Shown: positions 1 to 64,000 of the stretch, in pieces
Numbering within the stretch: the first letter of the stretch is position 1
Layout of the letters: each line of letters begins with the position of its first letter
From: an uncultured Alphaproteobacteria bacterium
GTDB taxonomy: Bacteria > Pseudomonadota > Alphaproteobacteria > JALCBB01
Direction: 5' to 3'
NCBI GenBank assembly: GCA_958267355.1
Contig: OY279575.1
Location: 1,132,018-1,196,017 of the forward strand
DNA length: 64,000 nt
Notes under the pieces: model-generated
What the model was told of the DNA's origin: nothing
The model's input: the letters and a program-made list of their open reading frames with translations, nothing else
Database searches by the model: none
Translations under genes and position numbers: made by a program

Positions 1-339
1 TATCCTGAAAATTGGGTTGAGATATCAACTCGAATTAAAGAAAAGAATGCTTGGTGCTGTAATTGTTGCCAAGTAAATTTATCTCAACAAGAATATCATT
101 ACTTGCTTCATACACACCATATAAACGGCATTCCTGCAGATGTGGATGATAGCAACTTGGAGCCACTATGTGCTCTATGCCATTACAACCAGCCCCTTCA
201 CCGCAGAATGATAGTGGAGGAAGATGATGAAATGATGATTAGAAAATTGCGCGAAGAACAAGACCTGCCAAATATGTGCCCTGACTGTAATAATAAGGAA
301 AAAGGGCCTGACTCTCCTCCTGACTTCCCTAGGGCGTAG
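1..339 (+). CDS. HNH endonuclease-like protein, 5'-truncated by window edge
   Basis: Frame 1 is open from base 1: YPENWVEISTRIKEKNAWCCNCC...HTHHING...NLEPLCALCH, i.e. CxxC...HH..N..NL..LCxxCH HNH pattern; AT-richer than neighbours. Confidence 0.7.
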   Translation, partial: YPENWVEISTRIKEKNAWCCNCCQVNLSQQEYHYLLHTHHINGIPADVDDSNLEPLCALCHYNQPLHRRMIVEEDDEMMIRKLREEQDLPNMCPDCNNKEKGPDSPPDFPRA

Positions 340-441
340 CGACACCCTACCCTGCCCTTATGGGGGAAAACTCCGAGTCTCAAGGTGGGGGGAGATGGGG
401 TATAGTGGGGGGTGGAAGCAAGGTATTGAGGAGATAGCTAT

Positions 442-2991
442 ATGAAGACGCAGGCTAGGGTTGTGGTAATCGGTGGAGGCGCAAATGGTGTCTCTACGCT
501 GTTCCATTTGGCGCGCGCAGGATGGACGGATCTTGTCCTCTGCGAGCGCACCGAGCTAACGGCCGGCAGCACTTGGCATGCGGCGGGGCTGTTGCCGCTC
601 TATCACTATTCATACACCGCAGGGCAATTTCACAAATACTCGGTGGATTTCTACAAAACCCTCGGAGAAGAAACGGGACAAGAAGTTTCCTTTCACATCA
701 CAGGCAACTTGCGACTCGCCCACACCCGCGAGTGGATGGACGAATATCGCAAGTATTGTGGTATTGCCAACACCATTGGCGTGCCGTTTGAGATGGTCAC
801 TCCGCAGGAGATTAAAGAGCTGTGGCCCTTCGCCGAAGTAGATGACTTAATCGGCGGAATTTATCATCCGCAGGATGGGCATATTGCTCCTGCCGATGTT
901 ACCTATGCTATGGCGAAGGGCGCGCGCGCACTGGGGGCTGAGATTTACCAGCACACGCCTGTCCGCGATATTGTCGGGGCGGGCAATCAGCAGTGGCGCG
1001 TCATCACCGAAAAAGGAGAAATCACTTGCGAGCATATCGTGCTTGCCACAGGCAACTATGCACGAGAGATGGGAGCTTTGCTCGGCTTGGATATTCCTGC
1101 CATTCCGATGCAGCACCAATACATTGTGACGGAAGAACATCCAGTACTGGTTGAGCGGCACGCCCAGGGTTTGCCTGAACTTCCTGTGCTACGCGATGCC
1201 CGCGGGCAGTACTATATGCGCGAAGAGCGTAAGGGTTTGATTTTGGGTCCGTATGAAAAAGACTCGCCCGCTGTCTTCGTTGATGGCGTAGATAAGGGCT
1301 TTGAGAAAGATCTATTCCCTGGCGATCTAGACAGGCTTATGCCCCATGTAGAAGCCGCTATGAAACGTGTGCCGATTTTTGCTGAAGTCGGTATCAAAGA
1401 TGTAATCAACGGGCCCATGCAATACACGCCTGATGGTACGGCGTTGGTGGGTCCAGCTTGGGGCTTGCGGAATGTCTGGCTCAACGAAGGACACACTTAC
1501 GGTATCGTTGGTGCCGCTGGCGTAGGTAACGCTCTGTCGGCTTGGATTATAGATGGCGAGCCACCGCTTGATATGTGGGATTACGACCCGCGTCGTTATG
1601 GTGACTGGGCGGACAAGGATTACACCAAGGCAAAGAATGAAGAAACCTATAGCCGTATGTATCATCCGCACTATCCGAACGAAGAATTTCCAGCCGCCCG
1701 CCCCAAACGCACCAGTGCCCTACACGAACGCCTAGACAAGCACACACCCGTGTGGGGACAACGCTACGGCTTAGAAGTTCCGCTCTGGTATTCGGTAGCA
1801 GGAGAAAAACGCGAAGACACGCCTTCGTTCCGCCGCAGTAATGACTGGGATGCAGTCCGCCGTGAAGTCTTGGGCTTGCACGAAAACGCAGGCTTAATGG
1901 ATATATCAGGTTTTTCCAACTTTGAAGTCAGTGGCAGTGGAGCCGAAGCTTGGCTTGACTCCTTGCTGGCGAATAAAGTGCCGACTCAAAATGGCTCGTT
2001 GCGTCTGTGCCACGCACTACATCGTGACGGAGGAATTCGCAGCGAATTCACCGTCACCCGCCTTGGCACAGATAAGTTTTATGTTGTGGCTCCGACTATG
2101 GCAGAGCGTTACGACTGGGACTTCTTAACCAAAGCCGCCGAAGGTATCACAGGCGTAGAAGTGAAAAACCGCTACAAAGAAATGGGCACTTTAGTCATCG
2201 CAGGAGCCAAATCACGCGAGCTACTGCAACCGCTCACCAACGCAAGCCTTGCCACCGCGGACTTTCCGTGGCTGTCGGGGCAAGAAATCACGGTCGCAGG
2301 ACAAGCCGCTGTCCGTGCCTTGCGCGTGAACTTCGTTGGCGACTTGGGCTGGGAGCTACACGCCTCGCGTGAAGCCCTGCCCGCAATCTACGATGCACTC
2401 CTAGAACAAAGCGCACAGCAAAACGCGGGCTTAACCCATGTCGGTATGCGAGCCCTTAACAGCTTGCGGCTTGATAAATCCTACCGCCTGTGGGCAGTGG
2501 ATTTGACTCCTGATTACAGCATTTACGAAGCGGGTATGGGCAGGTTTGTGCGACTCAACAAAGTAGGCGGATTCCACGGACGCGATGCACTCGTCGCAGG
2601 CAACGAAGCAGGCTGGAAAAAATCTTTCGTCACCCTAGAAATCCACAACGACCCTGAAAGCACAGGCACAGGAGCAGGCGGTATGCGCGGCGTCGGAGCA
2701 GGCTTACGCGATGATGCTGATCGTCCTGTCGCTGACCCCTATGTCAACGAACCGCTCTTCCTCGCAGGAAGCGGAACAGGCGCAAGCGGCGATATCAGCG
2801 CCATGGTCGGACGCGTAACTTCAGGCGGCAGAGCCCATCGCTTAGACAAAACTCTAGCCCTCGCCTATCTAGACACAGAACACGCCGCCGAAGGCACAGA
2901 GCTAGAAATTGAAATCTTGGGTGTGCGCTATGCGGCGATTATCATTAGCGAGTCGCCTTTTGACCCAGAAAATGCCCGCTTGAAGGCTTAA
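442..2991 (+). CDS. GcvT-family FAD-dependent oxidoreductase (dimethylglycine/sarcosine dehydrogenase-like), paralog 1
   Basis: N-terminal VVVIGGG FAD motif, GSTWHAAG flavinylation motif, C-terminal GcvT folate domain (RVNFVGDLGWELH, LRLDKSY); GAGGAG RBS. Confidence 0.9.
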   Translation: MKTQARVVVIGGGANGVSTLFHLARAGWTDLVLCERTELTAGSTWHAAGLLPLYHYSYTAGQFHKYSVDFYKTLGEETGQEVSFHITGNLRLAHTREWMDEYRKYCGIANTIGVPFEMVTPQEIKELWPFAEVDDLIGGIYHPQDGHIAPADVTYAMAKGARALGAEIYQHTPVRDIVGAGNQQWRVITEKGEITCEHIVLATGNYAREMGALLGLDIPAIPMQHQYIVTEEHPVLVERHAQGLPELPVLRDARGQYYMREERKGLILGPYEKDSPAVFVDGVDKGFEKDLFPGDLDRLMPHVEAAMKRVPIFAEVGIKDVINGPMQYTPDGTALVGPAWGLRNVWLNEGHTYGIVGAAGVGNALSAWIIDGEPPLDMWDYDPRRYGDWADKDYTKAKNEETYSRMYHPHYPNEEFPAARPKRTSALHERLDKHTPVWGQRYGLEVPLWYSVAGEKREDTPSFRRSNDWDAVRREVLGLHENAGLMDISGFSNFEVSGSGAEAWLDSLLANKVPTQNGSLRLCHALHRDGGIRSEFTVTRLGTDKFYVVAPTMAERYDWDFLTKAAEGITGVEVKNRYKEMGTLVIAGAKSRELLQPLTNASLATADFPWLSGQEITVAGQAAVRALRVNFVGDLGWELHASREALPAIYDALLEQSAQQNAGLTHVGMRALNSLRLDKSYRLWAVDLTPDYSIYEAGMGRFVRLNKVGGFHGRDALVAGNEAGWKKSFVTLEIHNDPESTGTGAGGMRGVGAGLRDDADRPVADPYVNEPLFLAGSGTGASGDISAMVGRVTSGGRAHRLDKTLALAYLDTEHAAEGTELEIEILGVRYAAIIISESPFDPENARLKA

Positions 2992-3020
2992 TAACTCAAC
3001 ATAACTCAACATAACTCAAC
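2991..3020. repeat. Perfect 10-bp tandem repeat (ATAACTCAAC)x3
   Basis: Directly visible immediately after the stop codon. Confidence 0.95.
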
Positions 3021-3033
3021 GGAAACTTTAATC

Positions 3034-3768
3034 GTGCGTAGCGCATTTCATCTTGCCTTTTGCTTGGTGGTTCTGTTGGTGGCTGTGCTGGCAATGGCTT
3101 TTGCTGTCGGCGAGCAGGCCTATGCTGACGAAAGCTCGGCGAAGCACTTCTACATCGGAGCAGGCTTAAACGAAGTGCGGGTTTCGTTTGATGACTCTGA
3201 ATACGAAAATTATGTGCGCGACAAATTCCGTGGAGTTAACCTGTACTTCGGCAAACGCCTATCTTCGCGCACGGCACTGGAATTGGGCTATGTGCGCTTA
3301 CAGAACTCTAAGCAGTCGGTGACGACTCCCAATCGGCAGACTCCGTTTCGGCTTTTTGACACGGAAGGGGTAGCGGCTCCGCAGACTACGGCTACGACAA
3401 AAGCGACTGTGCAGGGGTTTCACGCTGACGCTCTGCGTTTCTTTCCTCTACATAGCGGCAGGCAAAGCGACACGAGCCACAGCCGCCAGCCTGCCAAAGC
3501 CGAAGCCATCGCCACAATCGGAGTCCTACGCCTCAACAGCAAGGTTTCGGTAGAAACCAACAAGCCCCTAACCACCCAAGGCGGAGCCATCAGCCGCTTT
3601 GGTGCGGAGAAATCGTTTTTAACGCCCCGCCTTGGTGGCGGGCTACAATGGCGGCTGGGCGGGAAGGCGCGTTTGCGTGGTTTGCTCCACTATTACCCTG
3701 TAGACCGCTTTCAAGATATCATCGGCTCGGCGTGGAGCGGCTCGCTTTCGTTGAATTTCTCTTTTTAA
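3034..3768 (+). CDS. Outer-membrane beta-barrel protein (porin/opacity/OmpA-membrane-domain-like)
   Basis: Signal peptide ending AYA, FYIGAG first strand, ALELGY, RLGGGLQW, C-terminal LNFSF BamA-type signal. Confidence 0.75.
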   Translation: MRSAFHLAFCLVVLLVAVLAMAFAVGEQAYADESSAKHFYIGAGLNEVRVSFDDSEYENYVRDKFRGVNLYFGKRLSSRTALELGYVRLQNSKQSVTTPNRQTPFRLFDTEGVAAPQTTATTKATVQGFHADALRFFPLHSGRQSDTSHSRQPAKAEAIATIGVLRLNSKVSVETNKPLTTQGGAISRFGAEKSFLTPRLGGGLQWRLGGKARLRGLLHYYPVDRFQDIIGSAWSGSLSLNFSF

Positions 3769-3993
3769 CTCGGCGGCTAGCCCTTCAGCTTGGCGGCTAG
3801 CCTTTCAACTTGGCAGTTAGCCTTAAAAAAAATTGTCTAAAATTGCCTTGCTACCCCTTGCCGCTTTTGCCGAGCCTTGGCACGATACGAGTCCTGCAGA
3901 TTGTTTTGCAAATGTGGGTACAATACCTGCCGTACACGAACGCACACGAACGCAAGCGGATGAGAAAAGGCAGGAGAAAACGAGAGAGGAATT

Positions 3994-6450
3994 ATGAAAG
4001 ATAAAGCACGAGTTGTCGTCATCGGTGGCGGAGTCGTCGGAGTCTCCACCTTGTATCACCTTGCCCGTGCGGGCTGGAGCGATATCGTTCTGTGCGAACG
4101 CACCGAGCTAACCGCGGGAAGCACTTGGCATGCGGCGGGCTTGTTACCGTTGTTTAATATGTCTTACACAGTCGGGCAGATTCACAAGTACTCGGTGGAT
4201 CTATATAAATCGCTGGAAGCTGAAACGGGGCAAGATGTTTCTTTCCATGTCAATGGCAATTTGCGCCTTGCTTGCAACCAAGAACGTATGGACGAATATA
4301 AAAAGTACTGCGGCACGGCGAATACAATTGGCGTGCCGTTTCGTTTGATTACCGTTGAGGAAATAAAATCGCTCTGGCCTCCGATTAACGAAAAGGGTTT
4401 GGTAGGGGCTTTGTATCATCCCGATGATGGACATATTGCGCCCGTTGATTTAACCAACGCTCTTGCTAAGGGTGCGCGTTCTTACGGAGCCGAAATTTAT
4501 CAACACACCCCTGTGACGGGTGTAACCCGTACGCAAAGCGGTGAGTGGCGTGTGGCGACAGAGAAAGGTGAAATCACCTGCGAGCATATTGTCTTGGCGA
4601 CGGGCAACTATGCACGGCAAAGCGGCAAGCAGTTTTTCGGCTTGGATGTACCTGCAGTTCCTGTTGAACACCAATACATCGTCACCGACGAACACCCCGT
4701 GCTGGTGGAGCGACACAAGAACAACGAGCCTGAGTTAGCGGTTTTGCGTGAAAGCGATGAATCGTACTATATGCGTGAAGAGCGCAAGGGACTTATCTTG
4801 GGCCCATACGAAAAGGGTGCACCGGCTCGTTTCCTTGACGGAGTAGATGCGGGCTTTGAGAAAGATCTATTCCCAGGCGACTTGGATAGGCTTATGCCGC
4901 ATGTAGAAGCGGCGATTAGGCGTGTGCCGATGTTTGAAGAAGTAGGGATTAAAGACATAGTTAACGGGCCCATTTCTTACACGCCTGATGGTAGCCCACT
5001 GGTTGGTCCTGCTTGGGGTGTGCCGAATGTTTGGCTTAACGAAGGGCATTCGTTTGGCGTTACGGCGGCGGGCGGAAGCGGGCACTTTTTGTCGCAGTGG
5101 ATGATTAACGGCGAGCCACCGATTGATATGATGGCAGTAGATCCACGCCGCTTTGGGGCTTATGTAGACCGCGAATACCTGAAAGAGAAAAACGAAGAGT
5201 GCTACGCCCATGTCTTTATCATTCACTATCCTGATGAAGAGCGACCTGCGGCTCGTCCGAAGAAGACTACGCCGATTTACGACCGCCTAGCCAAGCACGG
5301 CGCAGTCTTCGGACAACGCTACGGATGGGAACGCGCCAACTGGTTTGCTCCGCAGGGTACGGAAGCCAAAGATGTTTGGTCTTTCCGCCGTAGCAACTAC
5401 TTCCCGCATGTGGGCGATGAGTCTAAGGCTTTGCGTGAGCGGGTGGGTTTGATTGATTTGACTCCCTTCACCAAATACTTCATCAGCGGAGCAGGTGCAG
5501 AAGCTTGGCTTGACTCCTTGGTGGCGAACCGTGTGCCGCGTAAGATTGGCAGAATGGCTTTGTGCCATGCGCTAACCGATGGCGGTGGTGTGCGGAGTGA
5601 ATTCACCATCACCCGCATCGGCGAAGACTCCTTCTATGTTGTCAGCTCAGGAGCGGCAGAGCGGTTTGACGGCGATTACCTAGAAAAGCACCTACCCGCA
5701 AGCGGAGTCACACTAGAAAACCGCACCTTAGAAATGGGTACTTTGGTCGTGGCGGGCCCACAATCACGCGAGCTGTTGCAACCCTTGACCGATAGCGACT
5801 TGTCTAACGCGGCGTTTCCGTGGCTATCGGCGCAAACGATAGCCCTTGGCGGACATAAAAACATTCACGCCCTGCGGGTCAATTTCGTTGGCGAGCTTGG
5901 CTGGGAGCTACACCTGCCAATCGACTCCCTAGCCCCTGTGTTTGATGCGGTGGTAGAAGCGGGCAAGCAGTACGATATTGCCCAAGTGGGAATGCGGGCA
6001 ATGGATGTACTCCGCATTGAGAAATCGTATCGTATGTGGGCACAAGACCTGACGACTGAATACTCAATTCTAGAAGCGGGATTAGACAGGTTTGTCCGCC
6101 TTGGCAAAGAGGGAAGCTTTCGTGGCGAAGCCGCATTAGAAAAGCAGAAAGCCACGGGTGTGCCGCAGGGTTTCGTCACCTTAGAAGTGGATATAGAACA
6201 ACGCGGCGATAGACCCCTTGCTGACCCCATCGGCAATGAGCCCTTATTCGCCAATGGCGAGATGATTGGGCGAGCGACTTCGGGGTGTTACGGACACAAC
6301 TTGGGCAAATCCCTAGCCTTGGGCTATGTGCGAGCAGGATTAGACACGCTTGGCACAGAGTTAGAGATAGAAGTTTTGCGCGAGCGTTTTGTTGCACGGG
6401 TGATTGAAGAGTCGCCGTGGGATCCTGAAAATGAAAGGCTACGGGCTTGA
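3994..6450 (+). CDS. GcvT-family FAD-dependent oxidoreductase (dimethylglycine dehydrogenase-like), paralog 2
   Basis: VVVIGGGVVG, GSTWHAAG, GWERANWF, RVNFVGELGWELH, LRIEKSY. Confidence 0.92.
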   Translation: MKDKARVVVIGGGVVGVSTLYHLARAGWSDIVLCERTELTAGSTWHAAGLLPLFNMSYTVGQIHKYSVDLYKSLEAETGQDVSFHVNGNLRLACNQERMDEYKKYCGTANTIGVPFRLITVEEIKSLWPPINEKGLVGALYHPDDGHIAPVDLTNALAKGARSYGAEIYQHTPVTGVTRTQSGEWRVATEKGEITCEHIVLATGNYARQSGKQFFGLDVPAVPVEHQYIVTDEHPVLVERHKNNEPELAVLRESDESYYMREERKGLILGPYEKGAPARFLDGVDAGFEKDLFPGDLDRLMPHVEAAIRRVPMFEEVGIKDIVNGPISYTPDGSPLVGPAWGVPNVWLNEGHSFGVTAAGGSGHFLSQWMINGEPPIDMMAVDPRRFGAYVDREYLKEKNEECYAHVFIIHYPDEERPAARPKKTTPIYDRLAKHGAVFGQRYGWERANWFAPQGTEAKDVWSFRRSNYFPHVGDESKALRERVGLIDLTPFTKYFISGAGAEAWLDSLVANRVPRKIGRMALCHALTDGGGVRSEFTITRIGEDSFYVVSSGAAERFDGDYLEKHLPASGVTLENRTLEMGTLVVAGPQSRELLQPLTDSDLSNAAFPWLSAQTIALGGHKNIHALRVNFVGELGWELHLPIDSLAPVFDAVVEAGKQYDIAQVGMRAMDVLRIEKSYRMWAQDLTTEYSILEAGLDRFVRLGKEGSFRGEAALEKQKATGVPQGFVTLEVDIEQRGDRPLADPIGNEPLFANGEMIGRATSGCYGHNLGKSLALGYVRAGLDTLGTELEIEVLRERFVARVIEESPWDPENERLRA

Positions 6451-6491
6451 AGACAAGCCTGAAGTCTGTGCTTGAGTGAGGAAAAATCACG

Positions 6492-8915
6492 ATGAAGAAT
6501 GAATGCAAAGTTGCGGTTATCGGCGGCGGAGTTGTCGGCTGTAGTATTCTCTACCACTTAGCCAAGCTGGGCTGGAAAGATGTGACTCTATTTGAGCGGC
6601 GTGAGCTGACAGCGGGTTCTTCGTGGCATGCGGCGGGTGGATTTCATACGATTAATGCTGATCCGTATATTGCTGAGTTGCAGGCTTATACGATTAAGCT
6701 CTACGCCGAGTTAGAGGAGATGACAGGGCAAAGCACGGGAATTCATCGCATCGGAGGAATTAACTTGGCTTCGTCTCCTGCACGACGCGATTACTTGAAG
6801 AGCAGTTTGTCGGTGGCGAAGACTTTAGGGATTGAGCTTTATTCGGTGACGATGGAAGAAGTCAAGAATATGGCACCGATTATGAATGTGGATGATGCAC
6901 TCTTTGCCACGTATGATCCGTTAGATGGCTACCTTGACCCGACGATGACAACGCATGTCTACGCCAAGGCGGCACGTATGCTAGGAGCAGAAGTCGCAAC
7001 GCACACCCCTGTTGAAGAAATGATTCAACGCAGTGATGGCTCGTGGGATTTGGTGACTCCGAATGGTACTGTGCATGCTGAAATTGTAGTTAACGCTGGC
7101 GGTTTGTGGGGTAGAGAAGTTGCGAAGCTGGCGGGGCATTTCTTGCCCCTGCAACCAATGGAACACCACTACTTAGTCACGGAGTCAATTCCTGAAGTTG
7201 CGGCTCTAGAAAAAGAGCTGGTGCATGTCGTGGATTTTGAAGGCGAAAGTTATATGCGCCAAGAAGGACAAGGCGTATTGCTTGGCACCTACGAAACCAA
7301 TTGTGTGCCGTGGCAGACTGAGTCCACGCCGCTAGATTTTGGTCCTGAACTTCTACCTGATGCGCTAGACCGTATTGCCAGTCGTTTAGAGTCGGCGTAC
7401 AAGCGGTATCCGTGTTTGCGGGAAGCGGGGATTAAGCGTGTGGTTAATGGGCCCTTCACCTTCGCGGGCGATGGAAATCCGCTTGTGGGTCCTGTGCCTG
7501 AAATTCGCAACTACTTTGTAGCCTGTGGCGTGATGGCGGGCTTCAGCCAGGGGGGCGGAGTCGGCTTAGCCCTAGCGCAATGGATTATTGAAGGCGAGCC
7601 AGAAACCAACACGCTTGCCATGGATGTAACCCGCTACGGTTCGTGGGCGACGCAAGCCTTCGCCACCGAAAAGGTCAAGGAAAACTATGGGCGACGGTTT
7701 CAGATTACCTATCCGAATGAAGAGTTGCCAGCGGGTCGCCCAGTGAAAACTATGTCCATCCACGACGAATATGTCGCGGCTGGAGCGGGCTTCACCTTCG
7801 TCTATGGCTTGGAGTGTCCGCTATGGTTTGCAGGCTCTCCTGAAGCCGCTCACGAAGAGCCGAGTTTTTACCACTCTACGGCACATCCCTTCGTGGAGCG
7901 TGAAGCCAAGGCGACTCGTGCCAATGTTGGTATCAGTGAAATTGCGATTTACGGCAAGCATTCGTGGCGGGGTCCTGAAGCGACTGCTACCTTGTCAAGG
8001 ATTATGGCAGGGCGAATTCCTGAAGTTGGCAAGGTATCGCTTTGTCCGATGTTATCGCCGCGTGGCAAGATGATTGGCGACTTTACAATTGCTCGTTTGG
8101 GAGAAGACGAATACTTTATGGTTGGCTCACGAGCTTCTGAAGACTACCACCGCCGCTGGTTCTTGGAGCATATCCCACGCACAGGATTAGATTACGCTCC
8201 TTTGAGTAATGACATTCAGGGTTTCCTGCTATCTGGCCCGAAGGCGCGTGAGCTTCTGCAGGGATTAACCCCTTTGCCGTTAGACAACGCGGCGTTTCCC
8301 TTCTTCTCGTGTGCGCATACGGAAGTGGCGGGTGTGCCTGCGCGGGTCTTGCGTTTGTCCTTCACAGGAGAGCTTGGCTACGAAGTCTATGTAGCCGAGT
8401 CGCACTTGGCGACTCTCTACCGTGCTTTGCTTGAAGCGGGCGAGGCGTTGAATGCATCGCTTGTTGGTGTGCGAGCGATTTTGTCCTTGCGTATGGAAAA
8501 AGGCTTCGGCTCGTGGATGCGCGAATTCACGCCCGCCCAAACCGCAGTGCAATCAGGCTTGGACAGATTTGTCGCCAAGAAGCGCAATGACTTCATCGGA
8601 GCCGAAGCCTTCCGCCGTGAGCTAGAAGAAGGCGCACACCAGTACCTACGCCTGTTTGAAATAGAAGCTGACACACTAGACGCGATCGGCAACGAGCCGA
8701 TACTGCTGAACGGCGAATATTCGGGCTTTGTCACCTCGGGCGATAGGGGCTGGACAGTCGGCAAATCGTTAGCTTTGGGCTATGTCAAAAGCGAAGCCCT
8801 AACCGCGGGCGAAAACAGCGGCGATTGGGTGATTGAACTCTTGGGCGAACCCCGCAAGGCACACCTACTCACCGAATGCCCCGTAGACCCAACAGGCGCG
8901 CGTATGCGTAGCTAG
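6492..8915 (+). CDS. GcvT-family FAD-dependent oxidoreductase (dimethylglycine dehydrogenase-like), paralog 3
   Basis: VAVIGGGVVG, GSSWHAAG, GVMAGFSQGGGVG, RLSFTGELGYE, LRMEKGF. Confidence 0.9.
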   Translation: MKNECKVAVIGGGVVGCSILYHLAKLGWKDVTLFERRELTAGSSWHAAGGFHTINADPYIAELQAYTIKLYAELEEMTGQSTGIHRIGGINLASSPARRDYLKSSLSVAKTLGIELYSVTMEEVKNMAPIMNVDDALFATYDPLDGYLDPTMTTHVYAKAARMLGAEVATHTPVEEMIQRSDGSWDLVTPNGTVHAEIVVNAGGLWGREVAKLAGHFLPLQPMEHHYLVTESIPEVAALEKELVHVVDFEGESYMRQEGQGVLLGTYETNCVPWQTESTPLDFGPELLPDALDRIASRLESAYKRYPCLREAGIKRVVNGPFTFAGDGNPLVGPVPEIRNYFVACGVMAGFSQGGGVGLALAQWIIEGEPETNTLAMDVTRYGSWATQAFATEKVKENYGRRFQITYPNEELPAGRPVKTMSIHDEYVAAGAGFTFVYGLECPLWFAGSPEAAHEEPSFYHSTAHPFVEREAKATRANVGISEIAIYGKHSWRGPEATATLSRIMAGRIPEVGKVSLCPMLSPRGKMIGDFTIARLGEDEYFMVGSRASEDYHRRWFLEHIPRTGLDYAPLSNDIQGFLLSGPKARELLQGLTPLPLDNAAFPFFSCAHTEVAGVPARVLRLSFTGELGYEVYVAESHLATLYRALLEAGEALNASLVGVRAILSLRMEKGFGSWMREFTPAQTAVQSGLDRFVAKKRNDFIGAEAFRRELEEGAHQYLRLFEIEADTLDAIGNEPILLNGEYSGFVTSGDRGWTVGKSLALGYVKSEALTAGENSGDWVIELLGEPRKAHLLTECPVDPTGARMRS

Positions 8916-8973
8916 CGGGGAATTGCCTGATAATTTCCTGCTTTTCTCTGTTTTTTCTGGGCAAATTCCCCCC

Positions 8974-9002
8974 TTGCTTTTACCTGCTACATCCCGCATA
9001 AT
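8974..9002 (+). promoter_or_regulatory. Sigma70-like promoter, copy 1
   Basis: TTGCTT-17 nt-CATAAT; hexamers identical in both copies while the spacer diverges. Confidence 0.7.
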
Positions 9003-9005
9003 GTC

Positions 9006-9075
9006 TGCAACATCCCCATCGCCCAAGGGCGTTGGCTGCAGGGCCGTCTCCTTCGGGAGACGGCTCTAGCTTTTT
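9006..9075 (+). ncRNA. Putative ~65-70 nt structured small RNA, copy 1
   Basis: Between promoter and terminator; hairpin CCATCGCC-CAAG-GGCGTTGG inside a TGCA/TGCA stem, then UUCG terminator hairpin. Confidence 0.55.
9040..9075 (+). terminator. Intrinsic terminator, copy 1
   Basis: AGGGCCGTCTCC-TTCG-GGAGACGGCTCT followed by AGCTTTTT. Confidence 0.75.
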
Positions 9076-9080
9076 CTCCC

Positions 9081-9109
9081 TTGCTTTTACCCAATAGATA
9101 CCGCATAAT
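9081..9109 (+). promoter_or_regulatory. Sigma70-like promoter, copy 2
   Basis: TTGCTT-17 nt-CATAAT. Confidence 0.7.
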
Positions 9110-9112
9110 AAT

Positions 9113-9183
9113 TGCAACGTCCCCAGTGCCCAAGGGTGCTGGTTGCAGAGCCGTCTCCTTCGGGAGGCGGCTCTAGCCTTTTT
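9113..9183 (+). ncRNA. Putative ~65-70 nt structured small RNA, copy 2
   Basis: TGCAAC/GTTGCA outer stem, CCAGTGCC-CAAG-GGTGCTGG inner hairpin; substitutions versus copy 1 preserve pairing. Confidence 0.55.
9147..9183 (+). terminator. Intrinsic terminator, copy 2, just upstream of the NYN start
   Basis: AGAGCCGTCTCC-TTCG-GGAGGCGGCTCT followed by AGCCTTTTT. Confidence 0.75.
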
Positions 9184-9212
9184 ATTCCACCTAAATCCAC
9201 CTACCTATCAAA

Positions 9213-9842
9213 ATGCAGAAGAAAAAGACATGCGTCTATTTTGACGGGCATAATTTTTTCAAGTACTACCTGAAAGGCCAACCCGCAGGATACAAGTGGC
9301 TTGATCTACAAGCCTTCATGGAAAACCTTATGGGGGATGAGTACGATATCCACAAAATACACTATTTTACAGCAGGTGTTCTTGACTTCCCCGACGCCAA
9401 GGATAGGCATGGAAATCAACAAACCTATCTTCGCGCACTCAGAACACTTGATACTGTGCATATCGTACTGGGAAAATTTCAAAAATCAAAAGCTCTTCTT
9501 CCACTAGTAAAAGAAAAATCCCAACGCGCTTATGTATACGCGATAAAAGAAAAACAAACAGATACGAATCTAATCACACAGATGTTTGAAGATGCGTGGG
9601 AGGAAAAATTTGATTCCGCTGTTCTGGTATCAGCGGACTCCGACTTTGTGGCTTGCGTTATCGCCTTAAGAAGACTTTCTGGCAAGGAGATAGGCGTTGC
9701 CTTGGCTCGTGGAGAGGGCAAAGATTTACGCAAAAATGCGTCTTTCATAAAAGATATTCACCCTGGGCTGATTTGTGGCTCGCAGTTTGCCCCAACCCTG
9801 CCTGGCAGAAGAAAGCCCATTCGCAAGCCCCTTGGGTGGTGA
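9213..9842 (+). CDS. NYN domain (LabA/DUF88, PIN-like fold) putative ribonuclease
   Basis: VYFDGHN, IHYFTA, EKQTD, VLVSADSDF acidic catalytic motifs intact; C-terminal KPxxW; no obvious Shine-Dalgarno. Confidence 0.85.
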   Translation: MQKKKTCVYFDGHNFFKYYLKGQPAGYKWLDLQAFMENLMGDEYDIHKIHYFTAGVLDFPDAKDRHGNQQTYLRALRTLDTVHIVLGKFQKSKALLPLVKEKSQRAYVYAIKEKQTDTNLITQMFEDAWEEKFDSAVLVSADSDFVACVIALRRLSGKEIGVALARGEGKDLRKNASFIKDIHPGLICGSQFAPTLPGRRKPIRKPLGW

Positions 9843-10008
9843 ATTGGGCGTTTTATTACCCGCTCCTTTTTTGTGGTATTCTAAAATCTCCTGTGGGGGC
9901 GAGTGGCGACCAAGTCGTAGCACCTGTCTCTATATCGACATAAATCTCTGCTAGACCTTTAGTCCAGTTGGGTTTTTGATTAAAAATATCCTGAAGGAGT
10001 GAAACACC

Positions 10009-10706
10009 ATGACTTTACTTAACAAACTCTTACCAAACGCAAAGGGGGGGGGGGGGCATCCCTACTTTTAGTAGTATTCGCTACTTTCCTTCTACTTTCT
10101 AGTAATCCAGCGAACGCTGAATTCAAACCTTACATCGGCGGCGATTTCGGTACCCTCAAAGTAGGCTGGGCAGATGGAGAAGATGGAGGCAACTTTGACC
10201 ACTTCTCCAAAGATCGTTTTCGTAGCCTAAACTTTCATGTTGGTGCGCGTTTCACGAATCGGTTCTCTGCGGAGCTCGGGTACACAACTCTGGGCGGAAA
10301 TAAGAAAACTGCATCTGAGACAGTGGCTGCAAACACAGTCGAAGAAACTTACACGGAGCTCAAAGCGAAGGGGTTTAATATAGATGGATTCTTTCACTTT
10401 CCTATCAGTGGTGGGAATATGGAAGCACTCGCTACTGCTGGTGTGTTTCGTTGGAACCTGACGGATAAGGGGCACGGTACAACCATAACGAGCGGCTCGA
10501 GAGGAGACCCAGAACCCTTTGACCTCAAGTATAAATATACGGGGCTACGTCTCGGTGGCGGATTGCAGTACAACATCAATGAAAAATTCTCCATTCGTGG
10601 CCTGTTGCGCTACTACCCTCTAAATGGCTTCGATAGAGAAGATGCAGATATAGAAGTTCTTGACAGTGCGTGGGATGCGACAATTGGTTTCAACTTCTCC
10701 TTCTAA
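10009..10706 (+). pseudogene. Outer-membrane beta-barrel protein, frameshifted at a G13 tract (phase-variable OFF state or homopolymer sequencing error)
   Basis: AAGGAG RBS + ATG 10009; G13 at 10044-10056 gives TAG at 10069; the other frame continues ASLLLVVFATFLLLSSNPANA-EFKPYIGG...RLGGGLQY...FNFSF. Confidence 0.8.
10044..10056 (+). repeat. Poly-G homopolymer (13 G)
   Basis: Directly visible, within signal-peptide coding region. Confidence 0.95.
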
Positions 10707-10736
10707 GCTCTGTTCTCTAGCCTTTTAGGCTTTTAT

Positions 10737-10772
10737 ACCCCCGCTTGGCTTTATGCTGGGCGGGGGTTTTTT
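10737..10772 (+). terminator. Intrinsic terminator
   Basis: ACCCCCGCTTGGC...GCTGGGCGGGGGT stem followed by T run. Confidence 0.7.
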
Positions 10773-10832
10773 CTTGTGGGTTCGGGGCTTCACCCCTTGC
10801 AAGGAGTGGGGGTAAGGTGCGACTCTCGCCCT

Positions 10833-12818
10833 ATGACGCGGGTGACTCCACTGCTTGATACGATTGCTCTGCCTGACGACTTGCGCGGGCTGGGGGAGGA
10901 ACAGCTGTTGCAGCTGGCTGACGAGCTACGGGCGGAAACAATTTCGGCGGTTTCTGAAACAGGCGGACATTTAGGTGCGGGTTTGGGTGTGATTGAGCTG
11001 ACGATTGCTCTGCACTATGTTTTTGACACGCCGCGGGATCTGCTGATTTGGGATGTGGGTCATCAATCGTATCCGCACAAGATTTTGACGGGACGGCGTG
11101 ACAAGATACGCACCTTGCGACAGAAAGATGGGCTTTCGGGTTTTACGCGTCGGGTGGAAAGCGAATACGACCCGTTTGGCACGGCGCATTCTTCTACTTC
11201 TTTGTCGGCGGGATTGGGTTTTGCCGCCGCTCGCAACCTGAAAGGTGGAGACGAACGAGTCGTCTGTGTCATCGGTGATGGGGCGATGAGTGCAGGAATG
11301 GCGTATGAGGCGATGAATAATGTTGCGATTGGTGACTCGCGGTTTATTGCAATTTTGAATGATAATGATATGTCTATTGCGCGTCCTGTTGGAGCGATGA
11401 GTGGTTATTTGTCGCGGCTTTTGTCTTCGCGTTCGTATCAGGCGGCGCATAATGTGAGTCATCGTATTGCGCGGAAGATTCCGCGTCCGCTGGCTCGGGC
11501 GGCTGTGCGGGCGGAAGAATACGCTCGCGGAATGCTCACGGGTGGCACGTTGTTTGAAGAGCTGGGCTTTTTCTATATTGGCCCTGTTGATGGACATTCC
11601 TTGCCGCAGTTGTTGCCTGTTCTGCGTAATGTGCGAGCGGCGGGAGATAAACCCGGCGGCAGACCGATTTTGCTCCATGTGGTGACCAAGAAGGGCAAGG
11701 GCTATCCGCCTGCTGAAGCCGCTGAAGACAAGTTCCACGGAGTCTCGGCAGGGTTTGACACGCCCGCCACAAAAGCAGATGAGAAGACGAGCGAGAAGAC
11801 AAGCAAGACAGCAAGCGAAAGCAAGACACAAACACAAGACTCGCCACAAGACAAAACCCAAGCCGCCAAGCCGATTGCTTGGACTCGGGCTTTTTCTGAT
11901 GCACTGATTAACGCCGCTAACAGCGATGACACTATTGTTGCGGTGACTGCGGCTATGCCTTCGGGTACGGGATTAGACAAATTTGCTCAAGCGCATCCGC
12001 GGCGGTGTTTTGATGTGGGGATAGCCGAGCAGCATGCGGTTACCTTTTGTGCGGGAATGGCGGCGGCGGGTTTGCGTCCGTTTGCGGCGATTTACTCTAC
12101 TTTTTTGCAACGTGCGTATGACCAAGTGGTGCATGATGTAGCTTTGCAAAGCTTGCCTGTGCGTTTTGTGTTAGACAGGGCGGGCTTAGTCGGAGCCGAT
12201 GGCCCCACCCACCACGGAGCTTTTGACATAGCCTATCTTTGCTGTTTGCCGAACTTTGTGGTTATGGCTCCTAGTGATGGAGACGAGTTAGTGCATATGT
12301 TAGAGACGCAGATTTTGCTTGATGCTTGTCCTTCGGCGATGCGTTTTCCGCGTGGAGCTTTGCCACACCCCGCACGCGCAACGACACCTACCCCCCTGCC
12401 GCCCCTGCCCCTTGGCAAGGGACGCATTCTACAAGAAGGCACTGACCTAGCGATTTTGTCCTTCGGAGCCTTGCTAGGCGAAGCCCAAGAAGCCACCCAG
12501 CAGCTTGCCGCGCAGGGACTATCTACCACTCTAGCCGATGCGCGGTTTGCCAAGCCCCTAGACACTGACCTAGTGCGTCAGCTTGCTCGCCATCACAAGC
12601 GGCTTGCTGTTTTAGAAGAAGGCGCGAGTGGTGGTTTTGCGACGCAAGTTTTTTCGTGTCTTGCTGGTGAAGGTGATGGTTTGGCGGGTAGGATTATTCC
12701 GCTTACCTTGCCTGATGTTTTCCTTGACCATGCTGAACGCAAAGAGCAGTTGAGCGAAGCCCAGCTCACCGCCACGCAAATTTCCACCCGCCTAGCCACA
12801 GCCCTAACCAACACCTAA
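10833..12818 (+). CDS. dxs: 1-deoxy-D-xylulose-5-phosphate synthase
   Basis: [46 protein letters not shown]; start taken at ATG 10833. Confidence 0.96.
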
Positions 12819-12830
12819 AGGAATAGCCCT

Positions 12831-13919
12831 ATGGATATCGTAATTCTATTTCTGCTGATTTTGATTCTGCTAGGAGTCGCTGTCATTGCCTTCCGTGCCT
12901 TTACGGGTCAGCACCAAGGCGGAGTTGTAGAACTTGACCTTGATTCCGTTGCCAGCGAAGTAGATAAGCAATTCCGTCTCAACCGCAAGGAAGCCACTGA
13001 CCAAGCAAACGCTTTACAGAAAACGGTTAGTGAGTCGATTGCCAATTTGGGCAAAACACAGGGGGAGACTCTAGCCACACAATTCAGCAAATCGTTCGGT
13101 CAGGTGAGCGAGCGATTAGAAAGCGTTCATCAAGGCTTGGGCGAGATGAGCAAACTTGCAACGGGTGTAGATGACTTAAACAGCGTTTTGAAAAATGTTC
13201 AGCAACGCGGAGCTTTTGGCGAAGTCTTGTTGCAATCCCTTCTGCAGGAAACCTTAACCGCAGGGCAGTGGCAGGAACAAGCGGCAGTGACTGAACTTGG
13301 GCGTGAACGGGCTGACTTTGTGATTGAAGTGCCGACTGCAGATGGCTCGTCTGTGCTTTTGCCGATAGATGTGAAATTTCCGCGTGAGAATTACGACAGG
13401 CTTATAGAGGCAAGCAAAAACGCCGATGCCGATGGCGTAGAAGCCGCAAGCCGTGCGTTAGAGAAGACAATTGAAGGCGAGGCAAAAGGGATTGGCGAGA
13501 AATATGTGCATCCGCCACGGACGACTCCTTTTGCGATGCTGTTTTTGCCGACCGAAGGACTCTTCGCTGAAGTTGCGCGGAATCCTGATTTTTTACAGCG
13601 TCTGCGGCGGGAATACCGCGTTGTCGTCACGGGTCCAACTTCTATTCTGGCGATCTTGAGTGCTTTGCGTATGGTTGTAGATGCCGCCAAGTTTCAGGCA
13701 CACGCGACAGAAATTCAAACCATTCTGGCGGGCGTGGCGAAAGAATTTTCCACCTTTGACGAAGCCTTACAGGCGACACGCAAAAGCATTACGGCGGCGG
13801 ATAAGCATATGGAGAAAATGGAAACCCGCACCCGTAAGATGGGGCGGGCTTTAGAGAAAGTGCAAACGATGGAAGGGGCGGCAAGTCCGCAACTGGAGAC
13901 AAGCGGTGGTGAAGATTAA
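12831..13919 (+). CDS. rmuC: DNA recombination protein RmuC
   Basis: N-terminal TM helix, RGAFGEVLL, LPIDVKFP, FLPTEGLF. Confidence 0.9.
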   Translation: MDIVILFLLILILLGVAVIAFRAFTGQHQGGVVELDLDSVASEVDKQFRLNRKEATDQANALQKTVSESIANLGKTQGETLATQFSKSFGQVSERLESVHQGLGEMSKLATGVDDLNSVLKNVQQRGAFGEVLLQSLLQETLTAGQWQEQAAVTELGRERADFVIEVPTADGSSVLLPIDVKFPRENYDRLIEASKNADADGVEAASRALEKTIEGEAKGIGEKYVHPPRTTPFAMLFLPTEGLFAEVARNPDFLQRLRREYRVVVTGPTSILAILSALRMVVDAAKFQAHATEIQTILAGVAKEFSTFDEALQATRKSITAADKHMEKMETRTRKMGRALEKVQTMEGAASPQLETSGGED

Positions 13920-14857
13920 GCAGCCGTGTTTTCTTCTAGCCAGGCAAGGGCGGAGTTGTGGAATTCGGTTTGTGTTGGGGCAAGCTTAAGCAGTCCTAGA
14001 TTTTGGCGGGCGTGGGCAAGGCGTTCGGAGAAAAGCTCTTTTGTGCGGGCGCGACCAAACAGCACGGCAAAATTTCTTGGCGGCTTGTCTTGGCACTCGG
14101 TTTCAAAATCGCACAGATCATCTAACAGCTGAAAGCAGAGTCCGAAGTTTCTGCCGAATTCAATTAGCAAGGCACGGGTGGGGGAGTCGGCTCCTGTGCT
14201 TACAGCCCCTAACTCACAAGCCGCCATAAAAAGTGCGCAGGTTTTGCCTTGGGCAATGGCAAGCCACGCGGCTTCGTTTTTCGGCGGAGTCTGCATCTCG
14301 TGGGCTTGTCCTGCAATCATTGCCGTGGTCGCGCTAGACAAGATTTGCGCCAACTCTTGCACCAACTCTTGCGCCAACTCTGCGCCATTGCCCTGCCCTG
14401 TTTTCTTTTGTTGCGTCTGCAGGTGTGCCAATCCTTGAGCCAAAAGCCAATCGCCTGCCAGCAAAGCCGTGGCTTCGCCAAAGCGTTTGTGTAGGCTTGG
14501 CAGTCCGCGTCTTGTGTCTGCGTTGTCCAGTGCGGGAAGATCATCATGGACAAGCGAAAAGCAGTGAATGGCTTCTAAGGCTACGGCAGCTTGGTGGGCT
14601 TGCGGGGTTTTGGCTCCACAGAGTTGTGCTGTCTCTAAGACTAGGCTCGGACGCAAACGTTTACCGCCCGCCAGCAGTGCGGCTTCTGCGGCTTCAAACA
14701 ACTCGGGCGGATTTGTCTCGCTCTGTCGCCAATCTGCTATTGCCGCTCGCAGTAGTTCTTCTACTTGCGCGGCTCTTGTCGCCAAACGGGTTTCAAATTC
14801 CACGGAATCAACGGCGGGCAAGCAGGTTACTTTTTGCGGGCTAATTCTTACGGACAA
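13916..14857 (-). CDS. ispA: Polyprenyl (farnesyl) diphosphate synthase
   Basis: GGKRLRP, SLVHDDLPALD, RRG, FQLLDD; follows xseB. Confidence 0.9.
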   Translation of the reverse strand: MSVRISPQKVTCLPAVDSVEFETRLATRAAQVEELLRAAIADWRQSETNPPELFEAAEAALLAGGKRLRPSLVLETAQLCGAKTPQAHQAAVALEAIHCFSLVHDDLPALDNADTRRGLPSLHKRFGEATALLAGDWLLAQGLAHLQTQQKKTGQGNGAELAQELVQELAQILSSATTAMIAGQAHEMQTPPKNEAAWLAIAQGKTCALFMAACELGAVSTGADSPTRALLIEFGRNFGLCFQLLDDLCDFETECQDKPPRNFAVLFGRARTKELFSERLAHARQNLGLLKLAPTQTEFHNSALAWLEENTAA

Positions 14858-14896
14858 ATTCTTACAGACGAATTCTTACAGACGAATTCTTGCAGA

Positions 14897-15160
14897 CTAC
14901 TTCTTACCGCGTGAATAGGCGGAGCTACCCGTAATCTTACCACCTTCGGTGGCGAGTTTTTCTACTTTCATCTCGGCTTCGCGCAGACGCTCTTCGCAGA
15001 GACGCTGGAGCTTGATTCCTTTCTCGTAGAGCTTGACCGACTCTTCTAGTCCTAAGTCGCCTTGCTCTAGCTTTTCCACAAGCGCGTTGAGGGATTCCAT
15101 CGCCTGCTCAAAGGAAAGCTTAGAGACATCGCCTTGGTCTTTGTCTTTCGCCGTAGCCAT
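14897..15160 (-). CDS. xseB: Exodeoxyribonuclease VII small subunit
   Basis: SFEQAM..L..LV.KLE.G...LEES..LYEKG. Confidence 0.93.
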   Translation of the reverse strand: MATAKDKDQGDVSKLSFEQAMESLNALVEKLEQGDLGLEESVKLYEKGIKLQRLCEERLREAEMKVEKLATEGGKITGSSAYSRGKK

Positions 15161-15384
15161 AGGCACGATGCTAGTCGTGTTTTGCACTTAATTCAACGCG
15201 CTTTTCAACAAACTTTCCCCCTGTCGCTCTGGGGTGCATTCTATGGTGGGCTATAGGGTTATCCCTGTGGTATTCCCTGTGGTATTCCCTTTGGTATTTC
15301 TGTGGTTTATCCCTGCCCCGCACAACAGGACTTTACACAGGCTTTGGCTTCATACTTACCCGCCTACAAACGAGGAGAAATCGC

Positions 15385-16503
15385 GTGTCATCGTTAGCCC
15401 CTGTACATCTGCGAGAAGTTCCGCCGCCAGACTCGCAAGACCTGCCAGCGGAAGGAGCTATTCTACCTGCGCAGAAGATCCGCGATATGGTAGCCCGTGG
15501 AGAAATTTTAAACACAGGGGCAGGTGTAGCGGCTCTGACTAGTGATCCGACTTTGAGTGGCAGGCTTCAGCCTGCGGGTTTGGATTTACGGCTTGGCACG
15601 CGGGCGTGGCGGGTGCGGGCGAGTTTTTTGCCTTCGCGGCGCAGTGGTGTGCGCGACATGATGGAAGATTTTGTCAGCCACGAAATTTCGCTGACCAAGG
15701 GTGCAGTTTTGGAGACAGGCGGAGTCTATATCGCTGAGATTCAGGAATCCCTTGCCTTACCGCATAGCGTAGGGGCGCGGGCGAGTGCTAAGTCTTCTAT
15801 TGGCAGACTTAACTTATTTACGCGGCTGATTTCAGAACACGGACCTGCTTTTGACGAAGTTGAAGCGGGCTATCACGGAGCTTTGTATGTGGAAATTGCT
15901 CCGAATGCTTTTCCTGTTTTTGTGCAGAGTGGTTTGTCGCTTAATCAGCTGCGTTTGTTGGCGCACAAGCCCCAGCCACACCAAGAAACCGAAATCCATG
16001 TTGACCTGTCAGGACACGCCAGCAACGGCGTGGCGGGCTATCGGGCGCAACGCTATACCGATGTTATTGACTTGACCCGTACGGGTGCGGCGAATCCGCG
16101 TGGCTTTTGGGATACGCTACCCGCTCGCTCCGATGGTAGGCTCGTGCTTGACCCGAATGCGTTTTATATTTTGGTTTCTGCACCTGAAGTTTGTGTTGAG
16201 CCACAACAGGCAGGAGAGTTATTTCCGTATGAAGCAGGAATGGGCGAATTCCGCGTGCATTACGCGGGCTTTTTTGACCCGGGGTTTGGCTATGATGCAG
16301 ACAATCCTGAAATAAAGGCGCGGGCGGTATTAGAAGTGCGCTCACACGAAGTGCCTTTCGTACTAGAACACGGACAAGCCGTTGGGCGGCTTATGTCTTA
16401 TCCGCTATCCGAGCCATCTGAACAGGGCTACGATAGGCGGGCAGGCCCATCGTACCGCGACCAAGGATTAACCCTGTCACGCTATTTTGCCCCTTGGGAT
16501 TAA
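15385..16503 (+). CDS. dcd: 2'-deoxycytidine 5'-triphosphate deaminase (long alphaproteobacterial type)
   Basis: QPAGLDLRLG, KSSIGRL, GEFRVHYAGFFDPGFG, AVLEVRSHEVPF. Confidence 0.88.
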   Translation: MSSLAPVHLREVPPPDSQDLPAEGAILPAQKIRDMVARGEILNTGAGVAALTSDPTLSGRLQPAGLDLRLGTRAWRVRASFLPSRRSGVRDMMEDFVSHEISLTKGAVLETGGVYIAEIQESLALPHSVGARASAKSSIGRLNLFTRLISEHGPAFDEVEAGYHGALYVEIAPNAFPVFVQSGLSLNQLRLLAHKPQPHQETEIHVDLSGHASNGVAGYRAQRYTDVIDLTRTGAANPRGFWDTLPARSDGRLVLDPNAFYILVSAPEVCVEPQQAGELFPYEAGMGEFRVHYAGFFDPGFGYDADNPEIKARAVLEVRSHEVPFVLEHGQAVGRLMSYPLSEPSEQGYDRRAGPSYRDQGLTLSRYFAPWD

Positions 16504-16552
16504 GCCTTCTGAATCTGCACCCCTTCGCACCGTGCCTTCTGTATCTTGATAT

Positions 16553-17656
16553 ATGTCTGAGACAACAAGCCCGCCAGCCAGTCTTCCGCACGGGCAAAAG
16601 CGGATTGCGGGATTAGACCTTGCCCGCTACTTGGCGTTTTTGGGAGTGGTCTGGGTGAACTACACGGTTCTGCACTTCCACGAAACGGGCAAGACAGGAA
16701 TTGAAACTTTATTTCAGGGCAATGCGGCAGCTCTGTTTGTCACGGTTGCAGGAGTCGGCATTTCTTTGCTGTCGCGCCAAGCCCGAGCCACAAGGGACAC
16801 GCAAGTTGTGAAGAAAGCGCAAAGTGTTTTGCGCAAACGGGCTTTGTTTTTAGCCGTGCTGGGAATGATTTTAGTTGCGCTCGGATGGCAAGCCGATATT
16901 CTGCACTATTACGCGGCGTGGCTGTTTATGGCGACTTTTCTTCTGCTGGCTTCTAACCGTAGCTTATGGATTGCGATGGCGGTTTGTGTTGTGGTTTTTT
17001 ATCTTTCGCTTCCTTGGTATGAACGCGGCTGGGATTGGGAGACTTTAAACTATACCGATATGTGGACTGCAACGGGTTTTTTACATAATTTGTTTTTTAA
17101 TGGCTGGCACCCAATTTTTCCGTGGTTTGTTTTTATCCTTGTTGGCATGCTGGTTGGGCGCGCGGATTTATCTAACTTGAAGACCCGCCGCCGTATCGGC
17201 TGGATTGCTCTGGTAGTCTTTGTGGTTTTTGAAATTTTGTCTATTGGCGCACTACAAATTGCCAAGCACTACGGAGCCGATATTTCCTACGGAGGCGAAG
17301 CCGCAGCCCTGCTTGGCACGGCATCTATTCCGCCTTCCATCTTTTACCTGACAACAGGTGCAGGAGCGGCAATTGTTTTCTTGGTTATCTGCTTTGACTT
17401 CGCCGAAAGGTTTGGCACAACGCGGCTTGTCCGTTGGTGTGCGATTACAGGAAGACATCTGCTCACCCACTACACTCTGCACGCTCTTATCTTCTTGGCG
17501 TTGTATATGATGAACGGACAAAAAATGCCTGCCTATCCTTATTTACTGACTGCCGCTTTTACAAACTTTATCGGCGCAATGATTTTTTCAGTACTGTGGA
17601 ATCAACGTTTCAATCAAGGCCCATTAGAAATGGTTATGCGCCGCTTTTCGGGCTAG
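16553..17656 (+). CDS. DUF418-family multi-pass membrane protein
   Basis: RIAGLDLAR start, DILHYY, C-terminal GPLE..MR; many TM helices. Confidence 0.75.
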   Translation: MSETTSPPASLPHGQKRIAGLDLARYLAFLGVVWVNYTVLHFHETGKTGIETLFQGNAAALFVTVAGVGISLLSRQARATRDTQVVKKAQSVLRKRALFLAVLGMILVALGWQADILHYYAAWLFMATFLLLASNRSLWIAMAVCVVVFYLSLPWYERGWDWETLNYTDMWTATGFLHNLFFNGWHPIFPWFVFILVGMLVGRADLSNLKTRRRIGWIALVVFVVFEILSIGALQIAKHYGADISYGGEAAALLGTASIPPSIFYLTTGAGAAIVFLVICFDFAERFGTTRLVRWCAITGRHLLTHYTLHALIFLALYMMNGQKMPAYPYLLTAAFTNFIGAMIFSVLWNQRFNQGPLEMVMRRFSG

Positions 17657-17722
17657 CTTTTGCTCTTGCTTTTTGTCGCTCTTGCCTTCTATCGCTCTTG
17701 GGTTTGGTTTGTGTGGCAGTGT

Positions 17723-17956
17723 TTATTCTGTGAGGCGAAGGGTTAAACGCCGTGCTGTGCCTGTGCTGGCTTCGTCAGAAACCAACTGCCAGCCCGTGAT
17801 TTCACAAAAGGAAGCAAAGTCAGCAGGGGCTTTTGGATCATCCACCAAAAACACTGCTGTCGCGGGCGGAGTTATAGCTCGCAACAAACGGCGGGCATGG
17901 AGAACAGGAAGCGGGCATTTCAGCCCTGTTAAGTCGTGTTCTGCTGGTTTGCTCAC
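17723..17956 (-). CDS. tusA: TusA-family sulfurtransferase
   Basis: DLTGLKCPLP and DDP...DF..FC motifs. Confidence 0.85.
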   Translation of the reverse strand: MSKPAEHDLTGLKCPLPVLHARRLLRAITPPATAVFLVDDPKAPADFASFCEITGWQLVSDEASTGTARRLTLRLTE

Positions 17957-18031
17957 GGCTTCTGTTGTGCCTGTATCTCGCCGCTACCTAGCCCGTTATC
18001 TCGCCCGTTATCTAGCCCGTCTTCTGCGGAC

Positions 18032-18826
18032 TCACGAGCGGCGATTTTGCTCGGCAAGACGACTCTTCAAGCCCGCGATTGCCTTGGCGGGATTCAATCC
18101 CTTCGGACAAGTCCGCGTGCAGTTCATAATCGTATGGCAACGATAGAGTTTAAAGTCATCGTCTAAAGCGGCTAGGCGGGCTTCTGTGTCGTCATCGCGC
18201 GAGTCTTCTACCCAGCGGGCGGTCTGCAACAGAGTTGCGGGGCCAAGGTATTTATCGTCATTCCACCAATAACTCGGACAAGATGTAGAACAAGAAAAAC
18301 ACAAGATGCACTCCCACAGCCCGTCTAGCTTCTCGCGTTCTTCGGGCGACTGCAACCGCTCGCGTTCGCCCGCAGGCTTTTCACTGCGAAGCCACGGACG
18401 CACTTCGTTATATTGCTTATACGCATTCTGCAAATCAGGCACTAAATCTTTAACCACCCGCATATGCGGTAGCGGCAGTACGCGAATTTCTCCTTTGAGT
18501 TCAGACAGGGCTTGGGTGCAAGCCAGCTTGTTCGTGCCGTTGATATTCATCGCACAGGAACCACAGACTCCTTCGCGACACGAACGGCGAAAGGTCAGCG
18601 ATGGATCCATTGTGTTCTTGATATGAATCAGTGCGTCTAGCACCATCGTGCCGATTTTAGATAAATCCACCGTGAATTTGTCCAGTCGTGGTCTTGCCGC
18701 CGTAGCCCCATCTTCAGGCGGACTCCACCGATAGACTGTAAGCGTGCGCGTGTTGCTTCCGCTTTCAGCAGCCCATTCTTTGCCCTTTTCAGGACGACTC
18801 ATCGGAGGTAAGCGAAATTCAGCCAT
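18032..18826 (-). CDS. sdhB: Succinate dehydrogenase iron-sulfur subunit
   Basis: [37 protein letters not shown]. Confidence 0.97.
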
Positions 18827-18930
18827 AGAAATACTCAAGTTAGCAGTTGCTGGTTCAGGGTTTGCGGTTATTCCGTTAGCAGTCGTAGTTGTGGCTCGGT
18901 TAAGGCTCGGTTAACTCGGCTAAGGCTAGG

Positions 18931-20733
18931 TTAATAGGTACGGGCTTTGAGGGGAATCTGTTCAGCGGGCTCGCTAAGCAAACCTTCCACAGCGGACGAA
19001 TTTGGCTCTAAGGCGACGGGGCGTTTGGCAAAGCGCGACTCCCACTTGCCGTCTAGCCACACCAGCGTGTGGGCAAGCCAGTTTTCATCGTCTCTATCAG
19101 GATAATCTTCACGCGAATGGGCTCCACGCGATTCCGTGCGCCAGTGCGCAGAAGTAATTGTCGCTAGGGCTTGTCCCATCAGGTTTTGGAGCTCAAAAGT
19201 TTCCATTAAGTCTGAATTCCAAATCAGCGACTTGTCAGCAACGCTGACATCTTTCAAGCCATCTTGGGCGAGTTGCGTAACCTGTTTGACTCCTTCTTCT
19301 AATACTTCTCCCGTGCGGAATACCGCCGCATGATCCTGCATAGATTTCTGCATCTGCAAACGCAACTCCGATGTAGAAACTCCGCCACTCGCGTGACGGG
19401 TTTCATCAAACCGCGACAAGGCAAATTCTTCACTCGCCTTTGACGGATTGGGTGCAGACGCAGGCTTACCTAAGACCGCCGCACACCGTTTGCCCGCCGC
19501 CCGACCAAAGACCACCAAGTCCAAAAGCGAGTTAGACCCCAAGCGATTGGCTCCATGAACCGAAACGCAAGCCGCTTCGCCAACAGACATTAAGCCTTCA
19601 CGCAAAGCCCCTTGTTCATCATCCAAGACTTCGCCGTGAATGTTGGTCGGAATCCCCCCCATATTGTAATGACAAGTCGGAATAATCGGTATCGGCTCTT
19701 TTGTGATATCCACACCCGCGAAAATTCGTGCCGTTTCTTCAATACCTGGCAAACGCTCGTGAATCACCGAAGCGTCTAAGTGCTCCATATGCAAGTCGGC
19801 GCAATCTTTGTTCTTGCCTGTGCCGCGTCCTGCCCGCACTTCTAAAGTAATGGAGCGACTCACCACATCACGCGAAGCCAAATCCTTCGCGTTCGGAGCA
19901 TAATCAGGCATAAAGCGTTTGCCTTCTGAGTTGGTTAAATATCCACCTTCGCCACGCGCACCTTCGGTGATTAAGCACCCGACTCCGTAAATACCCGTTG
20001 GATGAAACTGCACGAATTCCATATCTTGCAAAGGTACACCGAGCCGTTGCGCCATACCTGCTCCATCGCCCGTGCAGGAATGCGCCGAGGTACAAGAAAA
20101 ATAAATCCGCCCGTAGCCCCCCGTAGCCAAGATTACCCGCCTGCCACGGAAACGATGCAAAGTCCCATCGTCTAAGTTCCAAGCCAAAACCCCAACAACG
20201 GCTCCGCTTTCATCACAAAGCAAATCGGTAGCGAAGTACTCAACAAAAAACTCCGTGCCGTGGGCAAGACACTGCTGATAGAGCGCATGCAGAATTGCGT
20301 GTCCTGTTCTATCTGCTGCGGCACAAGTGCGCTGGGCTGTGCCTTTACCGAACTCGGTGGTCATTCCACCAAACGGACGCTGATAAATCTTGCCTTCTTC
20401 AGTCCGCGAGAAAGGCACGCCGTAATGCTCCAGCTCTATAACCGCCCGCGGAGCTTCGTGCGTCATATAGGCAATTGCATCTTGGTCTCCGAGCCAGTCG
20501 CTACCCTTGACCGTGTCGTACATATGCCACCGCCAATCGTCGGCTCCCATATTGGCGAGTGCTGCTGATATTCCGCCCTGTGCCGCCACCGTATGCGAAC
20601 GCGTCGGGAAAAGCTTTGACACACAAGCCACACGCAATCCTGCTACTGAAAGCTCTAGGGTTGCGCGTAGGCCTGCACCGCCGGCTCCGACGATGACAAC
20701 ATCGCTTTCGTGGTCAATGATTTCGTACGACAT
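18931..20733 (-). CDS. sdhA: Succinate dehydrogenase flavoprotein
   Basis: [29 protein letters not shown]; start could be 20748. Confidence 0.97.
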
Positions 20734-20744
20734 AGGATATGCTC

Positions 20745-21104
20745 TCAACCGCGAGCGAGTAGAAACAGCCCGACCAACCCAAAGCCCAAGGAAAGCCCCA
20801 GCACAAAGTAGATTACATTCTTCACCACACTACGGCGGGCAGGATTGTGAATGTAATCGGTAAGAATTTCTGTGGCTCCTAAAGCGGCGTGCCAGTAGGC
20901 GACAAGGAAGAAAGTCGAAAACAACACCAGCGACAGCGGATTATCCGCCCAACGCACGACTTCTTCGCGCGAGCTACGAAACAGATTGATTGAAGCCGCA
21001 ACAAACCAGACTCCCAACGGAGTCAAAAGCACAGCCGTAACTCTTTGTGCCGCCCAATGGCGAGTCGTGCCACGATGCAAAGCAAAAAGTGCGAGCGGTT
21101 TCAT
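20745..21104 (-). CDS. sdhD: Succinate dehydrogenase membrane anchor
   Basis: HW..QRVTA, H..LG...ILTDY; AGGAG RBS; operon position. Confidence 0.9.
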
Positions 21105-21115
21105 GGTTGCGCTCC

Positions 21116-21508
21116 TTAGGTTCCGACCCACACGGCAAGGGTGAGTAGCAGAGTTAAAACAATAACGATATATCCCGAGCGATAGACCTGCGGAAGCTCT
21201 AAGCCGAGATTAAAGTCCCACAGCAGATGGCGCACGCCGTTGAGCAGGTGGTAGAAGAAAGCGGCGGTGAATCCGATTTGCACCAGCTTGCCGAACCACG
21301 AGAAGAAGATAATTTTTACCAGTGCGCTTGCCTGTGCGTTTTGTCCGAGGAAGAAGAGCCAGAAAGACAGCGCGACGAGTCCGATGATTAGCGCGACTCC
21401 TGACAGGCGGTGGGCGATGGACAGCAACGAAGTCAGCTGCCAGCGATAGGCACTCAGGTGCGGCGAAAGCGGACGATCAGCCTGCGGCGTATTGTCGGAA
21501 GAAGTCAT
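21116..21508 (-). CDS. sdhC: Succinate dehydrogenase cytochrome b556
   Basis: RPLSPHL, SIAHRLSG, HLLNGVRHLLWD. Confidence 0.95.
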   Translation of the reverse strand: MTSSDNTPQADRPLSPHLSAYRWQLTSLLSIAHRLSGVALIIGLVALSFWLFFLGQNAQASALVKIIFFSWFGKLVQIGFTAAFFYHLLNGVRHLLWDFNLGLELPQVYRSGYIVIVLTLLLTLAVWVGT

Positions 21509-21603
21509 TGGCAGTGCGGACTAGCTTCCCTATGGTAGGGGTAGGGGGCATAAAGTGCAAAGCCTGTCTTGTAGGCTTCACTGGCAGGCTTCAGGGGCGG
21601 GCT

Positions 21604-22887
21604 TCAGGGACTTGCGCGTCTTGCTTGGTCTTGCACGGAAAGAGCCAACCAGGCGGCGACAGCGGTAATGGCGGGAAAGGCGTAGATTCCAGGCACGAGC
21701 AGGGGGTTTGCGGCTACAAGGTCAAGCCAGAAGTTGGCGCAAAGCACCAGCACGATGGCGGCGGAGAAGGCAAGCGAGAGCCTACGGCGGCGGCTTGCGG
21801 GGGTATGGACTAAGATTGCGGCAAGGGCGAGCAGAGCCAAGGCGGGAGGCCATAAGGGCAAGGCGATTCTGCGGTGTGCTTCGGCTAGGAATTCGCCTTT
21901 TCGTTCGGCGTAATTTTGGCTGTAATTTTGCGCGTAGTTTTGCGGCAGGGTTGCGGACAGGTTTGTCTGCCCTTCGCTTGGGTCAGATCTGTTGGCGCGG
22001 ATTCCTGTACTTGGCGGATGATCTGCACTGGCTAGATTAAACAGCTCATTCAAGGAAAGTTCTACGCGATGCACACGCCTTGGAGACTCAGGCGGTCTTT
22101 CAAGTACTAGGCTATGGCGGTCAAACTGCAACCAATAGGCGGAAGAATTTTCTGCCTTGTTTATTTCTGGGTTTGTTTCTGGGTTTATTTCTGGGTTTAT
22201 TTCTGGGTTTATTTCTGAATTTGTTTCTTGTTCTGGTTCTGCTTCTGTGTGTAGTTCGTGGCGCACACCTTCGGCGAGTAGCAGGCGAAAGCCATCTTCG
22301 TGAATGGAAAGCCTGCCACTACGGGCATATAAAATGCTTGTGCGGGTTGGTTCGCGATGGTCATAGATCATTAAGTTGCGCAGGTCTCCGTTGGGTGCGC
22401 GTTTTTCCATCCACAGGATTACGCCGTCGGTTAGGGTGATGAATTGTTCGGCTTGCAGTACGGTTGAGAAAAGTTCTGTTGAACGGGCTTCGCGTAGGTC
22501 CATAAACCGCTTAAACGCCAAGGGAGCAACCAGCATTGTATTTAGCACCAAAAAGCATGAGACGACTCCTGCGACTGCTAAAATCGGTATGGCGATTTTG
22601 CGTTTTGACATACCTAGAGCTTGGGCGGCGATGATTTCGCTATCGTCTTCTAGGTTTACAAAGGCTGAGACGACAGCCAGAAACAACGCTAAGGGCAGGA
22701 ACACATCTACGTACCGCCAAATCAGCAAGAACAGGAGCCACAAAACCGTCAGAGCTGACCAACTGCGTTCTAGTGAAGTTTCGGCAAACCGCGGAGCCTG
22801 AACCAACCAGAAAAGCATCAGAAACGCGGGCGCGATAACGATGAAGTTAAGCGCGACATGGCGCAGGAAGTGGCGGCTTAAGGTCAT
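21604..22887 (-). CDS. lptF: LptF/LptG-family LPS export permease
   Basis: 3 N-terminal TMs, DSEIIAAQALGMS, periplasmic beta region, EAHRRIALP, 3 C-terminal TMs. Confidence 0.8.
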   Translation of the reverse strand: MTLSRHFLRHVALNFIVIAPAFLMLFWLVQAPRFAETSLERSWSALTVLWLLFLLIWRYVDVFLPLALFLAVVSAFVNLEDDSEIIAAQALGMSKRKIAIPILAVAGVVSCFLVLNTMLVAPLAFKRFMDLREARSTELFSTVLQAEQFITLTDGVILWMEKRAPNGDLRNLMIYDHREPTRTSILYARSGRLSIHEDGFRLLLAEGVRHELHTEAEPEQETNSEINPEINPEINPETNPEINKAENSSAYWLQFDRHSLVLERPPESPRRVHRVELSLNELFNLASADHPPSTGIRANRSDPSEGQTNLSATLPQNYAQNYSQNYAERKGEFLAEAHRRIALPLWPPALALLALAAILVHTPASRRRRLSLAFSAAIVLVLCANFWLDLVAANPLLVPGIYAFPAITAVAAWLALSVQDQARRASP

Positions 22888-22919
22888 CGTGGTGGCGGGG
22901 TTAGCAAAGCCATAGAAGG

Positions 22920-23101
22920 GATGCAGATGGGCAGGGTGCAGATAGGCGGGGTATAGATAGGCGGGGTATAGACAGGCGGCGTGCAGATAAGCAAGGTGCA
23001 GGTAGGCAGGGTACAGGTAAGCAAGGTGCAGGTAGGCAGGGTATAGATAAGCAAGGTGTAGGCAGGGTACAGATAAGCAAGGTGCAGGTAGGCAAGGTGT
23101 A
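22920..23101. repeat. Degenerate ~15-bp tandem array (GCAGRTARGCARGGT-like), about 12 units
   Basis: Visible in lptF-trxB divergent intergenic region. Confidence 0.9.
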
Positions 23102-23305
23102 GTTGGGCGGGATTTAGGTGGCGGCTAGGCGGAGTGTAAATGAGCCAAGTTTTACGCAGCTTTATCGGAGCGGGCTAGCGTGAATTATGGCTGGACGGAG
23201 CGAAAAATGCTAATTTAGATTTGTCTGCGGGGGGTTTTGCGTATATCGGAGGGTTACCCTCCCCTATGATGCCGAGTTAGAGAGCCTGAAGCCTCCTGAA
23301 GCCAT

Positions 23306-24253
23306 ATGAAATGCGAAATTTTGATACTGGGCTCTGGTCCTGCGGGCTGGACAGCTGCTCTCTATGCGGCGCGGGCTAATCGTCGTCCTGTTGTGGTGCG
23401 CGGGCTTCAGCCTGGCGGACAGCTTTCCATCACGACCGATGTGGAAAACTATCCAGGCTTTGCCGAAGTGATTCAAGGCCCATGGCTAATGGAGCAAATG
23501 GAAGCCCAAGCCCGCACGGCAGGCACCGAAGTCATAGACGATTTGATAACCGAAGTGCGTTTAGAGCAGGGGACTCCGTTTGTCTGTGTCGGTGATGGCG
23601 GGGCGGAGTACTACGGCGAAACGCTTATCATCGCCACAGGAGCGCAAGCCCGTTGGCTCGGCTTGGAGAGTGAAACAAAGTTTCGCGGACACGGTGTGTC
23701 CGCCTGTGCGACCTGCGATGGATTTTTCTTTCGCGGCATGGAAGTAGCTGTCGTGGGCGGCGGCAACACGGCGGCGGAAGAAGCTTTATTTTTGACTAAC
23801 TTTGCCAGTCGGGTGCATTTGGTGCATCGGCGTGATGTGATGCGGGCGGAAAAGGTTTTGCAGGATCGGGTTTTGCGTAACGAGAAAATTGTTCCGCATT
23901 GGAATCGTGAAGTGGCTGAAGTGCTAGGAGATAACGAGCCGCTTGGAGTTACGGCTATTCGGCTTCGGGCGACTGGTGATGGAGCAAATGGAGCGGCAGA
24001 TGAAACCTTGCCTGTTGCGGGGGTATTTATTGCGATTGGACATGATCCTGCCACGGGTTTGTTTAAGGGCAAGTTAAAAATGGATGCACACGGCTATATT
24101 CAAACGGCTCCTGACTCTACGGCGACGGAAATTCGCGGAGTCTATGCTGCGGGTGATGTGCGTGATGCGGTCTATCGGCAGGCGGTAACGGCGGCGGGAA
24201 TGGGCTGTATGGCAGCTCTGGAAGCCGAGCGGTTTCTTGCCGAGCGAGAATAG
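23306..24253 (+). CDS. trxB: Thioredoxin reductase
   Basis: GSGPAG, CATC, GGGNTA, AAGDV. Confidence 0.97.
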   Translation: MKCEILILGSGPAGWTAALYAARANRRPVVVRGLQPGGQLSITTDVENYPGFAEVIQGPWLMEQMEAQARTAGTEVIDDLITEVRLEQGTPFVCVGDGGAEYYGETLIIATGAQARWLGLESETKFRGHGVSACATCDGFFFRGMEVAVVGGGNTAAEEALFLTNFASRVHLVHRRDVMRAEKVLQDRVLRNEKIVPHWNREVAEVLGDNEPLGVTAIRLRATGDGANGAADETLPVAGVFIAIGHDPATGLFKGKLKMDAHGYIQTAPDSTATEIRGVYAAGDVRDAVYRQAVTAAGMGCMAALEAERFLAERE

Positions 24254-24254
24254 G

Positions 24255-24409
24255 GCAAGGCTAAAGCACGGGGCTACGGGGCAAGGTTAAAGCACAGGAC
24301 TACGGCACAGGGTTAAAGCGCAAGGCTACGGATACGATTACGGCACGGGGCTAAGGATACGATTGCGGCACAAGAGTACAAGACAAGGTTAAAGCGCAGG
24401 AGTAAAGCA
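24255..24409. repeat. Degenerate composite repeats (AAGGTTAAAGCRCA / CTACGG / GGATACGATT)
   Basis: Visible in trxB-LysR spacer. Confidence 0.8.
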
Positions 24410-24410
24410 A

Positions 24411-25307
24411 ATGGATTGGGACAAGCTACGCGGCTTTCACACAGTCGCAGAACACCTAAACATGGCACACGCCAGCCGTGTGCTGGATATTTCGCCCAGT
24501 GCGATTAGCCGCCAGATTTCTTCTTTGGAAAGCGATTTGGGGTGCAAGCTGTTTCACCGTCATGCGCGGGGTTTGTCGCTGACCGAGCAGGGGAACTTAA
24601 TGTATCAGGCGGTGCACGAAATGGTGAACCGCTTCGCCCAAGTGGAAGCCCAAGTCGGAGAGTCACGCACCGAACCCAAGGGCTTGGTGCGGATTGTTGC
24701 AGGTACTTCTTTGGGGGGTGATTGGGTGGCTCCGCGTTTGGCGGCTTTTTTGGATACCTATCCTGAAATTCGTGCGGAACTTGCTTTGCGTGAAGATATT
24801 GTTTTGGAAGATGGCGCACACGATATAGCAATCGTCTATGAACGCCCACACGAAGCGCACTTGGTCTTCCGCCACCTGATGGAGTTCAGTATCTGCGCCT
24901 ATGCATCTCCTGAATACTTGGCAAAATACGGAGTGCCAAGCACTCCCGACGACTTAGACAATCACCGCATTATTAGCCACCACGGTTTGAGTCCCTTTCC
25001 GGGGATTGATTGGCTTTTGAAAATCGGACGTGACAATCACCGTCCGCGTCAGCCAACCGTGCGTATGGATAACACCTTCGCCATGCGTCGTGCCGCCAGC
25101 ACCAGTGCGGGGCTTGCGCCAATTCCGCACTTTATGGCAGAAGCCCGCTCTGACCTTGTCCGCGTCTTGAGCGACTATGAAGCTCCGCGCCTTGATGTTT
25201 GGCTTGTCTATCCTGAAGCCTTGCGTAAAAATCGCCGTATAGAAGTTTTGATTGAATATTTGGTGGCTGAGGCAAAGCGCGATTGTCTGACACTAGAAGC
25301 GGCGTAA
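24411..25307 (+). CDS. LysR-family regulator, LsrB/VtlR-like
   Basis: MDWDKLR start, SAISRQI..LE..LG..LF.R..RG..LT HTH; downstream of trxB as for LsrB/VtlR. Confidence 0.88.
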   Translation: MDWDKLRGFHTVAEHLNMAHASRVLDISPSAISRQISSLESDLGCKLFHRHARGLSLTEQGNLMYQAVHEMVNRFAQVEAQVGESRTEPKGLVRIVAGTSLGGDWVAPRLAAFLDTYPEIRAELALREDIVLEDGAHDIAIVYERPHEAHLVFRHLMEFSICAYASPEYLAKYGVPSTPDDLDNHRIISHHGLSPFPGIDWLLKIGRDNHRPRQPTVRMDNTFAMRRAASTSAGLAPIPHFMAEARSDLVRVLSDYEAPRLDVWLVYPEALRKNRRIEVLIEYLVAEAKRDCLTLEAA

Positions 25308-25365
25308 GCCTGCGACTAGACGAATACGCCCACAAGCAAACGATTAAGCCTACGGTTAGACGATT

Positions 25366-26040
25366 ATGAAACGCGGCTTTATGAAACGTGGCGGGGCGAT
25401 ACTGCTCTTGGTGCTTGGCGTGGCGGGCTATGTGCCGCCTGTATCTGCCGCTACCAACGAAACGCCAACGGCAAACGCCGAAGCCTTAGCACAGGAAAAT
25501 GCATCTTTCCGCCGTGCCTTAGATTGGCTGAGTGGAATTAACAATATGTCAGGCGAGTTTTTTCAAATCTCGTCCGATGGTACGCAAGACGCAGGACGAA
25601 TTGTACTGTTGCGTCCGAACCGCGTGCGGCTTGATTATGTTTCGCAACCGATTATCTTGCTTGCCGATGGAATCAACTGGGTTTTGTATGATCGCAAGCA
25701 ACAGACCAAAGGCGAAGTGCTTTTGTCTTCTTCGCCTCTTAGCTTTTTGTTGGCAAACGAGCCAGACCTATCGCGGATTTATATTTCAGCCATCGCCGAT
25801 GAAAGCGCATTCCTAGAAATCACTATGAGCGACTCCAAGCACCCCGAAGCAGGGACTCTTACACTAGAATTCACGCAAGCCCCCTTCGCCCTACACGGCT
25901 GGCGGATACGCGATGCCCAAGGTACCCATACCCGTATTACTTTGGTGAATCCGCGTTGGAACCTAGAAGACGATCTAGCCCCCAAACGCTCTGTATTCCG
26001 CAATGACCAGTTTAAGGTTAAGACTACCCCTGAGCGTTAG
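25366..26040 (+). CDS. lolA: Outer-membrane lipoprotein carrier LolA
   Basis: Signal peptide, F.Q...G...L.RP..R.DY, L..W.I.DAQG..T; alternative ATG at 25381. Confidence 0.82.
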   Translation: MKRGFMKRGGAILLLVLGVAGYVPPVSAATNETPTANAEALAQENASFRRALDWLSGINNMSGEFFQISSDGTQDAGRIVLLRPNRVRLDYVSQPIILLADGINWVLYDRKQQTKGEVLLSSSPLSFLLANEPDLSRIYISAIADESAFLEITMSDSKHPEAGTLTLEFTQAPFALHGWRIRDAQGTHTRITLVNPRWNLEDDLAPKRSVFRNDQFKVKTTPER

Positions 26041-26824
26041 GGCTTCGCAGACTAACCTGCCCTTTGTCTTTGTAGCCTGCCTTTAAGAATGGGCGGGCAA
26101 GGAGCAGTAAAAAGCTTCTATCCCCTGACACGCCTACGACACCGATTGGCATATCGGCAAACCGCTCCGAGTCGGTAGTCGTAGAAAAAAGTTTATCCCA
26201 AAACGAAAAAATCGTGCCGTAGCGCGAGTCGGTATCACTCCGCACGGCATGGTGATGCACCCAGTGAATGGAAGGCGTAATAATCACCTTTGACAAAATA
26301 GCTTCCAAACGCGGCGGCAAACGCAGATTAGAGTGATGAAAAATTGCCGCCAACAAAACCAAAGTCTCAAAGATAACCACCGAAGCCAACGGCACAGCCA
26401 AAAGAAAAATAAACGCTCCACGGACAAACGCCGACAAAGCCACTTCGCCAAAATGAAAGCGCAAAGCCGTGGTTACATCCAGCGTTTCGTCTAGGTGATG
26501 AACTTCGTGAAAACGCCACAGAAACGGCACTTCGTGATTGGCACGATGCCACGCCCAAATCCACAGATCTAAGATGATTAAATCCACTGCTAACGCCCAG
26601 CCGCCTGAAAAGAAGTCAGGTCTCCACGCCAAGGAATGCATCGCCGCAAAGATCGTAACAGGCAAAACCAACAGAGGCGAAAGTAACACCGTGCCAAGCC
26701 ACAAACCCAGATTGCGTAGCATACGGCGGGCGGGCAAAGCAGGAGACGCAGGGGCAAGCCGCTCGGCAAGTGCCAAGCTGACAAACCACAAAGGCACCAG
26801 AAGAACTTTGAAGAGAAGAAACAT
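26024..26824 (-). CDS. Sterol desaturase/fatty acid hydroxylase family protein
   Basis: His boxes HRANH, HEVHH, HWVHH; WDKLF. Confidence 0.88.
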   Translation of the reverse strand: MFLLFKVLLVPLWFVSLALAERLAPASPALPARRMLRNLGLWLGTVLLSPLLVLPVTIFAAMHSLAWRPDFFSGGWALAVDLIILDLWIWAWHRANHEVPFLWRFHEVHHLDETLDVTTALRFHFGEVALSAFVRGAFIFLLAVPLASVVIFETLVLLAAIFHHSNLRLPPRLEAILSKVIITPSIHWVHHHAVRSDTDSRYGTIFSFWDKLFSTTTDSERFADMPIGVVGVSGDRSFLLLLARPFLKAGYKDKGQVSLRSPNAQG

Positions 26825-26863
26825 CTTGTGTGCGAACTAGACACACGCGCAAGCACGACTTGC

Positions 26864-27508
26864 CTAATCAATTACCACTCCGTAGGGACGAGCGGTTTCG
26901 CGAACCAGATTCAAGAACCAGCGGGCGTAAGAACGGCGCATAATACACCGCCACGGCAAATCAGAGTCTTCGCTGTGGTGCAAGACCGCAGGGATTTGCG
27001 CCACCACTGTTCCCGTTGCTGTGCCGACGGGCAAGCTGTCAAAATCCAGCGGACAAAACTGCGCCATCACAGTTGTGAATTCAGCTCCGCCAAGTGCGAC
27101 TAGTACCCGCTCGTTGGAAAGATCGGTAGCTTGTCCGTGCGCCCCCGCCGATAGAGCCGCTTCGCACTGGGCTTCTAGGGCTTCGCCTGTGGCACCGATT
27201 CCCTGCCCCGTGGCTTGCCCCGTATCTTGCCCTGTGGCTTGCCCCGTATCCTGTATGGGGGCTTGCACCAGTAGCGCACTATCAGGACCTATCCGCAGAA
27301 AGCCTGTATTGCCTCCCTGAGCCGATTCGGTGACGGGGGGCAGTGATACACCCACAGCTTCGGCAAACTGCTCCAGAACGGCTTCTGAGCCGCGTACAGA
27401 CACCACCACCGCAGGCCACAGGGTCTGCGCCCGAAACCCCGCCTGTCCGCCCACCAGATGACTATGGGCAGTGTCAGCAAAAGGAGTCGCCGCTTGGTAG
27501 GTCTTCAT
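26864..27508 (-). CDS. soxG: Sarcosine oxidase gamma subunit
   Basis: IGPD, CPLDF, RRSYA; last gene of sox operon. Confidence 0.8.
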   Translation of the reverse strand: MKTYQAATPFADTAHSHLVGGQAGFRAQTLWPAVVVSVRGSEAVLEQFAEAVGVSLPPVTESAQGGNTGFLRIGPDSALLVQAPIQDTGQATGQDTGQATGQGIGATGEALEAQCEAALSAGAHGQATDLSNERVLVALGGAEFTTVMAQFCPLDFDSLPVGTATGTVVAQIPAVLHHSEDSDLPWRCIMRRSYARWFLNLVRETARPYGVVID

Positions 27509-27526
27509 GGCTCGTATCCCCTGTCT

Positions 27527-30517
27527 TTATGCGTCTTCGCCGCGCAACCGCTCGCCGTCAGGGTCCAGAAACATCGGCGGGACAATCTTGCACGGCACTG
27601 CCGCTCCTTTGACAAGAGCCGATATGGTTTCTCCGTGGCGTTTGTGTCCGCGGCGTAGAAGCCCCATCGCAAAACCACGCTTCAAAGTCGGACTCATATA
27701 CGACGAAGTAACATGCCCCAAAATCGGAAACGGCGGCGTTAACTCTCCTGCCCCCAAAGGCACACCTTCAGGCAAAACCAAAGTCTCGTTTTCAGGCAAA
27801 AGCCCAACCAACTGCTTACGATCTTCACGGCGCATTCCTGCGCGTTCGGCTCCGCGTCTGCCAACATAATCCTTCTTGGTAGAGCAAAGCCCTGATAAAC
27901 CCAAATCGTCAGGCGTAGTCGTACCTTCGTTATCTTGTCCCGCAATAATGAAACCCTTTTCAGCTCGCAACAGATGCATTGACTCCGTGCCGTAGGGCGT
28001 AATCTTGTACTCAGCACCCGTTTCCATTAAGTCTTCCGCAACCGATACCGCCGCTTCAGGTGCCATATGAATTTCGTACCCCAGCTCACCCGTAAAAGAC
28101 ACACGCAAAATTCGCGCTTTGGCTCCGCAGACTTGCCCTTCACGGAAACGCATATAAGGAAACGCTTCGTGTCCTAAATCAATGTCGGTCAGCGGCTGTA
28201 AAACCTTACGCGCCTTCGGACCATTCAACGCCAAAGCCGCCCATTGCTCGGTGATGGAAGTAAGCCAAACTTCTAAGTCTGTCCATTCGGTTTGTAGCCA
28301 CAACTCCAGCCACGCCAAAACCCGCGGTGCCCCCCCCGTAGTCGTAGAAATAAAGAAACGATCATCAGCCAGCCGCGAGATGACTCCATCATCAAACAGC
28401 GTACCTTCTTCGTTTAACATCAAACCATAGCGACAAGCCCCCGCAGGCATTTTCAGCATTCCATTGGTATAGACACGATTCAAAAACTCTGCCGCGTCTT
28501 TGCCACGCACTTCAATCTTGCCAAGCGTAGATGCATCCATAAAGCCCACCGACTCGCGCACCGCCGCCGACTCGCGTTGGACTGCCCGGTGCATATCTTC
28601 TCCCGCCTTCGGATAGTACCAAGCCCGCATCCACTGCCCGACAGGCTCAAACGCCGCTCCGAGAGTCACAGACCAATCGTGCAGGGGGGTAATCCGCTCG
28701 GGCTGTAAGAAGTCATCCAGCTCCCGCCCCGCAAAAGCCGCCAAAGTCGTAGGCGTATAGGGAGCCCGAAAAGTTGTGACTCCAACTTCGTTCATCGGCA
28801 AACCGCGTATCTTAGAAACAATCCGTATCGCATTAACATTGGCAAGCTTACCTTGATCCGTTGCCATACCCGTTGTCGTATAGCGTTTGACATGTTCAAT
28901 CGACTCGTAGCCTTCACGAATGGCAAGCGCCAAGTCTTTAGCCGTAGAGTCGTTTTGTAAATCCACGAAGGCTTTACCGCGTTTGCCTTTAATCCACGCG
29001 ATGGAGTCGCAATCCAACGCGCCTTCTGCGCCGTGAATGGCTCCATAGGCAGGAGCTGTTGCGCCGACAGCACTTGCCCCTGCTGTAGCTCCTTCTTGCA
29101 CCGCCTGTGCTAAGGCGAAAGAAGCGGCGGCTCCGCCAACGATTGCCATTCCTGCAGGAGCTTCCGCGACAATGAAGCAAGCCTGTTCTTCGTTCCACTG
29201 TACTTTTGCTCCCTGATGGGAAGGCAGGTGAATCACCGGAGACCAACCACCACTCACCGCCAAAGAATCACAAGACATCAAAACCCCGCCGCGTTGGGCG
29301 ACTCCTTCTTCGTCAATCGGAGCAATCCGCAGGTGGTGCAAGTCGTGCCAGCCACGGGCGCGTGAAATTCCGTGGCCAGGGAAAATCGTCACCCCGCACT
29401 CCAAAAGCCGTTGTGCCATAGCTCCACTCGGAGCAGGGCGCGTATCCACAATTGCCTTAACCTCAACTCCCGCTTCTATCAAACTAAGTGCCGAAACATA
29501 GCCGCTGTTGTTATTGGTAAAGACAATTGTTCTGTCCCCAGGCTTTACCGCAAAGCGATTGGCATAGGTAGCTGCAGACGAAGCCAGAGTCACTCCGGGC
29601 AAATCGTTATTGGCAAAAACCATCGGACGCTCAATGGCTCCTGTGGCAATCACCGACCGCGGAGCCCGCAGCCACCACATTCTTTGCCGTGGAGCATTCG
29701 GCTTGTCCTGCTCGGTGCCGTGATGGCGTAGCCGCTCCAATAGCCCCCACATTCCGTGTTCGTATGCCGCAAAGCAAGTGGTGTTCGGCAAAACTTGCAC
29801 ATTGTCCATTGCCGCGAGTTCGCGTTGCATCTTGGCGAGCCAAGCCCGTGCAGGCTCTCCGTCTATGGTCTCGCCTGTGCGGGCAAGCAGACTCCCCCCT
29901 AGAAGCCAATCCTGCTCTACCAGCACAACCCGCTTGCCGCTCTGCCCAGCGGCGTGGGCGGCGGCTAAGCCTGCGGCTCCACCGCCGACGACCAGCACTT
30001 CAGCGTAGGCATAACGCCGCTCATAGGAGTCAGGATCAGCCTGACCCGATGCACATCCCAAACCTGCGCTACGGCGAATCATCGGCTCGTAGCGTTTGTG
30101 CCACCAAGCCGCAGGACTCATAAAAGTCTTGTAATAAAACCCCGCTGGCAAAAACGGAGACAAAAAGTTATTCACCGAAAGCAAGTCAAAGTCCAAACTT
30201 GGCCAGGCGTTTTGTGGCACGGCGTTGAGTCCTTCGGTTAGCAGAACTTCTGTTGCTCGCAGGTTGGGAGTCATCCGCCCGTTGCGTCCGACTGTGACCA
30301 GTGCGTTGGGCTCTTCTACGCCTGCCGTATAGATCCCCCGCGGACGGTGATACTTGAAGCTACGTCCGACGAAGTGGATTCCGTGAGCAAGCAAGGCACT
30401 TGCTAAGGTATCGCCGTGAAAGCCGTGCAGGGTTCTTCCGCCCCAAGAAAATTGGAGCAGTTGCGAACGATCGATATGTCCGCCGCTTGGCAGACGATAT
30501 TTTGCGACAGCTTTCAC
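27527..30517 (-). CDS. soxA: Sarcosine oxidase alpha subunit
   Basis: GDTLASAL, RSFKYHRPRG, KRYTTTGMATDQGK, GcvT-like C-terminus. Confidence 0.95.
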   Translation of the reverse strand: MKAVAKYRLPSGGHIDRSQLLQFSWGGRTLHGFHGDTLASALLAHGIHFVGRSFKYHRPRGIYTAGVEEPNALVTVGRNGRMTPNLRATEVLLTEGLNAVPQNAWPSLDFDLLSVNNFLSPFLPAGFYYKTFMSPAAWWHKRYEPMIRRSAGLGCASGQADPDSYERRYAYAEVLVVGGGAAGLAAAHAAGQSGKRVVLVEQDWLLGGSLLARTGETIDGEPARAWLAKMQRELAAMDNVQVLPNTTCFAAYEHGMWGLLERLRHHGTEQDKPNAPRQRMWWLRAPRSVIATGAIERPMVFANNDLPGVTLASSAATYANRFAVKPGDRTIVFTNNNSGYVSALSLIEAGVEVKAIVDTRPAPSGAMAQRLLECGVTIFPGHGISRARGWHDLHHLRIAPIDEEGVAQRGGVLMSCDSLAVSGGWSPVIHLPSHQGAKVQWNEEQACFIVAEAPAGMAIVGGAAASFALAQAVQEGATAGASAVGATAPAYGAIHGAEGALDCDSIAWIKGKRGKAFVDLQNDSTAKDLALAIREGYESIEHVKRYTTTGMATDQGKLANVNAIRIVSKIRGLPMNEVGVTTFRAPYTPTTLAAFAGRELDDFLQPERITPLHDWSVTLGAAFEPVGQWMRAWYYPKAGEDMHRAVQRESAAVRESVGFMDASTLGKIEVRGKDAAEFLNRVYTNGMLKMPAGACRYGLMLNEEGTLFDDGVISRLADDRFFISTTTGGAPRVLAWLELWLQTEWTDLEVWLTSITEQWAALALNGPKARKVLQPLTDIDLGHEAFPYMRFREGQVCGAKARILRVSFTGELGYEIHMAPEAAVSVAEDLMETGAEYKITPYGTESMHLLRAEKGFIIAGQDNEGTTTPDDLGLSGLCSTKKDYVGRRGAERAGMRREDRKQLVGLLPENETLVLPEGVPLGAGELTPPFPILGHVTSSYMSPTLKRGFAMGLLRRGHKRHGETISALVKGAAVPCKIVPPMFLDPDGERLRGEDA

Positions 30518-30573
30518 TTTACGCTTCTCGGGGTAATTCTCGGGGCAATTCTTGGTGCAATTCTCGTTTGTGG

Positions 30574-30867
30574 TTAGACTTCCTTGCGCTCGGGCACCGC
30601 TGGCGGAGCTTCAAGCATCGGAGCTGACCCGTAAATCTGATTAGAAACCGTATCACGCACGACACGGAAGTATTTTCCGCATCCGTGCAGGTGGAGCCAC
30701 AGCTCGTGGTGTGTGCCCTTCGGGTTGTGGCGGTAATAGACATAATCCGCCCACTCTTGGTCGGAAAGCTCAGGCGGATTTTTCGGACGCGCAATTCCGC
30801 CTTCACCTGCGTAGGTGAATTCGGCTTCGGCGCGTTCGCCACACCAAGGACAAGGTATCAGCAACAT
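30574..30867 (-). CDS. soxD: Sarcosine oxidase delta subunit
   Basis: CPWCG.R...EF, NPKG..HELW.H..GC. Confidence 0.94.
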   Translation of the reverse strand: MLLIPCPWCGERAEAEFTYAGEGGIARPKNPPELSDQEWADYVYYRHNPKGTHHELWLHLHGCGKYFRVVRDTVSNQIYGSAPMLEAPPAVPERKEV

Positions 30868-30997
30868 AATTGTCTTCTTGTGTCTTTTTGTGTCTCTGTG
30901 TTTGTTCGTGCGTTGATTGGCGCGTTCGTTAGCGTGTGGGTTAGCCTATTGGTTAGCCGTTGGTTCGTGTGTTCGTTAGCGTCTTGGTTGGTGGGCT

Positions 30998-32245
30998 TTA
31001 GTGTGCGACAGCGGCGGCGGAGTGTTCATCAATGATAAGTCCGCTGGCGAAGCGGTTGAGCGTAAAGCCTTCTGCTTTGGGATGCGGTGAGCCATTTGCG
31101 ACCAAGTGGGCAAACGCTAGAGCCGAGCCAGGAGTCGCTTTAAATCCGCCTGTTCCCCAGCCGCAGTTGATGAAAAGGTTTTCCACGGGTGTTGGCGAAA
31201 GTATTGCCGAAGCGTCAGGAGCAATATCAACGACTCCGCCCCACGAGCGCAACATACGCAAGCGGCGGAACTGCGGGAACAAGTGGCATACGGCTCCGAT
31301 ACTTCCTGCCAAGACATGTGGCGAGCCGCGTTGTGCGTAGCCGTTGTAGGCGTCAGCTCCGCCGCCGATGACTAGCTCACCTTTGTCGGATTGGCTGACA
31401 TAGCCGTGGATTGCTCCAGACATAATCACGGTGTTCAGGCAGGGCTTGAGCGGCTCTGACACCAGAGCCTGCAACGGACGCGACTCAATCGGCAAACGAA
31501 ACCCTGCAAGGTTTGCCAAAACGCTTGCGTGTCCTGCGGGAACAAGCGCGACTTTATCGGCTTCAATAGCTCCGCGTGTGGTTTCAACGCCGCGCACTTT
31601 TCCGCCTTCAATACGGAATCCATTGACGGTGCATTGTTCAATGATATCTACACCGAGTGCATCGGCGGCGCGTGCATATCCCCAAGCGACGGCATCGTGT
31701 CGGGCTGTGCCTGCTGTGCGTTGTAGTGAAGCTCCTAGCACGGGCAGGCGCGGACAAGCTACATGCATTTCGGGTACTTCTTTTTTGATTTGTGCGGGTG
31801 TTAAAAACTCTCCTTCTATTCCGCTGGCTTGGTTGGCAAGGACTCGTCTCTGCACTCCTTTCAGATCGTGTTCGTCGTGACACAGGTTCAGCACGCCACG
31901 CGGAGAAAACATTACATTGTAATTAACTTCCTGCGACAGAGTCTCCCACAGGGAGCGGGCAAGTTCGTAGAGTCCGCCTGACTCGTCTTGCAGATAGTTT
32001 GAGCGAATGATTGTGGTGTTGCGTCCTGTATTGCCGCCGCCGAGCCAGCCGCGTTCTAGGACTGCGATTTTGCGTAGTCCGTGGTGTTTGGCGAGATAGT
32101 ATGCGGTGCCGAGTCCGTGTCCGCCTGCGCCGACGACGATGACATCGTAGTGCTGGCGTGGCTCTGGGGAACGCCAGGCGCGTTGCCAGTGGCGGTGTCC
32201 GCGAAAGGCGTGATAGGCGAGCGAGATGGCGGAATATTTCTGCAC
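30998..32245 (-). CDS. soxB: Sarcosine oxidase beta subunit
   Basis: GAGGHG, GGGNTGRNTTIIRSNY, GWGTGGFKATP, AAAVAH end. Confidence 0.96.
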   Translation of the reverse strand: MQKYSAISLAYHAFRGHRHWQRAWRSPEPRQHYDVIVVGAGGHGLGTAYYLAKHHGLRKIAVLERGWLGGGNTGRNTTIIRSNYLQDESGGLYELARSLWETLSQEVNYNVMFSPRGVLNLCHDEHDLKGVQRRVLANQASGIEGEFLTPAQIKKEVPEMHVACPRLPVLGASLQRTAGTARHDAVAWGYARAADALGVDIIEQCTVNGFRIEGGKVRGVETTRGAIEADKVALVPAGHASVLANLAGFRLPIESRPLQALVSEPLKPCLNTVIMSGAIHGYVSQSDKGELVIGGGADAYNGYAQRGSPHVLAGSIGAVCHLFPQFRRLRMLRSWGGVVDIAPDASAILSPTPVENLFINCGWGTGGFKATPGSALAFAHLVANGSPHPKAEGFTLNRFASGLIIDEHSAAAVAH

Positions 32246-32458
32246 GGAGAGTCCAAACGATACGAAAAGGTGTCAGGAAAGCCACCAACAAAGCCCCAAC
32301 ACAGATGGGACACAAATGGGACAAAGTGGCGAGCCTACGGCAAGGCTTGGAGCCAAGCTAATCTAGCCCGCCCGCTTGGTGCTGACTAGCCCCTCCGCTA
32401 GTGGAAGGGCTATGCACGGGGGCAAGCCAGTCATTTTTCGGCTATCTTGTGTTTGCCT

Positions 32459-32521
32459 TGTGGCTTGTGCTTGGTGTGGCTTGTGCTTGGTGTGGCTTGT
32501 GCTGGCTGTGGCTTGTGCTGG
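32459..32521. repeat. ~16-bp tandem repeat (TGTGGCTTGTGCTTGG) about 4 units
   Basis: Directly visible. Confidence 0.9.
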
Positions 32522-32593
32522 GCGTTAAGCCTGTAGCTGGTATCTTTGCTGACACTTGATTAGATATCCTTGGCGATGGTTCATTAATCCCTC

Positions 32594-32693
32594 ACCGATA
32601 CCCCTTTACCCTTACCCCTTACCCTTTACCGATACCCCCTACCCTTTACCCTTTACCCATACCCCTTACCCTTTACCCCTTACCAATACCCCC
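32594..32693. repeat. C-rich short repeat (ACCC(C)TT(T))n; G-run array on minus strand
   Basis: About 14 degenerate 6-7 bp units directly upstream of the gpt RBS. Confidence 0.9.
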
Positions 32694-32707
32694 AAGGAGA
32701 CTTCTCA

Positions 32708-33358
32708 ATGGAGCCCAATACACCCAATACAACAGAGCCGCGTTCAACAGAGTCCAGTTCTACGGATTCCAGTTCTACGGATTCCAGTTCTGCGGATTCC
32801 AGTTCTACGGATTCCAGTTCTACAGAAACGGGTGCGCCGACAAAGTTTTTTTCCGTCACTTGGGCGGAGCTACACCGTGACTCAAAGGTTTTGGCGTGGC
32901 GTTTGGCGCAGAATGCTCCTGCGGGGGGCTGGCGTGGCGTTGTGGCGGTGACGCGGGGTGGATTGGTACCATCTGCGGTGGTGGCGCGTGAGTTGGATAT
33001 ACGCATTATTGAGACTCTGGGTTCGGTGGGCTATCGCGACAAGGTACGTTTGGAGCGAGCGCAACTTTTGAAGCCTGCAATCTTGGCGGTGGAAGTGCGT
33101 GGTAAAGACTGGCTGGTTGTGGATGATTTAGTTGATACGGGAACTACGGCGGCGTTGGTGCGTGAGCAGTTGCCTGAAGCGCATTTTGCGACGATTTACG
33201 CTAAGCCTGAAGGCAAGGACTCTGTTGATTCTTTTGTTACTGAAGTCAGCCAAGACACTTGGATATTATTTCCGTGGGATACTGAACTGCGTGAAGCGAC
33301 TCCGATAGCGAATTTGCGTCTTGGTGCGGGTATGCCTGAGACGATGACAAGCGGATAG
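32708..33358 (+). CDS. gpt: Xanthine-guanine phosphoribosyltransferase with Ser/Thr-rich repeat N-terminus
   Basis: VTRGGLVP, VVDDLVDTG, TIYAKP, QDTWILFPWD; 15-bp repeat x5 at 32753-32825. Confidence 0.93.
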   Translation: MEPNTPNTTEPRSTESSSTDSSSTDSSSADSSSTDSSSTETGAPTKFFSVTWAELHRDSKVLAWRLAQNAPAGGWRGVVAVTRGGLVPSAVVARELDIRIIETLGSVGYRDKVRLERAQLLKPAILAVEVRGKDWLVVDDLVDTGTTAALVREQLPEAHFATIYAKPEGKDSVDSFVTEVSQDTWILFPWDTELREATPIANLRLGAGMPETMTSG

Positions 33359-33508
33359 CCTTAAGCAGGCGATTTAGCGAACAGGTTTAGACAGGCGATT
33401 TAGTGCATAGGTTTAAACAAGCAGCGTGGCGGACAGGCTTAGACAAACAGGTTTGGATAAACAGGTTTAGACGGACAATTTAAAACAGGCGGATTTAGGC
33501 ACGTGGTG

Positions 33509-34474
33509 ATGCAAGTTGCATTTTTCGGTACGCCTGAGTTGGCAGAAGTGGTACTTGTTGCCTTAGAGAAAGCACTCGCGGAACGCGGTGGCAAGATTGC
33601 GCAGATCTGGACTCGTCCGCCTGTGGCTCGTGATAGGGGCAAGCGGGTTCAGGCGAGTCCTGTTTCTTTGTGGGCGCAGGAACGCGGCTATGCGGTGCGT
33701 GAGCCTGAACAACTCGGAGGCAAAGAAGCGGAATTTTTGCGGGCTATAGATCTTGCTATTGTTTTTGCCTACGGAGAAAAACTTCCGCGAGAAGTTTTAG
33801 TGGCTCCGAAATTTGGCTGTATAAACTTGCATCCATCTTTACTGCCGCGATGGCGTGGAGCTACACCCTGCAACGCGGCAATTTTAGCAGGAGACAAAAC
33901 AAGCGGCTGGTCTTGGCTTCGTATGACTGAAGAAATGGATGCAGGGCCAATTCTGATGCAATCGGAGTCAGCCATTGGCGGACAAGAAACAGCTGAAGAT
34001 TTAGAAACGCGCCTGGTTGCTGAAGCCGCGACTGCCCTGCCCGCCTTAATCAACGGGCTTGCAAACAACACCTTGGAAGCCTGTGAGCAGGATTCAACGC
34101 ACGCTACCTATGCTCCAAAGCTGACCCGCGAAGCTGGGCTTTTAGATTGGCGGACAAGTGCTGAAGATTTGGCGCGGCGTGTGCGGGCTTTGGCACCTTG
34201 GCCTGGCACTTGGTGTCCCTTGGCAGTGCCGACAGAGAGCAGTGAGCGGCTGAAGGTTTTAGAAGTGCGGGCGAGCGACAAGCCGCAGGAGTCCAAAGCC
34301 ATTGGTAGCGTCTTACGGGGAGAAAAAGCTGAAGATGCACTACAAGTGGCTTGTGGCGAAGGCGGCACGGAGCGACTCATTCTTTTGCGTGTCCAGAGAC
34401 AGGGGCGCAAGCCCATGACAGGAGCAGAACTTCAACGCGGCTTTGCTCTGCCTGAACAACTTCCCGTGCCGTAG
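33509..34474 (+). CDS. fmt: Methionyl-tRNA formyltransferase
   Basis: FFGTP, INLHPSLLPRWRGATP, MDAGP, RALAPWPG. Confidence 0.95.
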   Translation: MQVAFFGTPELAEVVLVALEKALAERGGKIAQIWTRPPVARDRGKRVQASPVSLWAQERGYAVREPEQLGGKEAEFLRAIDLAIVFAYGEKLPREVLVAPKFGCINLHPSLLPRWRGATPCNAAILAGDKTSGWSWLRMTEEMDAGPILMQSESAIGGQETAEDLETRLVAEAATALPALINGLANNTLEACEQDSTHATYAPKLTREAGLLDWRTSAEDLARRVRALAPWPGTWCPLAVPTESSERLKVLEVRASDKPQESKAIGSVLRGEKAEDALQVACGEGGTERLILLRVQRQGRKPMTGAELQRGFALPEQLPVP

Positions 34475-34589
34475 GGTTTTCTTGCCCCTTGTGCTGTAAA
34501 ACTTCCCTTCCCTCTGTGCCGTAAAGTTTTCCTTCCCCCTGTGCCGTAAAGTTTTCCTCAAGCCTTGTGGCTTTACACTCCCTACACCT

Positions 34590-35369
34590 ATGCCCGACTC
34601 AACGCGCTATCACCTTGTCTTGGAATACGACGGCACGCGCTTTTGTGGCTGGCAATCGCAAAGCAACGCGCTTTCCGTTCAGGACACCCTAGAAGAAGCT
34701 ATATTCCGCTATAGCCGTGCGCGGGTTCGCACGGTGGCGGCAGGACGCACTGACACAGGCGTGCATGCTTTGGCGCAACAGATCCACTTTGACTTGCCGG
34801 GTCAGCCTGCGGCACAGGAAGTGCGTGATGCACTGAACTACTATTTACGGGCAGGACAAAGTCACGACATCACGGTAACGCAAGCGGCAATTGCGCATTC
34901 TGAATTTCATGCTCGCTTTGATGCGGTGCGCCGCCACTATCTTTACCGTCTTTTGGTGCATCCGACTCCGCCTGCTTTAGACAGAAAGCGTGTGTTATGG
35001 GTGCGCCACCCGATTAACCTACCCGCCATGGAGCAAGCGGCAAGTTGTCTTCTTGGCAAGCACGATTTTTCGGCTTTTCGGGCGGCGAGCTGTCAGGCGA
35101 AGACTTCCATTCGCACGATGGAAAGCCTGACACTCACCCAGCAGACCACAGCGACAGGAGACGAAGTGCATCTTCGCTTCACTGCCGATGGATTCCTGCA
35201 GAATCAGATTCGCATTATTGTCGGCAGTCTTCTGATGATTGGCTTGGAGCGTTGGCAGCCCGAGCGTTTGGAGCAGATTCTCCAATCTGCCCGTCGTAGC
35301 GAAGCAGGCCCTACGGCGGCGGCACAGGGGCTCTATTTTGCGGGCGCAGATTACCCCCCTGTTCCTTAG
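34590..35369 (+). CDS. truA: tRNA pseudouridine(38-40) synthase
   Basis: EYDGT.F.GWQ, AGRTDTGVHA, FHARF, HDFSAFRA. Confidence 0.96.
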   Translation: MPDSTRYHLVLEYDGTRFCGWQSQSNALSVQDTLEEAIFRYSRARVRTVAAGRTDTGVHALAQQIHFDLPGQPAAQEVRDALNYYLRAGQSHDITVTQAAIAHSEFHARFDAVRRHYLYRLLVHPTPPALDRKRVLWVRHPINLPAMEQAASCLLGKHDFSAFRAASCQAKTSIRTMESLTLTQQTTATGDEVHLRFTADGFLQNQIRIIVGSLLMIGLERWQPERLEQILQSARRSEAGPTAAAQGLYFAGADYPPVP

Positions 35370-35472
35370 AGTGGCTCTACACTTGCCAGCCCGCCTGTGG
35401 CTTGGCACAATAGCGATGGAGCGACTTGTAGCTCCCTGAATGGCACCACAGGATTAAACACAGGATTAGCCC

Positions 35473-36030
35473 GTGTCTTCTAACTCGTCTCTTGAAGGAA
35501 ACAAGATTGCGGCGGCGGTGTTGGTCGCGGGGATTGTTGCGATGTTGAGCGGCTTTATTGCCGATCAATTTTTCCACGCTGAGACTTTAGAAACCGATGC
35601 TTATCCGATTGCGGTGGTGGAAACGGCGGCGGCAAGCACGATTGCTGAAGAGCCGCCACTGACTCGCGATGAGATCTTGGTTTTGATTTCCAGTGCCAGT
35701 CTTGACCAAGGAGCCAAGGTGGCAAAGAAGTGCGTGAGCTGCCATACCTTCGGACAAGGCGAGCCTGACAAAATTGGTCCGAACCTGTGGAATTCGATTA
35801 ATCGTCCGATTGCATCGGAAGGAGATTTTGAATACTCCAAGGCGTTTCAGGCTTTGGCGGCTACGGGTTTTGTTTGGGATTACGAACAGCTCTTTCATTA
35901 TTTAGAAAAGCCTGCCCGCCATATCAAAGGCACGAAGATGTCTTTTGCGGGGCTGAAAAAAGAATCGGACAGAGCGGCGATTATTGAATATTTGCGCCAA
36001 CAGGCAAGCACTCCTGCTCCCCTAGAATAG
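35473..36030 (+). CDS. Membrane-anchored class I cytochrome c (CycM/c2-like)
   Basis: N-terminal TM, CVSCH, GPNLW, GTKMSFAG. Confidence 0.92.
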   Translation: MSSNSSLEGNKIAAAVLVAGIVAMLSGFIADQFFHAETLETDAYPIAVVETAAASTIAEEPPLTRDEILVLISSASLDQGAKVAKKCVSCHTFGQGEPDKIGPNLWNSINRPIASEGDFEYSKAFQALAATGFVWDYEQLFHYLEKPARHIKGTKMSFAGLKKESDRAAIIEYLRQQASTPAPLE

Positions 36031-36055
36031 CCGCTGTCGGGGCTTGCCCTGTTAA

Positions 36056-36540
36056 AAGCCCCCTACACGCCTTGTAAGCCTTCCACAGCCCTTTACAGCC
36101 CTATAAGCCCTATATCGCCCCTGTAAGCCCCTTACAGCCCCTGTAAGCCCTGTAAAGCCCATATACGCCTTACAAGCCGCCTACACGCCCTGTAAGCCTT
36201 CTACAGCCCTGATACTGCCCTACAAGCCTTATATCGCCCTATAAGCCCCTTATAGCCCCTGTAAGCCCCTTACAGCCCTACAAGCCCTATATCGCCCCTA
36301 CAAGCCCTGTAAAGCCCCCATACGCCTTACAAGCCCTGTAAAGCCCCTATACGCCTTACAAGCCCCCTACACGCCTTGTAAGCCTTCTACAGCCCTGATA
36401 CTGCCCTACAAGCCCTTACAGCCCTGTAAAGCCCCCTATACGCCTTACAAGCCGCCTACACGCCCTGTAAGCCCCTTACAGCCCGTATACCACCCTATAA
36501 GCCCCTTACACAGCCCGACAAGCCTTACACGCCCCTACAG
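36056..36540. repeat. ~480-bp degenerate satellite of 9-11 bp units (GCCC(C)TGTAA / GCCC(C)TACA(A)) with higher-order blocks
   Basis: About 50 units filling the convergent cytochrome c / pheA gap. Confidence 0.93.
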
Positions 36541-36571
36541 GCGTCTCTGTGGGTCTGATTGTCCTGTCTGG

Positions 36572-37453
36572 CTAATCGCCTAACGGACTGGCTTTCCCTG
36601 TACGGCGAAAATCAGCGGCGGGATAGCTCCCTAAGATTTTCACCTCTTTGCTATAGAAGGCGAGTTCTTCTAGGGCGAGCCGCACGGACTCATCATTCGG
36701 ATTCCCCTCCACATCGGCATAAAACTGCGCGACCCGAAACTTAGAGTCACAAATATAGCTTTCTAGCTTGGTAATATTGACTCCGTTGGTAGCAAAGCCT
36801 CCCAACGCTTTGTATAAAGCGGCAGGGACAGAACGCACCCGAAAAATCAGACTGGTTATCCAATCTTCTATCTTCTTGTCGTATTCCAAGCCTTCACGGG
36901 CGAGAATTAGAAACCGCGTGGTGTTTTCTTCTTCGTCTTGCACATTGGCGGCAAGCACTTCTAGTCCATAGACGCGAGCGGCGAGTGGTGAAGCCAAGGC
37001 TGCATCTTCCACATTTTGTAGCACTGCTAAATCGCGAGCGGCTCCTGCTGTGTCGGCATGCACTCTTGGTTCCCAACCTTGCTTTTCAATAAACAGGCGG
37101 CACTGGCTTAGTGCCTGCTCGTGGCTATGGACTCGCTGAATTGAATCAAGCGAAGTGCCAGCTACAGCCATAAGTGCGTGGCGCACTTCTTGGTATTCCT
37201 CGCCGACGACACGCAGTTCGGAACGCGGCAGAATATCGTGAATTCCTGCGACTCGTCCTGCTCGTGCATTTTCTACGGGCAGGATGGCGCGATCGGCTTT
37301 TCCCTCGCGCACTTGCTTACAGCAATCGTCAAACCGCGGACAAGGAATAATTTCCGCTTGCGGAAAAAGCCTACGGCTAACAATTTCTGAATACGCACCT
37401 TTCACGCCCTGAAAGGTTACGCGTTGTACGCCGTTTTGGTTTATCTGGCTCAC
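36572..37453 (-). CDS. pheA: Prephenate dehydratase
   Basis: FQG..GAYS, PVEN, SH.QAL.QC, NTTRF, ACT domain (TKLES). Confidence 0.94.
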   Translation of the reverse strand: MSQINQNGVQRVTFQGVKGAYSEIVSRRLFPQAEIIPCPRFDDCCKQVREGKADRAILPVENARAGRVAGIHDILPRSELRVVGEEYQEVRHALMAVAGTSLDSIQRVHSHEQALSQCRLFIEKQGWEPRVHADTAGAARDLAVLQNVEDAALASPLAARVYGLEVLAANVQDEEENTTRFLILAREGLEYDKKIEDWITSLIFRVRSVPAALYKALGGFATNGVNITKLESYICDSKFRVAQFYADVEGNPNDESVRLALEELAFYSKEVKILGSYPAADFRRTGKASPLGD

Positions 37454-37522
37454 TTGGATATCTCCTGGGCTTTTGGGCTTATCTGTGGCTTATGCTTGGC
37501 TTATGGTTTGCTTATGCTTGGC

Positions 37523-38311
37523 TTATGGTTTGAGTGATTGTCGCACAAGTTCTAGTTCTTCTGCTGTATCCACCGCCAACGGAAAGGACTCTACTGCAAT
37601 CGCGCTAATTTGCATTCCTGCTTCTAGGGCTCGCAACTGCTCTAATCCTTCGCGCTTTTCTAGCGCACTTGGAGTCAGTGCCACAAACTGCGCAAGGGCT
37701 TCGCGTCGCCAAGCATAGACTCCTATGTGGCCGTGGTATGCATTGCCTTCGCCTCCCCTTGTGCTGGCAGGAACGGGTGCGCGCGAAAAGTACGGAACAA
37801 CTTGCGGAACCGAATCCATAGCTACAGAATCCGTAGCTACAGAATCCTTAGCTACAGAGTCAGAAAAAACCACTGCTGCTTTTACAACTGCGGTGTCGGT
37901 GCTTTGCTCTTGGGTGATGGGCGCACAAAGAGTTACAATTTCTGTCTTGGCGTAGGATAGGCTTGCGACGAGTCGGCGCAAATAGTTGGCGGGAAAAAAC
38001 GGCGTATCGCCTTGCAGGTTGATGATCCACTTGTGCTGTCCGTCTGGGTCTAGTTTTTGTGCTGCTGCCCAGACGCGATCGGAACCTGAAGGTAGGTTTG
38101 GATCGGTTAGCACTCCTGTGCCGCCTGCTTGTTCTATGGCTTCAACGAGCTGTTCATCGGCACAGGCGACAGCGACGGGGCCCACTTCGGCTTTAACTGC
38201 CGCTTGCCAGGTGCGGACAATTAACGGCACGCCGCCGATATCGGCGAGCATTTTGTTTGGCAAACGCCCTGAGTTGAGCCGTGCGGGAATAATGACAAGG
38301 AGAGAAGCCAC
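37523..38311 (-). CDS. kdsB: 3-deoxy-manno-octulosonate cytidylyltransferase
   Basis: IPAR..S.RLP.K, SGSDR, NLQGD, YFSR, LEQLRALE. Confidence 0.95.
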   Translation of the reverse strand: MASLLVIIPARLNSGRLPNKMLADIGGVPLIVRTWQAAVKAEVGPVAVACADEQLVEAIEQAGGTGVLTDPNLPSGSDRVWAAAQKLDPDGQHKWIINLQGDTPFFPANYLRRLVASLSYAKTEIVTLCAPITQEQSTDTAVVKAAVVFSDSVAKDSVATDSVAMDSVPQVVPYFSRAPVPASTRGGEGNAYHGHIGVYAWRREALAQFVALTPSALEKREGLEQLRALEAGMQISAIAVESFPLAVDTAEELELVRQSLKP

Positions 38312-38374
38312 TTTGCAATTCGCTTGTTTTACAATTCGCTTGTTTTACAATTCGCTCGTTTTAGAAGCGTGGAT

Positions 38375-39532
38375 TTAAGAAAAGTATTTGCTGAGCAGAG
38401 CGGAATAGATTTCTTGGCAAGCGGCGAGTTCAGCGAGTGGTACGGCTTCATCAATTTGGTGCATTGTTTTGCCGACGAGTCCGAATTCTACGCATGGGGC
38501 TTCTTGCCATAGGAATCGTGCGTCTGATATTCCGCCGCCTGTAGAAATTTCTGCGCTATTGCCTGTTTTGTCTTTGATGACGCTCAGGAGCAGATCCAGA
38601 AAGTCTGACTTGGGCGAAACGAAGGAGTCACCTGAACGATGCACTTTAACTTCACTATCAGGAGCATAGTGCGCCAATAGTTCTTTGACCTTCGTCTCCA
38701 AGGACTCTGCTGTGTGCAACTCGTTATAGCGAAAGTTTAGTACGAGCCAAGCTTCGGGTGGGACAACATTCCAGGCTTGATTGTCTGTGCCGATCCGCGA
38801 GATTTGTACCGTGCTGGGTTCAAAGTGTTCACTCCCTTGGTCTAGCGGTTCGGCAAGCAAAGCGGCGATAAAGTTATTGAGCCGATGAATCGCGTTATCG
38901 GCAAACTGCGGATAGGCTACATGCCCTTGCTGACCGCGAACAGAAATTTCCATATTTAGCGAGCCGCGTCTTCCGATTTTGACTGTATCCCCCAACTGAG
39001 CTACCGAAGTTGGTTCACCGACTAGAAAGTGCGACCAAGTTTCGCCTTCTTGGACAAGTGTTTCCATAACTTTCTTGGTGCCGTTCTGTGCTGCCCCTTC
39101 TTCGTCTCCTGTGAGCAACAGCGACAGCGAGCCGCCTGACAAGCTTTCCTGTTGCAGGAAGCGGGCGACAGCGGCGATGAAACAGGCTACGCCGCCTTTC
39201 ATATCTACGGCTCCGCGTCCGATAAGCATTCCGCCTTGTTCTTCAGCCGCAAAGGGCGGAGAAGACCAAGCCGACTCCGCACCTGCGGGTACGACATCTA
39301 AGTGTCCTGCGTAGCATAGGTGCGGAGTCCCTGTGCCGAGTCGTGCGTATAAGTTATCTACGGCTTCTGCTCCAGTGCCGTAGGGCAAACGGCGGACCGT
39401 GAAGCCCAAGGACTCTAACCACGCGCAGGCAAGTCCTATGGCTGCTCCTTGGTCGGGCGTTACACTTTCAACGCGGATGAGCTGACGCGCCAAGTCAGCT
39501 GCATTGGTAAGCCCTGAAGCTTTGTCAGACAT
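38375..39532 (-). CDS. dapE: Succinyl-diaminopimelate desuccinylase
   Basis: GHLDVVP, GRGAVDMKG, GDEE, GHVAYP, MHQIDE. Confidence 0.95.
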   Translation of the reverse strand: MSDKASGLTNAADLARQLIRVESVTPDQGAAIGLACAWLESLGFTVRRLPYGTGAEAVDNLYARLGTGTPHLCYAGHLDVVPAGAESAWSSPPFAAEEQGGMLIGRGAVDMKGGVACFIAAVARFLQQESLSGGSLSLLLTGDEEGAAQNGTKKVMETLVQEGETWSHFLVGEPTSVAQLGDTVKIGRRGSLNMEISVRGQQGHVAYPQFADNAIHRLNNFIAALLAEPLDQGSEHFEPSTVQISRIGTDNQAWNVVPPEAWLVLNFRYNELHTAESLETKVKELLAHYAPDSEVKVHRSGDSFVSPKSDFLDLLLSVIKDKTGNSAEISTGGGISDARFLWQEAPCVEFGLVGKTMHQIDEAVPLAELAACQEIYSALLSKYFS

Positions 39533-39648
39533 ATTTAGGCCTTGTGGTGGTGCATTTTTGGGGTTTTGCGGAAGTGCATTTTATGGGTTTGGCTATAACA
39601 CACTTTATGCATCGCGTAACAGCTTGCTATGCATCGTGCAACAGTTCG

Positions 39649-40524
39649 TTATGCGTCGCGCAACAGTTCGTTGAGGGAAACTTTGGCGCGGGTTTTTTCG
39701 TCTACTTGTTTGATGATAACTGCACAGTAAAGTGCGGGAGTGGGTTTTCCGTCAGCCCGTGGCTCGGAGGGCAAGGTACCTGGCACGACTACTGAATACG
39801 GCGGAATTTCTCCGTAGGTAATTTCGCCTGTATCGCGGCGGACAATTTTAGTGCTTTTGCCGACAAACACGCCCATAGACAAGACAGCTCCACGGCGGAC
39901 AATTACGCCTTCTACGACTTCTGAGCGGGCGCCAAGAAACACTTCGTCTTCAATAATCACAGGAGCCGCTTGCAAGGGTTCCAACACACCGCCAATTCCT
40001 GCGCCCCCTGAGATGTGGCAATTGGCTCCGACTTGGGCACACGAGCCTACGGTAGCCCAGGTATCAATCATTGTACCGCTACCGACATAGGCTCCGATAT
40101 TGACGAAGCTGGGCATCAAGATAACATCAGGAGCCACATAAGAAGCGTAGCGCACCCAACACCCTGGCACGGCACGAAACCCTGCGGTTTTGAATTCTGT
40201 TTCGCTCCAGCCTGAGAATTTGCTTGGTACTTTGTCCCACCAAGCTGCTGTGCCGCGTTCGGGATGATCCGCTCCGCCTTTCATCAGCACTTCGCCGTGC
40301 AGACGAAACGAGAGCAGAATTGCCATCTTCAGCCAAGCATTCACACGCCAGCCTGACTCAGCGGATTTATCGGGTTCGGCGACACGCAATGTGCCGTCAT
40401 CTATCAGAGCCAAGGCGTGATGTATATCGTTCTGCAGCTCGGGTTCGGAAGCAGGATTCAATTCACTGCGTCTTTCCCAAGCGTCTTCAATTCTTTTCTG
40501 TGCGGCTTGTGTATCAAACGCCAT
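39649..40524 (-). CDS. dapD: Tetrahydrodipicolinate N-succinyltransferase
   Basis: [31 protein letters not shown]; start at ATG 40524. Confidence 0.96.
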
Positions 40525-40643
40525 AAAGACTCTCCTGTGGTTTGTTTGGTGCTTGGTTTTACTTAATGTGTCTTCTGTTCTGCGACAAAACTTAGCTTTT
40601 GTTTCCCGCGACAAGATTTAGCTTTCGTTTCCTGCGACAAGAT

Positions 40644-41372
40644 TTAGCTTTCATTTCCCACGACAAGATTTAACAGCATCTGCAAAGAGTGGTTTAAATC
40701 TTCGCTTTTGTGGTCAGCTGCATTTTCGTAGGCACGGTTGCGTTCAAGGTTTGGACTTCCCGCCCCTTCAATCAGCACAGTTACCATACCCAAAGCTTTT
40801 GCGGGTACTAGATTCACGGCTGAGTCCTCAAACAGAATTACTTCATCGGGCGTGGCGGCGATACGCTTTAGGAATCCATCATAGGCTACTTGTTGTGGTT
40901 TTGGTCTCCAGTTGGTTGCGGCGACATCAAAGATGCAATCTACAAGGTCAAGCAAGTTGAGCTGGCGTAGGACTCGTTCGGCGTGGGCGACAGATGAGTT
41001 GGTGAAGATATGCCGTTTGCCGGGCAGGGCGGCGAGTAGTTTGCGGCGTTCGGCACAGGGTGTGAGTGTTTCTAGCGATACGGCGTGGACCATTCCGAGA
41101 TATTCTTCGGCGACGATTCCGTGGTGTGCGATGAGTCCGCCGAGCGTTGCGCCGTATTTTTTGTGGTATTGGTCGCGCAGGGTTTTTGCTTCGGCGGGAT
41201 TTAATTCTAGGCGATTTTCTACATATTGGGCGATACGGTTGCGCACATCGCGGAAGACTCCAGATTTTGGTTCGTAGAGCGTATCGTCTAGGTCAAAGGC
41301 CCAGTGTCGCACCTGCCCGATCTGGGCGTGCAAAGCGGCGGACAAATCAGCGGACAAGAACTCAACCCTCAC
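40644..41372 (-). CDS. HAD-family pyrimidine 5'-nucleotidase
   Basis: FDLDDTLY, IFTN, PKP, FEDS..NL; adjacent to dapD. Confidence 0.85.
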   Translation of the reverse strand: MRVEFLSADLSAALHAQIGQVRHWAFDLDDTLYEPKSGVFRDVRNRIAQYVENRLELNPAEAKTLRDQYHKKYGATLGGLIAHHGIVAEEYLGMVHAVSLETLTPCAERRKLLAALPGKRHIFTNSSVAHAERVLRQLNLLDLVDCIFDVAATNWRPKPQQVAYDGFLKRIAATPDEVILFEDSAVNLVPAKALGMVTVLIEGAGSPNLERNRAYENAADHKSEDLNHSLQMLLNLVVGNES

Positions 41373-41383
41373 TGTCGGCTTTT

Positions 41384-42388
41384 TTATTTTTTGGCTTCGG
41401 ATTTTTTTGCTTCGGCGGGTTTGGGAGCTGTTTTCGGAGATTTTTGCATCACGGCTTCTAGTCGCACGACAGCGGCTTCTTCGGAGATTTTGTATACGGC
41501 TCCATATTCGCGAGCGAGTCGGCTTAGTGCGTGTTGGTACATCTGCCGTTCGCTGAAGGATTGTTCGGGTTGTGCGGGGTCACGCCATAGTTCGCGTACG
41601 ACTTCTCCGATGGCGATGACATCACCTGATTGGATTTTGTTGGTGTATTCCTGTGCGCGTCGTGACCACATGGTGCGTCGCACTCGTGCTTTTCCTGCCA
41701 GGATTGTCATTACTTTGTTCATCACGCCACGCGAGGCGATGGGGCGTAATCCTGTTTCGCTGGCGCGGTCGAAGGGGATACGCATAATCATTCTATCGCC
41801 TTCAAATGACACGGCGAGTAGTTTGATTTTTTTGTTGTTGATGGTGGCGGTTTCTATTTTGACGACTTGTCCGACTCCGTGGCGTGGATAGACGACTGCG
41901 TCGCGTTCTTTGAAGTCGTATTGCTTAACGGGAGTTGGAGCGGGTGCATCCCCTAGCCTTCCCTTCCCTACGGGAGTTTTTGCCGCTACTTTTGCCGCCA
42001 CTTTTGCTGTGGATTTTTTTGCGGCGGATTTTTTGGCTGAACTTTTTGGGCTTTCTTTTTTTGGCGGGGCTTTTTTACCTACGGACTTTTTACTTGCGGG
42101 TTTTTTAACTGCTGATTTTTTACCTATGGCTTTTTTACCTACGGTTTTTTTATCTGTGGTTTTTTTATCTGTGGTTTTTTTATCTGTGGTTTTTTTATCT
42201 GTGGTTTTTTTATCTGTGGGTTTAGAAGTTTTTTTCTTTGTTGTGGTTTTTTTGGATGCAGTTTTTTTCCCTGCTACTTTTTTAGCTGGACTTTTTTTGG
42301 CAGATTTTTTCTTTGCGCTTCCTGCTTTAGAGCTACCTTTCTTGGCGGAAGTGCGGCTTGCCTTCTTCTTCACTTTTGCGGCGGACAT
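41384..42388 (-). CDS. carD: CarD/CdnL RNA-polymerase-binding regulator with long Lys/Ala-rich N-terminal extension
   Basis: VVYP.HGVG, RRTMWSRRAQEY, SFSERQMY; about 150 aa basic low-complexity N-terminus. Confidence 0.9.
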   Translation of the reverse strand: MSAAKVKKKASRTSAKKGSSKAGSAKKKSAKKSPAKKVAGKKTASKKTTTKKKTSKPTDKKTTDKKTTDKKTTDKKTTDKKTVGKKAIGKKSAVKKPASKKSVGKKAPPKKESPKSSAKKSAAKKSTAKVAAKVAAKTPVGKGRLGDAPAPTPVKQYDFKERDAVVYPRHGVGQVVKIETATINNKKIKLLAVSFEGDRMIMRIPFDRASETGLRPIASRGVMNKVMTILAGKARVRRTMWSRRAQEYTNKIQSGDVIAIGEVVRELWRDPAQPEQSFSERQMYQHALSRLAREYGAVYKISEEAAVVRLEAVMQKSPKTAPKPAEAKKSEAKK

Positions 42389-42729
42389 TATTGGTCTCCT
42401 GTGCCGGGTTCTTGGCTAAAGAATTTGTTGAACTTGTCTTGTTCTTCCATAAAATTGTCGGCGTCGGCGGGCGCGTCTTTTTTGCGGGTGATGTTTGGCC
42501 AGGTTTCGGAGAATTGGCGATTATGTTCCAGCCATTTTTCGGCTTCGGGTTCGGTGTCGGGCAGGATTGCCCGTGGCGGGCACTCGGGTTCACAGACTCC
42601 GCAGTCTATGCACTCGTCTGGATGGATGACAAGCATATTTTCTCCTTCGTAGAAGCAATCTACGGGACAAACCTCCACGCAATCCATATACTTGCAGCGG
42701 ATACAGGCTTCGGTGACGATGTAGGTCAT
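42388..42729 (-). CDS. fdxA: 7Fe-type ferredoxin
   Basis: [26 protein letters not shown]...[12 protein letters not shown]; stop overlaps carD ATG (TAATG). Confidence 0.95.
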
Positions 42730-42899
42730 TGGGCTTCTGGCGGGGGGGATTTGTGAAGGTAGCGTAGGGCTTGCAAAGGCGGTGTGGCTTACTATATCTA
42801 ATTCGTCTAGCAATTGGAATTCACGCCGCTATGGTTTTCTAACATTTGGCTACGGCTTTCTTGGTACTTTCTAAAACGACAGGCTTAGAGACAGGTTTT

Positions 42900-44873
42900 A
42901 TGACTTCTGAACCCGAGACACAAAAGCAAGGTTCTGAACGCCACTCCTTTGGAGCGGAAGTGGGTAGCTTGCTGAACCTTGTTGCTAACTCGCTTTACTC
43001 AAACCGCGATATTTTTCTGCGGGAGTTGGTATCCAATGCTTCTGATGCATGCGAGCGTTTGCGTTGGGAGTCTTTAACCCAGCCTGAGCTACTTGATGAA
43101 AACAGCGAGCTGACCATTGACCTTGAAACGGATCTTGAGCGTGGAGTTTTGATTGTCCGCGACAATGGTATCGGTATGGAGCGTGAAGATTTGATTGCCA
43201 ACTTGGGCAGCATTGCTCGCAGTGGTACGGGGCATTTTCTGCGTACTGTCCGTGAAAATAAAACTGCTGACGTGCCAGAGCTGATTGGCAGGTTTGGTGT
43301 GGGATTTTATTCGGCTTTGATGGTGGCGACTCCGATTGAAGTGCATACCCGTCGTGCAGCGAGCCAGCAGGGATGGTTTTGGCGTAGCACGGGTGGCGAA
43401 GAATATGAAATTGCTCCTGACAAGAACGCGCAGGCTCGTGGCACGGAAATTACTCTACACCTTGCCGAAGATGCGAAAGAATACTTAGAGCAGCCGCGTC
43501 TTGAACATATTTTGCGTGAGTGGTGTGACCATATTGCTTTTCCTGTGCGTTTGAATGGCAGGCGTATTAACAGCGAAGATGCGCTTTGGCGGCGTGACAA
43601 AGGCGATATTCAAGAAGCACAATACGAGTCCTTCTACCGCCACATCTCGGGCAATCTGGATACCCCGTGGCGGCATTTACATATCCGTGGTGAGGGATTG
43701 GTTTCCTTTACTGCCTTGCTCTATGTGCCGACTCTGCGTCCATTTGACTTGTATGATCCTGCTCGTGCGACGCATGTGCGGCTTTATGTGCGGCGTATTT
43801 TTATCTCTGAAGGAAATCACGGGCTTCTGCCGCAATGGTTGCGTTTTATCCGTGGTGTTGTGGATAGCGAAGATTTGCCGCTGAATGTGTCGCGTGAGAC
43901 TCTGCAAGCTGATAAATCTGTGTTGCACTTGCGGGAAGCCCTGACAGGAAGACTCCTACAAGATTGGGAAGCACACGCCGCCCAAGACCCTGCTGACTTT
44001 AACGATTTCTGGGATACCTTCGGTGCGGTTATCAAGGAAGGAATTTATGAAGATGAAAAATTCCGTAGCCGCTTGCTTGCCTTGGCGCGTTTTGCGACGA
44101 CTCACACTTTACAGGCAGACACTGTACAGCCAGACACCTTACAAGCAGACACTGTACAAACAAACACTGTACAAACAAGCGAAGCGACAGAAGATAGGGA
44201 TGCAACCCGCCTGACGAGTCTTGCTGATTATGTGAGTCGCATGCAGGAAGGACAAGAAGCCATTTGGTATGTGACGGGCGATGAAATTTCGCGACTGGCG
44301 AAGAATCCGCGTTTGGAGGGATTAATCGCCCGTGGCGAAGAAGTGCTACTGCTCACGGATGGTATTGACGAATTTTGGCCACAGCTTTTCGGAGTCCATG
44401 GCAGCGATACCTTTATGGGGCATCAACTGCGTTCTGTGAGCGAAGCGACAGCGGAGGCAAACCCTGACCTACCAGAAGACACGAAAGCTTCGGAGGCGAG
44501 TCCGCAGGTGCAAGACTTGGTGCGGCGTCTGAACGACTCCTTATCGGGAGCGGTTAAAGAAGTGCGGGAATCAAAAAGCTTGAATGCAAGTGCTGTCTGT
44601 CTGGTGGCGGGCGAAGGCGATATGGACTTCAACTTAGAGCGTATGTTGCGGCTTAATAACAAGCTTGACACTCCGCCGCTTCGTATCTTGGAGGTTAACC
44701 CGACTCATCCGTTGATTGTCCGCCTTGCTGAATCGCCGCCGCGTGAAGGCGAGTCTTTTAGCAACGCCGCGCATACCTTGCTAGAGCTGGCACGGATTGC
44801 TGAATATGGTGCGCCTTCTGACCCTGTGCGGTTTTCGTCGGCGATTACGGACTTGCTTGGCAAATCGCTTTAG
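42900..44873 (+). CDS. htpG: Molecular chaperone HtpG (Hsp90)
   Basis: LYSN..IFLREL.SNASDA, DNGIGM, IG.FGVGFYS, DLPLNVSRE. Confidence 0.96.
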   Translation: MTSEPETQKQGSERHSFGAEVGSLLNLVANSLYSNRDIFLRELVSNASDACERLRWESLTQPELLDENSELTIDLETDLERGVLIVRDNGIGMEREDLIANLGSIARSGTGHFLRTVRENKTADVPELIGRFGVGFYSALMVATPIEVHTRRAASQQGWFWRSTGGEEYEIAPDKNAQARGTEITLHLAEDAKEYLEQPRLEHILREWCDHIAFPVRLNGRRINSEDALWRRDKGDIQEAQYESFYRHISGNLDTPWRHLHIRGEGLVSFTALLYVPTLRPFDLYDPARATHVRLYVRRIFISEGNHGLLPQWLRFIRGVVDSEDLPLNVSRETLQADKSVLHLREALTGRLLQDWEAHAAQDPADFNDFWDTFGAVIKEGIYEDEKFRSRLLALARFATTHTLQADTVQPDTLQADTVQTNTVQTSEATEDRDATRLTSLADYVSRMQEGQEAIWYVTGDEISRLAKNPRLEGLIARGEEVLLLTDGIDEFWPQLFGVHGSDTFMGHQLRSVSEATAEANPDLPEDTKASEASPQVQDLVRRLNDSLSGAVKEVRESKSLNASAVCLVAGEGDMDFNLERMLRLNNKLDTPPLRILEVNPTHPLIVRLAESPPREGESFSNAAHTLLELARIAEYGAPSDPVRFSSAITDLLGKSL

Positions 44874-44963
44874 CGGCTCAGCGGTTTGCGACTACTTCCC
44901 TTCCTGCGACTAGCGGGTTGCAACTATTCCCTGCGACTAACGAGTCGCAATTTTGTACTACGA

Positions 44964-45860
44964 CTAGCGGGTTGCGATAATCCGTGGAGTGCAGGCGGGG
45001 TCAGCGAGTCCTTTCCGCCGACAAGCGGCAGTCAAAGTATTCACCAGCAGACAGGCGATTGTCATCGGACCAACTCCACCTGGCACGGGCGTAATTGCCC
45101 GTGCTACTTCCTTAGCTTCGTCAAAAGCCACATCGCCGACGATCTTGCCATTGTCTAGGCGATTGATTCCGACATCTATAACAACACCGCCAGGTTTGAT
45201 TTGGTCTCCACCGATAAGCTTGGGGCGACCTGCGGCGACGACCAACAGGTCAGCACGGCGGGTGTGGGCGGAAATATCAGCCGTTGCCGAATGGACTACC
45301 GTCACGGTGGCACGACGCGAGATAAGCAACTGCACCATTGGCTTACCGACAATATTGCTGCGGCCTACGACAACGGATTCAACTCCGTCTATTTTTTCAA
45401 ACTGCCGCTCTGCCATAATCAAGCAGCCAAGCGGAGTGCAAGGCACTAAAGCTTGCAACCCTGTTGCTAATCTTCCTGCATTGACGGGATGAAATCCATC
45501 TACATCTTTTTCGGGCGAGATTGCATTTAGCACTCGTGCTGAGTCAATCTGTGACGGCAGGGGGAGTTGCACTAGAATTCCGTCTACTGCTTCGTCTTTG
45601 TTGAGTCTATCTACAAGGGCGAGCAGTTCGGCTTCTTCGGTTTCGGCGGACAGTCTGTGTTCAAACGACTCCAAGCCTGCTTTTTGTGTGCGCCGTACCT
45701 TGTTGCGGACATAGATTTCACTGGCGGGATCGGCTCCGACTAGAACAGCGGCGAGTCCTGGTGCGCGACCGACTCGTTTTTTGAAGTTAGCGGTTTCTTC
45801 GGCGACTTTTTCGTCCAAGGTGGCGGCGATGGATTTTCCGTCAATTAGTTGTGCTGTCAT
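44964..45860 (-). CDS. folD: Methylene-THF dehydrogenase/cyclohydrolase
   Basis: [32 protein letters not shown]. Confidence 0.97.
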
Positions 45861-45928
45861 GGGTGTAATCTTTCTGTGTTGGTTTTTTGGTTTGTGGGTT
45901 TTGTTGGCTTGCGAAATGGAAGAAATAG

Positions 45929-46462
45929 TTAGATACGCAAAATTTCTTCTTGTTTTTCACTTCCCCTTTGGTTTTCTGTGGTTTGTCCTGTGGCTTGTCC
46001 TGTGCTTTGCCCTGTGGCTTGTGCACCTTGCGTGGTCTGGGAGGCAAGAGCTGTTGCCAAATCGGTTTTGCTTAGGGCAACGGCTTGGGCGACGAAGCCA
46101 TCTAAGATTTCTGCTAATGATTCTGCGTCTAATCGGGTTAGGGGCAGAGCCATCATCAGCAACGGAGTCCCTGTTTCTTGGCTGATGGCTAGACTGGCTC
46201 CTGCGAGATGTTCTAGGGCGGCGTTTAGGGTGCGACGCAGGGTGGTTTCGTCCCAGTGGGCGGGAGCTTGCAAGGGGGCATAGACGTACAGCCAGCCGCC
46301 AGCGCGAGCTTCTAGCTCCACTTCTACCTGCTCGCTATCCTCGCCAAAGGACAGGCATGCCCGCCCATCTTCTACTGCCAGCTCGTTGAGCGACAGGGTT
46401 TTGGCTAGGGCTTTATAGAGCTCTGTAGCGTGGTTGAAGGTTTCTGGCTCTGATAGTTCCAC
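45929..46462 (-). CDS. Putative class I (CesT/SycN-like) T3SS chaperone
   Basis: Small acidic protein with alpha-beta3-alpha-beta2-alpha pattern, L..N...GASL, C-terminal amphipathic helix (LDGFV..A); T3SS context. Confidence 0.6.
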
Positions 46463-46514
46463 GGGTGGTCTTGGAAGGCGTTGTAGGGGGCTTACAAGCC
46501 GCTACAGGCGCAGT

Positions 46515-46922
46515 TTATACAGGAGCTGGCGTACCTGCAAACTCCTGCCTGTCTGGCGATAGGCTAGGTGATTCGCCAGTTGATACGCTAGGTGATTGGC
46601 TAGGCGTAGGTGATTCGCTAGTTGATACGGCTTCTACGGGGGTGCGAGCGGCTACTTCTAGGCGGCGGGCTTCTAGGCGGGCGATGGCGGAGTGGTCTGC
46701 TGGGGTTTCGGCGACAGCTCGCAGTTGGGCGAGTTCTGTGCCTACGCCTTCGGTGGAGCCTTGGCAGAGCCGTGCGTAGACGAAGCCCATTCGGGCTTGG
46801 TGGTCTGTGGTGTCTAGTGTGAGTAGCAGGGCGTAGAGTGGCTCGGCGGTGGCGTGGCGGTTATAGCGCAGGTATGTCCAGGCGAGCTGGCGTAGTAGTG
46901 CGCGGTGTGCGTCCGCCAACAT
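46515..46922 (-). CDS. sctY: YscY-like TPR chaperone
   Basis: LL..LAW.YL......A..L..LL.LD resembles YscY; coupled to upstream YscX-like gene. Confidence 0.6.
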   Translation of the reverse strand: MLADAHRALLRQLAWTYLRYNRHATAEPLYALLLTLDTTDHQARMGFVYARLCQGSTEGVGTELAQLRAVAETPADHSAIARLEARRLEVAARTPVEAVSTSESPTPSQSPSVSTGESPSLSPDRQEFAGTPAPV

Positions 46923-47359
46923 CAGCAGGAAATTAATTGTTTGCGCCGTGACTCGGCATCGGCGGCTAGGTCTTGGGCGTGGGCGATGGAGTCCCGTGCG
47001 GCGGCAAGGACTTGCTGGCTTACTTGTGTGGCTACGCTATCGCTGGATAGATCATCCAGTGCGTTTGTGATTTCGTTGAAGGCTTGGGTTCTGCCTTGAG
47101 GGGTTAGCAGGTTTCGGTGTGCGGGTGGCGGACGCAACAGAGCCAAAACCTGCGGATCCAGATGCGGATTTGCTGACTCAGGAAACGGCGAGCGGACTTC
47201 TGAAGGGCTTGGTAGAAGTGGGCGGTGTTGCCATGGGTTTGCTTTACGAAAGAAAACATCGCGCTCTTCTTCGCGGGCGCGTTGAACTGCGTCTTCTGTG
47301 GCACGGGAGCGGGCACTACCGACTGGCCCTGTTTCTGCTCCTGTGGTGATATCGCTCAT
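46922..47359 (-). CDS. sctX: YscX-like secreted T3SS protein
   Basis: HLD...LA..RP......LL.P motif and C-terminal helix; X-Y gene pair. Confidence 0.55.
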   Translation of the reverse strand: MSDITTGAETGPVGSARSRATEDAVQRAREEERDVFFRKANPWQHRPLLPSPSEVRSPFPESANPHLDPQVLALLRPPPAHRNLLTPQGRTQAFNEITNALDDLSSDSVATQVSQQVLAAARDSIAHAQDLAADAESRRKQLISC

Positions 47360-48639
47360 GCGTCGTCGGCGGAGACTTCGGTGAAGGGCTCATCGTCGGC
47401 GTTGAGCGGTGGCGGCGGAGTCCAAGAGCTTTCGGGCGGAGTCTCTAACAGCTTGAAGCCGTGGGTGAGTCCTTGTTCCCAAGCTTTCTGCAGGGTGGTG
47501 GCGGGTTTAGTTTCTGGGTCAGGGTTGGCGGGCGATTTTTTGTTGAATTGTTCTAGGGTGGAAAGGGCGATTTTTGGTTCGGCTCCTGCAGTTAGCAAGG
47601 CGAAGCCGAAAAGGGCTTGCCGCATGGAAGCATTGCCATGCAAGCCGGGCATAATTCCGAGGTCAAAGAAAAGTTGTGTATTTTGCTTTTTATTCGGATT
47701 TAGATTTTTAACGATTGCCTTGGCGACTTTTGAGTCGGCATTTAAGTTGCTTTCTTTGGCGGCTTCTTCAAAGGCGGCGGCGAGTAGAGTTGCACTTAGA
47801 TCTTCGGTTTCTGTGCCACCATTTAGCGACAATCCGATACCTTCTACGAAGTCAGCTGTTGGCAGGTTTTGGACACTGGCGAGCAGTTTGCCGCTGGCTT
47901 GTTGCATTTGTTCGTTATTGCCTTGGGCGGCGGCTGACAAGAAGTCTTTGGCGCGGGCTTTGCTTTCATCCAAGACTGCGTGAAGTACTGTGCTTTGCTT
48001 TTCGGAGCTACCTGCAGCCTTGGCAAAAGAAAAGCTAGAAGACGCTAACTCATCCCACCGCGAGCGACTGAATTGTGCTGTGCCGACAGCTCCTTCGGGG
48101 TCTGTGTGCGAAGACGAAGCACTGGGCAGGGTGCGGGTGAGTCGTCCGTGTGCGGCGTTGGCTTGCATGAGTCGTTCGTAGATACCTGTGGTGCGGCTTT
48201 GCGTTAGGGCAGGACGCGAAGTGAATTCCGTATCCTGTGCCAAAAGATTTGCCGCAATTGGGCCTTCGCGGTGGGTGTGGCTTTGCGTCTTGGCGTGGAA
48301 GGCTTCGCGTTCTTCTATTGTCTCGCCACGAACGAAGGTACTGGTGAATTGTCCTGCGGCTAGGGAAGTTTCGGGTTTGGTGGTTCCGCTTTGGGCGACA
48401 GTGGCGGCGAACTGGGTGCTTGTGGTTTGCTGGCGTGCGGCACGTTGCGGAGACAATTTACGCAGCAGTGCGCGTAGGGGTGAAGTCAGAGTGCGAAAGA
48501 GTCGGCGCAAGGCTCCGCCTTGTGTGGCACCTGTTTCTTGCCAGCCGTGTTCGGGGCGAGCGGAGCGAATGTCATCTTGGATTTGCTCTACATTTTTCTG
48601 CACCGTTTGGGCGGGGCTTTGCGGATTGATCTTAATCAT
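47356..48639 (-). CDS. Hypothetical protein, putative T3SS substrate
   Basis: 427 aa, polar S/T/Q-rich N-terminus, in chaperone/needle operon; no known motif recognised. Confidence 0.55.
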   Translation of the reverse strand: MIKINPQSPAQTVQKNVEQIQDDIRSARPEHGWQETGATQGGALRRLFRTLTSPLRALLRKLSPQRAARQQTTSTQFAATVAQSGTTKPETSLAAGQFTSTFVRGETIEEREAFHAKTQSHTHREGPIAANLLAQDTEFTSRPALTQSRTTGIYERLMQANAAHGRLTRTLPSASSSHTDPEGAVGTAQFSRSRWDELASSSFSFAKAAGSSEKQSTVLHAVLDESKARAKDFLSAAAQGNNEQMQQASGKLLASVQNLPTADFVEGIGLSLNGGTETEDLSATLLAAAFEEAAKESNLNADSKVAKAIVKNLNPNKKQNTQLFFDLGIMPGLHGNASMRQALFGFALLTAGAEPKIALSTLEQFNKKSPANPDPETKPATTLQKAWEQGLTHGFKLLETPPESSWTPPPPLNADDEPFTEVSADDA

Positions 48640-48654
48640 AAGATTTTTATCTCC

Positions 48655-48756
48655 GTTTAGACTTGTTAGGCTTGATTTAGACTTGTCTTATACTTGATTT
48701 AGACTTGCCTTAGACTTGATTTAGACTTGCCTTAGACTTGATTTAGGCTTGTCTTA
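48655..48756. repeat. Degenerate 10-11 bp tandem repeat (TTTAGACTTG(CC/AT)) about 9 units
   Basis: Fills spacer between two putative effector genes. Confidence 0.9.
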
Positions 48757-50073
48757 TACTGCGGTTTCTTGCGAAAGGGTAGCCGAGCGTTCGGCATTAT
48801 CTAAGGCGGGGTCAGCGAAGTAGGCTTCTAAGTCGCCATCGTAAAGTGTTTGGATTAATTCCTCATCGCGAACTGCGATTGGTTCCAAGTCTTCGTCTGT
48901 GGCATTGACTTCCCACTGTACGACTCGTGCGTCAAAGTCGCTTGCCAGTCCGCCTGCTAGAAAATCACCCATCCAGTGCGGAGCGGCTAAGTCTGAGCCA
49001 ATTTCGGGGTCAGAGAAAAGCGCACCCATTAGATTTAACACGCAGTGTGCGCCGACGGTTTTCTGAACGATTTCTGAAGCACGATTATCGCTGGCGACAT
49101 CCAGCAACAGCTGCGAAGAAATCAACGGAGTCGCCCACGGCTTTGCGTTTTCCATAGCCTGTGCGAATTTTTCGTTGAACTTTGGCTCGCTATCTAAAAG
49201 ATGCGACTTGATGTGGCGCAGAGCCATTACAGAAGAAAACTGGCGAATATCGTGATAGGTACCGCTTTGCTCTTCGTCCGCCCCGGGGAAGACTAGGCTA
49301 TTGACCGAAAGCTGGGCTTTGGCTAGCTCGCGTTGTAGGTCTTGCATTTTGTCCGCTGGAGCGCCATCTAGCATTCCTTGCACATAGCGTTGCGCAGAGT
49401 CATTGTGCCGCTCCCAAGCGGTTTGAAAACGCGCATAAGAAGCGGGAGTCTGCGAAGCCCGTTCGGCGACAGCAATGGCTTGGTCGGCGATTTTGGTTAG
49501 GGCTTTTTCGTTAATCCGCCTATCTGGAGATTCATTACGGATTGCGACTTCTAGCAATCCTTCAAAGGTGCGGCGATAGGCGGGTTGAAATCGTGCCCGT
49601 TGTTCGGAAGGCCAGGAGTCAAACCCTGCGGGCATACGTTCAAACAGGGCTGAAGAAGTCCGCGCACTATCCACCTGCGGAGCAAAATTCATCCACGGAG
49701 CGGCGGCTGTGCGGCGGTCAGAAATGCGTTGGGCTTCGGCTTGGGTGGCGGCTTCTAGTGAGCGTGATAAGGCGGCACCGCGTAGTTTGTGTGGTTCGGC
49801 TTTCCAGTTGTTGAGGTTAACATTTGCGGCACGCAGATCATTCGGATTGAAACGCGCTTCAATTCGTCCGAGCAGTCCTGACAGGGTTTTGTTTTGGCGA
49901 TTGGCGCGGGCGGGGTCTTGGCGCAGGAGTCCGACTCGCTCCAAGATGCGGCGTACGCCGTTTTGTATGGCGGTGAAGCGTGAGGCAACGGAGACCTTGC
50001 CTTGCTTTGAGAAATCTAGTTTGCCGTTGCGTCCTGCTGTTGTGGCTTGCAGGTTATGAATGGAAGGCAACAC
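48754..50073 (-). CDS. Putative T3SS effector, paralog C
   Basis: 439 aa; shares motifs with the two upstream genes. Confidence 0.6.
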   Translation of the reverse strand: MLPSIHNLQATTAGRNGKLDFSKQGKVSVASRFTAIQNGVRRILERVGLLRQDPARANRQNKTLSGLLGRIEARFNPNDLRAANVNLNNWKAEPHKLRGAALSRSLEAATQAEAQRISDRRTAAAPWMNFAPQVDSARTSSALFERMPAGFDSWPSEQRARFQPAYRRTFEGLLEVAIRNESPDRRINEKALTKIADQAIAVAERASQTPASYARFQTAWERHNDSAQRYVQGMLDGAPADKMQDLQRELAKAQLSVNSLVFPGADEEQSGTYHDIRQFSSVMALRHIKSHLLDSEPKFNEKFAQAMENAKPWATPLISSQLLLDVASDNRASEIVQKTVGAHCVLNLMGALFSDPEIGSDLAAPHWMGDFLAGGLASDFDARVVQWEVNATDEDLEPIAVRDEELIQTLYDGDLEAYFADPALDNAERSATLSQETAV

Positions 50074-50087
50074 GGCGTACAGCTCGC

Positions 50088-51404
50088 TTATAGGTTCGGG
50101 AAGACATCATCGTTGGTCAGATCGCTGGTGGAAAAGGGCAGGCTAGCGTCTGTGGTGTGTGGTTCGGCGAGTCGGGCGAGTTCTTTTGCGTCTGGATCAT
50201 CAGGGTTTGGCGTTCCTTCACTGCGTGCGGCGTTCATCCACGAAGGGATAACCATTCCGTCCCGCGAGCCCATTGTGCGGGCGAGTCCATCTAGCATGTA
50301 TGACAGGCTACGCCCAGAAATCCGTTCGGCTTTGGAGCTTTGCAGGTTTTCGTAGGCATCGGTGGGAGCGTCGGGCTTCCACCCGCCTATTTCTTTTTGC
50401 GTGGCTTTTTGTGCGGCTTGGAAGACCGAAGCCAAAGTGCCTTGATTGTTCTTGATGATATTATCTACACCTGCGGGCAGGGAGTCTGACTTAGACAAAA
50501 TAGAAGTCAGCTCGCTATTGGCTTGTTGGACAACCGAGTGCATTAAGGCGTTGCGTACTTCGGCACGATCTTTGACAGAAACTTGTCCTTTAGAGTTTTG
50601 CATCACGCGGTCTACGGCATTGGTTAGCTCGGCGTTGTGCTGCATCAAGCCTTCCGCCAGCTGAAAGGGTTGGGCTTTACCACTAGCGAGTTGTTCGCCC
50701 ATACGGGTTAGATGTGAAGTGGCTGAAGCTAAGTTATTATTTAGAGCTTTGACTTCTGCGTCGTTATTGACGAAACCTGAAGCGATACGGGTGGCAAGGT
50801 TTGTGTGCGGTACTGCCGCCTTCGGAGAAGAACTAAAAACTGCGGAAGTAAAAGAAGTGCCTTTTTCGGAAGCGGCGTGTCCGACACTGCCGCGCAGGGC
50901 TGTGTCGTAGGTGGTGACGAAGTTATGCTTCTGGGCGGGCGTTGGCTTATCAGGAAAGCCAATATCGTTCAGCTCTTGTGTTCGTGGCGTACCTGGACGC
51001 GGAGTCACCATACGAACGCCGCTAAACTCGTTCATTACATTGTTGGCGGCGGTGGTGTTCATTGCCTCACTGCGGCGGATTCCTTCTAAGGCGCGGGCGA
51101 CATCGCCGCGAGTGGATTTGGCATTGATCTGGGTGCGCAGTTGGTCGGCGGCGGCATCGCCGAAGCGGGAGCGGATCATTCCCTGAAAGGCGGACAGGGC
51201 GCGTTCGTGGCGTGTGGTTTTGCTGGCACCGATACCGATACGGGCGAAGGCACTGCGTAGGGATGAAACGATACGGCTTCGCAGGCTTCCACTGCCTTGT
51301 AGGTTTTTGCCGCTATGGTCGGTGCGGAAGGGCAGGTCAGGACGATTCTGCAGTTGTTCTTGCAGTCCGCGTAGATTGCTGGTGTTTGCGATATTGTTTG
51401 CCAT
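50088..51404 (-). CDS. Putative T3SS effector, paralog B
   Basis: About 438 aa; N-terminal R..AL..F...IR.RFG motif; shared G[FY]..Q...F...Y and P.W motifs. Confidence 0.62.
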   Translation of the reverse strand: MANNIANTSNLRGLQEQLQNRPDLPFRTDHSGKNLQGSGSLRSRIVSSLRSAFARIGIGASKTTRHERALSAFQGMIRSRFGDAAADQLRTQINAKSTRGDVARALEGIRRSEAMNTTAANNVMNEFSGVRMVTPRPGTPRTQELNDIGFPDKPTPAQKHNFVTTYDTALRGSVGHAASEKGTSFTSAVFSSSPKAAVPHTNLATRIASGFVNNDAEVKALNNNLASATSHLTRMGEQLASGKAQPFQLAEGLMQHNAELTNAVDRVMQNSKGQVSVKDRAEVRNALMHSVVQQANSELTSILSKSDSLPAGVDNIIKNNQGTLASVFQAAQKATQKEIGGWKPDAPTDAYENLQSSKAERISGRSLSYMLDGLARTMGSRDGMVIPSWMNAARSEGTPNPDDPDAKELARLAEPHTTDASLPFSTSDLTNDDVFPNL

Positions 51405-51446
51405 GGGATGCACTTTGTCTGTTTGCGTCTTGTGTGTAGATGGGTA

Positions 51447-52781
51447 TTACCAGTCGTGGGCATCGGCGGTTAAGATTTCGGCTAAGCCGTGTACATCGGT
51501 ATCGCCGCTCATGCGCATTAGTTCGGCTTGGTCTGTGTCTAGGCCTTGGGCGGCGGCGTCTAGCCAGGCGGGACGCAGGGCATCTTTGCCGCCTTCGGGG
51601 TCAGAGCGCAGACACGAGTCGTAGAACTCCACTAGGCTACGCGGAGACGACTGCAAGCGCATTGCTTCGGCGAAGTCTTCATTGCCATTGGCAAGGCGTG
51701 GGGCTTGTACTTGGGCGATATTGGCGGCGGCAAGGACAGCGGCGAATGACTTGGCGTTATCGCGAAAGACTTCGCCGATTTTGATTTGCTCACTGCTGGC
51801 GTGGTCGCGTGAGCGGGCATTGGCGAGTCCGCTACGAGCGGAAGCATAAATATTCTGTTCTAGCCCGCGTTGGGTTTCGGCAAGATCGGCTTGCGATAGG
51901 TTTGGGTCAGCGGTGCGCAGGGCAGACATTGTGCGGTTGATTTGCTGATTGAACTTGGCGAGATGCAGGGCCAGGTCTTTGGGGGAAGGCTCGGGGAAAG
52001 TCATACCAGCGGCGAGAGTTGAAAGGTGTCTTCCTGCTTCGGTTTTTTGGGTTTGGAACTGGTCGTAGGCGGAAGGATTCATTGCGATGGCTTTCGCGAC
52101 TCGTGCGGCGGTGGTGGCGATTTTTGCGTCTAGCTTGGCTTGTCCGCGTGTGGGTTTGGCGGGAGCATTGGCTTCTTGTGGTTCATCGCCTGTTGGCAGG
52201 GGAATTTTGCCTGAGAAATCTACGCCATTATTCATGGCGTGATGATTGATTAGCCCGCGTGAGATTTCGCCGTAGATTGATTCGAAGGCGGCGACTTGTT
52301 TGCCATCCATACCTTTCGGATAGCCTGCGTCTGCCAGCACTTTTTTCAGGTCTGAGCGATTGCCAGACGCGATACCATTGGGAGACAAACCCCGAGCGGC
52401 ATCATCGGCGGCATTTTGCAAACGTTGTGAGTCGGTGACAAGTCCTTTCAGCACGGAGACGATATTGCGTCCTTTGGTGCCAGACTTCTCCAACTTCGCG
52501 GACGCGGCGTGGGCTAGGCTTGCGGGATAGCGATCACGGATCATCGCGCGGAATTCGTCTAAGCCAGCGGCTTGTCGGGCGGCACGGGTTGGATCGCGTC
52601 CGATACCGATTGCCTGAAAGGCGAGGCGAATGGCATAGACGATTTTGCCGCCGAAGCCACGGGCGGCGAAGCCTTTGTCTACTCCGTTGCCTTCTTTATT
52701 GACGCGCAACGAAGTGAGTGGCTGTGAGCGCATTGTCTCTTGTAGTTGGGTGAGACTTACATTTGAGCGAATACCGTTCAT
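51447..52781 (-). CDS. Putative T3SS effector, paralog A
   Basis: 444 aa, directly downstream of needle gene; shared motifs with B and C. Confidence 0.62.
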   Translation of the reverse strand: MNGIRSNVSLTQLQETMRSQPLTSLRVNKEGNGVDKGFAARGFGGKIVYAIRLAFQAIGIGRDPTRAARQAAGLDEFRAMIRDRYPASLAHAASAKLEKSGTKGRNIVSVLKGLVTDSQRLQNAADDAARGLSPNGIASGNRSDLKKVLADAGYPKGMDGKQVAAFESIYGEISRGLINHHAMNNGVDFSGKIPLPTGDEPQEANAPAKPTRGQAKLDAKIATTAARVAKAIAMNPSAYDQFQTQKTEAGRHLSTLAAGMTFPEPSPKDLALHLAKFNQQINRTMSALRTADPNLSQADLAETQRGLEQNIYASARSGLANARSRDHASSEQIKIGEVFRDNAKSFAAVLAAANIAQVQAPRLANGNEDFAEAMRLQSSPRSLVEFYDSCLRSDPEGGKDALRPAWLDAAAQGLDTDQAELMRMSGDTDVHGLAEILTADAHDW

Positions 52782-52851
52782 TTTGGCTACCTGCGAACTT
52801 GGATTTGATTTCCCCGTTGTTTCTTTAGGGTTGGTTTTAGGGTTGGGTTTT

Positions 52852-53097
52852 TTAGAAGCGTTGCACGACGGCTTTGAGCATATCGTCCATGGCTTTGGTA
52901 AGACTGGCTTGTAGTTGGGTGGCGATACTTGCCTTCATCATTTTGACTTGCATTTTTAGCAGGTCAGATTGATTGGTTGGGTCCATATTTTGCGAGAAGT
53001 CTTGTACATCCTTCATGGCGGCGGAAGCCTGCTCGCTGACTTTCTGGAAGCTATCTATAGAAAGACCACTTCCACTTACACCTGATAGATCAGCCAT
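52852..53097 (-). CDS. sctF: T3SS needle subunit (YscF/EscF family)
   Basis: 81 aa helical hairpin, DP.N...LL..Q.......S...K...D....VVQ.F; GGAGAG RBS. Confidence 0.8.
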   Translation of the reverse strand: MADLSGVSGSGLSIDSFQKVSEQASAAMKDVQDFSQNMDPTNQSDLLKMQVKMMKASIATQLQASLTKAMDDMLKAVVQRF

Positions 53098-53207
53098 AAT
53101 TCTCTCCTTGGAACTCGTGTGGTTTATGGGTGGGGTATTGGGCGTTTTGGTTTGATACGCACGGGTTTAACGGGTGGGTTTAGACTTGTGGGGTTAGACT
53201 TGTGGAT

Positions 53208-53453
53208 TTAGATCGTGCGTTGATGGAAGAACGATATTGACGCGACAATTCGCTCGGCGGCGTCTAGGGCACCGATTTCGCTTTCTGTGGCTTGTGCTTG
53301 CTCTGGAGGCAAGCCTGCGTCAAGGGCTGATTTCAGCTCGTCGCGGCGGCTATGCAAGACTTTGTAGAGTTGGTCGCGTTTGGCGAGTCCGTCTTCGGCG
53401 GCGAGTTGTTCGCCGAGTGTGGTCATAGCGGGGAGAAGATGCTCGGTATTCAT
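53208..53453 (-). CDS. YscE/EscE/SsaE-family needle co-chaperone
   Basis: T.L...L..D...R..L...L...LDAGLPPE.......ALDAA.RI; adjacent to sctF. Confidence 0.75.
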   Translation of the reverse strand: MNTEHLLPAMTTLGEQLAAEDGLAKRDQLYKVLHSRRDELKSALDAGLPPEQAQATESEIGALDAAERIVASISFFHQRTI

Positions 53454-53554
53454 AAGATTTGTCTCTCTCTGTGGGGTTTTGCCTTTTGTGGCGGAGTGGT
53501 TTCGTGCTTGTTTCTGGTGCCTTTAGAGCATAGGGGGAGTATAGGGTATCTGCT

Positions 53555-54142
53555 TCACGCTCGCAGGATATGTTCTTGTGGTTTTTGCCCTTCGGCGGGG
53601 GTATTTTCAGCAGATTCACCCGAAATTCCCCCAGCTGATGTATGGGCGGGGTTATGGGCAGATTTATAGGCAATTTCGTGGAGCGACAGCCGCTCAAGGT
53701 CTTGGTTCCACAGGCGGGCGGTATCTAGAAAGCCTTCTAGCCACTGGCTCCAGTTGGCGACTTGGTCTTCTCCTAGCAAGGCCCGCAAGGGGTGGCGGGC
53801 TGACAGGGTTACCGCCTTGCCATCAGGAGTCAGCGAGAAGACAGGGTCAGATGGGGCAAACAGATAGTTATTCTGCTCCAAGACCTGCAACAGCACCCGT
53901 GGTGAGTCGGGGTCAGCGGCGTCTAGGCAGATATGCGTTACGACTTCTTCGTTGGCTTCGTCTAGCCCGATGTAGGCGATATCAGGAGCCGCGTCATCGC
54001 CCTGCCCGTCCGCTTCTGGACGCTCACGGGTGTAGAGAAAAATCGGCAAGTCCTGCCCGTCTTCGTTGGAAGCCGTAGGGACTTCCAACTGGTGGGCGGC
54101 AGAAAACGCCATCAAGAATTCATCCCACAGAGTCCGACTCAT
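53555..54142 (-). CDS. CesT/Tir-family class I T3SS chaperone
   Basis: Acidic, LL..LE.N.L......FSL, LEGFLD.ARLW C-terminal helix. Confidence 0.7.
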   Translation of the reverse strand: MSRTLWDEFLMAFSAAHQLEVPTASNEDGQDLPIFLYTRERPEADGQGDDAAPDIAYIGLDEANEEVVTHICLDAADPDSPRVLLQVLEQNNYLFAPSDPVFSLTPDGKAVTLSARHPLRALLGEDQVANWSQWLEGFLDTARLWNQDLERLSLHEIAYKSAHNPAHTSAGGISGESAENTPAEGQKPQEHILRA

Positions 54143-54660
54143 AAGCGCAATACCTTCTCTGGCTCACCTGTGCCGCCTGTACCGCCTCCTAAGCCCTCTG
54201 TGTGGCCTTTATCGCCATCTGTGGCACTTGCATCCCCAGAAGCATACCAGCCACCCAGCGAAGCCGTCAGTGCCTGTGCCAAAGCCTCAGGCGTTGGTAC
54301 TTCGGCATCTAGCAAGACCGTGCGCTGAAACCGCAGGCGGCGGCTCATCGGCTCCACAACGGGGATAAACTCCCGCGTCATATCCGCACAATAGGAAGCA
54401 GACAAAGCCCGCACCTGGGCGGCAAAAGTGGGCAAGTTCTCCAGATCGGTAAAAGAAATCAAAAGCCGCTCGTCAGCGAATCGCGCTTCAATCCGCACGG
54501 CAGGGGAAGCGGCTTCCAGTAGCAAGCCATCGCTTGCCCCACTCTCGTCCGCAAGCGTGGCGTCAGCCGCTGTGGCGGCAGTGGCAGAAAGCGCACCTGC
54601 AAACGCCCGCAGGTATTCCTTCTGGGCTTGTGGCTCTGAAAGGTGTGTGGCTTGTGCCAT
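54139..54660 (-). CDS. Putative class I T3SS chaperone-like protein
   Basis: Size, acidity and pattern like neighbour; 4-bp overlap with CesT gene. Confidence 0.45.
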   Translation of the reverse strand: MAQATHLSEPQAQKEYLRAFAGALSATAATAADATLADESGASDGLLLEAASPAVRIEARFADERLLISFTDLENLPTFAAQVRALSASYCADMTREFIPVVEPMSRRLRFQRTVLLDAEVPTPEALAQALTASLGGWYASGDASATDGDKGHTEGLGGGTGGTGEPEKVLRL

Positions 54661-54694
54661 TAGCGGCAAGGCTCGTTAGCCCTTGTCTTGGCTC

Positions 54695-54829
54695 TTGTCC
54701 CGAAGTGGTGGGGGACAATTGCGTTGAGGAAACACCCAGAACACGAGCCACCACTCGTGCTCCGAGTTCAACGGGAACTATCAGCAGGGAAGGCAGGTGC
54801 CAGTCTGGAGCCCCGTTTTGTTTCCTCAT
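54695..54829 (-). ncRNA. Putative structured leader RNA or sRNA (three-way junction plus 3' hairpin)
   Basis: Perfect 10-bp closing stem 54828-54819/54734-54725, two internal stems with G-U pairs valid only on the minus strand, hairpin 54718-54695. Confidence 0.45.
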
Positions 54830-54834
54830 TGTAG

Positions 54835-54862
54835 AAGATGAACGATTTTTGGGGGATTGCAA
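54835..54862 (-). promoter_or_regulatory. Sigma70-like promoter for the chaperone-needle-effector operon
   Basis: TTGCAA-16 nt-CATCTT on minus strand at the edge of an AT-rich tract; predicted start coincides with the first stem. Confidence 0.4.
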
Positions 54863-55119
54863 ATTGTAAATTGTGGAATTCAGAAAAAACAAAGGCTTAT
54901 TTCTGTGGATAAAAAAACAACTTTTGATAGAAGTTTGTATGAATTTACAACTTTAAATGATTTTCTCGCCTGACTCCCTTGCCTAGCCTAGATTAGCGGG
55001 AAATTAGCGGCTTTCCGCTCTTCCCGAGCCCTAGACCAGCGACTTGCCCCCTTACCTGCCCTATTACCTGCCCCCTTACCTTCCCCTACTTCCCTAGCCC
55101 TACGCCAGCGGCATAGCCC

Positions 55120-55635
55120 CTAGCGGCGGGAACGGGCAAACCGCGCTTCGGTCAAGCCATCCAGCAGCAAATCCGCCTGCCGCTCTTCTTCTTTGCGAGC
55201 GGCGGCAGTGGCGCGTTCTTGCAAGGTCAGCAAAGCTTCGCGTTTGCGCTCCAAGCGGCGTAAGGCGTGGCGGGCTTCTTCTAGGGCAGTTTCCCGCTCC
55301 GCCACCACTTCTGCCGCCAAGCGGCTTGCTTCTTCTAGGCGACTGCGCTCCACCAAAACTTCTGCCGCATCGGTGCGGGCATCTTCCACGGCTTGAAGCT
55401 TCGTCTCACGCCCCAAAACAGGAGCATAACAAGCCGCAATTAATTCCGCCTGTCGCTCGGCATATTCAGCCACGGCTTGACGGGAAAGTTCTAGCTCTTC
55501 CCGTGCCACCAAAACTGCCCGCTCTGCCGCTCGCACTTCTGTTTCGGCTCGCTCAACCCGCCGATCGCGCAAGGCTACCAATTGCGCCAAAGCGCCACCT
55601 TGATTTTGTCCGCCTACCACTGCCCCTAACTCCAC
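55120..55635 (-). CDS. sctO: T3SS stalk protein (YscO family)
   Basis: L..LR.RR..RAE coiled coil directly downstream of ATPase. Confidence 0.78.
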   Translation of the reverse strand: MELGAVVGGQNQGGALAQLVALRDRRVERAETEVRAAERAVLVAREELELSRQAVAEYAERQAELIAACYAPVLGRETKLQAVEDARTDAAEVLVERSRLEEASRLAAEVVAERETALEEARHALRRLERKREALLTLQERATAAARKEEERQADLLLDGLTEARFARSRR

Positions 55636-55686
55636 CCGTAAGCCTTGCCCCTAATTCTACGCCTAGCCCCACGCCTAATTCTGCCC

Positions 55687-57051
55687 CTAACTCTCAAGTG
55701 CCTGCATCTTCTGCAAGGTCTCGTCAAAGTCGCTGAACTCTCGTGTGCCTTGCTTCAAAAACATCTGAATCGCATCGCGCTTGGCAATCGCTGTGTCCGT
55801 AGTCGCGTCTGACCCTTCGCTGTACTCACCAACCCGTATCAAAAGCTCGGCGTTTTCGTATGCCGCCATAAGCTCCCGCCACCGCCGAGCCGCCGCTTGA
55901 TGTTCGGGCGTGGTGATATTCGTCATAACCCGACTGGCAGAGCGCAAAACATCTACCGCTGGATAATGCCCTGCCGATGCTAAATCCCGCGACAGAATAA
56001 TATGCCCATCCAAAATTGACCGCGTTTCATCGGCGACAGGCTCGGTCATATCATCGCCTTCCACCAAGACCGTATAGAAAGCGGTGATAGATCCTGTTTT
56101 GCCCATACCCGAACGCTCCATCAGGCGGGGCAGAGTGGCAAAGACCGAAGGCGGAAACCCCCGCCGCGTTGGTGGTTCCCCAGCCGCTAAGCCGATTTCC
56201 CGCACGGCACGGGCAAAGCGCGTGACTGAGTCCATCAACAGCAGAACCCGCTTGCCATTGTCGCGGAAATACTCCGCCACGGCGGTTGCGACCCAAGCCG
56301 CTCGCGCGCGCTCCATAGATGATCTGTCAGAAGTGGCGATTACCAAGACCGAACGTTTCATACCTTCTTCGCCCAAATTGTCTTCTATGAACTCGCGCAC
56401 TTCGCGTCCGCGTTCGCCAATCAGAGCTACCACCGTTACATCAACCTGCGCTCCTAGCACCATTGAAGACAGCAGAGTGCTTTTCCCCACACCTGCGGCG
56501 GCAAAGATTCCGAGCCGTTGCCCTTCGCCGCAGGTCAGCAAGCCATCTAGGCAACGCACACCCAACGGCAAGGGATGGCGAATCAACTGCCGTTGCAACG
56601 GGTCAGGAGCTGACCGATAGAGCGGATAGCGTTTCGCTGTCTCCAAGTCTATATGCGGCTTGCCGTCTAGGGGTCTGCCCATTCCATCTAGTACCCGCCC
56701 AAGCAAGGCATCGCTGACAGGCACTTCTTGGCTACGCCCTGTCGGGACTACCAAAGTCTGCGACGACAAGCCCAAAAGCTCGCCATAGACCGACAAGATA
56801 GCCGCGTTGTCCTCAAAGCCTACGACTTCGCCTTCGCCCAAAAGCCTACCGCGTGGGTCGCGCAACTCACAGACTTCTCCGACACTGGCGTTCGGCACCA
56901 GAGCTTTGACCAGTGTCCCCACCACTTCGGTAACCCGCCCCGTAATCATAGTAATCCGCGATGCGGCTAGCCGCGTGCCGATTCTATCCACGGCGGGAGC
57001 TAACGGATTAGAGGAATCACCCGCTTCCTGATTTTTTTCGTCCGTAAACAT
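55687..57051 (-). CDS. sctN: T3SS ATPase
   Basis: [11 protein letters not shown] Walker [34 protein letters not shown]. Confidence 0.95.
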
Positions 57052-57061
57052 TACGCAAACA

Positions 57062-57772
57062 TTACTCAAACCGCACTGCCAGCGGATCTGAGCCTTCTGG
57101 CGTGTCCTTGGCTTCACCCCTACCTTCGCCTTCACCTCTGCCTTCGCCTTCGCCCGTAGCTTCGCCTTCGGTATCGCTATCGGTCAGAGCTTGACGCAAG
57201 ACATCAAGCTGACGCGGTAGGCTTAGGTCCACAACGCCGAGTGCTGATTCTAAAACGCATTCTTCGGGTCCGAGGGCAGGGTCTGGCTCTATCCTTAGCG
57301 GAGCTGCTGCATTGCGCCGTACCCGTTCTTCTAGGGCTTGCTGTAGCGGCTCCACCTGCTCGGGAGCGACTCTAAGTCGTAGCTCAGGTAGCCCCTGGAA
57401 GTCTTCTAGGGCTCGCCTGACCACCTTCGCCAATAATTCTGCGTCATCCATCTCGCCGATGATTCGCTCCACTGCACGGGCGACTAGCGCGCCTAGTTGT
57501 TTTTCCATGCCATCCACCCAAGATCTGGCTCGTCCTACCTGTTCGGTCTGCATTTTGGCAAGGACAGCTTTGGCTTCTAGCTGTCCGTCTTGGTAGCCTC
57601 GGCGTTTTTCGGCTTCGTAGGCGGTGGCGGCGCGTTCTAGCACGGCGTCGGCTTCTTCTTGGGCGGTGTCTAGGAGCGCACGGGCTTCGCGAAGCTTTTC
57701 GTACTCGGACGATTTAAGCACTTGCCCGCTGACGCGCCATGCTCCGTGTTTTATGATGGCAACCAGCGGCAT
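57062..57772 (-). CDS. sctL: T3SS stator (YscL/HrpE family)
   Basis: [29 protein letters not shown]. Confidence 0.88.
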
Positions 57773-58461
57773 TCTGGAAATAGTCTTTCTAACAGGCGTG
57801 AAGGCCAGCCCTTGTCGCTCAGGGTTGGCGGATGCAACACGGGGGCAAACGGCACTGCCGCCGACTCGGATGTAGCCTGCAAGGGAGTCGCTTGCACAGG
57901 CGGAAACTTGAGCCTAAGCCGTAGTATCCAAGCTGACCCGACAGAGGGAAGCATAGACTCCCACAGTTTGCGTCCTAAGTTCAGAGTTGTCTCGGGGCTT
58001 TGCCAGGGCAAATCGCTTGCCGCCGTAAACGGATTTTCGTGTTCTGCCAAAAAGTTGTGCGTGGCTTCGTCGTAGGTTTCTGCCAGCGTGCGGATAAGTC
58101 TTCCGTCAATCAGGCGGCGGTACCAATCGCGATGACAGGCAAGTCCTAGATGGGTGGCGAACTTTCGCGACTCAGTCCGCGAGAGCAACAAAGCCCGTCC
58201 TGCCGCCGTAGCAAACGGAGGCGAGTCACTCGGCCAGCCCAAATTAAACCGCGCAAAAATCACCCGCGACAGGGCAGGTGTGGCTTGTATCTTCTCCATC
58301 AGGGCAGGAGGTAAAGAATCTTCCTCCGCCGACTTCAGCACCGCCAGCCAGCCCGCATCTATTGTTGCGGCAGGATTTGCAAGCAAAGCCAAAGTGCGTT
58401 TGCTCAGCGGCGTGTTGCTCGCCAAGTCGGGCAGATCCGCAAGCGGAGAAGTATCAGCCAT
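57751..58461 (-). CDS. sctK: T3SS sorting-platform protein (YscK family)
   Basis: Between sctJ and sctL; P...ID..WL and RLRLKFP motifs. Confidence 0.65.
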   Translation of the reverse strand: MADTSPLADLPDLASNTPLSKRTLALLANPAATIDAGWLAVLKSAEEDSLPPALMEKIQATPALSRVIFARFNLGWPSDSPPFATAAGRALLLSRTESRKFATHLGLACHRDWYRRLIDGRLIRTLAETYDEATHNFLAEHENPFTAASDLPWQSPETTLNLGRKLWESMLPSVGSAWILRLRLKFPPVQATPLQATSESAAVPFAPVLHPPTLSDKGWPSRLLERLFPECRWLPS

Positions 58462-58492
58462 AGCCCCTAGCAAGCCCCTTCTTAGCCCCTTC

Positions 58493-59269
58493 CTAACCTG
58501 CCGAAGGCGGAGGTACACGACGGGCTGTGAGATTTATCCGCACCAGCACGACAACAACCAGCAGGAAGACCACAGCAATTGCCGCCAATAAAACCAGCAT
58601 ACGCGGCTCGTCTTCGGCACGGACACTAATCCCCAAGACCGAACGGTACCGCGGTGGCGGTGGAGTCGCCCGTAAAATCTGTGGGCGTGGCTCTGCTAGT
58701 ACTTCTACTGACTCGGCGGCGAGTCCATCTACTGAGTCGGCGACTAGGCGGCGAATTCGCGGAATCAAACTATCGGCATCAAACTCTGGGTCATACTGGA
58801 TGAACACCGAAGCGCGGGCTTCGTGCTTCAAGTCGTGTCCTTCGTGAGGCAAAACAATATGGACACGATTTTCGGTAATTCCACTAAATAGCGACAAGGT
58901 GTTTGTAAGCTCTTGGCTTATGCCATAGACCAGCCGCACCCGCTCTTCAAAAGGAGTCGGCACCAAGCCGCTTGGCTGAAAGATTTGCCCTAAGTTTTCG
59001 TGGCTACGACGCGGATAGCCATAGCGCGATAGAATTCCCACGGCGGAGGAAAAATCGGCTTCATCCACAAGGATTTGGTATTCCGTGGTCTTGGGCTGTA
59101 GCTTCTTGGACGCGTTTATCTCACTGCGAGCCAAGATGGCGATGATTTCGTTTGCCTCGCGTTCAGGAACGGCACGGAACAGCTCGGTTTCGCAAGCGGC
59201 GAGCAGAACCAGCAACGCCAGACAGGCCAAGCCGCGGACGATATCCAAGCGTACAGAAAGATAGCTCAC
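58493..59269 (-). CDS. sctJ: T3SS inner-membrane ring lipoprotein
   Basis: LAAC lipobox, E.EANE, F..SGLV.TP.EER.R, RVHIVLP, C-terminal TM. Confidence 0.93.
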   Translation of the reverse strand: MSYLSVRLDIVRGLACLALLVLLAACETELFRAVPEREANEIIAILARSEINASKKLQPKTTEYQILVDEADFSSAVGILSRYGYPRRSHENLGQIFQPSGLVPTPFEERVRLVYGISQELTNTLSLFSGITENRVHIVLPHEGHDLKHEARASVFIQYDPEFDADSLIPRIRRLVADSVDGLAAESVEVLAEPRPQILRATPPPPRYRSVLGISVRAEDEPRMLVLLAAIAVVFLLVVVVLVRINLTARRVPPPSAG

Positions 59270-59850
59270 GATCCGCCTCCCCCGCCCTGTGCCAGTGTGC
59301 GAAAGCCTTCTTCCAGCCCTGCGGGACCGCGCCGAGCGGCTTGTGTGCCGACAGCGGCTTCTTGCACGAAGGCTTGGGTGCGTAGTGCGTTTGCCATATT
59401 CGGACTTGCCACCCCGCCTGTGGTAGCTCCCCCTATGGGACTTGTTGGCAAGGCAGATTCTGCGCGAAGTCGCATTGACACGCCGCCGCGTGGAATTTCT
59501 CCACGATTTTGAAAGAAAGCGTTAAGCACTCTATCGCCTTTGGTTTCTCCTTGAAGCGAATGTACTGCCTGCACCTGCGGAGTCGTTTGTGCACCACCCC
59601 CCATCGGAGCAGACACGGTCTGATTTGCTCCTGTGGCATTTGCGCTTGTGCTGGGCGAAGCCGCGTTGGCGTTGGTTCCTGATTGGGCGACAGGATTTGC
59701 CGCCGCCGCTTGGCGCAAGCTGGCAAGCTTTTCTTGGAAGGCTTCGGTTAGGGCGCGGCCGGGTGTTGCGTTGGGGCCGAGTTGGCTGGGGCTAACTCCT
59801 GTGCGTCGCAGGAGTTCCAAAGAAGCTTGTGAGGGAATGGAAACTGCCAT
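59266..59850 (-). CDS. sctI: Putative T3SS inner-rod protein, unusually long
   Basis: Directly upstream of sctJ; C-terminal L..Q...........TL.QGG resembles YscI end; low-complexity N-terminus. Confidence 0.5.
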   Translation of the reverse strand: MAVSIPSQASLELLRRTGVSPSQLGPNATPGRALTEAFQEKLASLRQAAAANPVAQSGTNANAASPSTSANATGANQTVSAPMGGGAQTTPQVQAVHSLQGETKGDRVLNAFFQNRGEIPRGGVSMRLRAESALPTSPIGGATTGGVASPNMANALRTQAFVQEAAVGTQAARRGPAGLEEGFRTLAQGGGGGS

Positions 59851-59933
59851 GGGCGAAAGCGTGAGCCCCTTCCCTGCTATGAAGTGTGGTTTTGAGCGAT
59901 TATCAGCACACGCCAGCCAGAAGGCTTACAGAT

Positions 59934-60287
59934 TTACGACTCGCGAATGGCGGAAAGCAAGCCCTGCACTTCTGCCGAAGCTGAGTCGGAAGCGATTCCG
60001 CCAAGCACTTCTTCGGCTTGTGCGGAGCGTCCGCTACGTTTCAGGGCAAGAGCCTTCAAGGCTGAAGCTTCAGCCGAAGAGTCGCCACTTTCGTCTAGGA
60101 TTCGCACGGCGTCTTCGTGCTTACCGCCGGCGATTTGCACGATTGCCTGTCCTTGAGCGACTAAGCCTTCACTGCGCCCACTTTTTTTCAGGTGGGAGAG
60201 TATTACTTCAGAAAGCGCGCCTAATCCGTAGAAAGAGCCCGCGATTGAAATTTCGTAAAGGGTTTGTTCTAGGTCGGAGTCAGTCAT
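59934..60287 (-). CDS. Small TPR-like T3SS chaperone (YscG/SsaH- or Bcr4-like)
   Basis: 117 aa helical repeats (A.......G..EDA...L; ALAL...G....A); between translocon and sctI. Confidence 0.55.
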   Translation of the reverse strand: MTDSDLEQTLYEISIAGSFYGLGALSEVILSHLKKSGRSEGLVAQGQAIVQIAGGKHEDAVRILDESGDSSAEASALKALALKRSGRSAQAEEVLGGIASDSASAEVQGLLSAIRES

Positions 60288-60371
60288 ATATCTCGTTCCG
60301 CGTTTCGGAGTGTTGTTATTCTACTGCGGCGTGTAGCTCTTCACAAGGGAGCAGAATCCGCCGTGTTTGCC

Positions 60372-61151
60372 TTAGGCGTTGATGTGGCTTTTGCTCTGGT
60401 GTTCGGAATCCACGATTTGCGAGATCATCTGCAGAACCTGCTGGATAAACTGCCGCATAGTTTCTTCTTCTTTAGCGACTTTCTGCTCGGTTGCGCCTGC
60501 TTGTTGGGCTTGGGCTTCTTTGGTTTTGCTTTCGGCTTCTTCTTCTTTGCCGATACCGCCGAGTGTTCCGCCTGATGTATCGGCGACAGCTCCGCCGATA
60601 CCAGAGACGGCATTGACTTGGTTCATCCGAGCGTTATAGATGGCGAGCTGCTGATCCACGCTCCCACCGCCTGCGCTGGCGCGTTTGGAAGCCTTAATCC
60701 CTGCCGCCATAGAGCCGACAGCGACTCCTGCTTTAATCGTGCCACTGATAACGGCGGAAGCGATTTGCCAGCCTGCTTCGTCTTTGATTTTGTCTGCCGC
60801 GTCCTTGAGCTCACTGACTTGCGTGTTGGTGGCGATTTGGTCAGCGGCGTTTTCGGACTCGCGAAGCTTCAAAAGGGTTTGCAGGATCAACAAAATTGCA
60901 TCGGTGATTGCGGAATTAATTGCATTCCCCCGAGACATAATTTCTGCCATGGCTTTTTCGGCGTCTTGTAGGTCTTGTTCGGTGAGTCGTCCTGTCCACT
61001 TGGCGGGCGGGACTCCGCCTTCGGTTCCGCTCAAGGGTGGTGGCGGAAGGGGTGCACCCACTGCCGCATGGACCTTGCGTGTTGCTTCATTCGCAGAAGC
61101 AGACACACCTGCAACGCTACCTGTTGTCCCTGTGATTCGTATGTCGCTCAT
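60372..61151 (-). CDS. sctB: Minor translocator (YopD/SctB-like)
   Basis: P.L..P-like chaperone motif, one hydrophobic segment, C-terminal amphipathic helix (FIQQVLQMISQI). Confidence 0.72.
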   Translation of the reverse strand: MSDIRITGTTGSVAGVSASANEATRKVHAAVGAPLPPPPLSGTEGGVPPAKWTGRLTEQDLQDAEKAMAEIMSRGNAINSAITDAILLILQTLLKLRESENAADQIATNTQVSELKDAADKIKDEAGWQIASAVISGTIKAGVAVGSMAAGIKASKRASAGGGSVDQQLAIYNARMNQVNAVSGIGGAVADTSGGTLGGIGKEEEAESKTKEAQAQQAGATEQKVAKEEETMRQFIQQVLQMISQIVDSEHQSKSHINA

Positions 61152-61248
61152 TTCTTCCTCGCGTTCTGCTTCCTTGTTGCTTGTGGTCTGGTTGTGGTGC
61201 TGTTTTGCTTTTCTTCAGTTCAGTTTAGGCAAGCGTCTTCAATTGAGT

Positions 61249-62358
61249 TTAGGCAAGCGAAGTTTTTCCTGTAGAAATTTTTTCGCGTGTGCGATGACCT
61301 GTCTCCAAAGCATCAACGGTGCTTTCGTGCATCATCTCCAAAAGCTGGACAAGCTGCTTGATGAAGTTTTTGTCGCGTTCTAAAGCGGCTTCTAGTTTTT
61401 TGACAATGCCTTTTTCCTTCATCGCGTCTGCGGTCAGAAGTTCAGCCTGTCCGAGCATAATTCCTGAAGCCATACCGCTAGACGCTGAGCCGATATCTAC
61501 GGCGGCGGCGGTGGCGTGTCCGATTTGAATTGCTTTGAGCGCAACTTTTGTGGCGCGTTGTGCGACTACGCTGGTGATTTCTTCGGCGGCTTCTTCCATG
61601 GAAGCCCCACCACTAAAGACTGCCAGAGCAATTTCAATGGCGATGATTAAAACTGCGATGACGATTTGCGCGATTAGCTTACCTGCTTTCTTTGCGTCTT
61701 CTTTTGGCACTCCGCAGGCGACAAGTACATCTTCAAAGACCTTACCCAGTGCATCGGAGATTTTATCCATTGCTCCTGTTTCGTTTAGCACTGTGACGGT
61801 TACGGCGATGGCGGCACCGATTAGGGCTACGGCTCCGACTGCGGCGGAGCCTGCACCGAAGGAAACAATTGCTGTCACCACCGCTAGGATCATCGCGAGG
61901 GCAAAGGCGATCCAAGTTAGGGCTTCGGTGACGATATTGGCGGTTTTGGATTCTTCTTGTTTCTTTTGTGATTCTTGCAGGTCGCTGATGGTTTTGTTGT
62001 GCTTGGACTCCATCATCTTGCGGTGTTGGGAGATTTGCGCTCGGGCGAGTTCTATTTGCTCGCCTTTGACTTTAGAGCGGAGTGAATCAATCAGCTCCAT
62101 GATGGCATTGGAGTCAAACGCGCTTTGGTCTATATCGCCGAAGACTTGACTGAACAGCAGGCTTGGGCCTTGTGTTTCGTCTACGGCTCCGTTGTTGGCG
62201 GAAGCTTTGGCGACTCCTGTTGGCACGGGTGCTTTCGGACTTTTCGCCACAGTTGTCTTGTCGGTTTTACCTGCTTTAGACACAGCCGCTGTTTTAGCGG
62301 CGGCATCAGAGATAGCACCCGGCGGCGGATTAGAACCAGATATGGGATCGTTAGCCAT
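61249..62358 (-). CDS. sctE: Major translocator (YopB/SseC/SctE family)
   Basis: Coiled coil, long hydrophobic region (WIAFAL...SFGAG...), second TM, C-terminal coiled coil. Confidence 0.85.
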   Translation of the reverse strand: MANDPISGSNPPPGAISDAAAKTAAVSKAGKTDKTTVAKSPKAPVPTGVAKASANNGAVDETQGPSLLFSQVFGDIDQSAFDSNAIMELIDSLRSKVKGEQIELARAQISQHRKMMESKHNKTISDLQESQKKQEESKTANIVTEALTWIAFALAMILAVVTAIVSFGAGSAAVGAVALIGAAIAVTVTVLNETGAMDKISDALGKVFEDVLVACGVPKEDAKKAGKLIAQIVIAVLIIAIEIALAVFSGGASMEEAAEEITSVVAQRATKVALKAIQIGHATAAAVDIGSASSGMASGIMLGQAELLTADAMKEKGIVKKLEAALERDKNFIKQLVQLLEMMHESTVDALETGHRTREKISTGKTSLA

Positions 62359-62419
62359 AAAAAACGCGCTTCTATGTAGAGTTAGGGTTTCAGGATGAGT
62401 TAAGACGGGTAAGGATTGG

Positions 62420-62878
62420 TTAAGATTGGTTAAGAATTTCGGTCAAGGCATCTAGATGAGCTGAAACATCGGCGGCGAGCGAATGGGTTTCGGCGTATTT
62501 GCGGGCTTCTTTTAGGGTAGCGATGGCTCCGATGTAATCTTCGGAAGCAATTTCAGACCGCACCAGCTCGGCATAGGTTGCACCATCAGGAGCCAAAGCC
62601 AAAGCTCCGCGATAGGCGAGAGACGCGGCTTCTGGCTCTCCCTGTGCTAGGTATGAACGCGCTAGTGCGACCCAAGAGTTAGGGTCTTTGTGGCGTGCTG
62701 CCGCGACCAGAGAAAAGCCTGCGACGGCTAGGTCATAGTTGCCTGCTTCGTAGGCTTGTCCTGCTGTGGCGTAGGCGAGATCTAGGGCTGAGTCGGGCAA
62801 GCCGAAGGAACTTGCTAGGGTTTCGCCTTGTTGTGCCTTCTGCTGGATTTCTGCAGAAGTTGGGAGTGCATTTGCCAT
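62420..62878 (-). CDS. SycD/LcrH class II translocator chaperone
   Basis: G.TLA..FG, Y..A...Y.AG.Y..A...F TPRs; directly upstream of sctE. Confidence 0.82.
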   Translation of the reverse strand: MANALPTSAEIQQKAQQGETLASSFGLPDSALDLAYATAGQAYEAGNYDLAVAGFSLVAAARHKDPNSWVALARSYLAQGEPEAASLAYRGALALAPDGATYAELVRSEIASEDYIGAIATLKEARKYAETHSLAADVSAHLDALTEILNQS

Positions 62879-62897
62879 AGTGTTTCCTCTCTCTTGG

Positions 62898-63572
62898 CTA
62901 GTGCTTGAAACACGGATGATCCGCCAAGGTGCTTTCTGTGGCACTCAGCAGGGGCGTGTCGGCAAGTGTGGCTTTTTGGTCAAAGGAAACTCCGCCGATG
63001 ACGGGGTATCCCGACAGCTTGGAGCTTACAAATGGGCGGGCTGTGGCGAGTCCTGAGTTCAAGACGCGGAAGTGTCCGCAGACGAAAGGTGTGCCATCGC
63101 CCTGTCGCATATAGTGGATTTCCACGAACTCAATGGAGTGCTTATGCAGGTCAGCCAGCAGGAATTCCTTTGTCACCTGAATTGCCTGACAGCGGACAGG
63201 ATTTTCGGCTCCTGCACAGCCTGAGATTTCGCGCGACAACTCTGGATTTTGCGTGGCAGAGCCGCTTCCTTGGCTACTGGAAGTAACAGCATTATTAACC
63301 GAGTCCGAAAAGCCGCTATTGCCAAAGGCACCAACACGACTGCGGTTTGCGCGTGGCGTGAGTGCATTGTCTTCCGTCTCAAGCGCACGCGAAGCTTCGC
63401 GCCGTTCGCCGAAAAGATCTGTAGCTTCGTTACTCTCTTGCGTACCGCTTTGCGAATAGACAAGCAGACCGATAGCGATACACAAGATAACACTGGAAAG
63501 CACAACCATTCGCACCCCGAAGGTGTGGGTAGATTCCTCCCCTGTATAGGAACCGCTGATGATATTGCTCAT
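62898..63572 (-). CDS. Hypothetical membrane-anchored protein
   Basis: One N-terminal TM, Ser-rich linker, Cys-containing C-terminal domain (VCG.F...N); GAGG RBS. Confidence 0.6.
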   Translation of the reverse strand: MSNIISGSYTGEESTHTFGVRMVVLSSVILCIAIGLLVYSQSGTQESNEATDLFGERREASRALETEDNALTPRANRSRVGAFGNSGFSDSVNNAVTSSSQGSGSATQNPELSREISGCAGAENPVRCQAIQVTKEFLLADLHKHSIEFVEIHYMRQGDGTPFVCGHFRVLNSGLATARPFVSSKLSGYPVIGGVSFDQKATLADTPLLSATESTLADHPCFKH

Positions 63573-63629
63573 GGTACCTCGCTTATCTCCTTAGACCTGT
63601 TAGACCCTGACTTGTTAAACCCTAACCCG

Positions 63630-63998
63630 TTAAACCCGAGTTAGGTTTCGATTGCTACGATGCGGTGCATTCGTAGTCTCCGCTGTTTGCTGTGTTGCAG
63701 TTTGCTCTGCTGTAGATTGCGGGTTTGGTTCTTCTAGCTTTTCCAAACCGCGTTGTCCGTACAGCTTGGGCGCAATCCGCCGACTCATCACTGCGCGAAG
63801 CAAAAGCTCTTCGTGTTCTTTTAAGTTTTCTTGTGGGCTTTGTCCTTCAATAACCAAACGCGGCGGAGCTGCCGCTTGAAAAGCCTGTTCGTCAGCTCCA
63901 CTTTCCAAAAAGGCAATTTCTTGGTCAAAAACCCACTGCGCTGTCGCTCTACGTACCCCTTGAGGCAAAGCCGATAGCGTTTCATCACGGCGGGCTTT
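63630..63998 (-). CDS. Hypothetical protein, 5'-truncated by window edge
   Basis: Frame open to window end; function not recognised. Confidence 0.5.
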   Translation of the reverse strand, partial: KARRDETLSALPQGVRRATAQWVFDQEIAFLESGADEQAFQAAAPPRLVIEGQSPQENLKEHEELLLRAVMSRRIAPKLYGQRGLEKLEEPNPQSTAEQTATQQTAETTNAPHRSNRNLTRV

Positions 63999-64000
63999 TA

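Follow-up and report, generated by a model that had tools for sequence, protein, structure and literature searches.

The window, which is the whole stretch of 64,000 nucleotides of alphaproteobacterial DNA analysed here, contains a gene for a NYN-domain protein of 209 aa, preceded by two copies of a 107-nt unit, arranged head to tail. The two copies were identified in a repeat search of the window as a direct-repeat family (D1), and are 82% identical to each other. Their features, and those of the adjacent gene, are listed below in order of position.

8966..9072, + strand: repeat unit 1, a full promoter-sRNA-terminator cassette (direct repeat D1, alignment A1)
8974..9002, + strand: promoter of sRNA copy 1, with TTGCTT at 8974-8979, N17 and CATAAT at 8997-9002
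9007..9075, + strand: sRNA copy 1, matched by covariance model R1 (50.3 bits, E 4.5e-14), fold and terminator scan
9016-9035, + strand: hairpin 1 of copy 1, 7-8 bp with CAAG loop (sequence read, fold)
9038-9070, + strand: terminator hairpin of copy 1, with a 12-bp G+C-rich stem and UUCG loop at 9040-9067 (fold, terminator scan)
9071-9075, + strand: U run after the terminator hairpin of copy 1
9073..9179, + strand: repeat unit 2, the second full cassette, 82% identical to unit 1
9081..9109, + strand: promoter of sRNA copy 2, with TTGCTT at 9081-9086, N17 and CATAAT at 9104-9109
9114..9183, + strand: sRNA copy 2, matched by R1 (50.1 bits, E 5.2e-14), fold and terminator scan
9123-9142, + strand: hairpin 1 of copy 2, 7-8 bp with CAAG loop (sequence read, fold)
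9145-9177, + strand: terminator hairpin of copy 2, with a 12-bp G+C-rich stem and UUCG loop at 9147-9174 (fold, terminator scan)
9179-9183, + strand: U run after the terminator hairpin of copy 2
9213..9842, + strand: NYN-domain (PIN-like) ribonuclease gene, 209 aa, of a HEC-09-like family (Pfam, PADLOC, fold)
9833..9862, + strand: weak hairpin resembling a terminator, where the NYN gene ends (consensus scan only)

This arrangement agrees with the original prediction, made from the sequence alone, which had described two 107-bp units, each with a TTGCTT-N17-CATAAT promoter, a CAAG-loop hairpin and a UUCG terminator followed by a U tract. From the promoter geometry, we infer that copy 1 starts near A9010, which gives a predicted RNA of about 66 nt; the predicted start of copy 2 lies near 9117. 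When folded as 71-nt RNAs, copies 1 and 2 reach -37.5 and -39.5 kcal/mol (z = -5.2 and -5.9, respectively), and none of 200 shuffles was equally stable. The units differ from each other in the promoter spacer, in the stretch directly 3' of the -10 element and in the stems, where pairing is either retained or bettered; the divergence of the spacer and the preserved pairing had both been proposed, and are borne out by alignment and folding. A nested hairpin of about 35 nt had also been described: its inner, CAAG-loop part stands, whereas its outer stem (CTGCA at 9004-9008, paired with TGCAG) lies 5' of the predicted start near 9010 and has no counterpart in the family consensus.

The NYN protein has PF01936 as its sole Pfam domain (E 3.2e-12, 47.6 bits versus a gathering cut-off of 24.2). 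A single paralog is present in the genome, also with two RNA copies upstream. Further NYN genes, P0002 and P0003, with 79% and 75% identity, lie on contigs of 2.09 and 1.90 Mb. Both paralogs match the PADLOC HEC-09 profile PDLC04163, the window protein with E 4.1e-31; among 14 control genomes, 5 have generic NYN genes that the profile matches as well. The AlphaFold2 model of the window protein has a pLDDT of 91.3, and its top Foldseek matches are 2qip and the MARF1 NYN domains 5yaa and 6fdl (E 2.9e-8 to 9e-5). Residues D11, E113, D117, D127, D142 and D144 are invariant across 20 sequences, and all of them are kept in the window protein; ribonuclease activity is predicted from the fold and from these acidic residues. 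The G+C content of the gene is 40-45%, versus about 53% in its flanks.

The NYN reading frame begins about 30 nt after the second terminator. No Shine-Dalgarno-like sequence was read ahead of its start codon, and the 29 nt between it and the second terminator contain no evident promoter; the gene is presumably transcribed by read-through. Its neighbours are housekeeping genes, encoding a DAO+GCV_T dehydrogenase, an outer-membrane beta-barrel fragment and a DXP synthase, with no candidate protein antitoxin among them. The distance from the terminator, the intact acidic motifs and the lack of a clear ribosome-binding site and of an adjacent protein antitoxin had all been noted beforehand. Annotation pipelines label NYN loci of this kind only as "NYN domain-containing protein".

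Structure and novelty of the RNA family

The secondary structure, read by hand, was tested on a MAFFT alignment of 23 rows (A3), not fitted to structure. In this alignment 87.4% of the cells pair, versus 70.5% in shuffles, double changes occur in 14 of the 19 pairs, and the covariation score (0.529, versus 0.232) was matched by none of 500 shuffles. When 81 R1 matches were aligned by the model, 94.6% pair, with double changes in 18 of 19 pairs. Covariation of the motif, which the original prediction had left to be checked, is thus present in both helices. The base of hairpin 1 (CCC...GGG) is strongly conserved, its C run being paired within the hairpin, and so is the UUCG loop, found in 71 out of 78 sequences. 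The family consensus contains no variable segment able to act as a guide. With RNAalifold, a MAFFT alignment of 29 sequences gave no more than 4 pairs, all in the terminator, owing to the misalignment of six divergent rows.

A blastn search of the 214-nt repeat against 61 related genomes returned terminator-like fragments only; sequence conservation is too low for blastn, so that a structure model was needed. The search of Rfam 15, suggested at the outset, was run as well, and the RNA is absent from it: no family comes near its gathering score in the window, and none matches at E<=1 in the cassettes of 20 plus 18 further loci. The only window match, to the nadA (NAD+) riboswitch, reaches 14 bits versus a gathering score of 37.5 (E 8.8), with half of the model missing; it recurs neither in unit 2 nor in other loci, and was taken as due to chance. 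The literature searched, mostly outside subscription journals, did not mention any RNA that partners bacterial NYN genes. The small hairpin RNA gene is apparently undescribed so far.

The RNA gene is a conserved partner of one NYN gene family

Within the 1.86-Mb genome, R1 gives only four strong matches, namely the tandem pair that precedes the NYN gene of the window and the one that precedes its paralog; the strongest match after these has an E of 1.4e-3. Two weak matches elsewhere in the genome (E 0.005 and 0.24) were taken as ordinary terminators. A blastn search of the same genome with the repeat found no further copy. Genome-wide dispersal of the REP or MITE type, which had been considered beforehand, is absent by both searches.

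R1 was also run, with a cut-off of E<=1e-5, on a sample of 151 unselected genomes of the class. Matches were found in 12 of them, and 11 of these 12 are among the 13 NYN-positive genomes of the sample. The matched places are 20: 15 lie directly upstream of a NYN reading frame, 2 beside NYN remnants, and the others are an orphan, a false positive on an ordinary terminator, and one partial match located 3' of a NYN gene.

Across phyla, GTDB genomes yielded at least 526 NYN loci, and the best 80 of them were analyzed. An R1 match adjoins the NYN gene in 72 of these 80 loci, or in 71 of 79 when L079, from the same record as the seed locus L013, is left out. Among the eight loci with no match, six show the cassette by eye, one is cut by a contig end, and one (L140) shows no RNA gene; none was found at two weaker homologs (L034 and L040) either. 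Conversely, RNA genes persist beside decayed NYN genes in L054, in L067 and at the second copy in L111. The NYN family is patchy: within the class, 33 of the 401 genomes have it, with several copies each. Its protein tree cuts across phyla. The RNA-NYN pair spans at least a dozen phyla, including Chloroflexota, Acidobacteriota, Actinomycetota and Spirochaetota. The expectation that the motif would recur upstream of NYN homologs therefore holds well beyond the class, and the RNA gene has a conserved genetic association with a single, widespread NYN (PIN-like) ribonuclease family.

Promoters, orientation and copy number

At least 8 of 12 positions match TTGACA-N16-18-TATAAT in 93 of 106 cassettes, versus 28 of 106 after shuffling, and the -10 element of 75 of these 93 ends 3-8 nt upstream of the RNA model. 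A cassette complete with promoter, RNA and terminator is the usual form within the family, contrary to the earlier view that a promoter and a terminator for each RNA copy were atypical. The units in the window are tandem copies of such a self-contained sRNA gene, with a sigma-70-type promoter, about 60-66 nt of RNA, two hairpins and an intrinsic terminator.

Among the 71 independent loci with an R1 match (L079 left out), 60 have the RNA gene on the same strand as the NYN gene, with the terminator abutting the NYN start. In same-strand loci, the median distance from the end of the RNA match to the first aligned NYN codon is 17.5 nt, and in 47 out of 58 it does not exceed 30 nt. With the RNA gene upstream on the same strand, the NYN protein would be made by read-through only. 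In nine loci the RNA gene is divergent from the NYN gene: eight of them form one well-supported clade of Acidobacteriota, while L092 is separate. In three others (L103, L121 and a Mycobacterium prophage) it is downstream of the NYN gene and convergent to it. The divergent and convergent RNA genes retain promoter, both helices and terminator, and these 12 loci indicate that the element is an RNA gene in its own right rather than just a leader.

Most loci have a single RNA unit. Whole cassettes are found in tandem in the window, at the paralog locus and in L013, L131, L141 and L043, while L093 has two RNA units behind a single promoter. Plasmids of 4.6 kb from E. coli (L155 type) carry one promoter, four hairpin repeats of 29-33 nt and one terminator, followed by the NYN gene. 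TRF, run on 115 upstream regions, reported tandem arrays for the E. coli plasmid and for both NYN loci of the genome analysed here but for no other region; the remaining doubled cassettes have diverged beyond what it detects. As judged from these arrangements, RNA dosage has been raised repeatedly in the family.

The NYN gene family is found on 131 plasmid records, and 23 of 40 records of the E. coli-type gene are plasmids of 3.4-4.6 kb. The Mycobacterium prophage copy is located between the integrase and the immunity repressor. Taken with the low G+C content, the patchiness, the cross-phylum tree, the HEC-09 match and the RNA genes left beside decayed NYN genes, these locations make the genetics of the pair look selfish or defensive.

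Possible roles of the RNA

In the type III systems ToxIN, CptIN and TenpIN, too, a promoter and a non-coding RNA are followed by an intrinsic terminator and then by the gene of an endoribonuclease, which is made via read-through; for the NYN protein such activity is predicted. The layout originally called type III-like is clearer still on the E. coli plasmids, where an array of four repeats of about 30 nt precedes the terminator. As in type III systems, a non-coding RNA adjoins the nuclease gene (72 of 80 loci), in tandem in the window and on the E. coli plasmids, and is amplified relative to the protein; a terminator hairpin and U run separate the two at the sequence level, except in the 12 divergent or convergent loci. 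Location on plasmids and in a prophage was counted as a further likeness. In type III systems the toxin also cleaves the RNA precursor and is neutralised by binding the RNA directly. Differences concern both partners. The nuclease has a NYN/PIN-like fold, according to Pfam and Foldseek, whereas the known type III toxins (ToxN, CptN and TenpN) have a ToxN/AbiQ-like fold; the RNA is a simple two-hairpin molecule, usually a single unit with its own terminator, and can be divergent or downstream. To our knowledge, only three type III families are known, related to each other and all with ToxN-like toxins.

HEC-09 is a candidate defence gene embedded in the Hma system, described as protein only in the accessible text of Payne et al. 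(bioRxiv 10.1101/2024.01.29.577857). According to the same text, the gene was cloned with its native upstream region and gave no protection against the phages tried (bioRxiv 10.1101/2024.01.29.577857); the terms "non-coding" and "ncRNA" do not occur in the main text (bioRxiv 10.1101/2024.01.29.577857). The window protein is likewise a single NYN-domain protein with conserved aspartates but, unlike HEC-09, is encoded between housekeeping genes and not within an Hma system. The AbiF system of a Clostridioides difficile phage is reported to be RNA-regulated (bioRxiv 10.1101/2025.04.15.648962), which makes it a further example of a reported link between an RNA-based control element and a toxin or defence gene, of a different protein family.

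On this comparison of sequences, the reading that we rank first, at even odds, is that the locus encodes a new type III-like module, toxin-antitoxin or abortive-infection in type and composed of an RNA antitoxin and a NYN toxin. The wider proposal, that the two-hairpin RNA of about 60 nt and the NYN ribonuclease make up an unrecognised RNA-antitoxin/toxin module and define a new type III-like superfamily, with a much wider distribution than the three families known so far, is put forward tentatively, with doubt slightly outweighing belief. The RNA would probably be the antidote to a toxic nuclease. Nearly all transcripts would end at its terminator, leaving the RNA in large excess, and the nuclease would be translated from the few read-through transcripts only; the hairpin RNA would bind the nuclease directly and hold it inactive. 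If the supply of RNA dropped, as on plasmid loss or when a phage shuts off transcription, the nuclease would be freed to cut cellular or invader RNA. Duplication of the cassette together with its promoter, as in the window, would roughly double the RNA and hardly change the output of NYN protein, an arrangement that makes sense if the stoichiometry of RNA to protein matters.

Some observations run against the antidote reading. HEC-09, the only family member with a published test, did not protect against the phages tried. Type III antitoxins typically form a repeat array, whereas most loci here have one RNA unit; with its UUCG tetraloop and G+C-rich stems the RNA seems highly stable, whereas antidotes are usually expected to be labile; and the few NYN relatives mentioned above (L140, and the weaker homologs L034 and L040) show no RNA gene. 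Moreover, linkage, amplification and conservation would be compatible, too, with the RNA as a cofactor or a substrate.

The RNA could accordingly be a positive partner of the NYN protein and not an inhibitor: it might serve as a cofactor, belong to a small ribonucleoprotein nuclease as its scaffold or specificity subunit, or be a dedicated substrate. We consider this unlikely, although linkage, covariation and independent transcription fit it too, and the strongly conserved base of hairpin 1 and UUCG loop suggest specific recognition by a protein, a requirement that a cofactor would share. No variable segment usable as a guide is present in the RNA, and a layout giving much RNA and little protein, the repeated amplification of the RNA only and its presence beside decayed NYN genes are less expected for a positive partner, while an antidote predicts them.

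It is improbable that the element works solely in cis, as a 5' leader or attenuator within the NYN mRNA, for example an autoregulatory hairpin cut or bound by the NYN protein, with no function as a free RNA. Autoregulatory 5' leader hairpins are known for E. coli rnc and rne, and a conserved hairpin directly 5' of a ribonuclease gene is what most NYN loci show, the terminator abutting the NYN start in the 60 same-strand loci. Unlike the rnc and rne leaders, however, the NYN-linked element owns a promoter and a terminator, and in the nine divergent and three convergent loci it is kept intact outside the NYN mRNA. Nor is attenuation tightened when the cassette is duplicated promoter and all, as has happened in the window.

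Regulation by base pairing, whether by a type I-like antisense repressor of NYN translation or by a pair of trans-acting sRNAs next to the NYN gene by chance, is very improbable. Promoter, terminator and a C-rich 5' end give the RNA the usual look of an sRNA, and tandem sRNA genes occur in other bacteria. Yet the conserved C run is engaged inside hairpin 1, and cognate sRNA/NYN duplexes (-37.76 kcal/mol) hardly differ from non-cognate ones (-37.42 kcal/mol), the cognate target having a median rank of 40 out of 71, in a test spanning about 100 nt from about 5 nt before the first aligned NYN codon, with the 5' UTR and the ribosome-binding site outside this span. Chance neighbourhood is excluded by the linkage of RNA and NYN genes across phyla. 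Finally, the idea that the units are a REP- or MITE-type dispersed repeat, or two terminators side by side by chance, has nothing but the tandem repetition itself in its favour; its probability is negligible, and it is refuted by the lack of other genomic copies in blastn and by the occurrence of R1 copies only before the two NYN genes.

The RNA family is a well-supported addition to the catalogues of RNA families. If the antidote reading is true, an RNA partner for a PIN-like NYN nuclease would widen the class of type III toxin-antitoxin systems considerably, and would account for the harmlessness of bacterial NYN genes that stand alone, with no protein partner. It would also give a concrete reason to revisit the defence candidate HEC-09 together with its RNA, and the plasmid version makes the hypothesis directly testable in E. 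coli.

Tandem RNA cassettes upstream of the window NYN gene

Two head-to-tail units precede a NYN-domain gene:

8966-9072, + strand: repeat unit 1, 107 nt
9073-9179, + strand: repeat unit 2, 107 nt, directly after unit 1
9213-9842, + strand: NYN-domain gene, 209 aa (PF01936, E 3.2e-12)

Each unit is composed of a promoter (TTGCTT-N17-CATAAT), a first hairpin with a 7-8 bp stem and a CAAG loop, and a G+C-rich terminator hairpin of 12 bp with a UUCG loop, followed by a U run. By direct-repeat search and alignment the units are 82% identical, and their differences fall in the promoter spacer, just 3' of the -10 element, or in stems, without loss of pairing. The 71-nt RNAs, with start points inferred from promoter geometry, have folding energies of -37.5 and -39.5 kcal/mol (z about -5 to -6). 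In related strains, metagenome contigs (runs X1, X2 and X6) faintly hint that cassette number would vary in the population within 8969-9185: in one variant the contig joint skips 108 nt, leaving one cassette, and in another a further cassette follows 9183.

The NYN ORF starts 29 nt 3' of the second U run. The top structural matches of its AlphaFold2 model (pLDDT 91.3) are the NYN proteins 2qip and MARF1 (5yaa/6fdl), and all acidic residues invariant in a 20-sequence alignment of the NYN family are kept. The protein also matches the PADLOC profile of the defence candidate HEC-09 (E 4.1e-31). The G+C content of the gene is 40-45%, vs about 53% around it, and the flanking genes are housekeeping. 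Further downstream, a run of 13 G (10044-10056) is found a few codons into an outer-membrane beta-barrel gene (ATG at 10009), in what seems to be its signal-peptide end. The long ORF resumes only at 10323, and the tract could be phase-variable or a homopolymer assembly error.

Structure of the RNA gene and its linkage to NYN genes

NYN relatives are patchily distributed, being identified in 33 of the 401 sampled alphaproteobacterial genomes, often in multiple copies. The genome of the window carries a paralog, 39% identical:

G000:C1:835819-836699, outside the window: NYN paralog locus L041, with two tandem cassettes upstream

These cassettes show the same promoter-sRNA-terminator order with a 131-nt period, and stem sequences different from those of the window units. 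The 450 nt preceding 25 NYN genes of the class were then read. As the original prediction had proposed for NYN homologs, a similar cassette was found before nearly all of them, in the order TTGAC-type promoter, short RNA with its start close to a conserved A, hairpin with a CCC...GGG stem and often a UUCG loop, G+C-rich terminator and, a few tens of nt past it, the NYN start codon.

The secondary structure was read from a MAFFT alignment of 23 upstream RNAs and tested on the same alignment, where 87.4% of the cells were paired, vs 70.5% after shuffling and 44-56% with partners slid. The covariation that had been anticipated was present: 14 of 19 pairs changed on both sides, and the score of 0.529, vs 0.232 in shuffles, was attained by none of 500. 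In 81 matches aligned to R1, the covariance model built from the 23 RNAs, 94.6% of the cells were paired and 18 of 19 pairs showed double changes, in an alignment fitted to the model and hence biased towards it. Conserved in the consensus are an A close to the 5' end, the CCC/GGG base of the first hairpin, the UUCG loop (71 of 78) and, below the terminator, a G-C/C-G clamp.

Linkage was evaluated on 151 unselected genomes of the class (R1 at E<=1e-5), 13 of them NYN-positive. R1 E-values are rough, an ordinary terminator having scored 27.8 bits, and matches below about 30 bits require a check by eye, which was done for low-scoring minus-strand loci. Twelve genomes were R1-positive, 11 of them among the NYN-positive ones. 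Fifteen of the 20 R1 places lie directly upstream of a NYN ORF, one is a partial match 3' of a NYN gene, two are beside NYN remnants, one is an ordinary terminator and one is an orphan:

G114:C1:36844-36909 (L066 1501-1566), minus strand: orphan RNA gene, good promoter present, NYN gene absent

By eye, an ORF with an HD-like motif lies about 200 nt downstream of this orphan.

Scanning GTDB with one genome for each species returned at least 526 NYN relatives. The best 80 of these loci belong to Gemmatimonadota, Chloroflexota, Acidobacteriota, Planctomycetota, Verrucomicrobiota, Bacteroidota, Ignavibacteriota, Armatimonadota, Actinomycetota, Thermodesulfobacteriota, several candidate phyla, and alpha-, beta- and gammaproteobacteria; the NYN tree (FastTree, deeper branches poorly resolved) cuts across phyla. 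R1 matched at 72 of the 80, or 71 of 79 leaving out L079, the sole locus from the same record as a seed. Six of the eight misses had a cassette by eye, one was cut by a contig end, and one (L140) had no cassette, so that intact close relatives without the RNA are rare (1/80). Comparison of these loci shows a conserved, structured small RNA gene with its own promoter and terminator, which, L140 excepted among the best 80, is an obligate neighbour of the NYN family.

tRNA genes were observed within a few hundred nt of several modules (L015 1225-1298, L023 2166-2238, L041 1357-1429, just past the 3' end of the paralog, and L100 3019-3092), and may mark insertion at tRNA-linked hot spots.

Transcription, amplification and decay

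At least 8 of 12 sigma-70 consensus positions were matched in 93 of 106 cassettes, vs 28 of 106 after shuffling; at least 9 of 12 in 67, vs 6. In 75 of the 93 promoter-positive cassettes, 3-8 nt separate the end of the -10 element from the R1 model. At same-strand loci the median distance from the end of the RNA match to the first aligned NYN codon is 17.5 nt, and 47 of 58 loci stay within 30 nt. Since this gap leaves no space for a separate promoter, the NYN gene would be transcribed via terminator read-through, and its transcription is, judging from this geometry, gated by the RNA gene in most loci.

Two whole cassettes, each with its promoter, stand in tandem in the window, at the paralog, in the seed locus L013 and in three further loci (L131, L141, L043). 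One promoter is followed by two RNA units in L093, and a 3,461-bp E. coli/Serratia plasmid also carries two units. Larger arrays are found on 4.6-kb E. coli plasmids, where four tandem 29-33-nt hairpin repeats lie between one promoter and one terminator, followed by NYN:

L155 3075-3927 (NZ_LR890655.1): E. coli plasmid module; ColE1-type, mobilisable 4.6-kb plasmid, NYN gene as sole cargo

Of 5,426 complete E. coli genomes, 10 have this type, every time on the small plasmid; RefSeq labels the gene only 'NYN domain-containing protein' and leaves the RNA unannotated. Genes of the NYN family are present on 131 plasmid records, and plasmids of 3.4-4.6 kb make up 23 of the 40 records that have the E. 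coli-type gene. In L054, L067 and the second L111 copy, the RNA gene is still present next to a decayed NYN gene. Single in-frame stops (TGA and TAG, respectively) were also noted in the NYN genes of L016 (G365:C26) and L021 (G119:C1), with RNA cassettes intact, which would fit the nuclease-gene decay seen elsewhere.

Our preferred reading, put at about even confidence, is a type III-like toxin-antitoxin or abortive-infection module, in which the NYN nuclease would be bound and kept silent by abundant hairpin RNA, and would be freed once the RNA supply is lost. An antidote role is favoured because the layout yields much RNA and little protein, and because amplification affects the RNA but not the protein, and the RNA is retained after the nuclease gene decays.

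Alternative readings and known systems

That the RNA is instead a cofactor or substrate of NYN seems unlikely. A purely cis-acting leader is more doubtful, being contradicted by loci in which the RNA gene lies outside the NYN mRNA. In nine divergent loci it is upstream and points away from NYN, with the promoter in between; on the FastTree tree, eight of them group in a single, well-supported clade of Acidobacteriota, with L092 apart. In L103 and L121 it is convergent, just 3' of NYN, as in a Mycobacterium abscessus prophage (R1, 51.4 bits, E 6.8e-17):

L156 3198-3887 (MW584179.1): Mycobacterium phage prophiGD43A-1, NYN gene 6, annotated 'hypothetical protein', and convergent RNA gene

Here the RNA gene follows gene 6 immediately, in an accessory region between integrase and immunity repressor. 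As promoter, both helices and terminator are kept outside the NYN mRNA, the element cannot be a leader only. Base-pairing regulation is less probable still: duplexes of RNAs with cognate NYN 5'-coding regions were no better than non-cognate ones (-37.76 vs -37.42 kcal/mol), and the cognate target had a median rank of 40 of 71. A dispersed repeat is refuted, as blastn found no further copies of the window repeat across the 1.86-Mb genome, and the four strong R1 matches there are the units before the two NYN genes (next best, E 1.4e-3).

The element also proved to be without an Rfam family: the sole Rfam 15 match in the window was nadA, at chance level (14 bits, E 8.8), and equivalent elements at 38 other loci gave nothing at E<=1. 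HEC-09 was described as a NYN candidate embedded in Hma systems, which gave no protection against any phage tried; the main text on it mentions no non-coding RNA (Payne et al., bioRxiv 10.1101/2024.01.29.577857). In the literature covered, which is incomplete, no RNA was found to be described as a partner of bacterial NYN genes.

ToxIN-type systems share the layout of the RNA-NYN module, but their toxins have a ToxN-like rather than a NYN fold, and their RNAs are unrelated to the module RNA, which is usually single and has its own terminator. The module may, with roughly equal chances for and against, work like a type III system, but it is not a member of the known type III families.
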